This document shows positions 1 to 64,000 of a DNA stretch of 64,000 nucleotides, in pieces. The position numbers and the translations under genes were made by a program. This DNA comes from Gemmatimonadota bacterium (GTDB taxonomy: Bacteria > Gemmatimonadota > Gemmatimonadetes > JACCXV01 > JAHWKZ01): positions 8,588 through 72,587 of the forward strand of contig JBHEOA010000176.1 in assembly GCA_046261835.1 (NCBI GenBank). The letters run 5' to 3'. Positions within the stretch are counted from its first letter, which is position 1; each line of letters begins with the position of its first letter. The notes beneath the pieces were generated by a model. The model saw nothing but the letters and a program-made list of their open reading frames with translations. It did no database searches and was not told where the DNA came from.

Positions 1-1374
1 CCCGGCGCCAGCGTCGCGTGGGAGTTCACCGCCAGCCCGCTCTTCGAGGGGGAGAATCGCTGGCTCGACTTCGGCAAGCTGCGCTTCGCCTACGGCCGGG
101 CCGGCCAGCACCCGCCGGTCTTCTCGAACATCAACGCGTTCGAGACCGGCAACTTCGACGACGGATGGCTCAACGTCGGCCTCAACTCGATCTACCAGGG
201 ACGCGAGGGCGTCTTCTCCGAGGGGACCCTCGGGAACACGGCGATCGAGCCCGAGCGCTCGGAGGAGTACGAGTTCGGCGGCAACATCGCCTTCCTCGAC
301 AACCGGGTGGCGATCGACTACGTCCATTACCGGAAGTACACCGAGGACGCGATCGTCCCCCGCAACCTGCCGCCGAGCACCGGGTTCTTCTCGTTCTTCG
401 ACAACGCGCTCGAATGGGAGAACATCGGCCACGAGCTCCAGGTCGACGTCCGGGCGATCCAGCGGCCCAACTTCGCCTGGGAGATCAGCGGCCAGTGGGC
501 CCGGAACGAGAGCTGCGTCACGGATCTGGCGGGCTCCGAGGCCGAGTTCATCGACGGGTTCTCGAGCGGGTCGATCTACATCGTCGCGCCCGAGGATCCC
601 GACGACCCCGAGGGGACCTGCCATCCGTTCGGCGTGATCTACAGCGGCGACATGGTCCGCTTCGGTCGCGACTTGTCCGTCGGCGGGGTCGACATCGACT
701 CGGCGTTCCCGGACGCCCCCCCGGGGGCGATCTACATCGCGGAGAACGGCCTGCCGGTGGTCGACCCGCAGCGCCGGGTCATCGGCGACCCGAACCCCGA
801 CTGGACCGGCAGCGTTCGGAACACCGTGAACCTCTTCGACCGGCTCCGGGTGTCGGCGCTCGTCGACGTCAAGCAGGGCGGCGACATGTGGAACGGTACG
901 CGGGGCGCCCTGTTCACGTACGGTAAGCATGCGCTGACCGAGCGGTGCCACGGCGCGGGCTGCGCCTTGAACAACTTCGAGCAAGCGCTGCACGAGATCT
1001 ACAACCGGCCGGACGAGAAGACCGCGGGGCCGGGCGCGAACACGCCGGTCACGCTGGGAGCGCCCTGGTTCCGGTCGAACGGCGGGGGCTTCGGTCTGCT
1101 CACCCAGCTCTTCGTCGAGGAGGCGAGCTTCGTCAAGCTGCGCGAGGTCGCGCTCGCCTTCACGATCGGTCAGGATTGGTTCCCCGGGCTCTCGACGGTG
1201 GGGTTAAGCTCGATCGACGTCAAGCTTGCCGGGCGCAACCTCAAGACCTGGACCGACTACACCGGGATCGACCCCGAGTCGAACCTGGTGGATCAGTCGA
1301 CGGGTCGCGGGCTGGACTACTTCAACAACCCGCAGACGCGCTCGTACGTGGTCGCGCTGCAGTTGAACCGCTAA
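1..1374 (+). CDS. SusC/RagA-family TonB-dependent outer-membrane receptor, C-terminal part (5' end outside window)
   Basis: Frame-1 ORF is open from position 1 and stops TAA at 1372-1374. Translation (...KLRFAYGRAG..., beta-barrel-like C-terminus) is typical of TonB-linked SusC-type receptors. A SusD-like gene follows 25 nt downstream. Confidence 0.75.
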   Translation, partial: PGASVAWEFTASPLFEGENRWLDFGKLRFAYGRAGQHPPVFSNINAFETGNFDDGWLNVGLNSIYQGREGVFSEGTLGNTAIEPERSEEYEFGGNIAFLDNRVAIDYVHYRKYTEDAIVPRNLPPSTGFFSFFDNALEWENIGHELQVDVRAIQRPNFAWEISGQWARNESCVTDLAGSEAEFIDGFSSGSIYIVAPEDPDDPEGTCHPFGVIYSGDMVRFGRDLSVGGVDIDSAFPDAPPGAIYIAENGLPVVDPQRRVIGDPNPDWTGSVRNTVNLFDRLRVSALVDVKQGGDMWNGTRGALFTYGKHALTERCHGAGCALNNFEQALHEIYNRPDEKTAGPGANTPVTLGAPWFRSNGGGFGLLTQLFVEEASFVKLREVALAFTIGQDWFPGLSTVGLSSIDVKLAGRNLKTWTDYTGIDPESNLVDQSTGRGLDYFNNPQTRSYVVALQLNR

Positions 1375-1399
1375 CCAGAGGCCTGGAGGAGGTTCGCAG

Positions 1400-2782
1400 A
1401 TGAGAGCAAGCTGGAAGCGGACCGCCCGGGCTCTGGCCCTGGCGGTCCTGGTCAGCGGGACGGCTGCGTGCGACTGGCTCATCAGCCCGACGGAGTCGAA
1501 CCCGAACGTCGTCGCCGACGCGACGCTCGACCAGCTGTTCGTGTCGGTCCAGCTCAACGCGTGGTTCATCGCCGAGGGCGATCTGAGCCGCTTCGCGGCC
1601 GTGTGGCTGCAACAGATGGCCGGGATGCAGGACCGGCAGTTCGGGCTCATCCACAGCTACGACATCGTGGAGGACGACGGCGGCGACGCCTTCAACACCA
1701 CCTACACGGGCGGCGGCCTCGTCGACATCGTGCGGGCGATCGATCTGGCCACCGAGCGCCCCGAGGCGGCCGGCCGGGTGTACGCCGGGATCCTCAAGGT
1801 CCATCAGGCGTTCATGATCGGGACCATCGCGAGCGTCCATGGCGACGTTCCCTTCTCCGAGGCGGTCAACCCCGAGATCGCCGAGCCCGCGCTCGACGAT
1901 CAGGCGGCGGTCTACGCCGCGGTCCAGGCCCTCCTGGACGAAGCGATCGCCGACCTCCAGAGCGGGGAGGGCGCCGGCCCGGGCGCCATCGACTTCTCGT
2001 TCGGCGGCAACGCCGCACAGTGGGTCGCCGTGGCCAACACGCTCAAGGCGCGCTTCCACGCTCACTGGATGGAGACGGACCCGGGCCGAGCCGCGCAGGT
2101 TCTCGCCGCGGCCAACAGCGGGATCCGTACGGCTGCCGGCAACTGGCGCGCGCTCCACTCGACGACCGCGACCGAGCAGAATCTCTGGAACCAGTTCATG
2201 GGGGACCGCCCCAACTACATCCAGGCGGGCGCGTTCCTCGTCGACCTGCTCCTGGCGCGAGACGATCCGCGGGTCGCGAAGTACTACGAGCCGAACGCGG
2301 ACGGCGAGTTCGTCGGCAGCCCCGTCAACGAGGAAGACGTGACCGCGTCGAACCTGGCGCTATGCGCGGGATGTGCGGGCGCCCAGGATTTCGGCTTCGT
2401 GCTCGCCTCGTGCGAAGAGAACGCCGGGCTGGCGGCCGAGGCGGCTTTCCGGCAGGGGGGCGCGGCGGCGGCCCAGCCGTGGATCGACGAGCTGATCCAG
2501 TGCTCGTCCACGTTCTGGGGAGTCGACGTTCCCCCGGCCCAGCAGCCGCTCACGCTCGAGGAGATCATCCTCCAGAAGTACATGGCGCTGTTCCTGAGCC
2601 ATGAGATCTGGAGCGACTACAAGCGGACGTGCTTCCCGGCGGTCGAGACGTTTGCGGGGAGGGAGATCCCCCGGCGGCTCTACTACCCCTTCGCGGAGCG
2701 CCAGGCGAATACGAACGTTCCCGAGCCCGCGGAGCAGGACGCACAACCGTTCAATGACAACGACCCGAACCCCTGTCCGTAG
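1400..2782 (+). CDS. SusD/RagB-family nutrient-binding outer-membrane lipoprotein
   Basis: ATG is preceded by GGAGGAGG. The signal peptide has a lipobox (LVSGTAAC). The gene is about 460 aa and sits directly downstream of the SusC-like gene. Confidence 0.75.
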   Translation: MRASWKRTARALALAVLVSGTAACDWLISPTESNPNVVADATLDQLFVSVQLNAWFIAEGDLSRFAAVWLQQMAGMQDRQFGLIHSYDIVEDDGGDAFNTTYTGGGLVDIVRAIDLATERPEAAGRVYAGILKVHQAFMIGTIASVHGDVPFSEAVNPEIAEPALDDQAAVYAAVQALLDEAIADLQSGEGAGPGAIDFSFGGNAAQWVAVANTLKARFHAHWMETDPGRAAQVLAAANSGIRTAAGNWRALHSTTATEQNLWNQFMGDRPNYIQAGAFLVDLLLARDDPRVAKYYEPNADGEFVGSPVNEEDVTASNLALCAGCAGAQDFGFVLASCEENAGLAAEAAFRQGGAAAAQPWIDELIQCSSTFWGVDVPPAQQPLTLEEIILQKYMALFLSHEIWSDYKRTCFPAVETFAGREIPRRLYYPFAERQANTNVPEPAEQDAQPFNDNDPNPCP

Positions 2783-2789
2783 GAGGGGA

Positions 2790-3167
2790 TTCGGGGGTCC
2801 AGCCCTTCGCTCCATCCTGCCGGTCGCGCTGTCGCTCGTGGCGGCATGCGCGACCGGCGTCGGGGCGGAGCGCCCCGCCCACCAGATCGTGGTCGAAGTC
2901 GTCAACGACCTCGTCCCACCCCGAAGTGTGACGATCCAGATGCTGGCCAGCGATCGTGTCACCCGCACGTTGGGAACGGTGGGAGCCGGGGAGACGCGCA
3001 GATTCTCGTTCCGCGAGCGATTGCTCGGCGGGGCCTACCGCATGACGGCCCGGATCGATCAAGGGAACGAGATGGCCTCGGAGGTCTTCACGCTCTTTCC
3101 GAACGCGCACGTCTTCTGGGACCTGAGAAGGAACCTCCTGACGGTCGGATCGCAGGGAGGGATGTGA
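2790..3167 (+). CDS. small secreted lipoprotein of unknown function (start codon unresolved)
   Basis: Protein-like translation with lipoprotein signal ...ALRSILPVALSLVAACATG, stop TGA at 3165-3167. AGGAGG lies at 2781-2786, but there is no in-frame ATG/GTG/TTG upstream of the signal peptide. The only candidates are CTG at 2817 or ATC at 2814. The alternative frame (2846 ORF) is Arg-rich junk. Confidence 0.45.
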   Translation, partial: FGGPALRSILPVALSLVAACATGVGAERPAHQIVVEVVNDLVPPRSVTIQMLASDRVTRTLGTVGAGETRRFSFRERLLGGAYRMTARIDQGNEMASEVFTLFPNAHVFWDLRRNLLTVGSQGGM

Positions 3168-3613
3168 GCCGCCTCGGGATCCTCGCGGTGGGATGCCTCG
3201 CCGTCGCCGGGTCGGCCTGCTACCGCTACACTCCCGTCGAGACGGACGCCCCGATCGAGCGCGGGAGGGCGATCCGTGCGTGGCTCGAGCGCCCGACGGA
3301 CGTCCGGCTGACCGAGCTCACCGCGAACGGGGCCCGCGAGGTGCGCGGCGAGGTGATCGGCTGGCGGGGCGACTCGCTGGCTCTGTCGGTCTTCTGGGTG
3401 GTGACGCAGACCCAGTACGAGCATCGGGGTCGGGGCGAGACCGTCCTGATCGCCGGCGACAACATCGCCCGGCTGGAGAAGAAGGAGATCGACCCCGCGC
3501 GCACCGGCGGCTTGACCGCCGGGATCGTCGCCCTGACGGCGGCCGCGGGCTATGCCGTTTCCGGGGGCGGCGGCGGAGACGAGGGCGACAACGGGGGAAT
3601 CCCGCCCCAGTAG
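3164..3613 (+). CDS. small secreted lipoprotein of unknown function
   Basis: GTG at 3164 overlaps the upstream stop (GTGA). Signal VSRLGILAVGCLAVAGSAC has a lipobox. The C-terminus is Gly-rich. Confidence 0.5.
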   Translation: MSRLGILAVGCLAVAGSACYRYTPVETDAPIERGRAIRAWLERPTDVRLTELTANGAREVRGEVIGWRGDSLALSVFWVVTQTQYEHRGRGETVLIAGDNIARLEKKEIDPARTGGLTAGIVALTAAAGYAVSGGGGGDEGDNGGIPPQ

Positions 3614-3634
3614 ATGGCGAGGAGGTCCGAGCCC

Positions 3635-5023
3635 ATGCTGGTGCGACAGGTCAAGACGAGGAATATCGCGTCGGCCTTCGTCGTAGGGCTTCTGCTGGCG
3701 GCGTGCGGCGGTCGCGACCTCGGCGAGAGCCCGGGCGCGGCGCTCGACGCCGAGCTCCTCCAGCTCATGAGCCGCGCTTCGGAGACCGGCGATCCCTCCT
3801 GGTTCGCGCTTCCCTCCCCCGACGAGTACGACCGGATCCCGCAGGATCCCAAGAACCCCTTGACGCGTGCCAAGGTCGAGCTGGGGCGGCTCCTGTTCCA
3901 CGATACGGCGCTCGAACGCGATCCGAGGCTGCCGCCCGGCGCGGGCAGGGTTTCGTGCGCGAGCTGCCACTTCGCCCAGGCGGGCTTCCAGGCGGGCATC
4001 CCCCAGGGAGTCGGAGAGGGGGCGTTCGGTTTCGGCCGCCGCGGCGAGCAGCGACGGATCGACGACAGCTATCCGCCCGATTCGGTCGACGTTCAGGCGT
4101 TCCGGACCCCGACCGTCCTCAACATAGCCTTCCAGATCGTCCTGGGCTGGTCGGGACAATGGGGCGCGGTGGGCCCCAACGTGGGGACCAAGTACTCGTG
4201 GATGGGGGGAGCGGCCCCGAACCGGCTAGGCTTCCAGGGCGTCGAGTCGCAGGCGATCGCCGCCCTCGACACCCACGGCCTCTCCGTAGAGGACGGCTTC
4301 TTCGACGAGCTGCCCGAATACCGGCGGCTCTTCGACGAGGCTTTTCCCGAGGTTCCCGAGTACCGGCGGTACACCGACCGTGTGGCGGCCCTGGCGATCG
4401 CGGCCTACCAGCGCACGGTTCTGACCAACCAGGCGCCCTTCCAGCGCTGGCTGCGGGGGGACCGGAGCGCCATGGCCACCCCCGAGAAGCGGGGGGCGGT
4501 CCTGTTCTTCGGCGAGGCCGGCTGCGTCACGTGCCACACGGGGCCCGCCCTCAACTCCATGCAGTTCGCCGCGCTCGGCATGAACGACCTGTATGACCGT
4601 CCCGACGTGATCGCTCCCTCGCATGCTCCGGACTCGCTGGCGCGCCGCGGTCGCGGAGGGTTCACCCGGCGGCCGGACGACGACTACGCCTACAAGGTCC
4701 CCCAGCTCTACAACCTCGCCGATTCGCCCTTCTACGGGCACGGAGCCTCCTTCACCAGCGTGCGCGAGGTCGTCGAGTACAAGAACCGCGCGGCGCCGCA
4801 GAAGCCGATTCCACGCGAGCGACTCGCGCCGGAGTTCCGGCCGTTGGGGCTGGACGACGGAGCGGTCACCGCGATCGTCACCTTTCTGAGCCGTAGCCTG
4901 CAGGATCCGAACATCGTCCGGTACGTACCGTCGAGCGTGCTTTCCGGCCGCTGCTTCCCCAACGACGACCCTCAGTCCCGGCTCGATCTCGAATGCCCGC
5001 CTCTCGAGACCACCTCGCGGTGA
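3635..5023 (+). CDS. di-heme cytochrome c peroxidase (CCP/MauG family), lipoprotein
   Basis: Two CxxCH heme motifs (CASCH, CVTCH). The size and spacing are typical of bacterial di-heme CCP. ATG at 3635 has GAGGAGG 9 nt upstream, and there is a lipobox (LLLAACGG). An alternative ATG lies at 3614. Confidence 0.85.
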   Translation: MLVRQVKTRNIASAFVVGLLLAACGGRDLGESPGAALDAELLQLMSRASETGDPSWFALPSPDEYDRIPQDPKNPLTRAKVELGRLLFHDTALERDPRLPPGAGRVSCASCHFAQAGFQAGIPQGVGEGAFGFGRRGEQRRIDDSYPPDSVDVQAFRTPTVLNIAFQIVLGWSGQWGAVGPNVGTKYSWMGGAAPNRLGFQGVESQAIAALDTHGLSVEDGFFDELPEYRRLFDEAFPEVPEYRRYTDRVAALAIAAYQRTVLTNQAPFQRWLRGDRSAMATPEKRGAVLFFGEAGCVTCHTGPALNSMQFAALGMNDLYDRPDVIAPSHAPDSLARRGRGGFTRRPDDDYAYKVPQLYNLADSPFYGHGASFTSVREVVEYKNRAAPQKPIPRERLAPEFRPLGLDDGAVTAIVTFLSRSLQDPNIVRYVPSSVLSGRCFPNDDPQSRLDLECPPLETTSR

Positions 5024-6711
5024 GGCGGGCGGCGGGTCTCGGCGCGGCCATCGCAGGGCTGGTCCTCGGCGGGTCCCCCGCCCTGGCGCAGGGATTCGAC
5101 GAGGTGGGCCGCGAGGCCGGGATCGACCACGTGGCCGTCGACCCCCACCGGATCGCGGGCGGGGTCGCCTTCTTCGACTACGACGGTGACGGCGACGACG
5201 ACCTGTGGCTCACGGGCGGGCGGAACCCCGATCGCCTCTACCGGAACCGTGGCGACGGCACGTTCGATGACGTCACCGAGGCGGCGGGCCTCGGCTTCCT
5301 CGCCGACATACCGACCGTCGGCGTCGTCACCGGCGACATCGACAACGACGGCGATCGCGACGTCTTCGTCACCACCTTCGAGGGATATCCCAACATCCTC
5401 CTGCGCAACGAGGGGGACGGCACCTTCACCGACGTCTCGGAAGCAGCGGGCGTGGCCGGGCCGCCGGTCTGGAGCACGGCGGCGGCCTTCGGCGACTACG
5501 ACCTCGACGGCTTCCTCGACCTCTACGTCGGCAACTACGCCACCTACGACGACCTGCCGTACGACGAGCACTTGACCGGCGGGATCCCCAACTTCCTCTA
5601 CCGCAACCGCGGCGACGGCACGTTCGAGGACGTCGCCGAGCGGCTCGGCGTGGACGATCCGGACGGCCTCGCGCTGGCAGTGGCGTTTACCGACTACGAC
5701 GGCGATGCCGACGTCGACATCTGGGTGGCCAACGACTTCGGGTACCTCTTCGAGGAGGACAAGCTCTACCGGAACGACGGGGGCCGCTTCGTCGAGGTGG
5801 GGGAGGAGCTGGGGGTCGACAACGAGATCAACGCCATGGGGATCGCCGCCGGCGACTATGACGAGGACGGCGACCTCGATTACTACGTCACCAACATGGC
5901 CCGGAACCGGCTGCACGAGAACCTCCAGCGCGGCCACGCGAGCGGGGAAGGAAGCGGTCGCTTCGTCGACGTCGCCCGCCAGAAGGGCCTGGACGACGAG
6001 TGGGCGACGAGCTGGGGGGCGGTGTTCGCCGACGTCGACAACGACGGGCACCTCGATCTGCTGCTGGCCAACGGGCGCGTGCTGCCGAGCTACAACATGG
6101 AGTACATGGACCACCTCCATCGGCTGGTGGAGCCGCACGCGAATCGCTTGTGGCGCGGTGACGGGAAGGGCGGCTTCGTGGAGGTTGCGAGCGAGATGGG
6201 GGTCGCCGACACGACGCGCGGACGCGGTCTCGCCTGGTCCGACATCGACGGTGACGGCGACGTCGACCTCGCGGTTTCGGTACTCGTTGTCGAGGGGCCG
6301 ACGATGGACCATGCGCTGCTGTACCGGAACGAGGGCCACCCCGGCCGCAATTGGCTCAACGTGCGGCTCCGAGGCACGTCGGCCAACCGGGACGCCTTCG
6401 GGAGCCGGGTGCGGGTCGTCGCGGCCGAACGCAGCCTGATCCGCGAGATCGACGGCGGATCGAGCTACCTCTCACAAAGCTCCAGCGTCGCCCACTTCGG
6501 TTTGGGCTCGCGCGCTGTCGCCGACAGCCTGGTCGTCACGTGGCCCGGCGGGAAGATCGAGGTCCTGACCGACCTTCCGGTGAACCGGACCGTCGAGATC
6601 GTCGAAGGTGTTCTGGCGGCGGGAGAACCGGCGCCCGAGACGCCGGGAAGCGAGTCGTGGGGCAAGACGCCGGCTGCCGAACCCGCCGAGCGGCGCCGGG
6701 TCGAGCCCTAG
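5020..6711 (+). CDS. FG-GAP/VCBS-repeat protein with C-terminal ASPIC/UnbV domain (CRTAC1-like), secreted
   Basis: Repeated FxDxDGDGxxD calcium-binding FG-GAP motifs. The C-terminus (...NWLNVRLRG...GSRVRV...SSYLSQSS...FGLG) is typical of ASPIC/UnbV. GTG at 5020 overlaps the CCP stop (GTGA) and gives a signal peptide. An alternative ATG is at 4993. Confidence 0.8.
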   Translation: MRRAAGLGAAIAGLVLGGSPALAQGFDEVGREAGIDHVAVDPHRIAGGVAFFDYDGDGDDDLWLTGGRNPDRLYRNRGDGTFDDVTEAAGLGFLADIPTVGVVTGDIDNDGDRDVFVTTFEGYPNILLRNEGDGTFTDVSEAAGVAGPPVWSTAAAFGDYDLDGFLDLYVGNYATYDDLPYDEHLTGGIPNFLYRNRGDGTFEDVAERLGVDDPDGLALAVAFTDYDGDADVDIWVANDFGYLFEEDKLYRNDGGRFVEVGEELGVDNEINAMGIAAGDYDEDGDLDYYVTNMARNRLHENLQRGHASGEGSGRFVDVARQKGLDDEWATSWGAVFADVDNDGHLDLLLANGRVLPSYNMEYMDHLHRLVEPHANRLWRGDGKGGFVEVASEMGVADTTRGRGLAWSDIDGDGDVDLAVSVLVVEGPTMDHALLYRNEGHPGRNWLNVRLRGTSANRDAFGSRVRVVAAERSLIREIDGGSSYLSQSSSVAHFGLGSRAVADSLVVTWPGGKIEVLTDLPVNRTVEIVEGVLAAGEPAPETPGSESWGKTPAAEPAERRRVEP

Positions 6712-6733
6712 TAAACCCGCTCTTACCGATCCG

Positions 6734-8905
6734 CTACTCCGGTCGCCGCTGACGGTATCGCTCCAGGCTGTGCCTGAGCCGGTCGGCCAGGTCGCGAGCG
6801 CCGACCGCGGAAGCGAGCGCGAGCGCCCGCTCGGCCGTCTCCGCCGCGTGCCCGAACTCGCCGGCCGAAGCCTGCGCCGCGGCGAGGACGGCCAGGATGG
6901 CCGGGTCGGGCCGCTCGGTCAGCGCGGCGGCGCGCTCGGCGAGCCGCACCGCTTCGGCCGGCCTGCGGATCGCCGGGTCGGGATGTCGGGCGAGGAGCTC
7001 GGCCAGCGCAATGAGCGGGGCCGGCCAGCGGGGGTCCAGGCGGATCGCTTCACGCAGCTCGGCGATTGCCTCGGGGAACCGCCCTGTCGATCCCAGAGCG
7101 AACCCCAGCCCCAGCCTCGCGCGGGCGTCGTCGGGCTCGATTTCCAGCCCGCGCCGATAGTGCTCGATCGCCTCGGCAGGCTTTCCCCGCGCGCGAAGGA
7201 CCTCGGCGAGCCGCACGTGTGCGGGCGCGAGCTTCGGGTCGGCGTCGATCGCCAGGCGATAGAAGCGAATCGCCTCGTCCACCTCGCCCTTAGCCTCGAG
7301 CGCTATCGCGAGGTTGTGGCTCGCCCGGGCGTAGCCGGGATCGGTTTCGAGCGCCAGGCGGTAGTGCCGGACCGCCTCGTCGAGGCGTCCCACCGTCTGG
7401 AGGGCGATCCCCAGGTTGTTGTGTGCGCGCGCGTAGCGGGGGGCGAGCCGGAGCGCCTCCCGGTAGCGGGCGATCGCTTCCTCGTGCCGCCCCAGCGCCG
7501 CGAGCACCATCCCCAGCTCGTAATGCGCGCGTTCGTCTTCCGCCCGCCACCGGACCGCGGCCTCGAGTCCCTGGCGATGGATCGAGAGCGACTTGAGCCA
7601 TGCGACCCGCGCCAGCTCGGCCGATTCGTCAGGCTCTACCGCGACCACCTGGATCATGAGATCCGCCATCTCATCGGTCGAGTGAGGGCCGTAGCGGACG
7701 TGCTCGGGGGCCCGGCGCGGGTTGCGCGGATTGGCCGTCGAGTTGTCGTAGGTGTACCGCATCGTGAGGACGGTGCCGCGCGGCAGCCGCACCGGCTCGC
7801 GGTAGCGGTACTCGTCCTGCCAGTTGAAGTCCCAGCGCGGGATGTGGAGGAGCCAGCGCGTGCCGCCATCGGGAAGCACTGCGACGACTGACATCTCCTC
7901 GCCCAGGTAGTGGGCGTGCGGATAGAGCCCGAGCACCTCGACCTCGACCGGCAGGACCAGCGAATCCTCGACCGCGTAGGATCGCGCCCCCGGCGGGATG
8001 TCGAGCGATTCCGATCCCAGCCGCAGGAGGACCGCCGTGCGGGCCGGCGGACGCTCGGCGAAGTGGAGGCCGACCTGCCCTCGCACCGCCGCCGGCCGCT
8101 CGATCGGCCGGAGGTGGAGCTGAAGCACGAGGTCGCTCCCCCGCTCGAGCCGCCAGGCTATGTCGGGGGGGATGCGCGTCGGCACCTTCCCGGGGGTCCA
8201 GCCGAGGAAGAATCCGGTCGGCTGGCGCGCCTCGCTCGCCGGTCCCATGCCGTCGAATCCCGGTCCCGGGTCCTCGCTGTCCCGCCGGCGGGACGAGTCG
8301 CTCGGATCGACCATGAGCGTCGCGTGGTGAACGAGCTTAGGAGCGTCGAACCTGAGCTCGACCGCCTCGACCCACCGATCGGTCTCGATCGGGACCGCGA
8401 TCACGAAGTTGCGGAACTCTTCGTGTGCGCCCGCCTCGCCGTGCTCGCCCATGACCGGATAGGGTTCCGGCATGGCGACCACGAGATCGGGCTCGCCGAG
8501 CTGCCACCCCCCGGGGAACTCGGGCGGGAGGGGCTCCTCGGCGGGATCGCCCCGCGGCATGCCCGCCTCAACCCACCGACGTATCGCCTCGATCGCTTCG
8601 TCGGTCAGCCGCCGCTCGTTGGCGAACGCGTGCCGGGGCCGATCGGGGAGCCAGGGCGGCATGACGCGCGCCTGCGTCAACGCGGCGATCAGGGGACCGC
8701 GGGCACGGGCGTCTTCATAGGACAGAAGGTCGAACGGCGCCGGGCCCTCGGGGCGATGGCAGACCGCGCAGTTCCGGTAGAGGATCGGTGCGATGTCGCG
8801 GGCGAAGGTCGGCTCGTCGCCGGGCGGCTTCCAAGCGGCGAGCGCTACGGAAGCCACGGCGGGCGCGGCGACGAGGAGGAGACGTGCGATCCGGGGAGGT
8901 TTCAC
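6734..8905 (-). CDS. secreted fusion protein: N-terminal cytochrome c domain (CxxCH), copper type-II monooxygenase (PHM/DBH C-terminal)-like domain, C-terminal TPR repeats
   Basis: CAVCH heme motif. The central region (...HAHYLGEEM...WDFNWQDEY...YTYDNS) resembles the Cu2-monooxygenase C-terminal fold. The C-terminus has many 34-aa TPR repeats. GTG at 8905 gives a textbook signal peptide (KPPRIARLLLVAAPAVASVALA). The maximal ORF extends to 9022. Confidence 0.7.
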   Translation of the reverse strand: MKPPRIARLLLVAAPAVASVALAAWKPPGDEPTFARDIAPILYRNCAVCHRPEGPAPFDLLSYEDARARGPLIAALTQARVMPPWLPDRPRHAFANERRLTDEAIEAIRRWVEAGMPRGDPAEEPLPPEFPGGWQLGEPDLVVAMPEPYPVMGEHGEAGAHEEFRNFVIAVPIETDRWVEAVELRFDAPKLVHHATLMVDPSDSSRRRDSEDPGPGFDGMGPASEARQPTGFFLGWTPGKVPTRIPPDIAWRLERGSDLVLQLHLRPIERPAAVRGQVGLHFAERPPARTAVLLRLGSESLDIPPGARSYAVEDSLVLPVEVEVLGLYPHAHYLGEEMSVVAVLPDGGTRWLLHIPRWDFNWQDEYRYREPVRLPRGTVLTMRYTYDNSTANPRNPRRAPEHVRYGPHSTDEMADLMIQVVAVEPDESAELARVAWLKSLSIHRQGLEAAVRWRAEDERAHYELGMVLAALGRHEEAIARYREALRLAPRYARAHNNLGIALQTVGRLDEAVRHYRLALETDPGYARASHNLAIALEAKGEVDEAIRFYRLAIDADPKLAPAHVRLAEVLRARGKPAEAIEHYRRGLEIEPDDARARLGLGFALGSTGRFPEAIAELREAIRLDPRWPAPLIALAELLARHPDPAIRRPAEAVRLAERAAALTERPDPAILAVLAAAQASAGEFGHAAETAERALALASAVGARDLADRLRHSLERYRQRRPE

Positions 8906-9024
8906 GGGAGGGGTGCTCGCGCGAGGGTCCAAGCCAACTTTCGCTTCGACAAGATAACCCGGCGGAGGGGTCCTCGCCTGCGCGCGGCCGCGGTCCATGC
9001 TTCCGTTGCAGTCACGGCCCATCT

Positions 9025-12000
9025 ATGTTGTCCCGCGACTTGAGACTCCCTCACCTTCGCTCTCTCGGCTGGAGCGCGGCCGCCTGGGTTTTCTTCTGTC
9101 CGCCGGCTGCGGCCCAGGTGGCTCCCGACCACGCCTGGCGGACGGTCGAGACCGCTCACGTCCGCGTCACGTATCCCGCCCCCCGCGATTCGCTGGGAGA
9201 GCGAACTGCGCGCGCGGCCGAGCGGGCGTGGGAGGGATTGGCCCGGCTGGCGCCGCCGCCGGGGGGGCGGGTCGAGGTCGTCCTATCCGACGACGTGGAC
9301 GTCGCCAACGCATTCGCCTCGGTTTCCCCCTATCCCTGGATCGTGGTCTACGTCCACCCCCCCTATGACAACCTCGACCTGGCCGAATACTCCGATTGGC
9401 TCGAGGTCGTCCTGGCCCACGAGATGGCCCACATCGTCCACCTCGACCAGGCGCGCGGGCTCGGCCGCTTCCTGCGGCAGATCTTCGGTCGAATCCCGGC
9501 CGCGGGTTGGCCGCTGTTCCCGCACGTCACCACACCGACCTGGACGATCGAGGGGCTGGCGGTCCGGTACGAGACCGCGCTGACGGGAAGCGGCCGGCTC
9601 GCGGGGACGGTCACGGAGATGATCGTCCGGGCCGCGGCGGTCGAGGACGAGATCCCCGATCTCGGGTTCGTGACCGGCGATCCCGCGGTGTGGCCGGCCG
9701 GGAACACGCGCTACGCCTTCGGCGGCGAGTTCCTCGGCTGGCTGGCCGCGCGGCACGGCGACGAAGCGTTCGAGCAGTACGTCCGGGAGCTCGCGGGCGA
9801 CCCGCTCCCGTTCCGCGTCGATCGCGCCGCCGAGCGCGCATTCGGCGTCACGTTCTCGGATGCGTGGGAGGCGTGGCGGGTCGAGGCGACCGCGCGCAAT
9901 CGAGCGGCGGCCGACTCGCTGGCGCGCGTCGCTCCGCTCACCCGTGCCGAGCGGCTCATGAACCACGCATACTGGGCGCTCTGGCCGCGCTGGTCCCCCG
10001 ACGGCGCGACGATCGCCTACGCCGCGTACGACGGCCGCCGCGACGTCCACCTGGCGCGGATCGACGCCGGGTCGGGCGCGGAGATCGGCTCGACCCGCGT
10101 ACCGGGTCTGGGGGTGCCCTCGTGGCGATCCGACGGATCGCTGGTCGTGGGCGGCTTCCAGTGGCAGGGGCCCTATCGCCGGTGGGACGACCTTTGGGTC
10201 ATCCCCGGCGAGGGGCCGGCGCGACCGCTGACCGACGCGGCGCGCCTCTCCCATCCCGATGTCGGCCCCGGCGGGGCGATCGTGGCGGTCCAGACGGAGG
10301 CCGGCACCAATCGGCTGGTCGTGCTGGAGCCCGGGAACGGCGAGCCACGGGCGGTCACGGCGCTCGATGCCGGCGTTCACTGGGCATGGCCGCGCTGGTC
10401 TCCCGACGGATCGCGAATCGCGGTCTCGCGGTGGCGCGGCAGGGGCTTCGACGTCGTGGTTCTCGACCCCGCCGGCGGGCTGGAACGCGAAATCGCGGCC
10501 GACGGAGCGCTGAACCTCGCCCCTGCCTGGTCCCCCGACGGCGGGTGGCTCGTCTTCGGATCCGACCGGACCGGGATCGCCAACCTCTACGCCTTCGATC
10601 TCGGGGGGCGCCGCGGGCTCCGCCAGGTTACCCATGTTGGCGGGGGCGCGTTCTTCCCGGACGTCTCACCCGACGGGCGCTGGATCGCCTTCGCCGGCTA
10701 TCACCACGACGGCTGGGCGATCGAGCGTGTGCCGTTCGATCCGGCGGCATGGTTCGACCCCCACCCGGCACGAGACGCGAGCATCCCACGCGCGTGGAGC
10801 GCTGCATCTACCGGGAGTCTCGCGGCGGCCCCCTCCGACGTTCTGCCATCCCGCCGCAAGCAGGAACCGATCCACGTTTCGGTGCCGCGCCCCTACGCGC
10901 CGTGGCCCACCCTGGTGCCGCGCTACTGGCTCCCGATCGTGGAAGCCGGCGAGGAGGTGCGGGGAAGGGAGCTCCTCGGCCCCGGCGTCGGCGCGGCCAC
11001 GTCCGCCGTCGACGCGGTCGGGCGTCACGCGTACGGGGCGGCCTCCACGGTCGACGTGGAGCACGGTCGGGTCGAGGCCTTCGTCCGGTACAGGAATGCG
11101 GTGCTCGGTCGCCCGATCCTCGATCTCACGGCCGCTCAGACCTGGGAGTTCGCGGGGTTCGCCTTGCCGGCTTCGGAGGAGGAGACGGCGCAGCCGGGCG
11201 ATACCCTGTTCGCTCTCGGACGCAACCGCGAGATCGCTCTCTTTGCCACCATCCCCTTCCGTCATCCCTTTCGCTCCGCGACGCTCGCGATGGGGGCGGG
11301 GTTGCTCGAGGAGCGCCTCGTCCTGCTCGAGCCCGATCTCACGGAGAGCCGCCGGTTCCGCCTCGACGACCCCAGGGCGCTCCTTCCCGAGGCGTTTGGT
11401 TCGGGGACCTTCTCGACCGCGCGCACCTTCGCCTTCTCGATCAGCCCCGAGAACGGCATCGCGGGCTCGGCCAGGGGGGAGTGGCGCTTCGACCCGGCCG
11501 AGGAGAATCGCGCTCGCCGCGAGGCGACCGCGCAGGTCGCGGTCTACCGGGCGCTCGGGCGACCGTGGGGGTTCGCGCGCACGGTGGCGGCCCTCCGCGC
11601 GAGCGGCGGAGTGGTGCGGGGGCTCGGTGCGGGCGATGGCCACTTCGCGCTCGGCGGAGCGAGCGGCGAAGGGCTTGGGGTCGCAGGGTTGACCGGCCTG
11701 GGCGCGCAACGGTTCCTGCTCCCGGTGCGTGGGTACGTCCGCGGCGAGCGGCGCGGCCGTACGGCGTGGTCGGCGAGCGCCGAGATCCGCTTTCCGCTCG
11801 CGCTGCTCCAGAAGGGATGGGGGCTCCGGCCGCTCTTCCTCGACCGGCTGGCGGGGACGGTCTTCGTCGACGCCGGCGATGCCTGGGATCCGTGCCGCCC
11901 CGGCGCGGAGTGCACCGCGTCGCTGGAGCCTCTCGTGTCGAGCGGCGTGGAGCTGCTCCTCGATGTGACCGTCTTCTACCGGCTGCCTCTCACGCTGCGG

Positions 12001-12072
12001 TTCGGCGTCGCACGGACCCTCGTCGATCCGGTCGGCACCACGGCCTACCTGCGCCTGGGCCGCTCGTTCTAG
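9025..12072 (+). CDS. large outer-membrane protein: N-terminal HExxH (gluzincin-like) domain, multiple PD40/TolB-like beta-propeller repeats, Omp85/BamA-like C-terminal barrel (paralog A)
   Basis: ATG at 9025 with a signal peptide. HEMAH motif followed by downstream EG. Repeated WSPDG...IA(FY) PD40 motifs. The C-terminus (...FVDAGDAWD...LRFGVARTL...YLRLGRSF) ends in Phe, as in Omp85 barrels. The 8788 upstream extension is Arg-rich junk. Confidence 0.75.
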   Translation: MLSRDLRLPHLRSLGWSAAAWVFFCPPAAAQVAPDHAWRTVETAHVRVTYPAPRDSLGERTARAAERAWEGLARLAPPPGGRVEVVLSDDVDVANAFASVSPYPWIVVYVHPPYDNLDLAEYSDWLEVVLAHEMAHIVHLDQARGLGRFLRQIFGRIPAAGWPLFPHVTTPTWTIEGLAVRYETALTGSGRLAGTVTEMIVRAAAVEDEIPDLGFVTGDPAVWPAGNTRYAFGGEFLGWLAARHGDEAFEQYVRELAGDPLPFRVDRAAERAFGVTFSDAWEAWRVEATARNRAAADSLARVAPLTRAERLMNHAYWALWPRWSPDGATIAYAAYDGRRDVHLARIDAGSGAEIGSTRVPGLGVPSWRSDGSLVVGGFQWQGPYRRWDDLWVIPGEGPARPLTDAARLSHPDVGPGGAIVAVQTEAGTNRLVVLEPGNGEPRAVTALDAGVHWAWPRWSPDGSRIAVSRWRGRGFDVVVLDPAGGLEREIAADGALNLAPAWSPDGGWLVFGSDRTGIANLYAFDLGGRRGLRQVTHVGGGAFFPDVSPDGRWIAFAGYHHDGWAIERVPFDPAAWFDPHPARDASIPRAWSAASTGSLAAAPSDVLPSRRKQEPIHVSVPRPYAPWPTLVPRYWLPIVEAGEEVRGRELLGPGVGAATSAVDAVGRHAYGAASTVDVEHGRVEAFVRYRNAVLGRPILDLTAAQTWEFAGFALPASEEETAQPGDTLFALGRNREIALFATIPFRHPFRSATLAMGAGLLEERLVLLEPDLTESRRFRLDDPRALLPEAFGSGTFSTARTFAFSISPENGIAGSARGEWRFDPAEENRARREATAQVAVYRALGRPWGFARTVAALRASGGVVRGLGAGDGHFALGGASGEGLGVAGLTGLGAQRFLLPVRGYVRGERRGRTAWSASAEIRFPLALLQKGWGLRPLFLDRLAGTVFVDAGDAWDPCRPGAECTASLEPLVSSGVELLLDVTVFYRLPLTLRFGVARTLVDPVGTTAYLRLGRSF

Positions 12073-12112
12073 GGCGCTCCGGCACGAGCCCAGGGCCAGA
12101 AGACTTGACGGC

Positions 12113-12140
12113 AGGTTCCATTCTGGTGCAAAATGGAAAC
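12113..12140. promoter_or_regulatory. inverted repeat (GGTTCCATT-N9-AATGGAAACC), putative VapB operator overlapping the vapBC promoter
   Basis: Near-perfect palindrome 4 nt upstream of the vapB ATG. TTGACG (-35-like) lies at 12104-12109. Type II antitoxins typically autoregulate through such palindromes. Confidence 0.3.
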
Positions 12141-12143
12141 CAT

Positions 12144-12386
12144 ATGCTGTCCCTGACGATCAAGAACGTCCCCCGCGAGGTCTACCGCCGGCTCAAAGAA
12201 CTAGCGGCCGCCAATCGGCGCAGCCTGAACAGCGAGGTGATCGTACGCCTCGAGCAATCGCTGGGCATCAGGAACCTCGATCCCGATGATTTCCTTCGTG
12301 AAGTCGACGAGCTCCGTGAGAGCCTGAACGTCACGCCGGTCGACGACGAAGCCCTTCGGACGATGAAGGCCGGGGGACGACCCTGA
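12144..12386 (+). CDS. vapB: VapB-type antitoxin (Arc/CopG/RHH-like, plasmid-stability StbC-like)
   Basis: 80 aa with N-terminus MLSLTIKNVPREVYRRLKELAAANRRSLNSEVIVRLE, typical of RHH antitoxins. Immediately upstream of the PIN-domain gene. Confidence 0.8.
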   Translation: MLSLTIKNVPREVYRRLKELAAANRRSLNSEVIVRLEQSLGIRNLDPDDFLREVDELRESLNVTPVDDEALRTMKAGGRP

Positions 12387-12796
12387 TCGCGACCGACACC
12401 AATGTCGTCGCCGCCTTGTTCCTCTCCGGGCCGCGAACGTCACAGGCACGGATCGCCTTTCGCAAGGACAATGAATGGATCGCGCCTCATCTCTGGCGGA
12501 GCGAGTTCCGCAACATCCTCGTGAGCTACATGCGCCGTAGGGAACTGAGCACCGTACAGGCGCTCAGGCTGGCGACGACGGCGGAGCGATTGTTCGAAAG
12601 GCGGGAGATGCCGGTGCGCTCCGAGCGCGTCCTCGACCTGGCGGCCGAGTCGGGATGCACGGCCTACGACTGCGAGTTCATTGCCGTGGCACAGGATGCC
12701 GGAACTCTCCTCGTCACCGACGATTTTCAGTTGCTTTTGGCGTTTCCAGGTGTCGCGATTTCGCTGGCCGCTTTCGTGGGGGACGAGTCGACGTAG
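12383..12796 (+). CDS. vapC: VapC PIN-domain toxin (probable CTG start overlapping the vapB stop)
   Basis: PIN-domain N-terminus (L/M)IATDTNVV... includes the catalytic Asp. The first in-frame ATG/GTG/TTG (TTG at 12416) lies downstream of that Asp. CTG at 12383 overlaps the vapB TGA (CTGA). Confidence 0.75.
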   Translation: MIATDTNVVAALFLSGPRTSQARIAFRKDNEWIAPHLWRSEFRNILVSYMRRRELSTVQALRLATTAERLFERREMPVRSERVLDLAAESGCTAYDCEFIAVAQDAGTLLVTDDFQLLLAFPGVAISLAAFVGDEST

Positions 12797-12832
12797 GAGC
12801 GCGTCTTTTCGAGGGCTCGGCCGATCAGCGAG

Positions 12833-14227
12833 TTAGCGCGGTGCCGGAGCGGGGAAGACGACCACGCTTTCGTGCCCGTCCTTGTCGACCGATGCGACGC
12901 CGAAGAACCAGTTGTCAACGACCAGGTTCTCCACCACCGCTTCGGTCGCCTTCCCCACCCATCGCCAGTGGTTCCAGGTCGGGGAGTCGGTGCGGCGCCA
13001 GTACACCTTGTAACCGGCGAGGGCGGGATCGGAGACCGGCGCCCAGGAGAGCCGCGCCGAGGGCTCGACCGCTCCCGCGATCATCACCGAATCGGGTGGG
13101 GCCGGGGCCCATGCCAGCGAGGCAAGCGTCGCGACGTTGAGCGCCGTCACCGCCGCCGCGTAGTCGAACTCGACTTCGTCCGGAACGTCGCCGTACTCGA
13201 CCCCGTCCTCGACCCGGAGGTCCTGGTGCTGGCGCCGCCAGTCCTCGTGAGCCTCGGTCAACCGGACCGCCGGAAAGCCCAGGTCGTTGAACGGACGATG
13301 ATCGCCTCCACGCCCGAAACGATCGAGGCGGTAGATCATCATGACGTCCAGGTTGGAGAAATACCGTTCCGCGATCCGGTCGACATAGCGCGCGAGCTGA
13401 CGGGAAGGTCCGTCGACCTCGCCGCCGTAGAACCGCAACTGACGCAGGTTGTCCGGTGTGGTCGTGGCCGGCGGGCTCTCCGAAAAGACGCGGACGGTGG
13501 TCCCGTCGACGACGCCGTCCTGGCCCTGGATGTTGCCGATGATGTCGTTGTTGAAGACGCCTTCGATGCGCCAGCCTTCCTGATGGGCGACCTCGGCCAG
13601 GTGCTGACCGCCGTAGAGGCCCTGCTCCTCACCGGCCAGGGCGGCGAAGACGATCGAGGCTCCGTAAGGACGTCCCGCGGAGGTCAGAACGCGCGCCGCC
13701 TCGAGCACGGCGGCGGTGCCGCTGGCATCGTCGTTGGCGCCCGGGGCGTCGCTGGTCGCGTCCAGAGCATCGGTGGCGCGCGAATCGTAATGGCCGCTGA
13801 TGACGAGCACGCGTTCGGGGTCGCGGGACCCGCGCAGCGTGGCGACGACGTTGACGACCCACGTGGGCCGCGGGATCCGCGCGCCGCTGTCGACGAGCGA
13901 GCGATGGTATTCAACTTCGAGGCAGCCGCCGCACGCCGCTGAGACGCGATCGAGCTCGGCCTTGATCCAGCGACGGGCCGCGCCGATGCCCCGCGTTTCG
14001 CTCGTCGTGTCGCTCAACGTGTGGCGCGTGCCGAACGCGGCGAGCGTCCGGATGTCGTGTTCGATTCGCGCCGCCGAGACAGAGTCGATGATCGCGCTCA
14101 GCCGCTCGTCACTCAGCGGCGGCACCGTCTCTTGGGCGGACGCCAGCGGCGGCAGGACGAGGCACGCGGCCGCGGCGATCGCCGCTGCCTCCGGGAAGAC
14201 GAAGTAGACGATGCGCCCCAATGACAT
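12833..14227 (-). CDS. M28-family zinc aminopeptidase with C-terminal fibronectin type III-like domain, secreted
   Basis: Signal peptide present. Motifs HYDS, DDASG, GEEQGLYG and DH are typical of M28 peptidases. The C-terminus (...YKVYWRRTDS...) is FN3-like. Confidence 0.85.
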   Translation of the reverse strand: MSLGRIVYFVFPEAAAIAAAACLVLPPLASAQETVPPLSDERLSAIIDSVSAARIEHDIRTLAAFGTRHTLSDTTSETRGIGAARRWIKAELDRVSAACGGCLEVEYHRSLVDSGARIPRPTWVVNVVATLRGSRDPERVLVISGHYDSRATDALDATSDAPGANDDASGTAAVLEAARVLTSAGRPYGASIVFAALAGEEQGLYGGQHLAEVAHQEGWRIEGVFNNDIIGNIQGQDGVVDGTTVRVFSESPPATTTPDNLRQLRFYGGEVDGPSRQLARYVDRIAERYFSNLDVMMIYRLDRFGRGGDHRPFNDLGFPAVRLTEAHEDWRRQHQDLRVEDGVEYGDVPDEVEFDYAAAVTALNVATLASLAWAPAPPDSVMIAGAVEPSARLSWAPVSDPALAGYKVYWRRTDSPTWNHWRWVGKATEAVVENLVVDNWFFGVASVDKDGHESVVVFPAPAPR

Positions 14228-14289
14228 ACGACGCTAGGGAGTGTAATGTGGGATCCTCTTTTCTCGCCACGTCCTCAGGAGATCCAGCC

Positions 14290-15609
14290 ATGCGCCGCTT
14301 CGCGCTTCGATTCTTCTCGATCCTGGTCGTCCAGCTCATGGCGGATGGCGTCCCGTGGCACGTGACGCAGGCTCGCGCCCAGGAACCGGCCGAATTCGTT
14401 GGGGAAAGCGAGCTGGTCGTCGTGCGCGCCGCGCGGATGCTCGACGTTGTCTCGGGCGAGATCGTGCCGAACGCGGTCGTCGTGGTGGAAGGAGGCGAGA
14501 TCCGCGAGGTGCATCCCGAAGCGGCGCCGTCCCGCGCGCGGACGATCGACCTCGGTGACCTGACCCTCCTTCCCGGTCTGATCGACGCACATACCCATCT
14601 CGCATACGACCTCGAGGGGGACTGGTCGCATCGCGAGGTGACCGAGGCCACCGCGGAAGGAACGGTGCGTGCTGTGCGGAACGCGCGGCGGACCCTCGAG
14701 GCCGGATTCACGACCGTTCGCGACGTCGGCGCGAGCCCGGGGTTCGTCGACGTGGCCATCATGCGTGGCGTCGAGCGCGGCTGGATCGTGGGACCGCGGG
14801 TCGTCCCGGCGGGCCACAGCCTGGGGATCACCGGCGGGCATTGCGACGCGACCGGCTACATCCCCGGCGTCCTCGAGCTGGGTCCCGAGCAGGGCGTCGC
14901 CGACGGCGTGGACGAGGTCATCCGCGCGGTGCGTTACCAGATCAAGCACGGAGCGCGCGTAATCAAGGTGTGCGCCACCGCCGGCGTCTTGTCCTTCGAG
15001 GAATCGGTCGGAGCCCAGCAGTACACCGAGGACGAGCTGCGCGCCGCGGTCGAGGAAGCCGCGCGCCACGGCATGAAAGTGGCCGCCCACGCCCACGGCA
15101 CGGAGGGGATCAAGGCGGCGATCCGCGCGGGGGTGGCCTCGATCGAGCACGGCTCGCTGATCGACGACGAGGCGGTTGCGATGATGAAGGAGCGCGACGT
15201 CTACCTCGTGCCGACGACTTACCTCGCCGACGCTATCGACCTCGACCTGCTGCCGCCGCCGATCCGCGCCAAGGCGGAGTGGGTTCTGCCACGCGCCAAG
15301 GAGAATCTGCGGCGCGCGATCCGGGCCGGTGTCCCGATCGCGTTCGGGACTGACGCCGCGGTATTCCCCCACGGCGAGAACGCGAAGGAGTTCGCCGCGC
15401 TGGTCGAGCGTGGAATGGCGCCGCTCGAGGCGATCCGCTCGGCGACGATCCACGCCGCCGACCTCCTGGGTGTCGACGATCGCGGCGTGATCGCCGCCGG
15501 CAAACTCGCCGACCTGATCGCCGTGCCTGGAAACCCGCTCCAGGACGTCCACGCACTCGAGAACGTGCGGTTCGTGATGCTGGGAGGCGACGTAGTCAAG
15601 GAGCCTTAA
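14290..15609 (+). CDS. amidohydrolase-family metal-dependent hydrolase (imidazolonepropionase/Xaa-Pro dipeptidase-like), secreted
   Basis: ATG at 14290 with a signal peptide. DAHTHL and HxH...H...D metal-ligand pattern. About 440 aa. Confidence 0.8.
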   Translation: MRRFALRFFSILVVQLMADGVPWHVTQARAQEPAEFVGESELVVVRAARMLDVVSGEIVPNAVVVVEGGEIREVHPEAAPSRARTIDLGDLTLLPGLIDAHTHLAYDLEGDWSHREVTEATAEGTVRAVRNARRTLEAGFTTVRDVGASPGFVDVAIMRGVERGWIVGPRVVPAGHSLGITGGHCDATGYIPGVLELGPEQGVADGVDEVIRAVRYQIKHGARVIKVCATAGVLSFEESVGAQQYTEDELRAAVEEAARHGMKVAAHAHGTEGIKAAIRAGVASIEHGSLIDDEAVAMMKERDVYLVPTTYLADAIDLDLLPPPIRAKAEWVLPRAKENLRRAIRAGVPIAFGTDAAVFPHGENAKEFAALVERGMAPLEAIRSATIHAADLLGVDDRGVIAAGKLADLIAVPGNPLQDVHALENVRFVMLGGDVVKEP

Positions 15610-15638
15610 TTCGTGATCGCCCTCGGTCCCGGCGTTCG

Positions 15639-15869
15639 TCAGCTGGTTTCTCCTGCTGCCAGACCGTCCTCGATCGAGGTGAGGATGAGCTGTCGCAGGC
15701 GGGCGTTGCCCGACGGCGTGGCGAGCTCCACGCGGACCCCGGCGTCGATCTCCCGATCCACGATCGTCTGGATACGATCGGTCAACGGCTCGAGCACGGG
15801 CCGGTCGTCCAGAACGTCGAGCACGCCCTTCCACGTGGGCTCGCGCTCGGCATGCGGCAGCGCCGCCAC
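15639..15869 (-). CDS. small hypothetical protein, last gene of the amidohydrolase operon
   Basis: GTG start 19 nt after the stop of the upstream small lipoprotein gene. Non-repetitive composition. No recognisable domain. Confidence 0.3.
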   Translation of the reverse strand: MAALPHAEREPTWKGVLDVLDDRPVLEPLTDRIQTIVDREIDAGVRVELATPSGNARLRQLILTSIEDGLAAGETS

Positions 15870-15887
15870 GAGCTCTCCGCGGGCCTC

Positions 15888-16088
15888 TTAGCTCAGCTCG
15901 CGGACGGCGACCTCCGTCTCCGCGCTCACCGTTCCCCAGAATTCCACTTTGGTGCGCTCGTCGTTCGTCAACCGAGTCATGCATCCCGCGACCAGGAACA
16001 CTCCGAGTACCGCGGCGGCGGCGAGGCGTGCCGCCCTGCGAACGGCCGTGTCATCTTGGCGGCGATTCGCGTTCGTGCGCACCACCAT
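15888..16088 (-). CDS. small lipoprotein (66 aa)
   Basis: ATG lies 2 nt after the upstream amidohydrolase stop. Signal peptide with lipobox (VLGVFLVAGC). Confidence 0.35.
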   Translation of the reverse strand: MVVRTNANRRQDDTAVRRAARLAAAAVLGVFLVAGCMTRLTNDERTKVEFWGTVSAETEVAVRELS

Positions 16089-16090
16089 GA

Positions 16091-17433
16091 CTACGGCGTC
16101 CCCGCCGAGTGCGCGCCGCCCGTGTACGCCGGCGGCCGATCACCGTCGAGCGTTCGGTACCGCTCGAACAGCTCCTCCTGCCGCGACCACGGCTCGATCA
16201 CCTCGCCGCGGATTACGACCGTCTCGGCGCGCCCCGAAACCTCGAACGGGTCGTCCGACCAGACGACGAGATTGGCGACCTTGCCCGGTTCGATCGATCC
16301 GTAGCCGTCCGCCACCCCATAGATCTCGGCGGGGGTTAGGGTCACGGCGCGCAAGCCGGCGTCCCAAGGCAAGCCGTAGCGCACGGCGTTGCCCGCTTCC
16401 TGGAGGACCGAAAACGCGCGGTGGTTCTCGAAGGTTGTGAACGCGACGGGCACCCCCGCGGCATGGAGCATAGCGGCGTTGTCGAAGCGCGAACCGAGAC
16501 GCTCGAAATCCTCCGGCGCGTTGGTCAAGGGCTTGAGAATAACGGGCACGGCCGCCCGCGCGAGCTCGTCCGCCACCATCCAGGCCTCGGCCCCGCCCAT
16601 GATCACAGGGCGGATGCCGAACTCACGCGTGATCGCCAAAACCGCCAGGATGTCCCCGGCGCGATCGGCCTCGACGACGAGCGGCATACGGCCCGCCAGG
16701 ACCGGCTGGAGCGCCTCAAGATCGAGTCGCGACTGAGCCAGCTCGCGAGCATCGCCGCGATCGAACGCGGCGCGGTTGGCGGCCCAGAAGCGCGCGTCCT
16801 CGAGCACCTCGCGCAGCCGAAGCGCTGCGCCGCCCCGCGCCCCGCCGGCCATCTCGGCGGCCGACTCGTCGTAGCTCGCCCGCATCGCGGCGCGCGACTT
16901 GACGACCATCTCCGAGGGCGTATCGCCAACGAGGTCGATGACCGCTCCCTGCCCCGAGATGAGCCCGCCGCTGGGCAGCGTGGCCGCGGTCGTCACACCG
17001 AGCGATCGATTGAAGGTGACCAGCGTCGAATGCGGGTTGAGCCCGTACGTGACGTCGAACGCGGCCGTGATGGGATCTTCCTCGTCGGCGATGCGGGTAT
17101 CGATCGTGGCGTCGACTTGATCCACCTCGACGATCCCAATTCCGCTCGCGGGATCGAAGATCCCGGGTGTCACGATCTTGCCCGCGGCCTCGATCCGCTG
17201 AACGCCCTGCGGCACTGGGACGTCGGGGCCGACCGCGGCGATCCGACCATCCCGGACGAGCACGGTGGCGTTGTCGATCGCCGGTCCGGCGACGGTGTGG
17301 ACCGTGCCGCCGACGATCGCCACGTCCTGCGCTGCGACGGGTTGGACGAACGCGACGAGTGCCGGAACCATGGCGAGTGCCGGAGGGGCGGCGAGCAAGC
17401 CCAGCATTCTGACGACGTTCGGGAAGCGGCTCC

Positions 17434-17437
<4 letters not shown>
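16091..17437 (-). CDS. periplasmic amidohydrolase-family protein
   Basis: Signal peptide present, amidohydrolase-like fold, 4-nt overlap with the upstream paralog. Such amidohydrolase pairs are common. Confidence 0.8.
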
Positions 17438-18909
<1,472 letters not shown>

Positions 18910-18997
18910 CGATCCTCCTCGATGATGAGCTTGGGCGGGAACGTGCGAGGGTTCATCATAACAGTCACGCGGCAGCCGCCGCCACGCGAAGGCTGAC

Positions 18998-19711
18998 GTG
19001 CCACGCCCCCGCTCGGTCGTAGTGTTGGCGCTTGCGCTGGTGGCGATCGTCGCGGCCGCGCTACTCCTCCATGAGCCGGTTCACGCCGTGCTAAACGCCG
19101 TGCTGGAGTGGGCCGCGGGGCGCGGCCGTTGGACCGGCGTGGTCCTGGCCGCGATCTGGATCCCGGCGGCGATCCTGTTCGTCCCCGGATCGATCCTCAC
19201 TTTCGGCACGGGCTTCCTGCTGGGCCTGGGCTGGGGCACCCTTACCGTGTCGATCGGCTCGACCGCGGGGGCGGCCGCAGCGTTCGGCGTGTCGCGAATC
19301 CTGTTCCGCGAACGGGTGCGCCGGCGCCTGGGAAGCCGCCTCGCGTTCCGCGCGATCGACCGGGCGGTCGCGGACGAGGGGTTGAAGATCGTTCTGTTGC
19401 TCCGGGTCTCTCCGCTCTTTCCCTACAACGTGCTGAACTATGCGTTCGGCGCGACCGGCGTCTCCTTCCGCAGCTTCGTCCTTGGCTCGTGGCTCGGCAT
19501 GTTCCCGGGCACCCTCCTCTACGTCTACCTCGGAAGTGGCGCGCGCACCCTGGCCTACGCGGCGACGGGCAGGGTCGGGCACGATCTCTGGGGCCACGCC
19601 CTCTTCGCCCTGGGCCTCGTCGCGACCGTGGTGGCGACCTGGGTGATCACGCGCGCCGCGCGGCGAGCCCTGGCGCGGCGCGAGTCCCTGGCGGAGGTCG
19701 TCGATGACTGA
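18998..19711 (+). CDS. DedA/TVP38/TMEM64-family membrane protein
   Basis: Multi-pass membrane protein with the DedA signature region (...GFLLGLGWGT...LLLRVSPLFPYNVLNYAFG...). Confidence 0.8.
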   Translation: MPRPRSVVVLALALVAIVAAALLLHEPVHAVLNAVLEWAAGRGRWTGVVLAAIWIPAAILFVPGSILTFGTGFLLGLGWGTLTVSIGSTAGAAAAFGVSRILFRERVRRRLGSRLAFRAIDRAVADEGLKIVLLLRVSPLFPYNVLNYAFGATGVSFRSFVLGSWLGMFPGTLLYVYLGSGARTLAYAATGRVGHDLWGHALFALGLVATVVATWVITRAARRALARRESLAEVVDD

Positions 19712-21227
19712 GCGACCGCTCGATCGTCATGACCAAAGGCTCCTGGAACGCGTGGCACCACCGGACTGGGCGAATCCGATTCCGGCGCGGCGCTACCACC
19801 TCGTCGTCGTCGGCGGCGGGACGGCGGGGCTCGTTGCAGCCGCGGGCGCCGCGGGACTGGGCGCGCGTGTGGCGCTCGTCGAACGCGATCGACTGGGGGG
19901 CGACTGCCTCAACACCGGCTGCGTGCCGTCAAAGGCTCTCCTGCGATCGGCCCGCGCCGAGCACGACGTCCGCTCGGCCGGCGCGTTCGGTATTCGCACG
20001 GTGGGGGAGCCGATCGTGGACTTCGGAGCCGTCATGGAGCGGATGCGGCGACTGAGGGCCGAGATCGCACTCCACGATGCGGCCGCCCGTTTTCGCACTC
20101 TCGGGGTCGACGTGTTCCTGGGCGAGGCTCGCTTCACGGGCCGCGACCGGATCGAGGTCCGAGCGAGCGGCGACGGGGCCCGGGCCGAGCTCCGCTTCTG
20201 GCGAGCGGTCGTCGCGACCGGGGCGCAGCCCGTGGTCCCGGCGGTGCCGGGACTCGACGAGGTGGATTTCCTGACCAGCGAGACGTTGTGGTCGCTGACC
20301 GAGCTGCCCGCCCGTATCGCCATCCTGGGCGCGGGACCGATCGGCTGTGAGCTCGCCCAGGCATTCGCGCATTTCGGTGCGCAGGTCGTTCTGGTCGAGC
20401 GCGAAGCGCGAATCCTGCCTCGTGACGATCCCGAGGCTGCAGCCCTCATCGCTGACGCACTCCAGCGGGATGGGATCGAGATCCTCCTCGCTTACGCCCT
20501 CGAACGCGTCGAGTCGAGCCCACCGACGGCGAGGCTCCGTCTCGTGGGTCCCGCGGGTCCCGAGGTCCGCGACGTCGACCGCATCGTGCTGGCGGTCGGA
20601 CGGGAACCGCGCCTCGCGGGACTGGGGCTCGAGCAGGCGGGAGTGGCGCAGGACGGAGGGAAGATCCGCGTCGACGCGGGATTGCGGACGACCAACCGCC
20701 GCGTGTACGCCGCCGGCGACGTCTGTGCCTCAGCGCGCTTCACGCATGTGGCGGACGCTCACGCGCGGGTTGTGGTTCGCAACGCCCTGTTTCCCGGCCG
20801 CGAGCGGGTCGATGTGGGCGCGGTCCCGTGGTGCGTCTTCACCGACCCGGAGCTCGCCCACGTCGGTCACACGGCCGACTCGGCCACGCGCGCAGGAATT
20901 CGAGTCACGACATACACCGAGCCTCTCTCGCTGGTCGATCGGGCGCTACTGGACGGTGAGGATGCGGGTTTTGCGCGGATTCACGTGCGGAAGGGGAGCG
21001 ACGAGATCGTCGGGGCCACGCTGGTGGCGCGTCACGCGGGGGAGACGATCACGGAGATCGCGGTGGCGATCACGGCGGGAATGGGACTCGAGCGGCTCAC
21101 AGGGGTAATCCACCCCTACCCGACTCAGGCCGAGGCCTTTCGAAAGATCGCCGATCAGTTTCGGCGCTCGCGCCTGACGCCCAACGTTCAGCGCCTCCTC
21201 GAGCACTGGTTCTCCCTTCGGGGGTGA
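19704..21227 (+). CDS. class I pyridine nucleotide-disulfide oxidoreductase (dihydrolipoyl dehydrogenase/mercuric reductase-like, no NmerA domain)
   Basis: GGGTAG FAD motif. Redox-active disulfide GGDCLNTGCVPSK. C-terminal dimerisation domain with HPYPTQAE. Overlaps DedA by 8 nt. Confidence 0.85.
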   Translation: MTERPLDRHDQRLLERVAPPDWANPIPARRYHLVVVGGGTAGLVAAAGAAGLGARVALVERDRLGGDCLNTGCVPSKALLRSARAEHDVRSAGAFGIRTVGEPIVDFGAVMERMRRLRAEIALHDAAARFRTLGVDVFLGEARFTGRDRIEVRASGDGARAELRFWRAVVATGAQPVVPAVPGLDEVDFLTSETLWSLTELPARIAILGAGPIGCELAQAFAHFGAQVVLVEREARILPRDDPEAAALIADALQRDGIEILLAYALERVESSPPTARLRLVGPAGPEVRDVDRIVLAVGREPRLAGLGLEQAGVAQDGGKIRVDAGLRTTNRRVYAAGDVCASARFTHVADAHARVVVRNALFPGRERVDVGAVPWCVFTDPELAHVGHTADSATRAGIRVTTYTEPLSLVDRALLDGEDAGFARIHVRKGSDEIVGATLVARHAGETITEIAVAITAGMGLERLTGVIHPYPTQAEAFRKIADQFRRSRLTPNVQRLLEHWFSLRG

Positions 21228-21596
21228 CTACCCCACGCCCTCGACGTACCCCTCGTCGGGATCCTCGCCCCGCCTCAGAGCGCTCTCGATCTTCGGCTGA
21301 AGCTCGCCGGTCTCCAGCATCTCGCGGGTGATGTCGCAGCCACCCAGGAACTCACCGTCCACGTAGACCTGCGGGATCGTCGGCCAGTCGCTGTACTCCT
21401 TGACCGACTCCCATAGCTCAGGGTCCTCCAACACGTCAACGGCATAGAGCTTTCCCTCTGCCCCCGCGCGGCGCAGCGCCTCGACGGTCGCGGCTGAGAA
21501 GCCGCAGCGCGGGAACATCTCGTTTCCCTTCATGAAGATCACCACCGGGTGATCGCGCACGATGTGGTCGAGTCTCTCCTTCATGTCCGAGGTCAT
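21228..21596 (-). CDS. grxD: monothiol glutaredoxin Grx4-type (CGFS)
   Basis: CGFS active site, WPTIPQ and GGCD motifs. ATG at 21596 is preceded by GGAGGG. It forms an ATGA overlap with the bolA stop. Confidence 0.85.
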   Translation of the reverse strand: MTSDMKERLDHIVRDHPVVIFMKGNEMFPRCGFSAATVEALRRAGAEGKLYAVDVLEDPELWESVKEYSDWPTIPQVYVDGEFLGGCDITREMLETGELQPKIESALRRGEDPDEGYVEGVG

Positions 21597-21862
21597 GGGG
21601 TTCCCTCCGTTGGATGTGATACGTGCTGTCCGGGGGTCCACGCCCGGATCGAGAGGGCGTGGATCGTTTCGTCCTGGATCCACACGCGCAGCGGCGCATA
21701 GACCAGCTTATGCCGCTCGATGCGTGACTTCCCCTCGAAAGCGGCCGAAACGACGCGGGCCTCTAGATGATCGTCGGAGCCCGTCAGATCGACGACCTCG
21801 ACGTCCGCATCGGGGAAAGCGCCACGCAATCGCTCGGCCACGCGCTCACGGGTCGTCGACAT
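21593..21862 (-). CDS. bolA: BolA-family protein
   Basis: MSTTRERVAERLRGAFPDADVEVVDLTGSDDHLEARVVSAAFEGKSRIERHKLVY is a clear BolA fold. Alternative upstream start at 21907. Confidence 0.8.
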   Translation of the reverse strand: MSTTRERVAERLRGAFPDADVEVVDLTGSDDHLEARVVSAAFEGKSRIERHKLVYAPLRVWIQDETIHALSIRAWTPGQHVSHPTEGTP

Positions 21863-21913
21863 ACGGCGACCAAGGATAGCCGCACGAAGGCTCGGGATCG
21901 AGGGCAAAACTCG

Positions 21914-21942
21914 TTGACCGGTCGCAGGTTATGGACTATCTT
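21914..21942 (+). promoter_or_regulatory. sigma70-like promoter for the rpsF operon (TTGACC-17-TATCTT)
   Basis: Near-consensus -35 and -10 hexamers with a 17-nt spacer, about 70 nt upstream of the rpsF GTG. Confidence 0.35.
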
Positions 21943-21964
21943 CAATCACTTCCCATCATCCCTG

Positions 21965-21985
21965 TCCGCCCCGCGCGGGGGCGGA
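21965..21985 (+). ncRNA. rpsF 5'-leader hairpin (TCCGCCCC-GCGCG-GGGGCGGA), candidate S6:S18 autoregulatory leader
   Basis: Perfect 8-bp GC stem in the 5' UTR, 27 nt upstream of the start. rpsF leaders bound by S6:S18 have been described in several bacterial phyla. Confidence 0.3.
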
Positions 21986-22011
21986 CCGACCCAGACCGAA
22001 GGGAGCACCGC

Positions 22012-22374
22012 GTGAGCAGACCCTACGAGAGCGTCCTCATCTTCGACTCCTCGATGGACGAGAGCCAGATCGAGGAGAAGGTCGAACGTTTCAAGCGCAT
22101 CCTGTCCGGCGACCGTCAGAACGCAGTCCAGAGCGTTCCATGGGGTAAGCGCAAGCTCGCCTATCCGATCGGCAAGCGGGAGCAGGGGATCTACGTGATC
22201 CTCCGGTTCGAGACCGATCCGGCCGCGCTCCAGGAGTTCGAGCGCGTGGCGCGACTGGATGAGCAGATCCTGCGTCACCTGACGATCGTCAACCCACCGG
22301 AGTCGGCTCTGGTGGGAGCGGGGGCTGCTGCGGCGTCGCCCCGCGAAAGCCGCGCCGCAAGGGAGGAGGAGTAG
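22012..22374 (+). CDS. rpsF: 30S ribosomal protein S6
   Basis: GTG at 22012 preceded by GAAGGGAG. Conserved S6 sequence (...[21 protein letters not shown]...) with an acidic C-terminal tail. Confidence 0.9.
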
Positions 22375-22376
22375 TC

Positions 22377-22592
22377 ATGCCTCGCAAGAAGACCTGTCAC
22401 TTCTGCGAAAGCAAGGTCTCGATCGACTACAAAGACGAAATGCTCCTTCGCCGATTCACCAACGATCGTGGCAAGATCTTGCCGCGGCGGGTCAGCGGAA
22501 CTTGCGCCAAGCACCAACGGGAGCTGGCGGTGTCGATCAAGCGGGGGAGGTTTTTAGCCCTGATCCCTTACGTCCCCGACCACGCCGGGTAG
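22377..22592 (+). CDS. rpsR: 30S ribosomal protein S18
   Basis: [13 protein letters not shown]...DYKD...LRRF is the canonical S18 sequence. Confidence 0.9.
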
Positions 22593-22594
22593 GT

Positions 22595-22713
22595 GGGCCG
22601 CTGAAATTGACGAATCTCTGCGTTGCGTTTCGTCGGCCTCCCTGCGGCGTAGGATTTCCTACGCCTCGGGAAGCCTCCTCGCGCGCCTTGACCTTCGTCA
22701 ATTTGAGCGGCCC
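22595..22713 (+). repeat. structured intercistronic repeat element, copy A (about 119 nt, closed by an 18-bp stem)
   Basis: 5' arm GGGCCGCTGAAATTGACG pairs with 3' arm CGTCAATTTGAGCGGCCC. The interior carries conserved ATCTCTGCGTTGCG...CGTCGG, a hairpin GCGTAGGA-TTT-CCTACGC, and CGCGCGCCTTGACCT. Two further copies are at 39409 and 43468. Confidence 0.6.
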
Positions 22714-22788
22714 ACCGCGGTACTGGGGCCATCCCTTCGCGTGGTTGGGGACATGATCGCACCGTCGCGGTCGCGGGGAGGTGAGTTC

Positions 22789-23862
22789 ATGAGCGCGGCG
22801 AGCGAGTCGCGGGCGACAGAGCCGCTGCCACCGGCGCCGCCGCCTGAGACACCGACTCCCGCCACACCGCGGGGGGAGCGACCGTCGCGGAGCGAAAAGC
22901 CGGCGCGCGCGCAGAGCGAGCGGATTGGGCTCGCGGAATGGACCGTCGGGCTGGCACTGCTCGTGGGGAGCCTTCCGGGCCCCTGGCTCACGCTCGGCTT
23001 TCCCGCCGCGCTCGCATTCGTGCTGCACGACCGTCGCGTCGGGCTCCGCGCGCTGGCGCTCGTCGCGCTCGCCGCCTTCGCTCTGCTCTCTCTGGCGGGA
23101 CCGGGCGGACCGACGCTCCTCGCGGTGGGCGTGGGAGGGATCGGCGCGGCCCTGGCGTGGACGGCGTCGGGACGATCGGGTGCCATGGATACGCTGGCGG
23201 CGCCGGTGCTCGCGGGAAGCGCCACGGGCTGGGGTGCCGCCCGGCTCGCTGCACCCGGGGCGATGGCCGCTTGGGAATCGGTGCTGGGCCGCGGTGTGGC
23301 CGAAGGCGGTCAAGCAGCCCTCGATCAGTACCGTTCGCTCGGCATGGACGCCCAGGCCCTCGCCGCGCTCGAGAGCGCGCTCGGGGCGCTCGCGGTCTGG
23401 ATGGTACGCCTCTGGCCCGCGCTTGCGGCGCTCGCCGTGTGGCTGGGCGCCTGGCTTGCGGGGCGGCTCCTCGCTCGGTGGGGTCGGATCACGCCCGACC
23501 TCGCCCGCCGGCTGGCCAAGCGTCCGTTCTCGACGTTCGCGGTCGGCGAGCCGTTCGCGTGGCTCCTGATCGCTGCGCTGGCAGGGCTCTGGGCCTCGGA
23601 GCGAGCGATCGAGCGCCTGGCGGCGAACGCCGCGCTGGTCGCGATCGTGCTGTTCGCCCTCGACGGCATGGCGGTCGCCTGGTGGTGGCTGGAGCGCAGG
23701 CGGGTCTCGATCGGTCTGCGCCTGGTAGCGGTCGTACTCGCTCTGGGCTTCGCGCTGCCTCTGGCGGCAGCGGCTATGGTGGCGATCGGGCTCGCCGATC
23801 ACTGGATCCAGTTCCGCGACCGGCCGCGTCACGCGCATGCGACCGGTCGTGGCGATCGATGA
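22789..23862 (+). CDS. polytopic membrane protein, DUF2232 (YybS)-like by position between rpsR and rplI
   Basis: ATG at 22789 is preceded by GGAGGTGA. The protein has many hydrophobic helices. It sits in the same genomic position as Bacillus yybS. The antisense ORF 22537-23895 is Arg/Glu-rich junk. Confidence 0.55.
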   Translation: MSAASESRATEPLPPAPPPETPTPATPRGERPSRSEKPARAQSERIGLAEWTVGLALLVGSLPGPWLTLGFPAALAFVLHDRRVGLRALALVALAAFALLSLAGPGGPTLLAVGVGGIGAALAWTASGRSGAMDTLAAPVLAGSATGWGAARLAAPGAMAAWESVLGRGVAEGGQAALDQYRSLGMDAQALAALESALGALAVWMVRLWPALAALAVWLGAWLAGRLLARWGRITPDLARRLAKRPFSTFAVGEPFAWLLIAALAGLWASERAIERLAANAALVAIVLFALDGMAVAWWWLERRRVSIGLRLVAVVLALGFALPLAAAAMVAIGLADHWIQFRDRPRHAHATGRGDR

Positions 23863-23884
23863 ATCTTCAGGAGGAAGAATCGCA

Positions 23885-24346
23885 ATGACACGCAACAGCG
23901 AGGTGATCCTGCGCGCCGAGGTCGAGAACCTCGGCCATGCCGGCGACGTGGTCGAAGTCGCGCCGGGCTATGCCCGCAATTACCTGTTCCCGCGAGGACT
24001 GGCATACCCCGCCTCTGCGGCCAACGTCCACCGCGTCGAGCAGGAGAAGAGAAAGTACACCGAGAAGCTGGCGCAGGAGAAGGTCGTCGCCGAGCGGCTC
24101 GCGGAGTCGATGGCCGGCATCACGCTCGAGTTCCAGGAGCTGGCGGGCGAAGAGGATCAGCTGTACGGATCCGTCTCGTCGGCCGACATCGCCGAAGGAC
24201 TGGAGGCGAAGGGCTTCCGGATCCAGCGCACCCAGATCAAGCTCGACCCGCCGATCAAGCGACTCGGCGAATACGATGTGCTGATCCGCCTACACCCGGA
24301 GGTCACGGTCCAGGTCCACATCGTGGTGACGCGGGGAACGGTTTGA
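23885..24346 (+). CDS. rplI: 50S ribosomal protein L9
   Basis: ATG preceded by AGGAGGA. N-terminus MTRNSEVILRAEVENLGHAGDVVEVAPGYARNYLFPRGLA is the canonical L9 sequence. Confidence 0.9.
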   Translation: MTRNSEVILRAEVENLGHAGDVVEVAPGYARNYLFPRGLAYPASAANVHRVEQEKRKYTEKLAQEKVVAERLAESMAGITLEFQELAGEEDQLYGSVSSADIAEGLEAKGFRIQRTQIKLDPPIKRLGEYDVLIRLHPEVTVQVHIVVTRGTV

Positions 24347-24753
24347 CACGTCCGGAGCGCGCGCGGTCGACCGCGCGTTCCGGGATCGCGGCGGAAGCTT
24401 CTCGTGAGCTAGCCGTGCTCGCCGGTCGCGAGGCCATCGATCACAAGGGACGCGAGGTCATGCTGCTCGATCTTCGAGACCTGACCTCGGCCACCGACTG
24501 GTTCGTGCTGGCGAGCGGAGAGAGCGACGTCCAGGTGCGAGCCATCGCCGAAAGGATCGAGGAGCGCCTGCGACGCGATCGCGAGGTCCGGCCGTGGCAC
24601 GTCGAGGGACTCCAGCACGGGCGCTGGGTGCTCCTGGATTACGTCGATTTCGTGGTTCACGTCTTCCATCGCGAAGCGCGCCACTACTACCAGCTAGAAC
24701 GCCTGTGGGCGGACGCACCGAGCGAATCGATCGGCGAGGTCCGACAGTCCTAG
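24343..24753 (+). CDS. rsfS: ribosomal silencing factor RsfS (Iojap/DUF143)
   Basis: TTG start overlaps the rplI stop. DWFVLASGESDVQVRAIAERIE...VEGLQHGRWVLLDYVDFVVHVF is typical of RsfS. Confidence 0.8.
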   Translation: MTRPERARSTARSGIAAEASRELAVLAGREAIDHKGREVMLLDLRDLTSATDWFVLASGESDVQVRAIAERIEERLRRDREVRPWHVEGLQHGRWVLLDYVDFVVHVFHREARHYYQLERLWADAPSESIGEVRQS

Positions 24754-24871
24754 CCCCCTCCTCGCCGGGGGGATTGGCGCCTCCCTCCCGCGGCACTACA
24801 CTGGATCCCTGAGAAGGAAAGGACCGACCACGCGGCGCCCTGCATCCCTCCCCGTCCGCCCGGCGATCGCC

Positions 24872-27800
24872 GTGGTGGCGTTTCTTTTGCTGCTGCCGAG
24901 CCCGGCGTCACCCCAGTTCGGCAAGAACAAAGTCCAGTACCAAGCGTTCGACTTCCGCGTTCTCGAAACCGACCACTTCCACATCTACTACTATCCCGAA
25001 GAGGAAGCGGCGGTCATGGACGCCGCGCGGATGGCCGAGCGCGGGTACGCCCGGCTCGCCAAGGTCTTCCGCCATCAGTGGGACGAGAAGAAGCCGCTGA
25101 TCCTCTACGCGTCGCAGTCCGATTTCCAGCAGACCAACATCTTCAGGTTCCAGCTCGACGAAGGGATTCAGGGCGTCACCGAGGGGCTGCGGAACCGCAT
25201 CGTCCTGTTCTTCCCGAGCGCCTATCCCGACTTCGATCATACCCTCACCCACGAGCTGGTCCACGCGTTCCAGTACGACATCATGCGGCGGGGGGCGCTG
25301 TCGCAGGGGAATCACCCCTTCGCCTTCCGGCCGCCGCTCTGGTTCCTGGAGGGGATGGCCGAATACCTCTCCACCGGGGAGATCGACGCCCAGACCGCGA
25401 TGTGGCTGCGAGACGCCTCGCTGTCGGGGTACCTCACCTCGCTCGATGAGCTCTCGAGCGTCGGCGACATCCGCGTTTATCGCTTCGGCCAGGGGATCTG
25501 GTACTACGTCGGCACCAAGTACGGCGACGAGAAGATCGGGGAGATCATGCAGAAGGCTCCGCTCGTCGGTGTGGACGAAGCCTTCAAGGACGTGATCGGG
25601 TTGACGCTTGAGGAGCTGTCGGACGACTGGCTCGAGGCGGTCCGCCTCACGTATTTCCCCCAGGCGCTCGCCTTCCAGCCTGCACAGAGTGTCGCGGAGC
25701 GACTCACATCTCACGTCCGCGAGCGAACCTCCATCAACATCGCGCCCGCGGTCTCGCCCGACGGCAGACGCGTAGCTTTCCTCTCCGATCGCGACTACTT
25801 CAACGATCTCTACGTCGCCGACCTCGACGACCCGTCGAACCCCGACAAGCTCGTCAAGGGCGAGCGAACCGCGTCCTTCGAAAGCCTGCGGTTCCTGCGC
25901 GCCGGCGTGGCCTTCTCGCCGGACGGCGAGTACCTCGCCTTCTCGAGCAAAGCGGGTGAACAGGACGCCCTCTACATCATGCACGTGGACGACGAGGAGA
26001 TCGTGGCCGTCCATCGCTTCGGCCTGGAGGGGATCGAAACTCCCTCCTGGTCCCCCGACGGGGAGCGACTCGTCTTCACCGGGCTAGAGGGAGGAACGAG
26101 CGACCTCTTCGTCGTCGGCCGCGAAGGAACCGACCTTCGGCGGCTGACCCACGACCGCTTCGGTCAGCGCGACCCGACGTGGTCGCCGGACGGGGGCCGA
26201 ATCGCTTTCACGACCGAGTTCGGACCGGGGACGGATTTCGAACTGCTGGCGTATGACGATTACAAGATCGGTATTCTCGACCTCGCGTCGGGCGGAATCA
26301 CCTATGTCCCGGATCAGGCCGGCCGCAACATCAATCCTCAGTGGGGGCCGGAGGGTCGAACGCTGGCCTACGTGTCGGACCGGACCGGGATCGCCAACAT
26401 CTTCCTCTATGATTTCGATCGCGGGACCCACCATCAGCTGACCGATCTCCTCACCGGGGTCAGCGGAGTGACCGAGACGAGCCCGGCGCTTTCCTGGTCG
26501 CGCGACGGTCGCACGATGGTCTTCAGCGCCTTCGCTGACGCGGGCTGGGACCTCTACCGGCTCGACGATCCGCTCGCGCTCGTCCGCGAGCCGTACGTGT
26601 CGCGGGCCGAGTCGGAGTTCGACCTCGCGGCGAGCGTGTTCGTGCCGGAGGACGAGGAGCGGCCCGCCGACGTGACATCGTCACCGGGCGGCGCCGGACC
26701 CGGCGCGGCGAACGGCGACAAGCCGGCCGGGTCGCAGACGACCGAGGTCAGCACGGTCGGCCGGCGTCCCGATCCCTTTGGGATTCCCCTGGACGAGCGC
26801 CGACCGCGCCGGGCGGAGCGGCCGCCCATGCGCATCCCCTCATTCGAGGATCCGGTGGACGTGCCGACGCTCCTCGAGGATCCGACCCTCGGGTTGCCGC
26901 GCGATACCAGCACCTACGAGATCCGACCCTACGAGATCGAGTTCCAGCCCGACATCATCGCCCAACCGGAGGTCGGCTTCGTCACCGGTCTGGGCGCGTT
27001 CGGTGCTTCGCAGCTGGCTTTCAGTGATCTGCTCGGGGATCACAACCTGTACGTTGCGGCTTCGGTCTACGGATCGGTGACCGACAGCGATCTGTTCTTC
27101 ACCTACGCGAATCTCAGGCGACGCCTCAACTGGGGTGCGAGCGCGTTCCAGTTCCGGAGCGACTTCGCCCCGCTGGCGGTGAGCTCGGTCGACGATGTCA
27201 CTCTGCTCTACCGAAGCGACGTCTATCGCGGCGGACAGCTGTTCGGCGCGTATCCCTTGAGCCGCTTCCGACGCGTCGAGTTCGGCGCGGTCGCGGCCTA
27301 TGTCGACCGCCGAATCGCAAAATTCGAGGTGTTCGCCGCCGCGCCGGAGATCGAGGAAGACCTCCCCGACCAGGGGTTCGCCGCGCCTTCCGCGGCTTAC
27401 GTGTACGACACGGCGTACTACGGTTCTACCGGTCCGGTGGGGGGGAGCCGTCAGCGCCTCGAAGTCCAGCGTGCGTTCGGCGACCAGGCGTTCACACAGC
27501 TCTACGGCGACGTGAGAAGCTACTGGCTGCTCCGCCGCGACTTGACGCTGGCGAGCCGTCTCCTGTTCCTCGGGGTATACGGTCAGCACGCGGAGAACCT
27601 GCGGTTTCAGTCGATCGGCGGTCCGACGCTGCTTCGCGGCTACGAGTTCCGCGATCCTAAGCTGCGGGGTACGGAGGTCGGCCTCCTCAACGTCGAGCTC
27701 CGCTTCCCGATCGCCGACCGTCCCCACATTGCCGGCGCGCTCTTCCCGCCGCTGCGCGGAGCATTGTGGTTCGACCTCGGGTACGCGCGTTGTTCGGGCA

Positions 27801-28057
27801 ATTGCGCCGAGGCGAGGGACGAGAGCGGCTTGGACCAGGACGGCGTAACGTTGCCCGACGGCGAGTTCAGCTTTTCGACGGGCGACTCCAACGCGCCGTT
27901 CGGCCTTCGACTGGTGGACGCCCGTGCGTCTTTTGGTGTCGGCGTGCGGATGAACCTCTTCGGGTTCGCCGTCATGCGATTCGACTACGCTGTGCCGACG
28001 GATCTGGCGTCGCTGGGCAATGGCAAGGTCCTCTTCACCCTGGCTCCCGAGTTCTGA
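24872..28057 (+). CDS. large outer-membrane protein: HExxH domain, PD40 beta-propeller repeats, Omp85-like C-terminal barrel (paralog B)
   Basis: GTG start followed by a hydrophobic leader. HELVH motif followed by downstream EGMAEY. Repeated SPDG...(AF) PD40 motifs. The C-terminus (...RFDYAVP...FTLAPEF) ends in Phe. Same architecture as the 9025-12072 protein. Confidence 0.75.
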   Translation: MVAFLLLLPSPASPQFGKNKVQYQAFDFRVLETDHFHIYYYPEEEAAVMDAARMAERGYARLAKVFRHQWDEKKPLILYASQSDFQQTNIFRFQLDEGIQGVTEGLRNRIVLFFPSAYPDFDHTLTHELVHAFQYDIMRRGALSQGNHPFAFRPPLWFLEGMAEYLSTGEIDAQTAMWLRDASLSGYLTSLDELSSVGDIRVYRFGQGIWYYVGTKYGDEKIGEIMQKAPLVGVDEAFKDVIGLTLEELSDDWLEAVRLTYFPQALAFQPAQSVAERLTSHVRERTSINIAPAVSPDGRRVAFLSDRDYFNDLYVADLDDPSNPDKLVKGERTASFESLRFLRAGVAFSPDGEYLAFSSKAGEQDALYIMHVDDEEIVAVHRFGLEGIETPSWSPDGERLVFTGLEGGTSDLFVVGREGTDLRRLTHDRFGQRDPTWSPDGGRIAFTTEFGPGTDFELLAYDDYKIGILDLASGGITYVPDQAGRNINPQWGPEGRTLAYVSDRTGIANIFLYDFDRGTHHQLTDLLTGVSGVTETSPALSWSRDGRTMVFSAFADAGWDLYRLDDPLALVREPYVSRAESEFDLAASVFVPEDEERPADVTSSPGGAGPGAANGDKPAGSQTTEVSTVGRRPDPFGIPLDERRPRRAERPPMRIPSFEDPVDVPTLLEDPTLGLPRDTSTYEIRPYEIEFQPDIIAQPEVGFVTGLGAFGASQLAFSDLLGDHNLYVAASVYGSVTDSDLFFTYANLRRRLNWGASAFQFRSDFAPLAVSSVDDVTLLYRSDVYRGGQLFGAYPLSRFRRVEFGAVAAYVDRRIAKFEVFAAAPEIEEDLPDQGFAAPSAAYVYDTAYYGSTGPVGGSRQRLEVQRAFGDQAFTQLYGDVRSYWLLRRDLTLASRLLFLGVYGQHAENLRFQSIGGPTLLRGYEFRDPKLRGTEVGLLNVELRFPIADRPHIAGALFPPLRGALWFDLGYARCSGNCAEARDESGLDQDGVTLPDGEFSFSTGDSNAPFGLRLVDARASFGVGVRMNLFGFAVMRFDYAVPTDLASLGNGKVLFTLAPEF

Positions 28058-29721
28058 AGTCCGCTGCTCCCTTCCTGGCCCGCGACCTCTTCGCGACAGC
28101 CGTTTTCCTTGCCGTCTTCGTCTTCGTGGGACACGCAAACGTGCAAGGGCAATCGAAGGCCAACTCCTACGACGACCTAGTCGAGCTCTTCTTCGCGTGG
28201 CGCGAATTCCAGGCTCCGGAGATGATCGTGGGCGTGCCGGATTACGGCCGCGAGGCGATGGAGCGCCAGCATCGGGAGCTCGCCGAATGGCAGCGACGTC
28301 TCGGTGCCATCGACACGACCGGATGGCCGGTGTCGCAGCAGATCGACTGGTACCTCGTCTGGGCGGAGATGAACGGGCTCGACTTCGAGCACCGGGTCAC
28401 TAGGCCGTGGGAGAGAGATCCCGCCTTCTACGTCTGGCTCTTTCCTTCCCCGACCGACGTGCCGGCGCGCGAAGGGCCGAACATCCACGCCAGGATCGAG
28501 CTACCGAGCTACGCGCGGCCACTCTCCGCAGCCGATGCCGAGGAAATCGCCGACCGGCTACGGAAGGCAGACGCCCTGTTCCAAGCGGCGCGCATCAACC
28601 TGACGGGCAACGCGCGAGACCTCTGGCTCACGGGCATCCGCAGCATCCGGGAGCAGAGCGAGGACCTCGCAGTCTTCGCCGAATCGGTGAAAGACACTCA
28701 CCCCGATCTCGCCGCCGCGGCTCTCGAGGCGCGCGCCGCGTCGGACGAGTTCGCGGGCTGGCTGGCCGAACGAGCAGGGTCCAAGACCGGGGTGTCCGGC
28801 GTCGGCAAGGAGAACTACACGTGGAATCTCAGGAACGTCCACCTCCTGCCGTATTCGTGGGAAGACGAGGTGCTGCTGCTCGAGCGCGAGCTGGCGCGCG
28901 CCCACAGCTCGCTTCGCCTCGAAGAGCATAGGAACCGCGACCTCCCGGAGCTCTCGCGGATCGACGATGCCGCGGACTACGACCGGCTCGTGAACGAGGC
29001 TGTGAGCGAGTACATGGATTTCTTGGAGGAGGAAGAGATTCTGCCGGTCAAGGGTTACATGGACGCCGCCCTTCGGGCCCAGATAGGACGGTTCACGCCG
29101 ACCGAGGGGCTGCGCGGATTCTTCGACGAAGTCGTTTACAGGGATCCGATCGTGATGCGAACACATCACTATCACTGGTTCGACCTGGCTCGCATGCGAG
29201 AGGAGCCCAACGAAAGTCCCATCCGCAGCACGCCACTCCTCTACAACATCTTCGACGGCCGCGCAGAGGGTATGGCCACCGCCATGGAGGAGATGATGAT
29301 GCACACGGGGTTGCTGGACGACCGACCCCGAGCACGCGAACTCGTCTGGATCATGCTCGCTCAACGCGCGGCGCGCGGTCTGGGCGGCCTCTACCAGCAC
29401 GGGCTGGAGATGGACTTCCACGAGGCGACGGGCTTCGCTTCGAAATGGACGCCGCGAGGTTGGCTTCCGGCGGAGGGAAGCACGATTCACCACGAGGAGC
29501 AGTTCTATCTCAGGCAGCCGGCTTACGGCGGGAGCTACATCATCGGCAAGATCGAGATCGAGAAGCTGGTTGCGGAATATGCACGGCAGCGGGAGGGCCG
29601 CTTCGTGCTTGCCGATTTTCTGGACAATTTCAACCGGGCGGGTGTCATTCCGGTGTCCCTCATCTATTGGGAATTGACCGGCGACAAATCCATGCTCGAG
29701 GAAGCAATCGGCGCGCGGTAG
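28054..29721 (+). CDS. secreted DUF885-like protein (probable CTG start overlapping the upstream stop)
   Basis: In-frame signal peptide (M/L)KSAAPFLARDLFATAVFLAVFVFVGHA begins at the CTG at 28054, inside a CTGA junction with the paralog-B stop. No ATG/GTG/TTG precedes the signal peptide. The C-terminus (...YLRQPAYGGSYIIGKIEIEKL...) resembles DUF885 proteins. The antisense ORF 28558-29493 is rejected. Confidence 0.55.
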   Translation: MKSAAPFLARDLFATAVFLAVFVFVGHANVQGQSKANSYDDLVELFFAWREFQAPEMIVGVPDYGREAMERQHRELAEWQRRLGAIDTTGWPVSQQIDWYLVWAEMNGLDFEHRVTRPWERDPAFYVWLFPSPTDVPAREGPNIHARIELPSYARPLSAADAEEIADRLRKADALFQAARINLTGNARDLWLTGIRSIREQSEDLAVFAESVKDTHPDLAAAALEARAASDEFAGWLAERAGSKTGVSGVGKENYTWNLRNVHLLPYSWEDEVLLLERELARAHSSLRLEEHRNRDLPELSRIDDAADYDRLVNEAVSEYMDFLEEEEILPVKGYMDAALRAQIGRFTPTEGLRGFFDEVVYRDPIVMRTHHYHWFDLARMREEPNESPIRSTPLLYNIFDGRAEGMATAMEEMMMHTGLLDDRPRARELVWIMLAQRAARGLGGLYQHGLEMDFHEATGFASKWTPRGWLPAEGSTIHHEEQFYLRQPAYGGSYIIGKIEIEKLVAEYARQREGRFVLADFLDNFNRAGVIPVSLIYWELTGDKSMLEEAIGAR

Positions 29722-30004
29722 CGGTCGACGGATCGAAGCGACTCTTCGCGGTGTTGCCGGGCGGCCCGCGGAAGATTAGGCTTTCACTTCCCCTGCCGAT
29801 CGACGAGCGGTCGGTCCCCATCCGCGACACAATAGGTTCTTCGCGATGCCCCTCGGGCCTCGGCCGGCGTGTCGACAACGGCCAGCCATGTGGGGTCCGG
29901 CGGCCAGCCGTGGACTGAACCGCGGGGTCGGCGTCGATGGACGACTAGGGATCGTGGTCGGGTAGGTCATTGCCCCAAGATGTAGTGGGTCCTTATCTTG
30001 GCGC

Positions 30005-31801
30005 ATGCCCCTCCCGTCCGCGCCCGCCACGGGTGAGATGCACGATTTCGAGCTCGACGACGATTTCTGGCCAGGGGTTCTGGGTGCGCTTCGAGAGGAC
30101 ACCCCGGTGGATTACCTCGGGGACCGTTGGCCGGCTTTCGCCGAGCTCGTCGAGGGCCTCGTCGCCGATGCCGAGCGGGAGCCGATCCTAGTCGGCTTCC
30201 GCCTCGCCACTCACGGTCGGAATCCTCGTCTCTTCGCCGTACTGACGGGCGCCCTCCTCGCGCGCTCGCGAATCCCTACGCTCGTCCTCGATCTGAGCCC
30301 CGATACACGCTGGCTCGAGCAGCTCCTCGGCGCCGATTACAAGGAAGGATTCGTCGACCACGTCCGCTTCGGCGCGCCGCTCGCGCAATGCACGAGGGAA
30401 ACGGGGCTCGATGGGTTGTGGGCCATGAGCGGCGGCACCTGGTTCCTCGCCGGTTCGCCGCTCGACGATGCACCGGGGTTCCGCGCCGGGCTCGAAGAGC
30501 TACGACGTCACCATGGCGCGGTGATCGTCACCCTGCCGCCCCCGCTCGAGGCGGGCGACCGCACGGGCATCGCCGCGCTCTGTGGGGCACTGGTGACGGT
30601 CGAGGAACGAGGGACGGATGCCTCTCTCGCCGGCAGCGAGCGGGCCGTCGTGCGTCTCAAGGGAAACACCGATGCCGCGCGCGACCTGGCGCATCTGACC
30701 CATCACTTCCTGGGTCCTTTGCCGGTCCTGCTCGGCGCCAAGACGACGCCGGTCGCACGGCAGGCGACTTCCACACCCATCGATCGGAAGGCGATCGCGG
30801 GCCGCTCACGGAGCGCCGTGCTCGGAGCAACCGCGGCGGAGAGGGCGCGAGACGAGGACCTCCTCTTCCTGCAAGGGTTCGAGGGTCCGCGACCCGGCCA
30901 TAGTGGTTCGTCCGAGCGTCGCTCGAAGGAGGAACCGAATCGGTCGGAGGAGCACTCGCGTCGCTCGAAGGTTGGGCGTTCGCGCCGATCGAAGGAGGAC
31001 GAGCAGCGGAGCCGATTCCGTCCACGACCAGCGCTGTTCGCGGCAGCCCTGATATTCGGAGCGATCGTGATCGTGGGGATCGTTGGGCACGGGGTCGCGT
31101 TCGACGTCGTTCGCGGGCTCGTCGACGAGCCGGATCGTTCGTATCCCGAGCTCGAGGGCGGGGAGACGATCGCGCTCGACCCCGTTCCCGGATCCGCTAC
31201 GGAGACACTGCCGGTCGATACGGTCGACGGTCTGCCGCCCAGCGTGCTCGCGGCCGATTCGATCCTCCTCGCCGACACGACGACACTGGCCGGATCGACG
31301 CTCGAAGACCAGCAGGCCCTGCTCTCTCGAGGCGCGGGACGCCCCGCGCCTTTCTCAGTCCACGTCGGGTCCTATCAGAGTGCCCGCTCCGCGTTGCGGG
31401 TGGTCGAAGGGGTCGAGGCGATGGGGTACCCGGCGACGCTGTCGCCGGTCACGATCCCGGGCAAAGGACAGTGGTTCCGGATCTATGCCGGCTCCTTCGC
31501 CGACTCGACCGAGGCCATGCGCGCGCGCGACCGTCTCCAGGCGTCGGATCTGGTCGACGAAGGCGTGGTGCGATCGGCGCCATGGACATTCGAGATTGGA
31601 ACCTATCCCTCGCTCGAGGCCGCGCGCGGGGACGCCGCGGCCCTACGCGAGAGAGGTATTGCGGCGTACCCCGTGGGGCGGGAACCGGTTCGCCTCTACG
31701 CCGGCGCTTACCAGTCGCGCGAGGAGGCCGAGCTCCTGGCGCACACCCTGCAATCCGTCCTCGAATCCCGCTCCGCGCGGCTCATCGTGAGGGAGGAATA
31801 G
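30005..31801 (+). CDS. bitopic membrane protein with two C-terminal SPOR (peptidoglycan-binding) domains and an N-terminal cytoplasmic domain of unknown function
   Basis: Central Arg/Ser/Glu-rich linker, then a transmembrane segment (ALFAAALIFGAIVIVGIVG). Two SPOR-like repeats (FSVHVGSYQSARSA...WFRIYAGSF and WTFEIGTYPSLEAAR...RLYAGAYQS). The stop abuts the smc GTG. Confidence 0.7.
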   Translation: MPLPSAPATGEMHDFELDDDFWPGVLGALREDTPVDYLGDRWPAFAELVEGLVADAEREPILVGFRLATHGRNPRLFAVLTGALLARSRIPTLVLDLSPDTRWLEQLLGADYKEGFVDHVRFGAPLAQCTRETGLDGLWAMSGGTWFLAGSPLDDAPGFRAGLEELRRHHGAVIVTLPPPLEAGDRTGIAALCGALVTVEERGTDASLAGSERAVVRLKGNTDAARDLAHLTHHFLGPLPVLLGAKTTPVARQATSTPIDRKAIAGRSRSAVLGATAAERARDEDLLFLQGFEGPRPGHSGSSERRSKEEPNRSEEHSRRSKVGRSRRSKEDEQRSRFRPRPALFAAALIFGAIVIVGIVGHGVAFDVVRGLVDEPDRSYPELEGGETIALDPVPGSATETLPVDTVDGLPPSVLAADSILLADTTTLAGSTLEDQQALLSRGAGRPAPFSVHVGSYQSARSALRVVEGVEAMGYPATLSPVTIPGKGQWFRIYAGSFADSTEAMRARDRLQASDLVDEGVVRSAPWTFEIGTYPSLEAARGDAAALRERGIAAYPVGREPVRLYAGAYQSREEAELLAHTLQSVLESRSARLIVREE

Positions 31802-34800
31802 GTGAAGCTCCAACGTCTCGACCTCTTCGGCTTCAAGTCGTTCGCCGACCGTGTGTCGATCGAGTTCAATCCCGGGATGACCGCGATCGTCGGTCCCAAC
31901 GGATGCGGCAAGAGCAACATCTGCGACGCCATCCGCTGGGTGCTGGGTGAGCAGCGACCGACCCTCGTTCGAGGCTCCAAGATGGACGAGGTCATCTTCG
32001 CGGGCAGCCGCGAGCGCAAGCCGATCCATTACGCCGAGGTGCTGCTCCATTTCTCGAACGAGGACGGCGTTTTACCGGTGGAGTACAGCGAGGTCTCGAT
32101 CGCGCGTCGCATCTACCGGGAGGGCGAGGGCGAGTACCTCCTGAACAAGCATTTCTGCCGGCTCAAGGACATTCAGGATCTACTCATGGGCACGGGGATC
32201 GGTACGCATGCCTACTCGCTGATCCAGCAGGGAATGATCGACGTGGTGTTGTCGGATCGGACCGACGAGCGTCGCTATCTCTTCGAAGAGGCGGCCGGCG
32301 TCACGCGGTACAAGACGCGGCGCAAGGCGGCGGAGCGGAAGCTGGAGGCCACGACCCAGGACTTGCTGCGCGTCGAAGACATCGTGACGGAGGTCGAGAA
32401 GAACGTCGGCGCGCTCAAGCGACAGGTGGGAAAGGCGCGGCGCTTCCGCGAGTACGAGGCCGAGGAAACGCGCCTCGATGTCCACGTCGCCGCGCGTGAA
32501 GGGGCGCTCCTTGCCACGCGGCGCGAACCTCTTGGCATCGAGCTCAAGGCGCTCGAGACCACCGACGCCGATCAGGCGGCCCGCCTCGCCGAACGCGAAG
32601 CTGAGCTCGAAGGGCTGGAGCTCGATCTCGCGAGCGGTCGCGGCGAGGAACAGGCCGCGCGCGTACACGCGGAAGACCTGCGGAGCCGGATCAGCCGCCG
32701 CGACCAGTCCCGGCTGGTGACCGCCGAGACCTTGAGCCATAACGCGCGCCGGTTGGAAGCCCTGGTGGCCGAGGACGAGCGGGCCGACGAACGCACGGCA
32801 GAGCTCACGGCGCGCCGCGCGTCGCTCGAGAGGGACCGCGACGAGGCAGCCGAGCGTCGGGAGCGCATCGTCGCGCGCCTCGAGCCGGAAGGAGACATGG
32901 CGGTCGAAGACGAGCACCACGCCGAGCGCAAGGCGGAGCGCGCGCGACTGGTTGCCGAAGCGGAGGCGCTCCAGGAGCGCAGCGCCGAGGCCCGGCAGGC
33001 GGCCGCTCGGCTGACGAGCGCAGCCGAGGCAGCCGTCGAGCGCCACGCCGCACTCGCCATCGAGCGGGACGAGCGGCGCGAGGCTCTCACCGGCGCCTCC
33101 GCCGCGGCGGTAGCCGCCCGTGAGAGGCTCGCGGCCTCGCGAACCAGCCACGAGGAGGCGCGTTCGCTGGCGGCCGAGCGCCAGCTGGCGCTCCGTGACG
33201 CCGCGCGCGGGCTCGAGGGTGCCCGCGAACAGGTCGCGGCCGCGCGCGCCGCCGAGCGGGCTGCGGCGAGCCGACACCAGACGCTGGCAGCGCTGGAGTC
33301 GCGCCTCGAGGGGTACGGCGAAGGCGCGCGCGCGCTCCTCGGAGCCGAATCTCCGGTGCGGGGTATTTCCGGGGCCCTGCCCCAGGCGGTCGAGCCCATG
33401 GAGCCCCGTTTCGAGCGCCCGCTCGACCGCTACCTCGAGTCGTTGGGCCACGCGCTGCTCGCGCGCGACCGTAGCGCTGCGGTCCAGGGAGCCGAGCAGC
33501 TCGCCGAGCAGGGCGGCGGCCGCGCCGACTTCCTGATCCCCGAGTTCGTCCCCGACGGGACGATCCCCGAGCTCCCCGACGAAGCGGCTGCGGTCGTGCT
33601 CGCGCGCGGATCCGATGTTGCGCGGTGGACAGGAGACCAGGGACTCGCGGCGCGGCTCGCGCCCTTGTTCGCCCGGCTCCTGGTGGTCGCTGACCGCGAG
33701 GCCGCCTTCCGCTGCCGGTCGGCGCTACTCGCCGATCCGATGGCGGCACGCCATTTCGCCATCGCGGGGCTCGACGGAACACTGGTCGAGCCGACCGGCC
33801 GCTGGCGAACCGCGGGTGACGTGGGGGAGGAGGGCCTCCTCGCACGCCGTCGATTGCTGGCCGAAGCGGCGCGCGACTACGACGAGCGGCGCGCAGTCCT
33901 GGGCGCGCACGAACTGGCGCTGAAGGAAGCCGAACGCGAGGTCGTAGACGCTGAGGCGGCGCTCGCCAGCGCTCAGGTTCGCCAGGCAGAGATCGACCAG
34001 ACACACCGCGCCGCGCGCGAAGAGGCCGCGGTCGCTGAGCAGATCGAAGCCCAGATCGCAGGGCGCGTCACGGAGCTCGAGACGGCGGTAGCGGAGGAAA
34101 GCGAGCGGCGCGACCGCGCCGAGGGGGCCCATGTCCGCGCGGCCGAGGCATTCGCCGCATCGGAGCGTGACCAGGCGCTGGTCCGGGAGCGGCTCGAGCA
34201 GGTCCAGGGAGCCCTCGAGCGCTACGAGGAGGTGCGCCGCGCGCGTTTGTCGGCGCGTCACGCGGTCGAGCTCGAGCGCGCCGAGGCGGAAGCAATGCTG
34301 CGCGCCGTCGAGCGCGAGATCGAGCACCTCACGGTGGCCGAGGAGTCCCTCCGTCATGCGCGGGACGAGCGCGCCGCCGAGCGCGCCCGCCTCGAGCAGG
34401 GGAGCGCGGAGCTCGAAGCCGAGCGCATCCGCCTGGCCGTGGAGATCGAGGCGCTGTACGGCGACCTCGACGCGGCGACCGAGAGGTTGCGTGAGTCCGA
34501 GGCGCGCCACCACGGAATCGAAGAACGGAGAGCCAGGCTGGAGACCGAGATCCGTGCCCTCCGCCGCGAGCACGAAGAGACGATGGAGCGCCGTCATCGC
34601 GTGTCGCTGACGCTCCAGGATGTCGACTTCCGCCGGGAGGCCCTCGATGTGCACCTGGCCCAGATCTACGACTCCCCGCTCGAGGCCCTGGTCGAGCGCC
34701 ATCCATTGACCGAGGAGGAGGCGGGGCTGGAGCTCGATGCGCTCCGGCAACGGTTCGAGGAGGTCCGCCGACGGCGGATCAACCTGGGCCCGGTAAACAT

Positions 34801-35452
34801 GCTGGCGGTCGAGGAGTACGAGCGCGAGGCGGAGCGGCTCACCTTCCTCCAAACCCAGCGCGACGACCTCGTCCGGGCGCGCCGACAGCTCGAGGAGGCG
34901 ATCCGCAAGATCAACGAGACCGCGCGCGAGCTGTTCCTCGACACCTTCGAGAGAATCCGCGAGCATTATGACGAGACGTTCCGCGTCCTCTTCGAGGGCG
35001 GCCACGCCGACATTCGCCTCGCGAACCCCGACGATCCCCTCGAGTCTCCGATCGAGATCGTGGCCAGCCCCCGCGGCAAGCGGGTCCAGCACATCACGCT
35101 TCTTTCGGGGGGCGAGCGTGCGCTGACCGCTCTCGCTCTGCTCTTCGCGATCTACCGCGTCAAGCCCTCACCCTTCTGCATCCTCGACGAAGTCGACGCC
35201 CCGCTCGACGACGCCAACATCTCCCGCTTCCTCCGGATGATTGGTCACTTCAGCGATCGAACGCAGTTCATCGTCATCACCCACAACAAGCGGACGATGG
35301 AAGCAGCCGACTACCTGTACGGCGTGACGATGGAGGAGCCGGGCGTGTCGGCGATCGTGTCGGTCTCACTCGGCGCTGAGGGTGAGCGAGGGAGGTCGAG
35401 GGAGGACGAGGAGTTCGAGGAGCCCGCGCGGGCCTGGGCAGCTGCGGGGTGA
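31802..35452 (+). CDS. smc: chromosome segregation protein SMC
   Basis: GTG preceded by GGGAGGAA. Walker A GPNGCGKSN at the N-terminus. Long coiled-coil region. Hinge, then C-terminal signature LSGGE and Walker B ILDEVDAPLD. 1216 aa. Confidence 0.9.
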   Translation: MKLQRLDLFGFKSFADRVSIEFNPGMTAIVGPNGCGKSNICDAIRWVLGEQRPTLVRGSKMDEVIFAGSRERKPIHYAEVLLHFSNEDGVLPVEYSEVSIARRIYREGEGEYLLNKHFCRLKDIQDLLMGTGIGTHAYSLIQQGMIDVVLSDRTDERRYLFEEAAGVTRYKTRRKAAERKLEATTQDLLRVEDIVTEVEKNVGALKRQVGKARRFREYEAEETRLDVHVAAREGALLATRREPLGIELKALETTDADQAARLAEREAELEGLELDLASGRGEEQAARVHAEDLRSRISRRDQSRLVTAETLSHNARRLEALVAEDERADERTAELTARRASLERDRDEAAERRERIVARLEPEGDMAVEDEHHAERKAERARLVAEAEALQERSAEARQAAARLTSAAEAAVERHAALAIERDERREALTGASAAAVAARERLAASRTSHEEARSLAAERQLALRDAARGLEGAREQVAAARAAERAAASRHQTLAALESRLEGYGEGARALLGAESPVRGISGALPQAVEPMEPRFERPLDRYLESLGHALLARDRSAAVQGAEQLAEQGGGRADFLIPEFVPDGTIPELPDEAAAVVLARGSDVARWTGDQGLAARLAPLFARLLVVADREAAFRCRSALLADPMAARHFAIAGLDGTLVEPTGRWRTAGDVGEEGLLARRRLLAEAARDYDERRAVLGAHELALKEAEREVVDAEAALASAQVRQAEIDQTHRAAREEAAVAEQIEAQIAGRVTELETAVAEESERRDRAEGAHVRAAEAFAASERDQALVRERLEQVQGALERYEEVRRARLSARHAVELERAEAEAMLRAVEREIEHLTVAEESLRHARDERAAERARLEQGSAELEAERIRLAVEIEALYGDLDAATERLRESEARHHGIEERRARLETEIRALRREHEETMERRHRVSLTLQDVDFRREALDVHLAQIYDSPLEALVERHPLTEEEAGLELDALRQRFEEVRRRRINLGPVNMLAVEEYEREAERLTFLQTQRDDLVRARRQLEEAIRKINETARELFLDTFERIREHYDETFRVLFEGGHADIRLANPDDPLESPIEIVASPRGKRVQHITLLSGGERALTALALLFAIYRVKPSPFCILDEVDAPLDDANISRFLRMIGHFSDRTQFIVITHNKRTMEAADYLYGVTMEEPGVSAIVSVSLGAEGERGRSREDEEFEEPARAWAAAG

Positions 35453-35471
35453 ACGCACGCCGAAAGAGCGG

Positions 35472-35810
35472 CTAGCGACGCTCCGCCCGCTCGCGCGCGA
35501 TGTCGCCGATCAGCGGGAGCATCCACCAGTTCCCGCGCCACGCGTGCCACAAGAGGAGCACCGTCAGCGCGAGCGCTATTACAACCAGAATCAGCACCAG
35601 ACCTTTCCCAACGATCGGGATGAAGTCGACTCCCAGAATCGCCAGTCCCACGGCGATCCAGAGCAACAGCGACTGCCAAGCGTGAAAGCGGACGAACGGT
35701 CGGTCGGGGTAGAACCACAGGCAGAAGAGGCCGGTGATGAACCCCAGCACGTAGGCGAGCGCGGCCGCCCGGGTGTCTTGGGGGGCGGGTCGGCCAGTGG
35801 ACTCAGCCAT
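35472..35810 (-). CDS. DUF4870-family small membrane protein
   Basis: Motifs FVRFHAWQSLLL and ...AWRGNWWMLPLIGDIA match the DUF4870 consensus. Three transmembrane helices. Confidence 0.65.
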   Translation of the reverse strand: MAESTGRPAPQDTRAAALAYVLGFITGLFCLWFYPDRPFVRFHAWQSLLLWIAVGLAILGVDFIPIVGKGLVLILVVIALALTVLLLWHAWRGNWWMLPLIGDIARERAERR

Positions 35811-35938
35811 CTCCGTTGGGGTCGGCGACGATGCGTCGGTAGTGGGTCATCGTCGCATTTCGTTGACGGGGTACGCGAGCCTCACGAGATTCGCAGGCGG
35901 CGGCGAGGATACGAGGTGAGGAGGAGAGGGTCAAGACG

Positions 35939-36325
35939 ATGAACGAGAGCATGCGGCTCATGGAGGCGCTCGAGCTCGGGCCTGGCGAGCGGCTCGAGCG
36001 GGCCTACGTCTTCGACCCGATCGAGCGCGGCGGCATCGCATTCCTGTTGACTTTGGTCACCAAGCGGCTCGCCGACGGTCGACTCGAGATGGCGGCCCTC
36101 GGCAGCCGCGGATCGGCGCCAGGGGAGATCGCGCTCGAATTCACCCGGCGCGCGCGATTCCCCGAAGATGTGCTCCTTTCGATCCTCGCCGAGCTGATCG
36201 ATCGGACCGGCGCCGAGGGCGCGGCCTATCGCGAGATCGACCTCGAGATCGCGCCCGGGACCGAACCCGCCGCTCAGGTCGTCACCCTGGTCGAGCAGAT
36301 CCTGCCCGCCGGCGGATCGAGTTGA
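35939..36325 (+). CDS. hypothetical protein, translationally coupled to fur
   Basis: ATG is preceded by GAGGAGAGGG. 128 aa. Its stop overlaps the fur TTG (TTGA). No recognisable domain. Confidence 0.5.
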   Translation: MNESMRLMEALELGPGERLERAYVFDPIERGGIAFLLTLVTKRLADGRLEMAALGSRGSAPGEIALEFTRRARFPEDVLLSILAELIDRTGAEGAAYREIDLEIAPGTEPAAQVVTLVEQILPAGGSS

Positions 36326-36774
36326 CACCCGGCAACGCGCGCGAGGCTGCTCTCGACCGCTTCCGGAACCACCTCCGTGGCCGCGGTCATCCGGTGACTC
36401 CGCAGCGGATGCGAGTCGCCGAGGTGCTGTTCGGAACCCACCATCACATCTCCGCGGAAGAGATCCTGGCGAGGCTTCGCGCAGGACGCCGTCCGGTAGG
36501 GAAAGCGACCGTATATCGCACGCTCGATCTCATGCGCGAGGCGGGGCTCATTCGAGAGCATGACTTCAATGAGGGCTTCAAACGCTACGAACCGCGTCCC
36601 ACGCGCCCGCATCATGAGCATCTGGTCTGCACGCGCTGCGGCAAGGTCATCGAGTTCGTGTCTCAAGCGATAGATCGAGTGGAGTCCGAGGTGGCCGCTC
36701 TGCATCATTTCCTTCCGACACACCACCGGGTCGAGATCTACGGCCTATGCGAGGAATGCCGTGAGGATCGTTGA
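36322..36774 (+). CDS. fur: Fur-family metalloregulator
   Basis: VTPQRMRVAEVLF helix-turn-helix region. HHH and HHEHLVC...C metal site. C-terminal CxxC (CEEC). Confidence 0.8.
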   Translation: MTPGNAREAALDRFRNHLRGRGHPVTPQRMRVAEVLFGTHHHISAEEILARLRAGRRPVGKATVYRTLDLMREAGLIREHDFNEGFKRYEPRPTRPHHEHLVCTRCGKVIEFVSQAIDRVESEVAALHHFLPTHHRVEIYGLCEECREDR

Positions 36775-37819
36775 CCTTGCAGCAGTCGCGGGCACGCCCG
36801 AGATTCGGCCGTTCGTGCGCGCGACATCCTTCACTGCTCTCGCGATCGTGGCGTTCCTCGGAATCGTCGCGCCGTCGCCTGTGGCCGCTCAGGACGAGAT
36901 CGATGACGATTCGGGGCTCATCGGTCTGAGTCTACCGCTGGGCGCGCGCGCGATCGGGCGTGGACGGGCGATCTCGGCCACCGCCGGCGAGCTCCAGGCG
37001 CTGCCATACAACCCGGCGGCGGTCATGGGCCTCGGGCGAGGTGCCTTGACGTACAGTCGCTTCGAGGCGGCCGACGACGCGGAATTCAACGGCAATTATC
37101 TCGCTGCCGGCGCCGACACGCGCTGGGGAACGGTCGCTATCCAGGTGATCTACTTGGATTACGGCGATGTGCCTGTCACCGAAACGTCGCCCGATCCAGT
37201 TGGCTCGATCGAGATCAGCGATTGGGCGCTCGGCGCGACCTACGCCAACCGGATCTACGGCGAGAAGCTGGCCTACGGCGCCACCCTGAAGTGGCTGTCC
37301 ACCAACCTCGGTTCGATCGACGCCAGCGGTCCCGCGCTCGACGCCGGGCTGGTTTATTCGCCGCGATCGGGCCTGCCCCTGACCTTGGGCATCGCCCTGC
37401 GAAATCTGGGGCCGGATCTCGATTTCGGGGGGACGACGGAAGGTGAGGATGCACAAGGCGAGGAAGCCCTCCCGTCGCGCGTGCGCGTGGGGGTCGACTA
37501 CCGACCGACGACCTTCCCTGGCCTCCCCTCCGACTACGCGATCGAGCTCGGATTCGACATCGAGAGCGATCTCCGCGATCTCGCGACCTCCAGCCAGCAC
37601 GCCGGCGCGTCGATCACGATCCATCAGATCGTCGTCGTCCGCGGGGGCCTGCTCCTGCTCGACAATCCCTACGCCAGAGGGAGCACCGCCAACCGGATAA
37701 CGGGGGGCGCCGTCGGAGTCGGCGTCCGCTTCGGCGGGTTCGAGGCCGACGTCGCGCGCGAGATCTCGGTGAGCGAGCTGGGCGACGAAACGCACTTCGC
37801 GGTCGGATGGCGATTCTGA
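36761..37819 (+). CDS. outer-membrane beta-barrel protein (PorV/PorQ/UPF0164-like), C-terminal Phe
   Basis: Signal peptide (an alternative GTG start at 36812 is also possible). Alternating amphipathic strands. GARAIGRGRA motif. Ends ...FAVGWRF. Confidence 0.6.
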   Translation: MRIVDLAAVAGTPEIRPFVRATSFTALAIVAFLGIVAPSPVAAQDEIDDDSGLIGLSLPLGARAIGRGRAISATAGELQALPYNPAAVMGLGRGALTYSRFEAADDAEFNGNYLAAGADTRWGTVAIQVIYLDYGDVPVTETSPDPVGSIEISDWALGATYANRIYGEKLAYGATLKWLSTNLGSIDASGPALDAGLVYSPRSGLPLTLGIALRNLGPDLDFGGTTEGEDAQGEEALPSRVRVGVDYRPTTFPGLPSDYAIELGFDIESDLRDLATSSQHAGASITIHQIVVVRGGLLLLDNPYARGSTANRITGGAVGVGVRFGGFEADVAREISVSELGDETHFAVGWRF

Positions 37820-38835
37820 TCCGACACGGGGCGGCGATCGCCTTGGCAGCCGCCCTGTGCGCCGCCTGCACCGGGCCCGCCGACGAGCTGATCGTCCTCC
37901 ACACCGCCAACGCCTACGGCTATTTCGACACCTGTGGATGTCGGTCCGATTCGACCGGCGGCCTCGCCAAGCGAGCCTGGGTCGTGGATTCCCTGAGGCG
38001 CGAGGGAGACGATCCGATCCTGCTGGTCGACGCTGGCGACTTCACCGGCGGCGAGAACGCCTACGGAGCCGCTCTCGGGCGCGTCATGATCGATGCCATG
38101 GAGCTCATGGAGTACGACGCCTACACCCTGGGGGAGTGGGACTTCAATCAAGGCGCGGCTTACGTGCGCTCGATCGTCGAGGAAAGCCCGATCGCGTGGG
38201 TTCACACCAACTACGACGTCGTAGGCCTGGAGGATCTCGGCCACGAGACGCTCGTCATCGAGAGGGGCGGTCGCAAGATTGGGCTGTTGGGACTCTTCAA
38301 TCCGACGATCCAGCTCAATGCAGCGGTCCGTGACAGCGTGGTCGTCGAGCAGGATGTCGTCACCAGCGCACGGCGCGGCGTGAGACAGCTGCGCGAGCGC
38401 GAGGTCGATGCGATCGTCGTGCTGAGCCACCTGAGCTATAAAGCCGATCGCGCTCTGGCCGAGCAGGTGGAGGGAATCGATCTGATCGTCAGCGGTCACG
38501 GTGGCAAGTCGTTGATCGAGGCCGAGGGGGTCATGCCAGGCACATGGGTGGTCGCACCCGGTGATCTCGGCCGCTTCCTCGGGCGAGCCGAGATCGAGTT
38601 CGGCGATCGTTCCGCGGAAGCAACCGCGGTGCGGGATGTGAGAGGGGAGCTCATCGCCATGACTCCCGAGCTTCCCAACGACACCCGGCTCGATCCCCTT
38701 TTCGCGCGCTACGAGGAGGAACGGCAAGCCTTGATGCGCCGCGAGCTCGAAGCGCGACGCACCCCCGAGTACTTCCGCGCCCCCGCGGCTCCTCTCGAAG
38801 AAGCCCCGGGCCGGCTACAATCCCCCGGCAGCTAG
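37807..38835 (+). CDS. calcineurin-like metallophosphoesterase (5'-nucleotidase/UshA N-terminal-like) lipoprotein
   Basis: Lipobox (ALCAAC). Metallophosphoesterase motifs DAGDF, GEWDFN and SHLS...GHGG. Confidence 0.7.
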   Translation: MAILIRHGAAIALAAALCAACTGPADELIVLHTANAYGYFDTCGCRSDSTGGLAKRAWVVDSLRREGDDPILLVDAGDFTGGENAYGAALGRVMIDAMELMEYDAYTLGEWDFNQGAAYVRSIVEESPIAWVHTNYDVVGLEDLGHETLVIERGGRKIGLLGLFNPTIQLNAAVRDSVVVEQDVVTSARRGVRQLREREVDAIVVLSHLSYKADRALAEQVEGIDLIVSGHGGKSLIEAEGVMPGTWVVAPGDLGRFLGRAEIEFGDRSAEATAVRDVRGELIAMTPELPNDTRLDPLFARYEEERQALMRRELEARRTPEYFRAPAAPLEEAPGRLQSPGS

Positions 38836-38858
38836 TGGTTGGTACCAGGAGGTAAGCG

Positions 38859-39407
38859 ATGGCCTTCGTGGCGAAGGAGCTCTTCCTGACCCGCGGCGTC
38901 GGCCGGCATCGCGAGAAGCTGGCCTCGTTCGAGCTCGCGCTGCGCGACGCGCAGATCGCCGAATACAACATCGTGCGGGTCTCGAGCATCTTCCCCCCGG
39001 GATGCAAGCTTATTCCGATGAAGGAAGGCGTGAGGAAACTGACAGCGGGCCAGGTCCTGTTCACGGTGGTCGCGGAGTCGTCGACCGACGAACCCCACCG
39101 GCTGATCGCCTCGTCCATTGGCGTGGCGATCCCACGCGACGAGACGCACTACGGCTATCTCTCGGAACACCACTCTTACGGCCAGACCGACGAGGAAGCG
39201 GGCGACTACGCTGAGGACCTCGCCGCGCAGATGCTTGCCACCGTGCTCGGTGTCCAGTTCGATCCCGATGCCGCGTGGGATGCGCGGAAGGAAGTGTGGC
39301 GAATCTCCGAGGAGATCGTTACGACGCGCAACATCACGCAGTCGGCGGTGGGGGAGAAGAGTGGGTTGTGGACCACAGTAGTCGCCGCCGCTGTCCTGAT
39401 AGACTGA
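38859..39407 (+). CDS. pdaD: pyruvoyl-dependent arginine decarboxylase
   Basis: AGGAGG Shine-Dalgarno. About 180 aa. VRVSSIFPPG contains the Ser-Ser self-cleavage site typical of PdaD. Confidence 0.8.
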   Translation: MAFVAKELFLTRGVGRHREKLASFELALRDAQIAEYNIVRVSSIFPPGCKLIPMKEGVRKLTAGQVLFTVVAESSTDEPHRLIASSIGVAIPRDETHYGYLSEHHSYGQTDEEAGDYAEDLAAQMLATVLGVQFDPDAAWDARKEVWRISEEIVTTRNITQSAVGEKSGLWTTVVAAAVLID

Positions 39408-39408
39408 C

Positions 39409-39526
39409 GGCCGCTGAAGATGGCGCATCTCTGCGTTGCCCTTCGTCGGACTTCATTGCGGCGTAGCCCATACTACCCCTCATTCGTCCTCCTCGGGCGC
39501 CTTGATCTGCGCGATCTTGAGCGGCC
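39409..39526 (+). repeat. structured intercistronic repeat element, copy B
   Basis: 5' arm GGCCGCTGAAGATGGCGC pairs with 3' arm GCGCGATCTTGAGCGGCC. It shares ATCTCTGCGTTGC...CGTCGG and CGGGCGCCTTGATCT with copies A and C. It lies between pdaD and the speB GTG at 39589. Confidence 0.6.
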
Positions 39527-39588
39527 TTCCTGATGACGTTGGCGGTCTTGACCCGCCTTCCCTTCTCTCTCATCAGAATGCTCTTGAT

Positions 39589-40455
39589 GTGAACTTTCTG
39601 GGGTTGAGTGACGAGGAGACGCGGTACGAGGCGTGTCGTGGGGTCGTGGTGCCGGTGCCGTACGAGGCTACCGTATCGTACGGTGGAGGCACGGCGCGGG
39701 GGCCGGCGGCGATCCTCGAGGCTTCGGGGTACGTCGAGCTGTACGACGAGATCCTGCGCGAGGAGCCGTACCGGAAAGGCGGCATCCACACCCACGCCGC
39801 AGTCGAAGCCGGTCCGGACGAGGGTGCGGAAAGCTTCATCGACCGTCTCACGGAGGTCGCATCTCGTCTCTATGCCGACGACAAGTTCCCGATCTTTCTC
39901 GGAGGTGAGCACACGATCACCACCGGTCCTGTCCGCGCCGCCCGGGCGGCGTACGAGGATCTCTCGGTCCTCCAGTTCGACGCCCACGCCGATCTTCGCG
40001 ACCGTTATCAGGAGACCCCATGGTCCCACGCCTGCGTCATGCGGCGTGTGTTCGAGCTCGGGGTCTGGATCGTGCCGATCGGAATCCGCGCCGTGTCGGT
40101 GGAGGAGGCGGAGTTCATCCGCGAGGAGGACCTGCCCGTCTTCTGGTCGCATCGCATCGCCCACGGCGGCGGATGGATGGAGACCGCGCTGGCCGCCCTG
40201 ACCGACAACGTCTACGTCACGTTCGACGTGGACTTCTTCGATCCGGCCGTCATGCCCGCTACGGGGACGCCCGAGCCCGGCGGCGGGTCCTGGCACGAGA
40301 CCCTGCACTTCCTGGGGAAGGTGTTCCAGCAGAAGCGCGTCGTGGGGATGGACGTCGTCGAGCTCGCGCCGATCACCGGTCTCCACGCGCCCGATTTCGT
40401 CGCCGCGCGGCTGGTTCACCGCGCCTTCGGCTACAGGTTCCACGACTGGGGGTAG
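39589..40455 (+). CDS. speB: agmatinase (arginase-family ureohydrolase)
   Basis: GTG start gives N-terminus MNFLGL...VVVPVPYEATVSYGGGTARGPAAILEAS. Mn-ligand motifs GGEHTIT, DAHADL and DVDFFDP. Confidence 0.85.
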   Translation: MNFLGLSDEETRYEACRGVVVPVPYEATVSYGGGTARGPAAILEASGYVELYDEILREEPYRKGGIHTHAAVEAGPDEGAESFIDRLTEVASRLYADDKFPIFLGGEHTITTGPVRAARAAYEDLSVLQFDAHADLRDRYQETPWSHACVMRRVFELGVWIVPIGIRAVSVEEAEFIREEDLPVFWSHRIAHGGGWMETALAALTDNVYVTFDVDFFDPAVMPATGTPEPGGGSWHETLHFLGKVFQQKRVVGMDVVELAPITGLHAPDFVAARLVHRAFGYRFHDWG

Positions 40456-40932
40456 GTGTTGGAGATTCGCGAGATCGAGCTGCCCGGAATCGGTCGCAAG
40501 TATGCCTTGCTCACCGAGGACGGTGCGCGACTGACGGTGATCCTCCACAACAGCGGCCATCGCGAGATTTATCTCTTCGACAAAGGCGCCGATTTCCCGA
40601 CCTCCGCCGTCCGCCTTGACGACCGGGATGGCCGAGGGCTCGGCGCGATCCTGGCGGGCGCCTATTACCAGCCCGTCGGCGAGGCGGATCTGGCCACGGT
40701 GCTCGGCCAGATGGCGATCGACTGGCATGAAGTCGGACCGGCGATGGCAGGGCGGACGATCGGCGCACTCGAGATCCGCTCCAAGACGGGTGCCAGCGTG
40801 ATCGCCGTCCTTCGGAAGGAAGGCGCGCTGCCCAACCCGGGACCAGGCACGACCTTGCGTCAAGGCGACACTCTCGTGCTGATCGGCACCCGCGAGCAGA
40901 TCGAGGCGTTTCGTCGTCGCTTCGCCTCGTAG
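40456..40932 (+). CDS. TrkA-C domain regulatory protein (KhtT-like) of a K+/H+ antiporter
   Basis: GTG immediately after the speB stop. C-terminal TrkA-C fold (...GRTIGALEIRSKTGASVIAVLRKEG...GDTLVLIGTREQIEAF). Followed by a CPA2 antiporter gene. Confidence 0.7.
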   Translation: MLEIREIELPGIGRKYALLTEDGARLTVILHNSGHREIYLFDKGADFPTSAVRLDDRDGRGLGAILAGAYYQPVGEADLATVLGQMAIDWHEVGPAMAGRTIGALEIRSKTGASVIAVLRKEGALPNPGPGTTLRQGDTLVLIGTREQIEAFRRRFAS

Positions 40933-40943
40933 GAGCCCACCTG

Positions 40944-42101
40944 ATGTCGGGCCCGCTGCTCGGCCTCGCCGCGATCCTGCTGCTCCTCGCCCTGGGGGGC
41001 GCCATCCTCCGCCGAGCGGGTCAGTCCGCCGTCCCGGTCTACATCCTCTTGGGTGTGGCGACCCGCACCACCGTGGTCGACCCCGACGTCGTCCGCTTCG
41101 TCGAGGCGATCGGCGTCGCGCTGCTGCTCTTCTTCGTCGGCCTCGAGTTCTCGATCCTCAGGCTACGTCGCGGCGCGCGCTCGTTCGCGGTCGCCGGGGG
41201 CATCGATCTCGCGATCAACTTTCCGGTGGGATTCCTGGGAGGCATCGCGCTCGGCTGGGAGCTTCCGGCGGCGCTTCTGCTCGGTGCCGCTCTCTATGTC
41301 TCGAGCTCTGCCATCGTCGCTCAGAACCTTTTCGATCTCGGCCGCGCGGCCCATCCCGAGACCGAGCTCGTTCTCGGGATCCTGGTCGCCGAGGACCTGA
41401 TCATCGCCCTCTTTCTCGCGGGGCTCTCATTGTGGCCATCGCTTTCTCTCGGCGAGGTGTCGCCACCAACCACGATCGCCGCGATCATCGCGTTGATCCT
41501 GCTCCTTACGGTTCTCGCCGACCCGTTGACGCGAATCCTCGATGCGTTGTTCGTCCGGCTCGATGACGAGGTCCTGCTGCTCGCGATCTCGGGGTTCCTC
41601 CTGCTCTTCGCCGGGGTCAGCCTGCAGGCGGGCTTATCGGAAGCGGTGGGCGCGTTCACGGCCGGCCTCCTGGTCGGCAACGCCACCTCTAAGGCGCGAG
41701 TGGAAAAGCTGCTCGCCCCGTTTCTCGGTCTCTTTTCGGCGCTCTTCTTCTTCGGGTTCGGCCTCACGATCGAGGGGTCGACGCTCCCGCCGGCCCTGGC
41801 CACGGGCCTCGCGCTGGCAGCCGTCGCTCTCGGCGGAAAGCTGCTGGGTGGCCTGGCGGCGGGCCTCAAGGCGAAGCTCTCCGTCGCCGCGTCGGTCAGC
41901 CTGGGCCTCACCCTGTCCCCGCGCGGCGAGTTCTCGGTCCTGCTCGCGGCATATGGGGTCGCGCTCGGACACCCCGAGCTGGGGCCTACCGTGGCGATCG
42001 TCGTGGTGTCGCTTGCTGTGGCGGGGACGCTCCTTACCCAGCTGAGCCCGCGAATCGGCCTCGCTGTCCAGGACCTGACCCGGCGCCGAAAGCCTGACTG
42101 A
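40944..42101 (+). CDS. cation:proton antiporter (CPA2/Kef-type, KhtU-like)
   Basis: 385 aa with about 11 predicted transmembrane helices. Na+/H+-exchanger family sequence. Confidence 0.8.
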   Translation: MSGPLLGLAAILLLLALGGAILRRAGQSAVPVYILLGVATRTTVVDPDVVRFVEAIGVALLLFFVGLEFSILRLRRGARSFAVAGGIDLAINFPVGFLGGIALGWELPAALLLGAALYVSSSAIVAQNLFDLGRAAHPETELVLGILVAEDLIIALFLAGLSLWPSLSLGEVSPPTTIAAIIALILLLTVLADPLTRILDALFVRLDDEVLLLAISGFLLLFAGVSLQAGLSEAVGAFTAGLLVGNATSKARVEKLLAPFLGLFSALFFFGFGLTIEGSTLPPALATGLALAAVALGGKLLGGLAAGLKAKLSVAASVSLGLTLSPRGEFSVLLAAYGVALGHPELGPTVAIVVVSLAVAGTLLTQLSPRIGLAVQDLTRRRKPD

Positions 42102-42144
42102 GCGGTTTGCCGAGAGGCGCACGCAAGGGGAACTTCAACCTTCC

Positions 42145-42720
42145 GTGTCATCCAACCGCATCATCCGCTGGACCGCCGCGATCGTAACGGCCGGGTCGAT
42201 CGCCGCTTGCGGTGACGATCAGACGTCCGACTCCGCCGGCCGCAGGAGCGGCTACTCGCCGATCCGGCCGGCGCCCGAATTCGAGCTGGAGACGCTCGAC
42301 GGCGACACGCTGACATTGGCCGATCTGGGCGACCGGAAGGCGATCCTCATGAATTTCTGGGCCTCGTGGTGCTTCCCTTGCAAGGCGGAGATGCCCGAGC
42401 TGATCGCCCTCCACGAGGAGTACGACGAGAAAGGGCTCGCCGTGCTCGGCGTGACCGTCAACGACCTTCCACGCGACTCACGCGCCTTCGTCGCGGAGAT
42501 CGCTGTTCCTTATCCCTCCGTGATCGGCACGCCCGCCATGCTGGAGGCATATGGCATCTCTCCGTGGCTACCCACCACGATTCTGGTCACGGACGGACAG
42601 GTCGTACGCGAATGGGTGGGACCGCAGACCCGTAAAGAGCTCGACTACTCGATTCAGGTGGCGCTCGGCCTGGCGAGCCCCGTAGGCCTGCCGGAGGAGG
42701 ATCCCGCGGGTGGGCGGTGA
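42145..42720 (+). CDS. TlpA/ResA-like thiol:disulfide oxidoreductase lipoprotein (thioredoxin fold)
   Basis: Lipobox (SIAAC). WCFPC active site. Confidence 0.8.
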   Translation: MSSNRIIRWTAAIVTAGSIAACGDDQTSDSAGRRSGYSPIRPAPEFELETLDGDTLTLADLGDRKAILMNFWASWCFPCKAEMPELIALHEEYDEKGLAVLGVTVNDLPRDSRAFVAEIAVPYPSVIGTPAMLEAYGISPWLPTTILVTDGQVVREWVGPQTRKELDYSIQVALGLASPVGLPEEDPAGGR

Positions 42721-43465
42721 GCTTTCGGTGGTGGTCGCTTTTCTGGCGGGTGTCGTCTCGTTCCTCAGCCCGTGCGTCCTACCGCTTTTCCCATCGTATC
42801 TCTCGTTCGTCACTGGCCTCACGTTCGACGAGCTGGCTACTCCGGACCCGGCGGCCCGATCGCGCGTGCGACGCCTCACGGTCGTCCATTCGCTCCTCTT
42901 CATCCTGGGCTTCATGCTGGTCTTCATCGCCCTCGGCGCCTCGGCCACGGCGGTGGGACAGTTCATGCGCTCGAATCAAGGGTGGATCCGTCGCGTGGCT
43001 GGTGTGGTCATCGTGCTCTTCGGGCTCCACATCGCGGGCGTCTTCCGTCTTGCCTTCCTCCAGCGCGAGAAGCGCATCCACCTCCAACAGCGCCCCGCCG
43101 GGATGCTGGGGTCGGTGGTCGTTGGGTTCGCGTTCGGCGCTGGTTGGACGCCGTGCATCGGCCCGATCCTGGGTGCCATCCTCACGATGGCGGGAACGAG
43201 CGGGCAGCTTTCGACCGGAGTCCTGCTCCTCTTCGCCTACGGTCTGGGCCTCGGGGTCCCGTTCTTCGTTGCGGCGATCGGATTCAGCGGATTTCTCACC
43301 GGGTTCAAACAGGTTCGTGTCTGGCTGCGGCCGATCGAAGTGGCGAGCGGCGTGGTCCTGATTGCGGTGGGGATCCTCATCTTCACTAATTACTTCGCGG
43401 TGCTCGCGGCGATGCTGAATCGGTGGATTCTCCCCTTATTCCCATTCATCTCCGAAAACATTTAG
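42710..43465 (+). CDS. ccdA: cytochrome c-type biogenesis protein CcdA (DsbD-family thiol-disulfide transporter)
   Basis: Six transmembrane helices with the two conserved Cys (LSPCVLP and GWTPCIGP). Overlaps tlpA by 11 nt. Confidence 0.85.
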   Translation: MGGELSVVVAFLAGVVSFLSPCVLPLFPSYLSFVTGLTFDELATPDPAARSRVRRLTVVHSLLFILGFMLVFIALGASATAVGQFMRSNQGWIRRVAGVVIVLFGLHIAGVFRLAFLQREKRIHLQQRPAGMLGSVVVGFAFGAGWTPCIGPILGAILTMAGTSGQLSTGVLLLFAYGLGLGVPFFVAAIGFSGFLTGFKQVRVWLRPIEVASGVVLIAVGILIFTNYFAVLAAMLNRWILPLFPFISENI

Positions 43466-43467
43466 GG

Positions 43468-43619
43468 GAGGCGGCTGAAAACGGCGAATTCTCTGCGTTG
43501 CGTTCCCTCGGCCTTCCTGCGGCGCACATTTCAGTGCGCCTCGGATGACCTCAGTCGCGCGCCTTGATCTTCACCGTTTTGAGCCGCCTCGAGTGACCTC
43601 GGTCATTTTGAGCGGCGCC
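43468..43619 (+). repeat. structured intercistronic repeat element, copy C (core 43468-43590 plus a partial duplicate of the 3' arm to 43619)
   Basis: 5' arm GAGGCGGCTGAAAACGG pairs with 3' arm CCGTTTTGAGCCGCCTC. Internal TTCTCTGCGTTGCG, hairpin GGCGCAC-ATTTCA-GTGCGCC, and CGCGCGCCTTGATCT. An extra CATTTTGAGCGGCGCC follows. Confidence 0.6.
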
Positions 43620-43746
43620 TGGTAGTTAACGGAAGAGCGAGAGGGGCGCGGCGGACGGATGAGGGATGCGCGTGGCGGGAGCCGGTGCGCTCTCGGTACA
43701 TTGCCGCCGCTGGCGTGGTCGGCGGCTCGCGACGCGTGGGGGACTC

Positions 43747-43926
43747 GTGGACTGGTTCTACATCTACTTCATCGGCTTTTTGATCCTCATCGCGGCCGTC
43801 GGCCTCGGTCTCAGTAAGCTCGGTCTCGGCGCCGAGTGGATCTTCATCGTCTGTCTAGGGCTCCTGGGCGTGGCGGTGATGAGCGCCGTCAAACACTCTC
43901 GCGGGGGCGGCGGGGAGACCCCGTAG
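43747..43926 (+). CDS. small hydrophobic membrane protein (about 59 aa)
   Basis: GTG start. Two predicted transmembrane helices (WFYIYFIGFLILIAAVGLGL... and IFIVCLGLLGVAVMSAV). Only weak evidence. Confidence 0.3.
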   Translation: MDWFYIYFIGFLILIAAVGLGLSKLGLGAEWIFIVCLGLLGVAVMSAVKHSRGGGGETP

Positions 43927-43933
43927 CCCGCCC

Positions 43934-44626
43934 TTGGCCGATCTCGCCTCGTCGCTTCGCGGGTTGGTCACCGAAAATCTGGGCTACAAGATCGTGGCCC
44001 TGCTCCTCGCGTTCCTTCTCTGGTTCGATGTCAACACCGACGAGATCTCGGTCGTCGAGTACGCCGTCCCTTTGAGGCTCGCCGTCCGGGGGCACGACAT
44101 GATCGTGACCAACGACGTGCCTCGCGATATCGAGGTCCAGTTCACGGGACGCGGCAAGGAGCTGTTGCGGCTGAGTCGCGATCAGCTGGCCATCGAGAAG
44201 GAGGTGCAGGGCGGCGAGAGCGATACCATTCAGATCGCGATCGAGCCGAGTGACGTGCTGAAGGCGACTGATCTCGAAGTTACGCCGATCGCCGTGTCCC
44301 CGAGCCAGATCACGGTGGTGACCGATCGCTTCATGGAAAAGACGGTTTCGCTACAACCGATCGGGACGCCCGTGTCCGAGGAGGGATACGAGGTGGTCGA
44401 TGTGGTCGTCGAGCCGCGGCGCGTCAAGGTGAGGGGTGTGACGGCGGAGGTCCGCGGGATCGGATCATTGGCCCTCGACCTGTCCCAGATCCGGCGCGTG
44501 ACCGGTCCCCTGGATGTCAAGCTGGAGATCGCCGTGCCCGAGACTCTTCGCACCGTCACGGTCACGCCCGATAGTGTCCGCATCCGGGGACGCGTGATCG
44601 AGGTACGGGAGCTGGCTGGCGAATAG
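43934..44626 (+). CDS. YbbR-like domain protein (CdaR-like)
   Basis: N-terminal transmembrane anchor (KIVALLLAFLLWF). Then two YbbR-like beta-rich repeats (...VPLRL...V...V.V...G). Confidence 0.65.
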   Translation: MADLASSLRGLVTENLGYKIVALLLAFLLWFDVNTDEISVVEYAVPLRLAVRGHDMIVTNDVPRDIEVQFTGRGKELLRLSRDQLAIEKEVQGGESDTIQIAIEPSDVLKATDLEVTPIAVSPSQITVVTDRFMEKTVSLQPIGTPVSEEGYEVVDVVVEPRRVKVRGVTAEVRGIGSLALDLSQIRRVTGPLDVKLEIAVPETLRTVTVTPDSVRIRGRVIEVRELAGE

Positions 44627-44667
44627 CCGCGCTTGCCGTTGCGGACGTGGCGACCCATCCTCGTAGG

Positions 44668-45672
44668 ATGCTCACGCTCGGTATCGAGACCTCGTGCGAC
44701 GACACCTCGATCGCTGTCCTCGAGGGGGAGACGAACCTCCTGTCGACGATCGTATCGTCGCAGGTCGAGCGGCACGCCGAGTACGGCGGCGTAGTGCCCG
44801 AGCTCGCGAGCCGGGCTCACCTGGAGAACATCGTGCCCGTCTTCGACCGTGCGCTCGCCGATGCGGGGGTCGCCCCCGAAAACATCGACCTGATCGGCGT
44901 GACTCACGCTCCCGGGCTGGTGGGCGCGCTCCTGGTGGGTGGGGCATTCGCTCAAGGGCTCGCGATGTTCCTCGGGATTCCGATCGTGCCGGTCCACCAC
45001 CTGGAGGCCCATATCGTAGCCAATCTGCTCGAGCATCCCGAGCTGGAGCTTCCGGCGGTCGCCCTCGTCGTCTCCGGCGGGCACACGCTCCTCGTCCACG
45101 TCCCGGCCTGGAAGCGCTACGAGGTCCTGGGACGGACCCGTGACGACGCCGCGGGGGAGGCGTTCGACAAGGTGGCCAAGCTGCTCGGGCTCGGCTTCCC
45201 CGGCGGGCCCCTCATCGAGCGCGAGGCACGCTCCGGTGACCCGCAGGCGATTTCCTTTCCGCGGCCGATGATCGATTCGGCGGACTACGACATGTCCTTC
45301 TCGGGACTCAAGACGGCCGTCCTCTACTGGGTCGAGGCGCGAGACCCGGTGACCGTCGCGTCGCGGCGCGCCGACGTCTGCGCCTCGTTTCAGGCCGCGG
45401 TCGTCGACGTCCTGGTGGAGAAGACCGCCCGGGCGGTGCGAGCGCTCGAAGTCCCCACGGTGCTCCTGGCAGGTGGGGTCGCGTGCAACGGCGCCCTCCG
45501 CGAGGCCGCGCGCGCGCGCCTTGGAGACGAGGCCACGGTCCTCTGGCCGCGGCCCATCCACTGCACCGACAACGGCGCCATGATCGCCCGCACCGCGATG
45601 CTCCACGCCGACGAGGCGGTAAGCCCCGGGGAGTTCGACGTCCTGGCGAGCTTGCCGCTCGGCGCTCCCTAA
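44668..45672 (+). CDS. tsaD: tRNA N6-adenosine threonylcarbamoyltransferase TsaD (Kae1/Gcp)
   Basis: N-terminus MLTLGIETSCDDTSIAVL. Motifs HLEAH and VSGGH. An alternative GTG start lies at 44647. Confidence 0.9.
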   Translation: MLTLGIETSCDDTSIAVLEGETNLLSTIVSSQVERHAEYGGVVPELASRAHLENIVPVFDRALADAGVAPENIDLIGVTHAPGLVGALLVGGAFAQGLAMFLGIPIVPVHHLEAHIVANLLEHPELELPAVALVVSGGHTLLVHVPAWKRYEVLGRTRDDAAGEAFDKVAKLLGLGFPGGPLIEREARSGDPQAISFPRPMIDSADYDMSFSGLKTAVLYWVEARDPVTVASRRADVCASFQAAVVDVLVEKTARAVRALEVPTVLLAGGVACNGALREAARARLGDEATVLWPRPIHCTDNGAMIARTAMLHADEAVSPGEFDVLASLPLGAP

Positions 45673-45681
45673 GAGCCAGGC

Positions 45682-46446
45682 GTGGAAGCCTCCTGGGCGC
45701 TCGTCGGAGTCGTCGCCGTCCTCGGGCTCCTGATCGGGTCGTTCCTCAACGTTCTGATCCTGCGCCTTCCTGTGGGCGAGTCGATCGTCGCGCCGGGCTC
45801 GCGTTGCCCACACTGCAAGACGCCGCTGCGCTGGTATCACAACGTGCCGCTCGTCTCCTGGCTCGTCCTGGGCGGCCGGTGCGCCTTTTGCAAGGAATCG
45901 ATCGGGTGGCTGTACCCGGCTGTCGAAGCTTCGACGGCGGTGATCTGGGGGGCCAACGTCGCGGCGTACGGCCTCACGCCGGAGACGGCGAGGGCGATCC
46001 TTTTCTTGACGCTGCTCCTCGCGATCGCCGTGACCGATGCGCGGTTCTACATCATCCCCGACGAGTTGTCGCTGGGCGGCGCAGCGCTCGGGCTCGTGCT
46101 GTCACTCCTCCCGGGCGGCCCGGCGCTCCTCGACTCCCTCATTGGCGCCGTGGTGGGTGGTGCCGTGCTCTGGGTCGTGGCGATCGTCGGTAGGTGGGCG
46201 TTCAAGAAGGACGCGATGGGGGGCGGGGACATCAAGATGTTAGCGATGGTGGGCGCCTTCCTGGGTTGGAGGGGCGCCCTGCTCACGATCTTTCTGGGAG
46301 CCCTCGCGGGGACCTTGATCTTCGTGCCACTGGCGTGGAAGAGCGACAAGCTCGTGCCTTTCGGGGTATTCCTGGCTCTGGGCGCCGGCCTCGCGTTCTA
46401 CGTCGGCGACGATCTCCTCCGCTGGTATACCGGGTCGTTCGTGTGA
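45682..46446 (+). CDS. pilD: type IV prepilin leader peptidase (A24 family)
   Basis: N-terminal zinc tetracysteine (CPHC...CAFC). Transmembrane core with GGGDIKM. Confidence 0.8.
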   Translation: MEASWALVGVVAVLGLLIGSFLNVLILRLPVGESIVAPGSRCPHCKTPLRWYHNVPLVSWLVLGGRCAFCKESIGWLYPAVEASTAVIWGANVAAYGLTPETARAILFLTLLLAIAVTDARFYIIPDELSLGGAALGLVLSLLPGGPALLDSLIGAVVGGAVLWVVAIVGRWAFKKDAMGGGDIKMLAMVGAFLGWRGALLTIFLGALAGTLIFVPLAWKSDKLVPFGVFLALGAGLAFYVGDDLLRWYTGSFV

Positions 46447-47372
46447 CCGCCGAAAATCACATTGGGGCGCGTTGCCTGATCCCCGCCGCCGGGCGCGGCA
46501 CGCGCCTCTTGCCGATCACGCGAACCGTGCCCAAAGCGCTCCTTCCGGTCGGCACGCGGCCGATGCTTCAGTGGTGTCTGACCGAGGCGCTGGAAGGTGG
46601 ATTCGACGAGATCGCCGTCGTCGTCGGATCCGATCAACCGCTGCTCGAACAGTATGTCCGCGATGGAGAATGGCGCTCGGGCATCCTGCCCTCTCTGTAC
46701 GGGCGGGCCGAGGCGGTCGAGATCCAGATCGTCAGGCAGGCGAGGCCGAGCGGAGTCGTCGACGCGGTCCTCGTCGCGCGTGAATGGGTGGAAGAGGAGC
46801 GCCCGTTCGCGGTTCTCCTCCCCGACAACGTGCGGATCGCTGGCTCGCCGCCGATCCGGGCTGAGCATCTTTCGGATGCGGAGGCGGAGGACGTCGTCCT
46901 GATCGCCTGTCACCGCGTCGGACCCGAGGCGCGTGACTACTACGGCAATGTTGGTCGAGTCGAGCTCGAGGCGCTGGCCCCGGCCGGAGCGCGACGCCGC
47001 GTGGCCGCGCTCCAGATGCGCGGTGAGGGATCGTTTCGCGCCGAACCCGAGGGCGCCTGGCGGCTCGCGCCCCGGTACACGGTGACACGGCCGTGGATCG
47101 AGGTGGCGCGCGCAGTGGCCGCCGCTGCGTCAGGTGAGCGGGAGGCCGACGACGTCGAGGTCCATCGGCGGCTCGTCACCGACGGACGCTTGTTCGCCCT
47201 TCCATGGCAGGGCACGATGGTGGACGCCGGTCATCCGGGCGGCTACCTCTGGGCGCATCATCTGCTCCACGAAGCGTCGAGCAGCGATCGCGAGGCGGCC
47301 GAGGAGGAGCCGTCGGCTCCACTCCTGCAAGTAGAGGGCTTGCAAATGAAGCCACGTCCATCGGGGGTCTAG
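46443..47372 (+). CDS. sugar-phosphate nucleotidyltransferase (UTP-glucose-1-phosphate uridylyltransferase/GalU-like) with an unusual C-terminal extension
   Basis: GTG overlaps the pilD stop (GTGA). LIPAAGRGTRLLPITRTVPKALLPVG is the nucleotidyltransferase G-loop. Confidence 0.7.
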   Translation: MTAENHIGARCLIPAAGRGTRLLPITRTVPKALLPVGTRPMLQWCLTEALEGGFDEIAVVVGSDQPLLEQYVRDGEWRSGILPSLYGRAEAVEIQIVRQARPSGVVDAVLVAREWVEEERPFAVLLPDNVRIAGSPPIRAEHLSDAEAEDVVLIACHRVGPEARDYYGNVGRVELEALAPAGARRRVAALQMRGEGSFRAEPEGAWRLAPRYTVTRPWIEVARAVAAAASGEREADDVEVHRRLVTDGRLFALPWQGTMVDAGHPGGYLWAHHLLHEASSSDREAAEEEPSAPLLQVEGLQMKPRPSGV

Positions 47373-48170
47373 ATGGAGGATATCCGTTATACGCTGGTGG
47401 GGAGCGGCACGTGCATCCCCGACGCCGAGCGCGGTCCCGCAGCCCACCACTTCAAGTGCGGAGATGTGACGCTGCTCTGTGATCTCGGCTCCGGGACGCT
47501 GCGGCGCATGGACGGGCTCGGGATTCGTTTCTCGGAGCTCGATCTGGTTGCCGTGACCCACCGGCACCAGGACCACATCGCCGATCTCCTGCCGCTGATC
47601 TTCGCACTCAAGAACACTCCCGGTGTGGATCGCGTCCGTCCCCTCACGCTGACCGGATACCCGGGGTTCCGCGCAGACCTCCAGCAGCTCGCGGCGGTCT
47701 ACGGCGAATGGGTGGCGGATCCAGGTTTCCCGCTCGATGTCTACGAGGCGAACGACACGCCGATCGAGATCGAGCGCCAGCATGGTCGCGTGGAGATCGA
47801 GGCCCACCCGGTCGTCCACACGCCCGAGGCGGTGGGATACCGTCTGACGATGTCCGCCGGGGGCCGCGAGGTCGTGGTCGCCTATACCGGCGACACCGAG
47901 GAGAGCCGGGAGGCGGTCGACCTCGCGCGCGACGTCGACCTTCTGATCGCCGAATGTTCGATGGCCGACGGTCTCGAGGTGCGCGGCCACCTGAGCCCGC
48001 GCGCGGCGGGGCGGATCGCGGCCGAAGCTTCCGCCCGCCGGCTGGTCGTCACTCACTTCTATCCCTCCGTCCTCGCACTCGGCTGGACCGAGGTCGAGCG
48101 TCGGATCCGGGAGGCCTATCCGCACGATCCGGTCGATCTCGGGGCCGACGGGCTCGAGATCGAGCTGTGA
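47373..48170 (+). CDS. MBL-fold metallo-hydrolase (RNase Z-like)
   Basis: THRHQDH (HxHxDH) motif. Confidence 0.75.
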   Translation: MEDIRYTLVGSGTCIPDAERGPAAHHFKCGDVTLLCDLGSGTLRRMDGLGIRFSELDLVAVTHRHQDHIADLLPLIFALKNTPGVDRVRPLTLTGYPGFRADLQQLAAVYGEWVADPGFPLDVYEANDTPIEIERQHGRVEIEAHPVVHTPEAVGYRLTMSAGGREVVVAYTGDTEESREAVDLARDVDLLIAECSMADGLEVRGHLSPRAAGRIAAEASARRLVVTHFYPSVLALGWTEVERRIREAYPHDPVDLGADGLEIEL

Positions 48171-48535
48171 CACGGGCACGGCAGGCCTTGGGATTGGATG
48201 GAGAAGAGGCGGCGGCGCATCACCTCGAGGCCGGTGGGTGGCGCATCCTCGCGCGCCGATTCCGTGCGGCGGGCCACGAGATCGATCTCGTGGCCACGCG
48301 TGACGGCGTCGTGGCGCTGGTCGAGGTCAAGACGCGTCGCGCCGGCGGTGTTGCCCCGACGGCGTTGGCCGTCGACTGGCGCAAGCGACGGCGCATCGCA
48401 ACCGCGGCGCAGGTTGCCGCGCTTCGTTGGGGGCGATCGGCGCGGGTGCTGCGCTTCGACGTGATCACGGTCGAGTCGGGCCTCGCAGGCACGACCGTCG
48501 AGCACATCGAGAACGCGTTCCGGCTGGGGGAGTGA
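48167..48535 (+). CDS. yraN: YraN-family (UPF0102) endonuclease
   Basis: GTG overlaps the upstream stop (GTGA). ...EEAAAHHLEAGGWRILARRFR..GHEIDLVA...VALVEVKTR is characteristic of YraN. Confidence 0.7.
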   Translation: MTRARQALGLDGEEAAAHHLEAGGWRILARRFRAAGHEIDLVATRDGVVALVEVKTRRAGGVAPTALAVDWRKRRRIATAAQVAALRWGRSARVLRFDVITVESGLAGTTVEHIENAFRLGE

Positions 48536-49371
48536 GGCTTTCCCTTCTGTGGGATTCGAGCGGGCGGCTACGATCGGGCTGGCGGCTCGCGCTGTGGCTG
48601 ACGCTCGTGACGACGCTGGGCGTCCTCGTCCGGTACGTCCTGGGTGCGGATCGGGGTTTGCCGCCAACCCTTGCGGCGTTCACGCTCGTGGTCGCCCTTC
48701 CCTCGGTCTTCCTGTGGCAGCTCGTCGACGGCCGTCGATTCACCGACACCCCGCTCGCTCCCACCCGGGATGCCGGCCTCGCCTTCGCGCTTGGGCTCCT
48801 GGCGGGGATCGCCATGGTCGGGGTGGCGGTCGCGTTCCTCTTCGCGGCCGGTGCTTACCGCGTAGAGGCCCGTCCCTGCGACGCCGCCGGCCAGACCGCT
48901 TTCCTCGTCCAGTGGTTTTCGATCTTCGCCTTGGCGGCCGCGCTCGAGGAGCTCCTTTTCCGGGGCTACGCTCTTTTCGCCCTGCGCGACGGTCTCGGTC
49001 GCGCGTCGGCGGTCGCCTTCAGCGCGATCCTCTTCTCGTTGGGGCACGCGGGAAACCCTTACTACGGTTGGCCGGCAGCGGTTGCGATCGCCTGGATCGG
49101 CGCGTTGCTCGCCGCGTGGGTTCTCGTCTCGGGAACGATGTGGGGAGCGTTCGGCATCCACGTCGGGTGGAATGCCGCTCTGGCGGTTGGGGCAGCGATC
49201 CCCGTGAGCGGTCTCAGGATCGTGCCACCATGCTATATGGGGATGGTCGAGGGACCTACATGGCTGACGGGCGGGGCGTTCGGGCTCGAGGGGGGCGTAC
49301 TCGCCGCAGTCTTGTGGGGAGCGGCGGGCGCGGCGATCGCGATCCTCGAGGTCAGGCGCCGGTCAGGGTGA
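48532..49371 (+). CDS. CPBP-family intramembrane metalloprotease (CAAX protease-like)
   Basis: GTG overlaps the yraN stop (GTGA). EELLFRG and FSLGH motifs. Multi-pass membrane protein. Confidence 0.75.
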   Translation: MRLSLLWDSSGRLRSGWRLALWLTLVTTLGVLVRYVLGADRGLPPTLAAFTLVVALPSVFLWQLVDGRRFTDTPLAPTRDAGLAFALGLLAGIAMVGVAVAFLFAAGAYRVEARPCDAAGQTAFLVQWFSIFALAAALEELLFRGYALFALRDGLGRASAVAFSAILFSLGHAGNPYYGWPAAVAIAWIGALLAAWVLVSGTMWGAFGIHVGWNAALAVGAAIPVSGLRIVPPCYMGMVEGPTWLTGGAFGLEGGVLAAVLWGAAGAAIAILEVRRRSG

Positions 49372-51610
49372 ACGCCGGTACGACCTCGCCTTCGAGGAGC
49401 TCGTCCTCTTCCCCTACGAGGTTGGAAATGAGGTCGTGGTTCGACTCGATCACGGTCAAGAAGCGGTGCGCGAGCTCGGGATCGAACTGCGAGCCGGCGT
49501 AGCGCCGGATCTCCTCGCAGGCGTAGCGCAGCCCATGCTCCCGTTGGCCGTAGGGTCGCTTGCGGATCATCGCATAGAAGGCGTCGACCAGCCCCACGAC
49601 GCGCGCGCCGTAAGGGATCTCTTCTCCCTTCAGTCCGTCGGGGTACCCCTTGCCCTCCCACCGCTCGTGATGATGTCGGACCAGCGGGACGATGCCCTCG
49701 AGGCCCTTGAGCGGCTGGACGATCTGAGCGCTGATGACAGGATGACGCCGCACGACCTCGTACTCCTCGCGCGTCAAGAAGTCCCGCTTCCCCAGAATCT
49801 CGTCCTCGATCGCCAGTTTGCCGACGTCACGGAGCAGGCACGCGATGTGGATCGTCCACCGTTGCCGCTCACCGATCGGAAGGCCGGCCAGGAACAGCTG
49901 GGCGATCGTCGAGATATCGCGCATCTGGTCCACTGCGGCCGGATCCTTGGCATGCATCACCGCCGTCAGGCTGGCGATCACGTCGAGGTGGCGCAGCAGG
50001 TCGCGTCCCGACTCGAGCCCTTTGAGGGCGGTGCGGATCGTCTCGATCGTCGTCGGGTCGTGAAGCGGCGCGTCCTTGCGCTGGGGCTGGACCTCGATGC
50101 CATCGATGTCGTCGTAACGTGTGCACAGGTTGCGGCCGCGGTCCTTCGAAATGTAGAGCGCTTGGTCGGCCCTCTGAAGCAGCTCATTCGACGTGAGCGC
50201 GTCGTCCGGATAGGTGGCGACGCCGATCGAGGCGGTGATCGACTCCGACATTCCGTCGTGATGCATCTCGGCGATGCGCTCGCGCAGCCGCTCGGCCACT
50301 ACGAAGGCGCGCTCGCTGCCCGTATCCGGCAGGAGCACCGCGAACTCCTCGCCGCCGTAGCGCGCCACCGTGTCGATGGTCCTGAGCTCGGCGAGCAGCA
50401 TCGCGGCCATTTCGCGCAAGAGCTGATCGCCGGCCATGTGCCCGTAGGTGTCGTTGATGTGCTTGAGGTAGTCGACGTCGACCATGAGGAGGCTCAGGTT
50501 CGCACCCATGCGATCGGCGCGCTCGACCTCCTCGGAGAGCCGTCGTTGGAGAACACGCACGTTGTAGAGGCCGGTGAGCGGATCGCGCCGCGCCGCCTCC
50601 GCCACTTCCTCGAAGTGTTCGGCGCGCTTGAGCGCTTGACCCGCCACGTCGGCCATTACGCGGCAGAATTTGACCTCGCTCTCGGTGAAATCGTGACGCG
50701 AGTCCTCGAGTCGCACGAAGACGACGCCGCGGGTTTCCTCGCTGACGAGGATCGGGGTCACCAGGATCGCGGAAAGTCTCGCGCGCTCGGGGAGATCCGA
50801 TCGGACCGGCTCCATGCTGGGGCTCTCGGCGAGCTTACCAATGATGAGCGGCTTCTTGCTCTCGAGGGCCGTCTGGATCTCGGGATAACGCTCGAGGTCG
50901 ATCGTCAGGCCCTCGACCGGCTCACCGCGATCGACGGCAACGGGTATGCGAGCGACGTCGGAGCCAGGTTCGGTGAGGATGACCGCCACACGAGCGGCGC
51001 GGAACAGCCGCGAGATGACCTCGGTCAGCTTCTCGTATACGGTGTGAGTGTCGAGAGAGCCGGCCAAGAGGCCTGTGATCTGAAGCGCGTTGTCGAGGAG
51101 GGAGGTCGTCTCCTCCTCCTCGCTCAGCTCTTCGCTCAGGTAACCGACGATCCCCGAGGTGATGAGGAGCATGGCGATCTGGAGCAGCACGACGCCAGGA
51201 TCCTCATCCGCGGTCTCGAATTTCGCCACCAGGTGCACGACGCCGACGGTGAACCCCATGAGGATCGCCCAAACGAGCCGACGCGCGAGCGCGGAGAGCA
51301 GGACGGCGAGGAGAAACAGCGAATAGAACAGCCATGACTCCGCCCCCAGGTAGACAGCGAAGATCGATCCGAGCAGGACGAATTCGAGCCCGATGAACGC
51401 GAAGTCGAAACGGGGGTGGACGTACCAGCTCGCAGGCAGGACCACATAGACGAGAGTGGTCCCTACGTAGAGCAACCACGGGAGGAGGAGCCAAAGACTG
51501 AGACCACCATGCGGCGGGTACACCCACAAGAGCGCACCGGTGGCGAGCATGGCGCACGCCCGCAGGGCGAGGAGCGTACGCTTCTTGTTCCAGGCCTTTC
51601 GCGGCGCCAT
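49352..51610 (-). CDS. membrane-anchored GAF - GGDEF (GGEEF) - HD-GYP cyclic-di-GMP signalling protein
   Basis: N-terminal multi-transmembrane region. Central GAF-like domain. GGDEF domain with RYGGEEF. C-terminal HD-GYP (HHERWEGKGYPDG). Confidence 0.85.
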   Translation of the reverse strand: MAPRKAWNKKRTLLALRACAMLATGALLWVYPPHGGLSLWLLLPWLLYVGTTLVYVVLPASWYVHPRFDFAFIGLEFVLLGSIFAVYLGAESWLFYSLFLLAVLLSALARRLVWAILMGFTVGVVHLVAKFETADEDPGVVLLQIAMLLITSGIVGYLSEELSEEEETTSLLDNALQITGLLAGSLDTHTVYEKLTEVISRLFRAARVAVILTEPGSDVARIPVAVDRGEPVEGLTIDLERYPEIQTALESKKPLIIGKLAESPSMEPVRSDLPERARLSAILVTPILVSEETRGVVFVRLEDSRHDFTESEVKFCRVMADVAGQALKRAEHFEEVAEAARRDPLTGLYNVRVLQRRLSEEVERADRMGANLSLLMVDVDYLKHINDTYGHMAGDQLLREMAAMLLAELRTIDTVARYGGEEFAVLLPDTGSERAFVVAERLRERIAEMHHDGMSESITASIGVATYPDDALTSNELLQRADQALYISKDRGRNLCTRYDDIDGIEVQPQRKDAPLHDPTTIETIRTALKGLESGRDLLRHLDVIASLTAVMHAKDPAAVDQMRDISTIAQLFLAGLPIGERQRWTIHIACLLRDVGKLAIEDEILGKRDFLTREEYEVVRRHPVISAQIVQPLKGLEGIVPLVRHHHERWEGKGYPDGLKGEEIPYGARVVGLVDAFYAMIRKRPYGQREHGLRYACEEIRRYAGSQFDPELAHRFLTVIESNHDLISNLVGEEDELLEGEVVPAFTLTGA

Positions 51611-51655
51611 CCGCGGAACCCCCGTTACCCCTTCGTGTACGAGCGCGCCACGATC

Positions 51656-52543
51656 ATGATCGGACGTCTCCCAGCCGAATTCACGCTAGTCCGGCTCATC
51701 CTCGCCGGACTCTCCGTGGTGTTACTCTCACTCGTGCTGTTCTCCGTATCGCTTTCCGTCCTCGTCCCGACCGCCAGCGCCCAGGTGCTTCGCTACGGCG
51801 GCCCGCCCGGAACCACCCGCACCTACGTCCGCGAGCAGCGCGACCACGTCGTCCAGACCGTCGACGGGCGACCGACCGCCACCGACATCCAGAGCTACTG
51901 GCGGCTCCGGACGCGGGTCGCAGCCGAGACGACGGATGACCTCACGATCGGGATCGTCCACGACTCGCTTGCGATCACCGGGGCCCCGTCGATCGGGGAC
52001 CTGGGGATCGAGGCGCTGGGGCGCACCCCGATCGAGATCGTGCTCACACGGCGCGGCGCGGTGCGCGAGCTGGAGGTGCCCGCCGAACTCACTCCACTCA
52101 CTTCACGCCTCGACCTCGAGACCACCTACCGGTCGTTCTTTCCGCGCCTTCCGGAGACGGCCGTGGTCGACGGGCTCGTATGGTCTGACACGACCCGGGT
52201 GGCCACCCGCCAGAACGGGCTGGACCTCCAGGTCGTCCGCGTCAACCGCTACACCAGCAAGGGTTGGGCCATCTCGGGGGAGAATCGGGTGATCCGGGTC
52301 GCCTACGAGTCCGATCTCACGATCGAGGGAAGCGGCCAGCAGCAGGAGGCGGCGGTCGCTTTGAGCGGCTCCGGCCGAGCGACAGGGGCGTTCGACTTCG
52401 ATCCCCGGGCCGGAGCGTATGTGGGAGGAGGCGAGAGCTCCACGATGAACATGGTCGCGATCGTTACTTCACAAGGACAAAACCTTGTGATACCCATCGA
52501 ACAGAATCGAACAGAAACGATCACATCAGAACCATCGAGCTAG
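51656..52543 (+). CDS. hypothetical exported/membrane-anchored protein
   Basis: ATG start with signal anchor (LILAGLSVVLLSLVLFSVSLSVLVPTASA). No recognisable domain. Confidence 0.45.
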   Translation: MIGRLPAEFTLVRLILAGLSVVLLSLVLFSVSLSVLVPTASAQVLRYGGPPGTTRTYVREQRDHVVQTVDGRPTATDIQSYWRLRTRVAAETTDDLTIGIVHDSLAITGAPSIGDLGIEALGRTPIEIVLTRRGAVRELEVPAELTPLTSRLDLETTYRSFFPRLPETAVVDGLVWSDTTRVATRQNGLDLQVVRVNRYTSKGWAISGENRVIRVAYESDLTIEGSGQQQEAAVALSGSGRATGAFDFDPRAGAYVGGGESSTMNMVAIVTSQGQNLVIPIEQNRTETITSEPSS

Positions 52544-52624
52544 TTGTCACGTTTCGATCGATCTTCTGCTACGGTTCGATGTCGATTTGCGAGCACCGGT
52601 CCACGACTTGCGAGGGCCGGAATC

Positions 52625-54157
52625 GTGCTGGCGCGCGTCTTCACCGCCGATCTCGCCGGGCTCGCGGGTCGGCCGATCACCGTCGAGGTCGATCTCGCTC
52701 GAGGGCTTCCCGCGTTCCACCTCGTCGGGCTCCCCGACGGCGCAGTCCGCGAGAGCAGGGAACGGATCCTCTCGGCGCTCGCGAACTCCGGCTTCGACAC
52801 CCCGGTGTGTCGAATCACCGTCAATCTGGCGCCGGCCGACGAGCCCAAGAGCGGCTCGGGGTTCGATCTTCCGATCGCGCTCGCCATCCTCTCTGCGGCG
52901 GACCACATCGGCGTGCCGGCGGGCTCGCTGATCGCCGCGCTTGGCGAGCTGTCGCTGGACGGTGGGGTGCGGCCGGTGCGGGGCGCGCTTCCGGTGGTCG
53001 CAGCGCTCCGCGCTATGGGGGCGACCGAGGTGCTCGTGCCGGCCGCCAACGGCCTGGAGGCGGCACTAGTCGACGGGGTTCGGGCGATTCCCACCACGAC
53101 CCTGCGCGCCGCGGTCGAGCACTTGAGCGGCGCCGCGCCGATCGCTCCCGCTCAGCCTCCCGCCGCCCGGGGAGCATCACGCACCGATTTCGACTGGAGC
53201 GAGGTGCGAGGCCAGGCTACGGCGCGCCGGGCGCTCGAGATCGCAGCGGCAGGGGGACACAACGTGCTCCTGGTGGGACCGCCTGGGGCAGGCAAGACTT
53301 TCCTCGCCCGCCGCTTCCCCACGATCCTGCCGCCCCTCGACCGTGCGCAGGCGCTCGAGGTCACCGCGATCCACTCGGCGTGGGGCCGGCTCTCGCCCGA
53401 AGAGCCGCTCGTCGTCCAACCGCCGTTCCGCGCGCCTCACCACACGATCTCCGCCGCTGGACTGCTCGGTGGAGGTACACCGCCCGGTGCCGGTGAGGTC
53501 ACGCTGGCCCACCGCGGGGTCCTCTTCCTCGATGAGCTCCCCGAGTTCCGTCGCGACGCACTGGAGGGGTTGCGCCAGCCGGTCGAGGACGGGATCATTC
53601 TCCTGGGACGGGCGCGGAGCCGGCAACGGTTTCCCACGCGCTTCCTGCTCCTCGCGGCGATGAACCCCTGCCCCTGCGGTTTCTGGGGCGACCGCTGGCG
53701 CGCGTGCCGCTGCACCGACCTCGCGCGCGATCGCTACCGGTCCCGTCTCTCGGGCCCGCTCCTCGACCGGATCGATCTCCACGTGGCCGTTCCGGCGGTT
53801 CCGTTCGTCGAGCTGATCGATGCCGCTCCCGGAGAGTCCTCTGCAACGGTGCGCCCCCGGGTCGCGCGGGTGCGTCGCGTCCGGGCCGCCCGAGAAACGT
53901 CCTTGCCGCACCCGGCGAAACGACGCCGCGAGGCGTTGCCCTGGCTCGCACTCGATGCAGACGGCAAGCGTCTTCTGGAGCGCGCCCATGACGCGCTCGG
54001 CCTGACCGCGCGGGCTCACACACGAATCCTCCAGGTCGCCCGCACCATCGCCGACCTGGCGACCGCCCCGCGGATCGAGGTCGTGCATCTGGCGGAGGCG
54101 ATCCAGTACCGGGCGCTCGACCGCGAAGCCGCGCTCGAGGCCGCACGGGACCGTTGA
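52625..54157 (+). CDS. comM: YifB/ComM-family Mg-chelatase-like AAA+ ATPase
   Basis: N-terminal Lon-protease-like domain (...RITVNLAPADEPKSGSGFDLPIALAIL). Walker A LLVGPPGAGKT. Walker B LFLDELPEF. C-terminal ChlI domain. An alternative start lies at 52544. Confidence 0.85.
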   Translation: MLARVFTADLAGLAGRPITVEVDLARGLPAFHLVGLPDGAVRESRERILSALANSGFDTPVCRITVNLAPADEPKSGSGFDLPIALAILSAADHIGVPAGSLIAALGELSLDGGVRPVRGALPVVAALRAMGATEVLVPAANGLEAALVDGVRAIPTTTLRAAVEHLSGAAPIAPAQPPAARGASRTDFDWSEVRGQATARRALEIAAAGGHNVLLVGPPGAGKTFLARRFPTILPPLDRAQALEVTAIHSAWGRLSPEEPLVVQPPFRAPHHTISAAGLLGGGTPPGAGEVTLAHRGVLFLDELPEFRRDALEGLRQPVEDGIILLGRARSRQRFPTRFLLLAAMNPCPCGFWGDRWRACRCTDLARDRYRSRLSGPLLDRIDLHVAVPAVPFVELIDAAPGESSATVRPRVARVRRVRAARETSLPHPAKRRREALPWLALDADGKRLLERAHDALGLTARAHTRILQVARTIADLATAPRIEVVHLAEAIQYRALDREAALEAARDR

Positions 54158-55737
54158 GATCACCCCCCATCGCCGGCCGGGCATTGGGCGCTTCCACGGG
54201 GCTCGATCCGGATCAACAGCGCGTCGTCGCCTGCCGTGACCCCACGATCCGCGTCGTGGCGCCGGCCGGCGCGGGTAAGACACGCACGGTGGTCGAGCGA
54301 GTCCTGATGCGGATACGGGCGGGGCTCGATCCCCAGCGGGTTCTCGTTCTCACGTTCGACAACTCGGCGGCCGCGGCGCTCGAGTCGCGGCTCGCGGAGA
54401 GGTCGCGGGAAGGAGGGACCGCGCTCCCTGCGCTTCGCGTCGCCACGCTCAACGCGTTCGGCTACGCCCTGCTGCGCCGTCATACGCCCTCGGAATTCCG
54501 TCCCGTCGCGACCGGCGACGAGCTCGAAGCGATCGCCGCAGAGACGCGCGCAGCGCTCGCGCGAAAGAGTCAGCGGCACGAGGCGGTGCTGCCAGCCGCC
54601 GACGACCGCACATGGGCCGAGCTCTTCGGACGTCTCAAGAACGCACTCTTCGATTCCCGGGCTCTCGACCTTCGGCGTCTCGCCGGAGTGCTCGCGCACG
54701 AGGAGCGCGAGCTCTTCGAGCAGGCCGGACGACGCGACCGGGCGCGGGTTGTCGAAGCGGTGGCCTGGCTCATGGTCGCCTACGATCGCGCGCTGGCGCT
54801 AAGGGGCCGGATCGACTTCGACGACCAGAAGCTGAGGGCGTGCCTCGCGCTCCGGGAGTCCCCCGAGCTCCGGCGACGGTTCCAGTCGCGATGGTCCGAA
54901 GTGGTGGTCGATGAGTTCCAGGACATCAACCGGCTCGACTTCGAGCTGATCGGAATCCTGTCGGCTCGCGCGACCCTCGTCGTCGTGGGCGACGACGACC
55001 AGGCGATCTACGCGTTCCGCGGCTGTTCGCCTGAGTGGATCATCGATCTCGAGAAGCGGTCTGGACGACAGCTGACATCGCTCGAGCTCCGCACCAACTA
55101 CCGGAACCCACCGAACCTGCTCGCCGCCGCGGTTCGGCTGATCCGCAGAAACCGCTGCCGTATTCCCAAGCGGCCGGTCGCGAGCCGCACCGACGAGGCT
55201 ACGATCGATGTCGCCGTCTATGGCTCCGCGATCGAGCAGGCGAAAGGCGTCGCGCGGTCGATCCTCCGTGCTCGGCGGCGCGACCATGCTTTGAGGTTTT
55301 GCGACGTCGCGATCCTCTACCGTGTCAACGCCCAGAGCCAATCGCTCCGAGCAGCGCTGCGAAGCGCCGGAATTCCGTGCGTCGTCCAGGAGGAGGACGA
55401 CCGAGCAGAGAGCCCGGGCCCCCACACGGCCGCAGCAGACGCCGTCTCTCTCCTCACCTACTTCCGCGCCAAGGGCCTCCAGTGGCCAATCGTCTTCCTC
55501 ACCTCCTGCAACGAGGGACTGACGCCGCACCGCCGCTCGCCGGTCGAGGACGAGCGGCGCCTCTTCTACGTCGCGATGACGCGTGCCTCGGCCGCGCTCC
55601 ACGTCTCGTTTCTCGATCCAACGGACGGCGCCCAGCCACCCGCGAGCCGCTTTCTGCGTGAGTCGGGGATCCTCACGGGGGGCGAGACTCGCCGGGCCAT
55701 GACGGCGACCTTGGACGTCGAGATCGCCACGCCGTGA
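54154..55737 (+). CDS. short UvrD/Rep-like superfamily-1 DNA helicase (527 aa)
   Basis: Walker A APAGAGKT. DEFQD (motif II). GDDDQAIYAFRG (motif III). C-terminal ...VAMTRA... Overlaps the comM stop. Confidence 0.75.
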   Translation: MRSPPIAGRALGASTGLDPDQQRVVACRDPTIRVVAPAGAGKTRTVVERVLMRIRAGLDPQRVLVLTFDNSAAAALESRLAERSREGGTALPALRVATLNAFGYALLRRHTPSEFRPVATGDELEAIAAETRAALARKSQRHEAVLPAADDRTWAELFGRLKNALFDSRALDLRRLAGVLAHEERELFEQAGRRDRARVVEAVAWLMVAYDRALALRGRIDFDDQKLRACLALRESPELRRRFQSRWSEVVVDEFQDINRLDFELIGILSARATLVVVGDDDQAIYAFRGCSPEWIIDLEKRSGRQLTSLELRTNYRNPPNLLAAAVRLIRRNRCRIPKRPVASRTDEATIDVAVYGSAIEQAKGVARSILRARRRDHALRFCDVAILYRVNAQSQSLRAALRSAGIPCVVQEEDDRAESPGPHTAAADAVSLLTYFRAKGLQWPIVFLTSCNEGLTPHRRSPVEDERRLFYVAMTRASAALHVSFLDPTDGAQPPASRFLRESGILTGGETRRAMTATLDVEIATP

Positions 55738-55990
55738 GGGCGATCGAACCTGGACCTGGCGAGGATGACCCGTTCGCGGACCTGCCGATTCCCAAGGTCG
55801 ATCTCCCCCGGCGCCTCATTCCGCGGCGTCGCCGACAGCGCCGGCGATGGCCGCGCTGGCTCTGGTGGTATCTCGCTGCCGCCGCGGGTTATCTGTCTTG
55901 GCTCGCGGTCGACTAAGCTCGACCCAGACCGGCGAAGCATGACCGAAGGGCTTTGACCTAGACGGCGCGTCTCGGGTAGGTTCGGCCGCC

Positions 55991-56779
55991 GTGGCCGCGC
56001 CCCTCCGCATCGATGCCGTTACCCTGCCGGTCCCCAATCTCGGCCGTCAGGGGAAGTTCTACCGATGGGTTTTGGCGATGCAGGACGCTCCGTCCGCCTC
56101 CGATGAGAGTCTCGTACTGGGATGGGGGAAAGAAGACCGAATCGAGCTGATCGACGCGGCAACCGAAAGCGCGGAGGAGGCGGTCACTCTGCGCCTGCCG
56201 GCGATGACGGTCGAGGCGGCGGCCGGTTGGCTCGCGGAGCGCGGCCTCGCTCCGACCACCGTGATCGTTCCCGAAAGCCATCTACCCGACGCGCGGGAGG
56301 CGTGGCCTGAAGCAGCGGTCGAGGTGGCTCCCGGCGCCGATGGGCTGATGCTCACGGTCCGCGGTCGAGTCGAGCCACGGATCGACCTCCATATCCCGCT
56401 TCCCGGAACGACGACCGCAACGGCAACAGCTGAGGCCACGGAATCGACCGGTCTCGAGGTGCCCGGTCTCCTCGGCGTGACGACGGGTGCTGCGAACCTG
56501 GAGTCGGCGCGCGGTTACCTGGCCCTCTTCGGGATCGAGCCGCTCGATCCCAGCGCCGAGAAGGGGCCGCTCCGCGTCGGGGATCAGCAGTGGATCGTCG
56601 AGGAACGGGAGCCAGCCGGGATCTACGGCATCGCCGTCGTCATCGAGCTCGATCGGATCAAGGACCTGGTCCGGACGCTCGAACGTCTCGGGGCCGAACA
56701 TCGTCACGAACGGAATCGCCTTCTCGCGCTTGACCCTGCGGGACGCATCCTCATGGTGCACGGCCTCAAGGGTGGATAG
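55991..56779 (+). CDS. VOC-family (glyoxalase/bleomycin resistance/dioxygenase fold) tandem-domain protein
   Basis: Two beta-alpha-beta-beta-beta-like modules. Weak family-level similarity only. Confidence 0.6.
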   Translation: MAAPLRIDAVTLPVPNLGRQGKFYRWVLAMQDAPSASDESLVLGWGKEDRIELIDAATESAEEAVTLRLPAMTVEAAAGWLAERGLAPTTVIVPESHLPDAREAWPEAAVEVAPGADGLMLTVRGRVEPRIDLHIPLPGTTTATATAEATESTGLEVPGLLGVTTGAANLESARGYLALFGIEPLDPSAEKGPLRVGDQQWIVEEREPAGIYGIAVVIELDRIKDLVRTLERLGAEHRHERNRLLALDPAGRILMVHGLKGG

Positions 56780-56812
56780 GCCACGGCGCCGTTCCTAACT
56801 TCCGCGCCTTCG

Positions 56813-57670
56813 ATGGTGCATCCCGCCCCCGCCGCAACGAACGACCTCGCCGCCAAAGAGGCGCGCCTCGAGGCGATCCTCGGGACCTGTGGCTCCGTGG
56901 TGATCGGCTATTCTGGCGGGGTCGACTCGACGCTTCTTCTCAAGAAGGCGCTCGACGTCCTCGGACAGGAGCGCGTCCTCGCGGTCACCGCCGCGACGGC
57001 GACCTACGAACCGGGCGAAGTCGACGAGGCCGAGGCTTTGGCGAACGCACTTGGCGCGACGCACGCGCGGCTCCGTTCCACCGAGCTCGAGGACGAAGGG
57101 TTCCTCGCCAATCCTCCTGAGCGGTGCTACTACTGCAAGACCGATCTCTACGGCGACCTCAAGCAACTCGCCGCGGAACGCGGCTTCAAGACCGTGATCG
57201 ACGGCTCGCAGGCCGACGACGCGCTCGATTGGCGGCCGGGCCTCAAGGCGCTCGACGAGCAGGGGATCGTGAGCCCGCTCAAGGAGGCGGGGCTGACGAA
57301 GGCCGACGTCCGCGCGCTGTCGCGCCAGCTCGGGCTTTCCACCGCCGACAAACCAGCCAACGCGTGCCTGGCGTCCCGTTTTCCGTACGGCGAGCCGATC
57401 ACCGCCCAGAAGCTGGGTCGCGTGGGGCTCGCCGAGCGCGTGCTGCGCGAGGCAGGATTCGGGACGGTGCGCGTGCGCCATCACGGTGACGTCGCGAGAA
57501 TCGAGGTGCCGCCAGGAGATCGGACGCGGCTCCTGGCCGCAGCCGACCGGATCATCCCGGCGCTCAAGGCGCTCGGCTACGTGTGGGTTTCGATGGATCT
57601 CGAGGGGTACCGCACGGGGAGCATGAATGAGGCGCTGGCGACCGGCACAAAACCGGAACCCTCGCGGTGA
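56813..57670 (+). CDS. larE: LarE-like PP-loop ATP-dependent sulfur transferase
   Basis: PP-loop SGGVDS. Overall match to the LarE/ATP-utilising TIGR00268 family (about 285 aa). Catalytic Cys-containing region (...[12 protein letters not shown]...). Confidence 0.8.
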
Positions 57671-58221
57671 GCATTCTCCCCGATCGCGAGATCGCGCGCC
57701 TGGCGCGCGAGCAGGGAATGATCGAGCCATTCGAGGAAGGTCAGGTCCGCGGCGGGGCGATCTCGTACGGACTCTCGTCCTACGGCTACGACATTCGGGT
57801 CGCCGACGAGTTCAAGGTCTTCACGAACATCTACAGCGTGGTCGTCGATCCCAAGGCGTTCGATCCGCGCTCGTTCGTCGACATCCAGGACGACCACTGC
57901 ATCATCCCACCCAACTCGTTCGCCCTCGCGCGCACGCTCGAGTTCTTCCGCATCCCAAACGACGTACTCGTCGTGTGCGTCGGAAAATCCACGTATGCAC
58001 GCTGCGGTATATTGGTGAATGTTACCCCCCTCGAGCCCGAATGGCGTGGTCATCTGACTCTCGAGATCTCGAACACGACCCCCCTCCCGGCCAAGATTTA
58101 CGCCAACGAAGGGATCGCGCAGCTTCTTTTCTTCCGCGGCGCAGGCATCCCGGCGGTGACGTACGCGACGCGCGGAGGCAAGTACCAGGATCAGCAGGGC
58201 GTGACCCTGCCGCGCATGTAG
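57667..58221 (+). CDS. dcd: dCTP deaminase
   Basis: GTG overlaps the larE stop (GTGA). Conserved Dcd sequence (...[13 protein letters not shown]...[13 protein letters not shown]...LEISN...). Confidence 0.9.
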
Positions 58222-58222
58222 C

Positions 58223-59149
58223 ATGAGGCTTCGCTTCGAAACGATCCGGCCTGTTACACGACTGGCGCTGTCGGCTCTCGCGTGCGGCTTGATGCTGACC
58301 GCGGGATGTCTCTACGAGGCGCCGCGCCAGCTTCCCTCTTCGATCCGGATCCTCTATTCCCGGACGACACCCGACTCGTTGGGGACACAAGTCGACATCT
58401 ACTTCCTCGTCGCCCGCGAGGGGAACGAGCTCCGCCTGACAGGGGAATCGGGGGACGACCGTCAACCGACCTTCGCAGCAGGTCTTCGGAAGGTGTTCTT
58501 TTCGCGGCGATCGGGGGCACGCGACGAGATCTGGGCGATGGACCTGGACGGCAGCCAGGAGAGCACCTTACTGGCTTCCGACGGCGTCGACTTTCGCGAT
58601 CCGGCGGTGAGTCCCGACGACACTCGCCTCGCTTTCACGCGTGTGGAGAGCGGCCGGGCAGAGGTGTGGATCGCTGATATCGACGGTCGGAACCCCCGCA
58701 TGCTACTGGCCGAGGGTGGTCCCTGGCGCCAGGCCGCGTGGAGCCCCGACGGCCGGACTCTCGCGATCGTCGGCGGTCCCGAGGGAGCGGGCCGGATCCA
58801 CCTCCTCCCGGCGGCCGGTGGTGCTCCGCGGCCGCTCGCCGCCGGAGGCGATTCTCAGAGCGATCCGGCATGGAGCCCCGACGGAGCTCGCATCGCCTTC
58901 GTTCAGGGCACGGGGCGCTCGGCCGAGATCGCCGTCGCCGAGGTAACGGGTGGAGGCGCGACTCGCCTCACCGAGAACGAGGTGTCCGATGCGGCGCCCG
59001 CATGGAGTCCCGACGGCGAACGGATCGCGTTCGTCTCACGTCGGCCGAACGGCCGCGACAACGTCTGGCTGATGGACCCCGACGGCCGGAACGTCGAGTC
59101 GCTGACTCGCCACGATCGCTCCGACGCCCAAGACCCCGACTGGCTCTAG
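58223..59149 (+). CDS. TolB-like PD40 beta-propeller lipoprotein
   Basis: Lipobox (LMLTAGC). Repeated SPDG...(LA)F PD40 motifs. Confidence 0.7.
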   Translation: MRLRFETIRPVTRLALSALACGLMLTAGCLYEAPRQLPSSIRILYSRTTPDSLGTQVDIYFLVAREGNELRLTGESGDDRQPTFAAGLRKVFFSRRSGARDEIWAMDLDGSQESTLLASDGVDFRDPAVSPDDTRLAFTRVESGRAEVWIADIDGRNPRMLLAEGGPWRQAAWSPDGRTLAIVGGPEGAGRIHLLPAAGGAPRPLAAGGDSQSDPAWSPDGARIAFVQGTGRSAEIAVAEVTGGGATRLTENEVSDAAPAWSPDGERIAFVSRRPNGRDNVWLMDPDGRNVESLTRHDRSDAQDPDWL

Positions 59150-59226
59150 CCCCTCAAGAAGCCACCGCGCCACCGCGCGGCCGAGTTCGAAGATCCGAAA
59201 GCAACCGCGAAGATTTGCTGTTTAGC

Positions 59227-59360
59227 GACGCGGCGTGGGGGAAGGTCCCGACGAGACGTTAAAACTCGGTCGAAGTTGGCAAGGCAGGAATGAGTACCGC
59301 GATCGGGATCTTAGAAGGCCCACGGCAGCGTCTCGTCGGGGCCTTCCCCCACGACGCTTC
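59227..59360. repeat. large imperfect inverted repeat (about 32-bp arms, about 70-nt AT-richer loop) between convergent genes
   Basis: Core arms GGGGGAAGGTCCCGACGAGACG (59237-59258) and CGTCTCGTCGGGGCCTTCCCCC (59329-59350) with one mismatch. Flanking partial complementarity extends the arms. It ends 4 nt from the carD stop. Confidence 0.5.
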
Positions 59361-59363
59361 CGA

Positions 59364-59915
59364 CTAAGCCGTCTTGGCCGCGCCGTTAGCGCTCGCCATA
59401 GTCTTTTCCAGATACGCGACCGCCCCGTCGTACGACAGATCCTTGATGAGAGCGATCTCGCTCACCAGAAGATCGCGGGTCTTCTCGAAGATCCGCTGAT
59501 CGCTGGTCGAGAGCCCGTTCTCCGCCCACTTTGGATAGAGATCGCGAAGGACCTCACCGACCTGCATCGGGTCGCCGCTTTCGAGCTTCGTCTTCACCTG
59601 TTTCATGCGGCGATTGAAGTTGCGATTGAGCTCTTCGGGGGCCGAAGTAAGTGTCTTGCGCAGCTCGCGGAAGCGGCTGTTGTTGAGTGGCGGGCGGATC
59701 GCTGAAAGCTCCACGCTGCCGCGTGGCACAAAGATCTTCCGGTCCTTGGACACGCACCGGATCTTGAGGCACTCGATCCTGTCGCCGCCGACCTCGATCG
59801 ACTCGATCCCGGCGACGTACCCACCGCCGTACTGGGGATGAACTACCTTGTCATGAACCTTGAAGTCGTGGACCTTGAAGTCCCGACCCTTGAAGTCATT
59901 GTTTCGGGTGGGCAT
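59364..59915 (-). CDS. carD: CarD/CdnL-family RNA polymerase-binding transcription factor
   Basis: N-terminal CarD_CdnL_TRCF domain (...FKVHDKVVHPQYGGGYVAGIE...). The N-terminus contains tandemly repeated DFKV units. An upstream in-frame ATG lies at 59933. Confidence 0.8.
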   Translation of the reverse strand: MPTRNNDFKGRDFKVHDFKVHDKVVHPQYGGGYVAGIESIEVGGDRIECLKIRCVSKDRKIFVPRGSVELSAIRPPLNNSRFRELRKTLTSAPEELNRNFNRRMKQVKTKLESGDPMQVGEVLRDLYPKWAENGLSTSDQRIFEKTRDLLVSEIALIKDLSYDGAVAYLEKTMASANGAAKTA

Positions 59916-59935
59916 ATTCGCTCCGGGAGTCACTA

Positions 59936-60133
59936 CTAACCTCGACGACTGCGGGAGCGGAGCTTGCGTTGCCGGCGTTCGCTCGGTTTCTCGTAGTGGC
60001 GCTTGCGCTTGAGCTCGGAGAAGATGTTCGACTTCTTGACCTCGCGGCGGAAGCGTTTCAGCGCGCTTTCCAACGATTCGCCTTCGCGAACGTGAACCTC
60101 GGCCATACGGATCCCTTCTTCGTAACGCGGCAT
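59936..60133 (-). CDS. rpsU: 30S ribosomal protein S21
   Basis: MAEVHVREGESLESALKRFRREVKKSNIFSELKRKRHYEKPSERRQRK is the canonical S21 sequence. Confidence 0.9.
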   Translation of the reverse strand: MPRYEEGIRMAEVHVREGESLESALKRFRREVKKSNIFSELKRKRHYEKPSERRQRKLRSRSRRG

Positions 60134-60158
60134 TGGGATGCGGACAGGGTAATAAAGA

Positions 60159-60737
60159 GTGACAGACTATAAAGTTAGAAGATTCTCATTAGTGAGTCAA
60201 GGAAGATCCGCTGGATCGGCGATGGCGATGCTCCTGACCGTTTTGGCTTGCGCGGCTCCCGTCTCGACGATGCGGAGTCCCTATCATCTCCGCGTGGTCG
60301 AGGTCCGTAACGATTCGGATCAGCTCCGCACCCTCAAGATCGAACCGGCCGCGGACCAGCACCTCGGCTCCGCCACCACCTTCACCGGCATGCTGCGTCC
60401 CGGCGAGGTCAAGGTCCTCTACCTGTATCACGGCTTCGAGTACGACTTCCGGATCCTTGACCCGGCCGGCTTCAACGAGGTGACGCGGACGACGGTCGCG
60501 GTCGACCGCGACATGGGCCTGTTGTTCGCCGGCGATTCGCTGACCACCGGGACCCGGCTGGTCGCGCGGATCGGCGAGCCCACGGTGACCTTCGCCGACA
60601 GTCTCCAGGAGTCCGACCCCTTCGGACTGCGTCGCACCCGCGCGATCGAGCCCGACACGAGCCGTGGGCACTATCCTTCACCCGCCGGAGGCCACGTCGG
60701 CGAGCGGGGGAATCCCGAGAAGAGGGGAACGCCGTAG
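60159..60737 (+). CDS. hypothetical lipoprotein
   Basis: Signal peptide with lipobox (MAMLLTVLAC). The start may be GTG at 60192 or ATG at 60222 rather than 60159. An AT-rich divergent promoter region lies at 60134-60200. Confidence 0.45.
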   Translation: MTDYKVRRFSLVSQGRSAGSAMAMLLTVLACAAPVSTMRSPYHLRVVEVRNDSDQLRTLKIEPAADQHLGSATTFTGMLRPGEVKVLYLYHGFEYDFRILDPAGFNEVTRTTVAVDRDMGLLFAGDSLTTGTRLVARIGEPTVTFADSLQESDPFGLRRTRAIEPDTSRGHYPSPAGGHVGERGNPEKRGTP

Positions 60738-60769
60738 CCCGCTCCGCGCCGCGCCGGCGAAGGGCCGGG

Positions 60770-61438
60770 AAATCGGCGCGCGAAGTCCGAGCCATCCTCG
60801 ACGCGCTCGGCAGAGCGTACCCCGAGGGACGAACCGCTCTCGACTACCAGACCCCGTTTCAGCTCCTCGTGGCGACGATCCTCTCGGCCCAGTGCACCGA
60901 CGTTCGCGTGAATGCGGTCACGCCCGAGCTCTTCGCGGATCACCCCGATGCCGAGGCGATCGCCTCCATGAGCCAGGAAGACCTGGAACGGGCCATCAAG
61001 ACGTGCGGGCTCTACCGCGGCAAGGCACGGAACATCCTCGCCGCAGCGCGCACAATCGCATCCGAGCATGGGGGCGAAGTACCCGCTTCACGCGAGGCGC
61101 TCGAGCGACTCCCGGGAGTGGGCCGCAAGACCGCCAACGTCGTCCTCTCGAACGTCTTCGACGAGCCGGCGATCGCCGTCGACACGCACGTCTTCCGCGT
61201 TTCGCGCCGGCTCGGACTAGCCCGAGGAGATACGCCGCGCGAGGTCGAGGAGGAGTTGATGGCTGCGCTGCCGCCAGAATCGTGGACGTCGGCTCATCAC
61301 CGCCTCATCCTCCACGGGCGCCGCGTCTGTCAGGCGCGTCGTCCGCGCTGCGAAGAGTGTCCTTTGACCCGCTGGTGCGATTGGTATCAGGAGAACGTCG
61401 CTCGGCGAAAACCGGCTGCCCGGCGAACGAGGCGCTAG
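60770..61438 (+). CDS. nth: endonuclease III (5' boundary unresolved)
   Basis: ...ILDALGRAYPEGRTALDYQTPFQLLVATILSAQCTD. Helix-hairpin-helix LPGVGRKTANVVL. Catalytic DTH. [4Fe-4S] cluster C-x6-C-xx-C-x5-C. The conserved N-terminus extends about 30 codons upstream of the first in-frame canonical start (GTG at 60869). Confidence 0.8.
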   Translation, partial: KSAREVRAILDALGRAYPEGRTALDYQTPFQLLVATILSAQCTDVRVNAVTPELFADHPDAEAIASMSQEDLERAIKTCGLYRGKARNILAAARTIASEHGGEVPASREALERLPGVGRKTANVVLSNVFDEPAIAVDTHVFRVSRRLGLARGDTPREVEEELMAALPPESWTSAHHRLILHGRRVCQARRPRCEECPLTRWCDWYQENVARRKPAARRTRR

Positions 61439-61449
61439 CTTTGAAGAGA

Positions 61450-62109
61450 ATGTCGCTTCCCGAGCTCACGTGGCGCTTCGCCCGCGAAGCGCTGCCCTTT
61501 TTTGTGGGGTTGCTCGCGATTGCCGCCACGGCGTGGGCGCTGGGGTGGCCGCTGGTAGCGCTGGGCTCGCTTTTGGCGGCGTTCCTCGCCCTCGCCTTCT
61601 TCCGTGATCCCGAGCGTCGAACGCATGCCGATCCGGGAGTCGTGCTCGCCCCGGCTGACGGTCGCGTCGTGCGCGTCCTTTCCCCGGCCCAGGGACGGGG
61701 CGCCGTGATCTCGATTTTCCTGTCGATCTTCAACGTCCACATCAACCGGGTTCCCGTCTCGGGGCAGGTGGTTGCGGTGGAACAGAGTCCCGGCGGCTTC
61801 AAGCCCGCGTTTCGCGAGGACGCCTCCGAACGGAATGCCCACGTCGCTGTGCGCATCGAGACGCCCTGGGGAATCGTCGAGTGTGTTCAGATCGTGGGGC
61901 TTCTCGCGCGCCGCATCGTGTGCCGCCTCAAGCCTGGAGATCGGATCGAGGCGGGACAGCGCTACGGTCTAATCCAGTTCGGCTCGCGCGTAGACGTCCG
62001 ACTGCCTGCGACCGCCGCGGTTCTGGTCGAGATTGGTCGCAGGACACGCGCCGGCGTGACGGTGCTCGCACACTTGGGGGGCGATGCGCCCCGGGGAGCC
62101 GCAGTCTGA
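61450..62109 (+). CDS. psd: phosphatidylserine decarboxylase-related protein (short Asd/Psd type)
   Basis: About 219 aa. ...FRDPER..P.DG....N.HVNRVPVSG...NER.A...ETPWG...QIVGLLARRIV...FGSRVD. TTG at 61441 is an alternative start. Confidence 0.75.
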   Translation: MSLPELTWRFAREALPFFVGLLAIAATAWALGWPLVALGSLLAAFLALAFFRDPERRTHADPGVVLAPADGRVVRVLSPAQGRGAVISIFLSIFNVHINRVPVSGQVVAVEQSPGGFKPAFREDASERNAHVAVRIETPWGIVECVQIVGLLARRIVCRLKPGDRIEAGQRYGLIQFGSRVDVRLPATAAVLVEIGRRTRAGVTVLAHLGGDAPRGAAV

Positions 62110-62906
62110 GACCTAGATTCGAGCCCGTCCTGCGCGAGACCCGGCGGGCCCGGCTGCGACGCCGGATCCACCTTCTGCCGGACCTTTTCACGATTGGCAA
62201 CCTCTTCGCCGGCTATTTCGCGGTCAGCGCCGTCCTTGCTGGGCTATTCGACCGGGCGGCGATCGCGATCGTCGTCGGCTTCGTGCTCGACTCCCTCGAC
62301 GGTTCGGTGGCCCGGCTCGTCCGCACGCCTTCTCGGATCGGCGTCCAGCTCGACTCGCTGGCCGATGTCGTGACCTTTGGAATTGCTCCCGCGATCCTGG
62401 CATTGGCGTGGGGCGCCTGGCCCGCGTCGGCTACCGACCCGGTTTGGGGCGCACATCTGCGGCGATTGGCGTGGATCGCCTCATTCGCGTTCGTCGCCGC
62501 CGGCACTCTTCGCCTCGCGCGCTTCAACGTGATGTCCACGGCCCATGCGCCCGCTGCGCCGACCACGCGGCGCGAAGCGTTCATCGGAATGCCGATACCG
62601 GTCGCGGGTCTGTGCGTCGCCATCGTCCTTCATCTGATCAAAGCACCCCAGCGGGGGTGGCCCTACAGCGCCGCCGGGCTCGTCTATCTCTTCACTCTCG
62701 CCGGACTCATGGTGAGCCGCATCCCATTCCCCCACTTTCGGCACATCCTGTCGAGTCCCCGACATCCCCACCTCCTGATGCTCGTGCTTGCCCTGCTCCT
62801 GCCCGCCCTTTACTTCTACTCGGAGATCGTGCTCTTTGGTCTTCTCGGCCTGTATCTTTCCAGCGTCGTCCTGTACAACGTCCGGCGGCGCCACGGAACC
62901 GGCTAA
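62106..62906 (+). CDS. pssA: CDP-diacylglycerol--serine O-phosphatidyltransferase (CDP-alcohol phosphatidyltransferase family); probable CTG start overlapping the psd stop
   Basis: LPDLFTIGNLFAGY...DSLDGSVAR...G..LDSLADVVTFGIAP is the CDP-OH phosphotransferase motif. No ATG/GTG/TTG is in frame before that motif. CTG at 62106 sits in a CTGA junction with the psd TGA. Confidence 0.75.
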   Translation: MRPRFEPVLRETRRARLRRRIHLLPDLFTIGNLFAGYFAVSAVLAGLFDRAAIAIVVGFVLDSLDGSVARLVRTPSRIGVQLDSLADVVTFGIAPAILALAWGAWPASATDPVWGAHLRRLAWIASFAFVAAGTLRLARFNVMSTAHAPAAPTTRREAFIGMPIPVAGLCVAIVLHLIKAPQRGWPYSAAGLVYLFTLAGLMVSRIPFPHFRHILSSPRHPHLLMLVLALLLPALYFYSEIVLFGLLGLYLSSVVLYNVRRRHGTG

Positions 62907-62958
62907 ACGGGGACCTGCCCACCGGAGTTTGAGTCACGACAACGCGAGGAGTTCTCGT

Positions 62959-63555
62959 CTGGCCGACATCGATCCCGACGTCTTGACGCGCGCCCAGGAG
63001 GGCGATCGCGCCGCGTTCGACGAGCTGGTCCGCTTCTACCGCCAGGACCTGCTGAGGGTCGTCTATCGTTTCGTCGGCAACTACGAGGATGCGCGCGACG
63101 TGCTCCAGCATGTCTTCGTCAAGGTCTATCTCAACATCGACCGGTGGCAGCCGCGAGCGCCGTTTTGGTCGTGGCTCTATCGGATCGCGGTGAACGAATC
63201 CCTCGGCTGGAAGAAACGTGAGCAGCGGCGTTACAGTCTGGTCGCCCCGATCGAGGACAGCTCCCTGCCCGAAGCCTCCAGCGGGGCGCCTTCACCGCTC
63301 GACGAGGTCGCGTGGCGCGAGATGGGGCTTCGTGTCCTCGAAGCGATAGAGCAGCTGCCCGAGATGCAAAAGGCGACCTTCGTGCTACGCTTCCGCGAAC
63401 AGCTCTCGGTGAAGGAGACGGCCGCGATCCTCGGCTGCGCCGAGGGTACGGTGAAGGCCAACGGTTATCACGCGATCCGGCGCCTGCGGAAGATCCTGGG
63501 AGCCGACGCGATCGAATGGGGGGCGGGGGAGGAATCCCTCGCACAAGGAGAATGA
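62959..63555 (+). CDS. ECF-subfamily RNA polymerase sigma-70 factor
   Basis: Region 2 (...AQEGDRAAFDELVRFYRQDL...YRIAVNESL). Region 4 (...LPEMQKATFVLRFREQLSVKETAAILGCAEGTVKA...). GAGGAG (62946-62951) lies 7 nt upstream of the CTG at 62959. The alternative canonical start TTG at 62983 lacks a Shine-Dalgarno sequence. Confidence 0.75.
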   Translation: MADIDPDVLTRAQEGDRAAFDELVRFYRQDLLRVVYRFVGNYEDARDVLQHVFVKVYLNIDRWQPRAPFWSWLYRIAVNESLGWKKREQRRYSLVAPIEDSSLPEASSGAPSPLDEVAWREMGLRVLEAIEQLPEMQKATFVLRFREQLSVKETAAILGCAEGTVKANGYHAIRRLRKILGADAIEWGAGEESLAQGE

Positions 63556-64000
63556 GTCCACTCAAATGCCATACGGTCCGTGAGGCGATTTGGGAGCGCG
63601 CGGCGAGCGCGGGGCCCGCACCGCTCACGCCGGCCCTGGCCGATCACCTGGCGTCGTGCAACGGCTGCCAGGTGGAGGGCCGCGCGGTCGCGGATCTCCT
63701 CGAGGTGGCGCGGACGTACCCCACCCCGACACCTCCAGCCGACATCTGGGACGGGTTCGACGAGGAGCTCCGTCAGCAGCTGTCGGCGGCCGGACGCGAG
63801 CCGTCGGCGTGGCTCCGGTGGGGACGACGACGCATCACCTCGATGGCGGCCGTTCTCGTCGTAGGATTCGCGCTGGGTATCGCCGCTGCCCGGTTGGGAG
63901 GCTCCACAGAGGGCGAGCGGACCGCCGCCGAACAGGCGCTTCTCGCCGAGCTGACAGAAGACGCTCGGCTCGAGGCGTACCGGCTCCAGATCGAGGAGCG
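63552..64000 (+). CDS. anti-sigma factor (zinc-binding ChrR/RsrA-like N-terminus, single transmembrane helix); 3' end outside window
   Basis: ATG overlaps the sigma-factor stop (ATGA). H-x3-C-x2-C motif (HLASCNGC). A transmembrane helix (ITSMAAVLVVGFALGIAAA) downstream. Open to the window edge. Confidence 0.5.
   Translation, partial: MSPLKCHTVREAIWERAASAGPAPLTPALADHLASCNGCQVEGRAVADLLEVARTYPTPTPPADIWDGFDEELRQQLSAAGREPSAWLRWGRRRITSMAAVLVVGFALGIAAARLGGSTEGERTAAEQALLAELTEDARLEAYRLQIEE

Follow-up and report, generated by a model that had tools for sequence, protein, structure and literature searches.

A putative CTG initiation codon in an ECF sigma factor gene of Gemmatimonadota

Described CTG starts and the sigma factor locus

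To our knowledge, initiation at CTG has been documented in bacteria for just a handful of genes. CTG makes up roughly 0.02% of the start codons annotated in model bacteria, and most gene callers disallow it, so that genes starting with this codon are silently mis-annotated. In the chromosome of E. coli, the CTG starts of hda and yfjD were confirmed by mutagenesis and fusions, and a TTG at codon 9 of yfjD, earlier mis-annotated as the start of that gene, proved irrelevant (PMC3531124). The rep gene of RepFIB, for which mis-annotation is common, combines CTG with a good ribosome-binding site, and this pairing has been interpreted as the outcome of selection for a low level of expression (PMC11983097). 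In Deinococcus-Thermus, rpsL and Deide_03051 start at CTG and dnaA at ATC, and a possible relaxation of start selection at the level of the lineage was raised (Baudet et al. 2010, PMC2830850). As for ECF sigma factors, their hallmarks are AAC at -35 and CGT at -10 of the promoter, co-transcription with an anti-sigma factor and positive autoregulation (PMC8103513).

The locus described here lies in a 64,000-nucleotide stretch of Gemmatimonadota DNA, all of which was analysed and which we call the window. CTG starts are thus already known but rare, and the predicted start of this ECF sigma factor gene shares the anatomy of the known cases. As for hda and yfjD, a CTG start is predicted from conservation together with a well-placed ribosome-binding site, and the nearby annotated TTG codons (62929 and 62983) pose the same problem as that of yfjD; in contrast to the two E. 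coli genes, which were confirmed experimentally, the CTG start of the Gemmatimonadota ECF sigma factor gene is predicted from comparative genomics. The likeness to RepFIB rep consists in a CTG with a good Shine-Dalgarno sequence on the gene of a regulatory protein, mis-annotated at a nearby canonical codon. However, rep encodes a plasmid replication initiator and not a sigma factor, and its CTG does not vary among FIB replicons; the sigma orthologues, in contrast, alternate between CTG, TTG, GTG and ATG. With the Deinococcus case the locus has in common that several non-canonical starts are found per lineage and that they were spotted since conserved N-terminal residues would otherwise be lost; there, however, four genes of a whole genome were backed by peptide evidence, whereas here four CTG candidates in 64 kb were read from sequence. 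Autoregulated ECF operons (PMC8103513) resemble the locus in the two-domain sigma factor (sigma-2 and sigma-4), in the overlapping downstream anti-sigma gene with an HxxxCxxC motif and in an upstream AAC...(C)GT(T) motif at fixed spacing. They differ from it in that the promoter is here a putative one, placed inside the 3' end of pssA, and that its -10-like block reads AGTTT and not CGTTT.

The features of the sigma factor gene and of its downstream neighbour are as follows.

62946 to 62951, plus strand: Shine-Dalgarno sequence GAGGAG, read from the sequence; a purine run precedes the start in nearly all orthologues
62952 to 62958, plus strand: spacer of 7 nucleotides, TTCTCGT, read from the sequence; variable among close relatives
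62959 to 62961, plus strand: CTG, proposed initiation codon, aligned with the ATG, GTG and TTG starts of orthologues and placed at a change-point in coding potential
62959 to 63555, plus strand: predicted ECF sigma factor coding sequence, 198 amino acids from CTG, with Pfam and NCBIfam matches and stop codon TGA at 63553-63555
63552 to 64000, plus strand: anti-sigma factor gene, whose ATG overlaps the sigma stop (ATGA) and which runs past the end of the window

The sigma open reading frame matched the Pfam models Sigma70_r2 (1.5e-14), Sigma70_r4_2 (2.8e-12) and Sigma70_ECF, and scored 93.4 bits against the NCBIfam model of the sigma70-ECF superfamily, TIGR02937, whose cut-off is 42.9. The predicted product of 62959 to 63555 is an ECF (group IV) sigma-70 family sigma factor. 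The downstream open reading frame carries HxxxCxxC at residues 32-39 (DHLASCNGC, residues 31-39), and its match to an NCBIfam anti-sigma model was weak (30.7 bits, under the cut-off). In 35 of 35 loci this gene starts with an ATG that overlaps the end of the sigma coding sequence, as ATGA in the clade of the window and by about 20 nucleotides elsewhere. From this overlap we infer that both genes are co-transcribed.

The start codon among orthologues

The open frame of the sigma gene runs from 62779, behind an upstream in-frame TGA at 62776, as far as its own stop, TGA 63553-63555. A first-pass annotation had placed GAGGAG at 62946-62951, seven nucleotides ahead of an in-frame CTG at 62959, and both the coordinates and the frame were confirmed from the sequence. 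It had also stated that the frame holds no ATG or GTG ahead of region 2, which held true when the search was started at the upstream stop, and that the TTG at 62983 lacks a Shine-Dalgarno sequence; indeed, the 20 nucleotides ahead of this TTG contain no purine-rich motif. It was mistaken in taking this TTG for the only in-frame alternative, given that further in-frame TTG codons occur at 62929, 62836 and 62788, the first in the intergenic region after the pssA stop and the other two inside pssA. The CTG at 62959 had been described as independent of coupling to an upstream stop, and the pssA stop (TAA, 62904-62906) does lie 53 nucleotides upstream of it, with no overlap.

Confident ATG- or GTG-started genes of the window commonly carry GGAGG or GAGGAG at 5-8 nucleotides from the start, which is their typical Shine-Dalgarno configuration, so that GAGGAG with a 7-nucleotide spacer is a normal, strong ribosome-binding site for this window. 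The spacer itself differs freely between close relatives (TCCGCGC in L082, TCCTCGT in L104). We rejected the idea that a Shine-Dalgarno sequence paired with CTG is significant by itself: GAGGAG occurs 133 times in the window (both strands), and pairs of the form GAGGAG-N5-9-CTG were observed 13 times, against about nine expected from trinucleotide frequencies. A metagenome scan for GAGGAG-N7-CTGGCCGAYATCG returned 15 matches, all 15 of them chance occurrences in unrelated genes, and no new orthologues. No unusual RNA structure was found around the sigma start site (z = 0.36). What distinguishes the candidate codon at 62959 is, on sequence comparison, its position relative to the orthologues and not the motif pair.

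The homologue set consisted of the 80 closest proteins, for which DNA was recovered at 35 orthologous Gemmatimonadota loci, all of the compared sequences being metagenome assemblies. About 65 of the 80 orthologous proteins begin with M-A-D/E-I-A/D-P at the position of the window CTG, and most are 195-199 amino acids long. Because orthologue starts align there, the window CTG sits on the conserved start codon of the family. At this position the 35 loci carry TTG (17), CTG (9), GTG (5) or ATG (4); that is, a canonical ATG, GTG or TTG is aligned to the window CTG in 26 of them, and TTG or CTG is found in 74%. A purine run resembling a Shine-Dalgarno sequence precedes the start codon by 3-8 nucleotides in nearly all orthologues.

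In neighbour-joining trees the CTG-bearing sequences fell into two groups, one made up of the window, L081, L082, L083 and L087, and the other of L086, L088, L105 and L106 (100% bootstrap), with canonical-start lineages standing between them. On these trees CTG appears to have arisen in the second group independently of the group of the window. The latter forms, with the TTG-bearing L084 and L104, a wider group with 100% bootstrap, and L104 clusters with the window, L081 and L082, also at 100%. Given a TTG inside a CTG group, in addition to the two CTG groups, the first base of the codon has undergone no fewer than three changes between T and C. L104, which shares a 90% protein cluster with L081, shows TTG at the conserved start behind an identical Shine-Dalgarno arrangement (GAGGAG plus seven nucleotides); in this locus, a 1-nucleotide indel puts the upstream TTG out of frame.

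Three CTG-bearing loci have in-frame stops upstream of the candidate start, namely a TGA 10 codons before CTG in L087 and a TAA 21 and 36 codons before it in L088 and L105, respectively. Between the stop and the CTG of these loci there is no ATG, GTG, TTG or other NTG codon and no ATN codon, and gene callers truncated their proteins to 175, 178 and 162 amino acids, that is, into conserved region 2. Codons 2-24 of the CTG-bearing sequences showed pN/pS values of 0.1-0.6 at a pS of about 0.5, and this segment is under purifying selection, and translated, in genomes that have diverged much since CTG arose.

Coding potential was analysed with a codon-usage model that is blind to start codons, and its change-point fell exactly at 62959. 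The 10 codons from 62929 to 62958 gave a codon-usage log-odds of -6.1, which corresponds to the 0.1th percentile of in-gene windows and is worse than the N-termini of all 14 confident genes, while the eight codons after the CTG gave +4.2 (74th percentile). The proposal of the first-pass annotation that CTG 62959 is the initiation codon is therefore supported by five independent lines of computation: the orthologue alignment, the recurrence in two clades, selection, the onset of coding potential and the three further CTG candidates of the window described below. We consider it likely that the sigma gene is translated from CTG 62959 as its principal start, which would yield a protein of 198 amino acids beginning with fMet-Ala-Asp-Ile-Asp-Pro.

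Alternative starts and the upstream promoter-like motif

Two further starts and a motif upstream of the gene bear on this proposal.

62904 to 62908, plus strand: TAAAC, -35-like block of an ECF-type promoter-like motif, overlapping the pssA stop TAA (62904-62906)
62927 to 62932, plus strand: GTTTGA, -10-like block of the same promoter-like motif, containing the in-frame TTG 62929-62931
62929 to 62931, plus strand: TTG, alternative start for 208 amino acids (MSHDNARSSR...), in frame; start used by NCBI and IMG
62983 to 62985, plus strand: TTG, alternative start for 190 amino acids (MTRAQEGD...), in frame; used in one IMG call (P0129)

When the upstream regions were aligned, two blocks, yTAAACc and c(G/A)TTTg, proved invariant, with unconserved sequence between them. 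The T(A/G)AAC block was present in 32 of 32 orthologous loci, the AAC-to-TTT distance was 19 nucleotides in every one of them (TAAAC-N18-RTTT), and the second block stood 24 to 63 nucleotides ahead of the start codon, depending on the locus. A search for the exact motif found a single occurrence in the 64-kb window, where 0.01 was expected, and one per orthologous locus, with only three unrelated loci that also carry it. In the window the -10-like block reads AGTTT, CGTTT being commoner among the orthologues. The AAAC...GTTT blocks are partly palindromic, and we considered whether they might form the stem base of a terminator or other hairpin. This possibility was rejected given that the folds of the individual sequences were weak and mutually inconsistent; no terminator-like site was found at the blocks, and the upstream region matched no Rfam family. 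With this possibility rejected, the blocks were read as a motif that acts at the level of DNA. A search upstream of the sigma gene found no sigma-70-type promoter. Because TAAAC-N18-RTTT matches the ECF hallmarks described in PMC8103513, we read it as a putative autoregulated ECF promoter. The TTG at 62929 lies inside the -10-like block, so it would probably be absent from the autoregulated mRNA.

The public start of the gene is TTG 62929, used in NCBI record MFN2422051.1 (P0122, 208 amino acids) and in most IMG calls. Had the start been shifted upstream to this codon, the protein would carry a 10-residue N-terminal extension (MSHDNARSSR), CTG 62959 would be an internal leucine codon left by the decay of an ancestral TTG start, and GAGGAG would be a relic that encodes Arg-Ser. 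We regard this as unlikely, although several observations speak for it. In addition to being in frame, intergenic and chosen by both NCBI and IMG, the codon is kept in frame in four of the five CTG members of the window clade (the window, L081, L082 and L083, at 30, 30, 30 and 33 nucleotides, respectively). Its equivalent in L081-L083 overlaps the pssA stop (TTGA), which would make coupled reinitiation on pssA read-through transcripts possible. In the 30-nucleotide segment, four of the five differences among the window, L081 and L082 fall at third codon positions (P of about 0.05, a binomial estimate), and the poor performance of CUG as an initiator in E. coli, where reporters gave about 1-2% of AUG (bioRxiv 10.1101/063800), also favours TTG 62929. 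However, the conservation of this TTG can be explained by another function, because it belongs to the RTTTG block, in which (C/A/G/T)(G/A)TTT is invariant in 32 of 32 orthologous loci irrespective of reading frame. The equivalent codon is out of frame in L087, which has CTG at the conserved start, and in L104 and L084, which have TTG. A GGAG is found just 1 nucleotide before TTG 62929, a spacer that is too short. The extension is missing from about 70 orthologues with canonical starts, is changed non-conservatively in L083 (RGELNARRRP in place of SHDNARSSR), and has the codon usage described above, at the 0.1th percentile and below all 14 confident N-termini. Moreover, in the independent CTG clade, L088 and L105 have no upstream alternative of this kind.

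It is also conceivable, though in our judgement very improbable, that the change from TTG to CTG was slightly deleterious or inactivating and that the gene is decaying, with the sigma factor barely or not made in this lineage. A single T-to-C transition suffices to produce CTG, and initiation at this codon is weak in the model bacteria, which fits with decay. Nevertheless, the sigma open reading frame is intact, and pN/pS over codons 25-100 was 0.06-0.15 among the five CTG sequences of the window clade and 0.2-0.4, at a pS of about 0.5, in comparisons with the second CTG clade. Because these values are low, the sigma protein has remained under strong selection long after CTG arose. Furthermore, CTG persists in five diverged sequences of one clade and in four of another, and the Shine-Dalgarno sequence and the coupled anti-sigma gene have been retained.

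Translation from TTG 62983 by initiation independent of a Shine-Dalgarno sequence, which would give 190 amino acids, can hardly be credited: although this codon is canonical, in frame and used by IMG call P0129 on an identical sequence, no Shine-Dalgarno-like motif lies within 20 nucleotides of it, the closest relatives, L081 and L082, carry CTG in its place, whole-protein sigma models (RpoE, PRK12513 and SigM) align 5-7 residues upstream of it, the ADIDPDVL stretch ahead of it is conserved and under purifying selection, and coding potential begins eight codons before it.

The mRNA would most likely begin just downstream of the promoter-like motif, which lies within the last part of pssA. If, as we propose, CTG 62959 is the principal start, GAGGAG at 62946-62951 would pair with the 16S rRNA 3' end and so set the 30S P site on the CTG seven nucleotides downstream, where the initiator fMet-tRNA would read CUG with a first-position mismatch, as it does for UUG. 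Initiation at CUG would probably be weak. Translation of the anti-sigma factor, which always starts at ATG, would be coupled to that of the sigma factor through the overlap, and with a weak TTG or CTG start the sigma gene would yield little protein, no more than the anti-sigma gene does. The preference for TTG or CTG fits selection for low translation of the sigma factor.

Other CTG candidates and their possible meaning

The first-pass annotation had also taken the sigma gene as support for CTG initiation in this genome. This broader claim gained support from three other genes of the window, in which a CTG stands where a start is conserved or expected, and which point to unusually frequent CTG initiation in the lineage.

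62106: CTG of pssA, overlapping the psd stop (CTGA), with GGGGAG 7 nucleotides upstream
12383: CTG of vapC (PIN/VapC toxin), overlapping the stop of the upstream open reading frame, with GGGGGA 5 nucleotides upstream
28054: CTG of a DUF885 protein gene, overlapping the upstream stop, with a signal-peptide-like N-terminus following

Orthologues of pssA have ATG (L082, L084 and L085) or GTG (L105 and L106) at the position of the CTG, followed by a conserved peptide. Homologues of vapC begin with M/V-I-V-V-D-T-N at the position of CTG 12383, and the alignment to the Pfam PIN model begins at residue 4; the NCBI start is a non-canonical ATC one codon after the CTG, and a close relative is truncated. 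In the DUF885 gene, the first canonical start would cut into the signal-peptide-like N-terminus, and the relative with 92% identity shows a like truncation. With the sigma gene, CTG candidates amount to four of about 55 genes in the window. Public annotations of the sigma, pssA, vapC and DUF885 genes probably have the wrong start.

A sensitive start-codon pass also turned up CTG codons at 40941, 37816, 22825, 24809 and 48598, which were not counted; most adjoin clear canonical starts, and the one at 24809 had no supporting evidence. An open reading frame without a canonical start on the minus strand (59035-58703) was treated as a shadow ORF. The plus-strand ORF at 58262-59149 outscores it in gene calls based on coding potential, and by eye the minus-strand sequence resembles the complement of repeated 'SPDG'-type codons. 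As a separate observation, an NTG start codon is altogether missing from the endonuclease III gene (about 60740-60800), both in the window and in L082.

A crude screen for genes that lack a canonical start near the onset of coding potential found 9 of 161 in Gemmatimonadota relatives and 1 of 120 in high-GC controls from other phyla, counts that are small and partly non-independent. We put forward, as a tentative proposal that may well prove wrong, that CTG serves this lineage as a regular fourth start codon and opens several per cent of its genes. The proposal builds on the four candidate genes, each with CTG where orthologues carry ATG or GTG or where a signal peptide or a catalytic N-terminus has to begin, on the repeated switches between TTG and CTG at the sigma start, and on the systematic shortening or lengthening of these genes by standard gene callers. 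If true, such use would exceed the annotated share in model bacteria by two to three orders of magnitude, and start-codon discrimination would have to be relaxed, in IF3, in the initiator tRNA or in the 16S P site.

For the sigma factor, public records give 208 or 190 amino acids, and 162 to 240 for its relatives, instead of about 198. The locus offers a clear comparative signature of a CTG start, namely a single codon that cycles between ATG, GTG, TTG and CTG from one orthologue to another while the Shine-Dalgarno sequence ahead of it is conserved. The locus also suggests a possible regulatory reason for such a start, given that a weak sigma start followed by a coupled, ATG-started anti-sigma gene may keep the anti-sigma factor in excess. 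If the clustering of four candidates in 64 kb holds genome-wide, the lineage would lend itself naturally to the study of relaxed start-codon selection, and the finding would be an argument for including CTG in gene-calling models for Gemmatimonadota metagenomes.

CTG start candidates at the junctions of neighbouring genes

Besides the sigma gene, three genes in the window presented a CTG as candidate initiation codon.

62093-62109, pssA start and psd stop junction, with CTG 62106 overlapping the psd stop TGA
12372-12796, PIN/VapC toxin gene, with CTG 12383 at the stop of the upstream ORF
28054-29721, gene for a DUF885 protein, with CTG 28054 at the stop of the upstream gene

In the window, the psd stop and the pssA CTG share bases as CTGA, and a GGGGAG sequence is located 7 nt upstream of this CTG. 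Comparison with orthologous loci from relatives showed that the aligned codon is ATG in L082, L084 and L085 and GTG in L105 and L106, with a conserved peptide after the start position. The closest in-frame canonical start of pssA lies far upstream, inside psd, 85 codons ahead of the conserved pssA motif.

The CTG of vapC also overlaps the stop of the preceding ORF as CTGA, with GGGGGA placed 5 nt upstream. Homologues of VapC open with M/V-I-V-V-D-T-N exactly at the position of this CTG, and the alignment to the Pfam PIN model begins at residue 4. Initiation at TTG 12416, the first canonical start, would remove the DTN motif, and the NCBI annotation places the start at a non-canonical ATC, 12386 (protein record P0264, 136 aa). 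The same CTGA overlap with the preceding gene was found for the DUF885 gene, where a signal-peptide-like N-terminus, KSAAPFLARDLFATAVFLAVFVFVGHANVQG, begins at the CTG and contains the first canonical start, GTG 28126. The protein record of a relative (P0144, 92% identical) carries the same N-terminal truncation, while full signal peptides are present in more distant homologues.

At its other end (62880-62932), pssA has a C-terminal tail that indels of 1-2 nt around 62890 have placed in another frame than in the close relatives L081, L082 and L104. The pssA stop is a TAA within the -35-like block TAAAC in the window, and a TGA within the -10-like block TTTGA in these relatives.

Genes with no canonical start close to the coding onset

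60737-60800 (821-947 in L082), endonuclease III-like (HhH-GPD) gene without an NTG start

Between the stop of the upstream gene and the conserved N-terminal helix of this gene, no ATG, GTG, TTG or CTG was found in the window, ATC 60794 being the only candidate, nor over the corresponding stretch of L082. The gene caller cut the L082 protein, whose annotated N-terminus is 'LLVATILSAQ'; ahead of that point the window and L082 differ mostly by synonymous changes, so this stretch is apparently translated. The ORFs flagged in L006, L012, L017 and L025 resemble the gene in size (~207-215 codons).

In a screen for genes with no canonical start close to where coding begins, 9 of 161 genes from Gemmatimonadota loci were positive, compared with 1 of 120 genes from high-GC control loci of other phyla. 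The screen also flagged genes at ~4376 in L082 and ~2711 in L085, both named Lysine_decarbox/LOG-like by their position downstream of the anti-sigma gene.

Start codons of the sigma and anti-sigma genes

63645-63668, HxxxCxxC motif of the anti-sigma factor (H32-C36-C39)

HxxxCxxC is the signature of zinc-binding anti-sigma domains. Beyond it, a hydrophobic stretch, MAAVLVVGFALGIAAA, suggests that the anti-sigma factor spans the membrane.

Across 35 orthologous loci (the window, L001-L025, L081-L088 and L104-L106), the sigma gene starts with TTG in 17, CTG in 9, GTG in 5 and ATG in 4, and the overlapping anti-sigma gene with ATG in every one. Weak sigma starts in 74% of these loci, together with the invariant anti-sigma ATG, point to selection acting on the ratio of sigma to anti-sigma translation.
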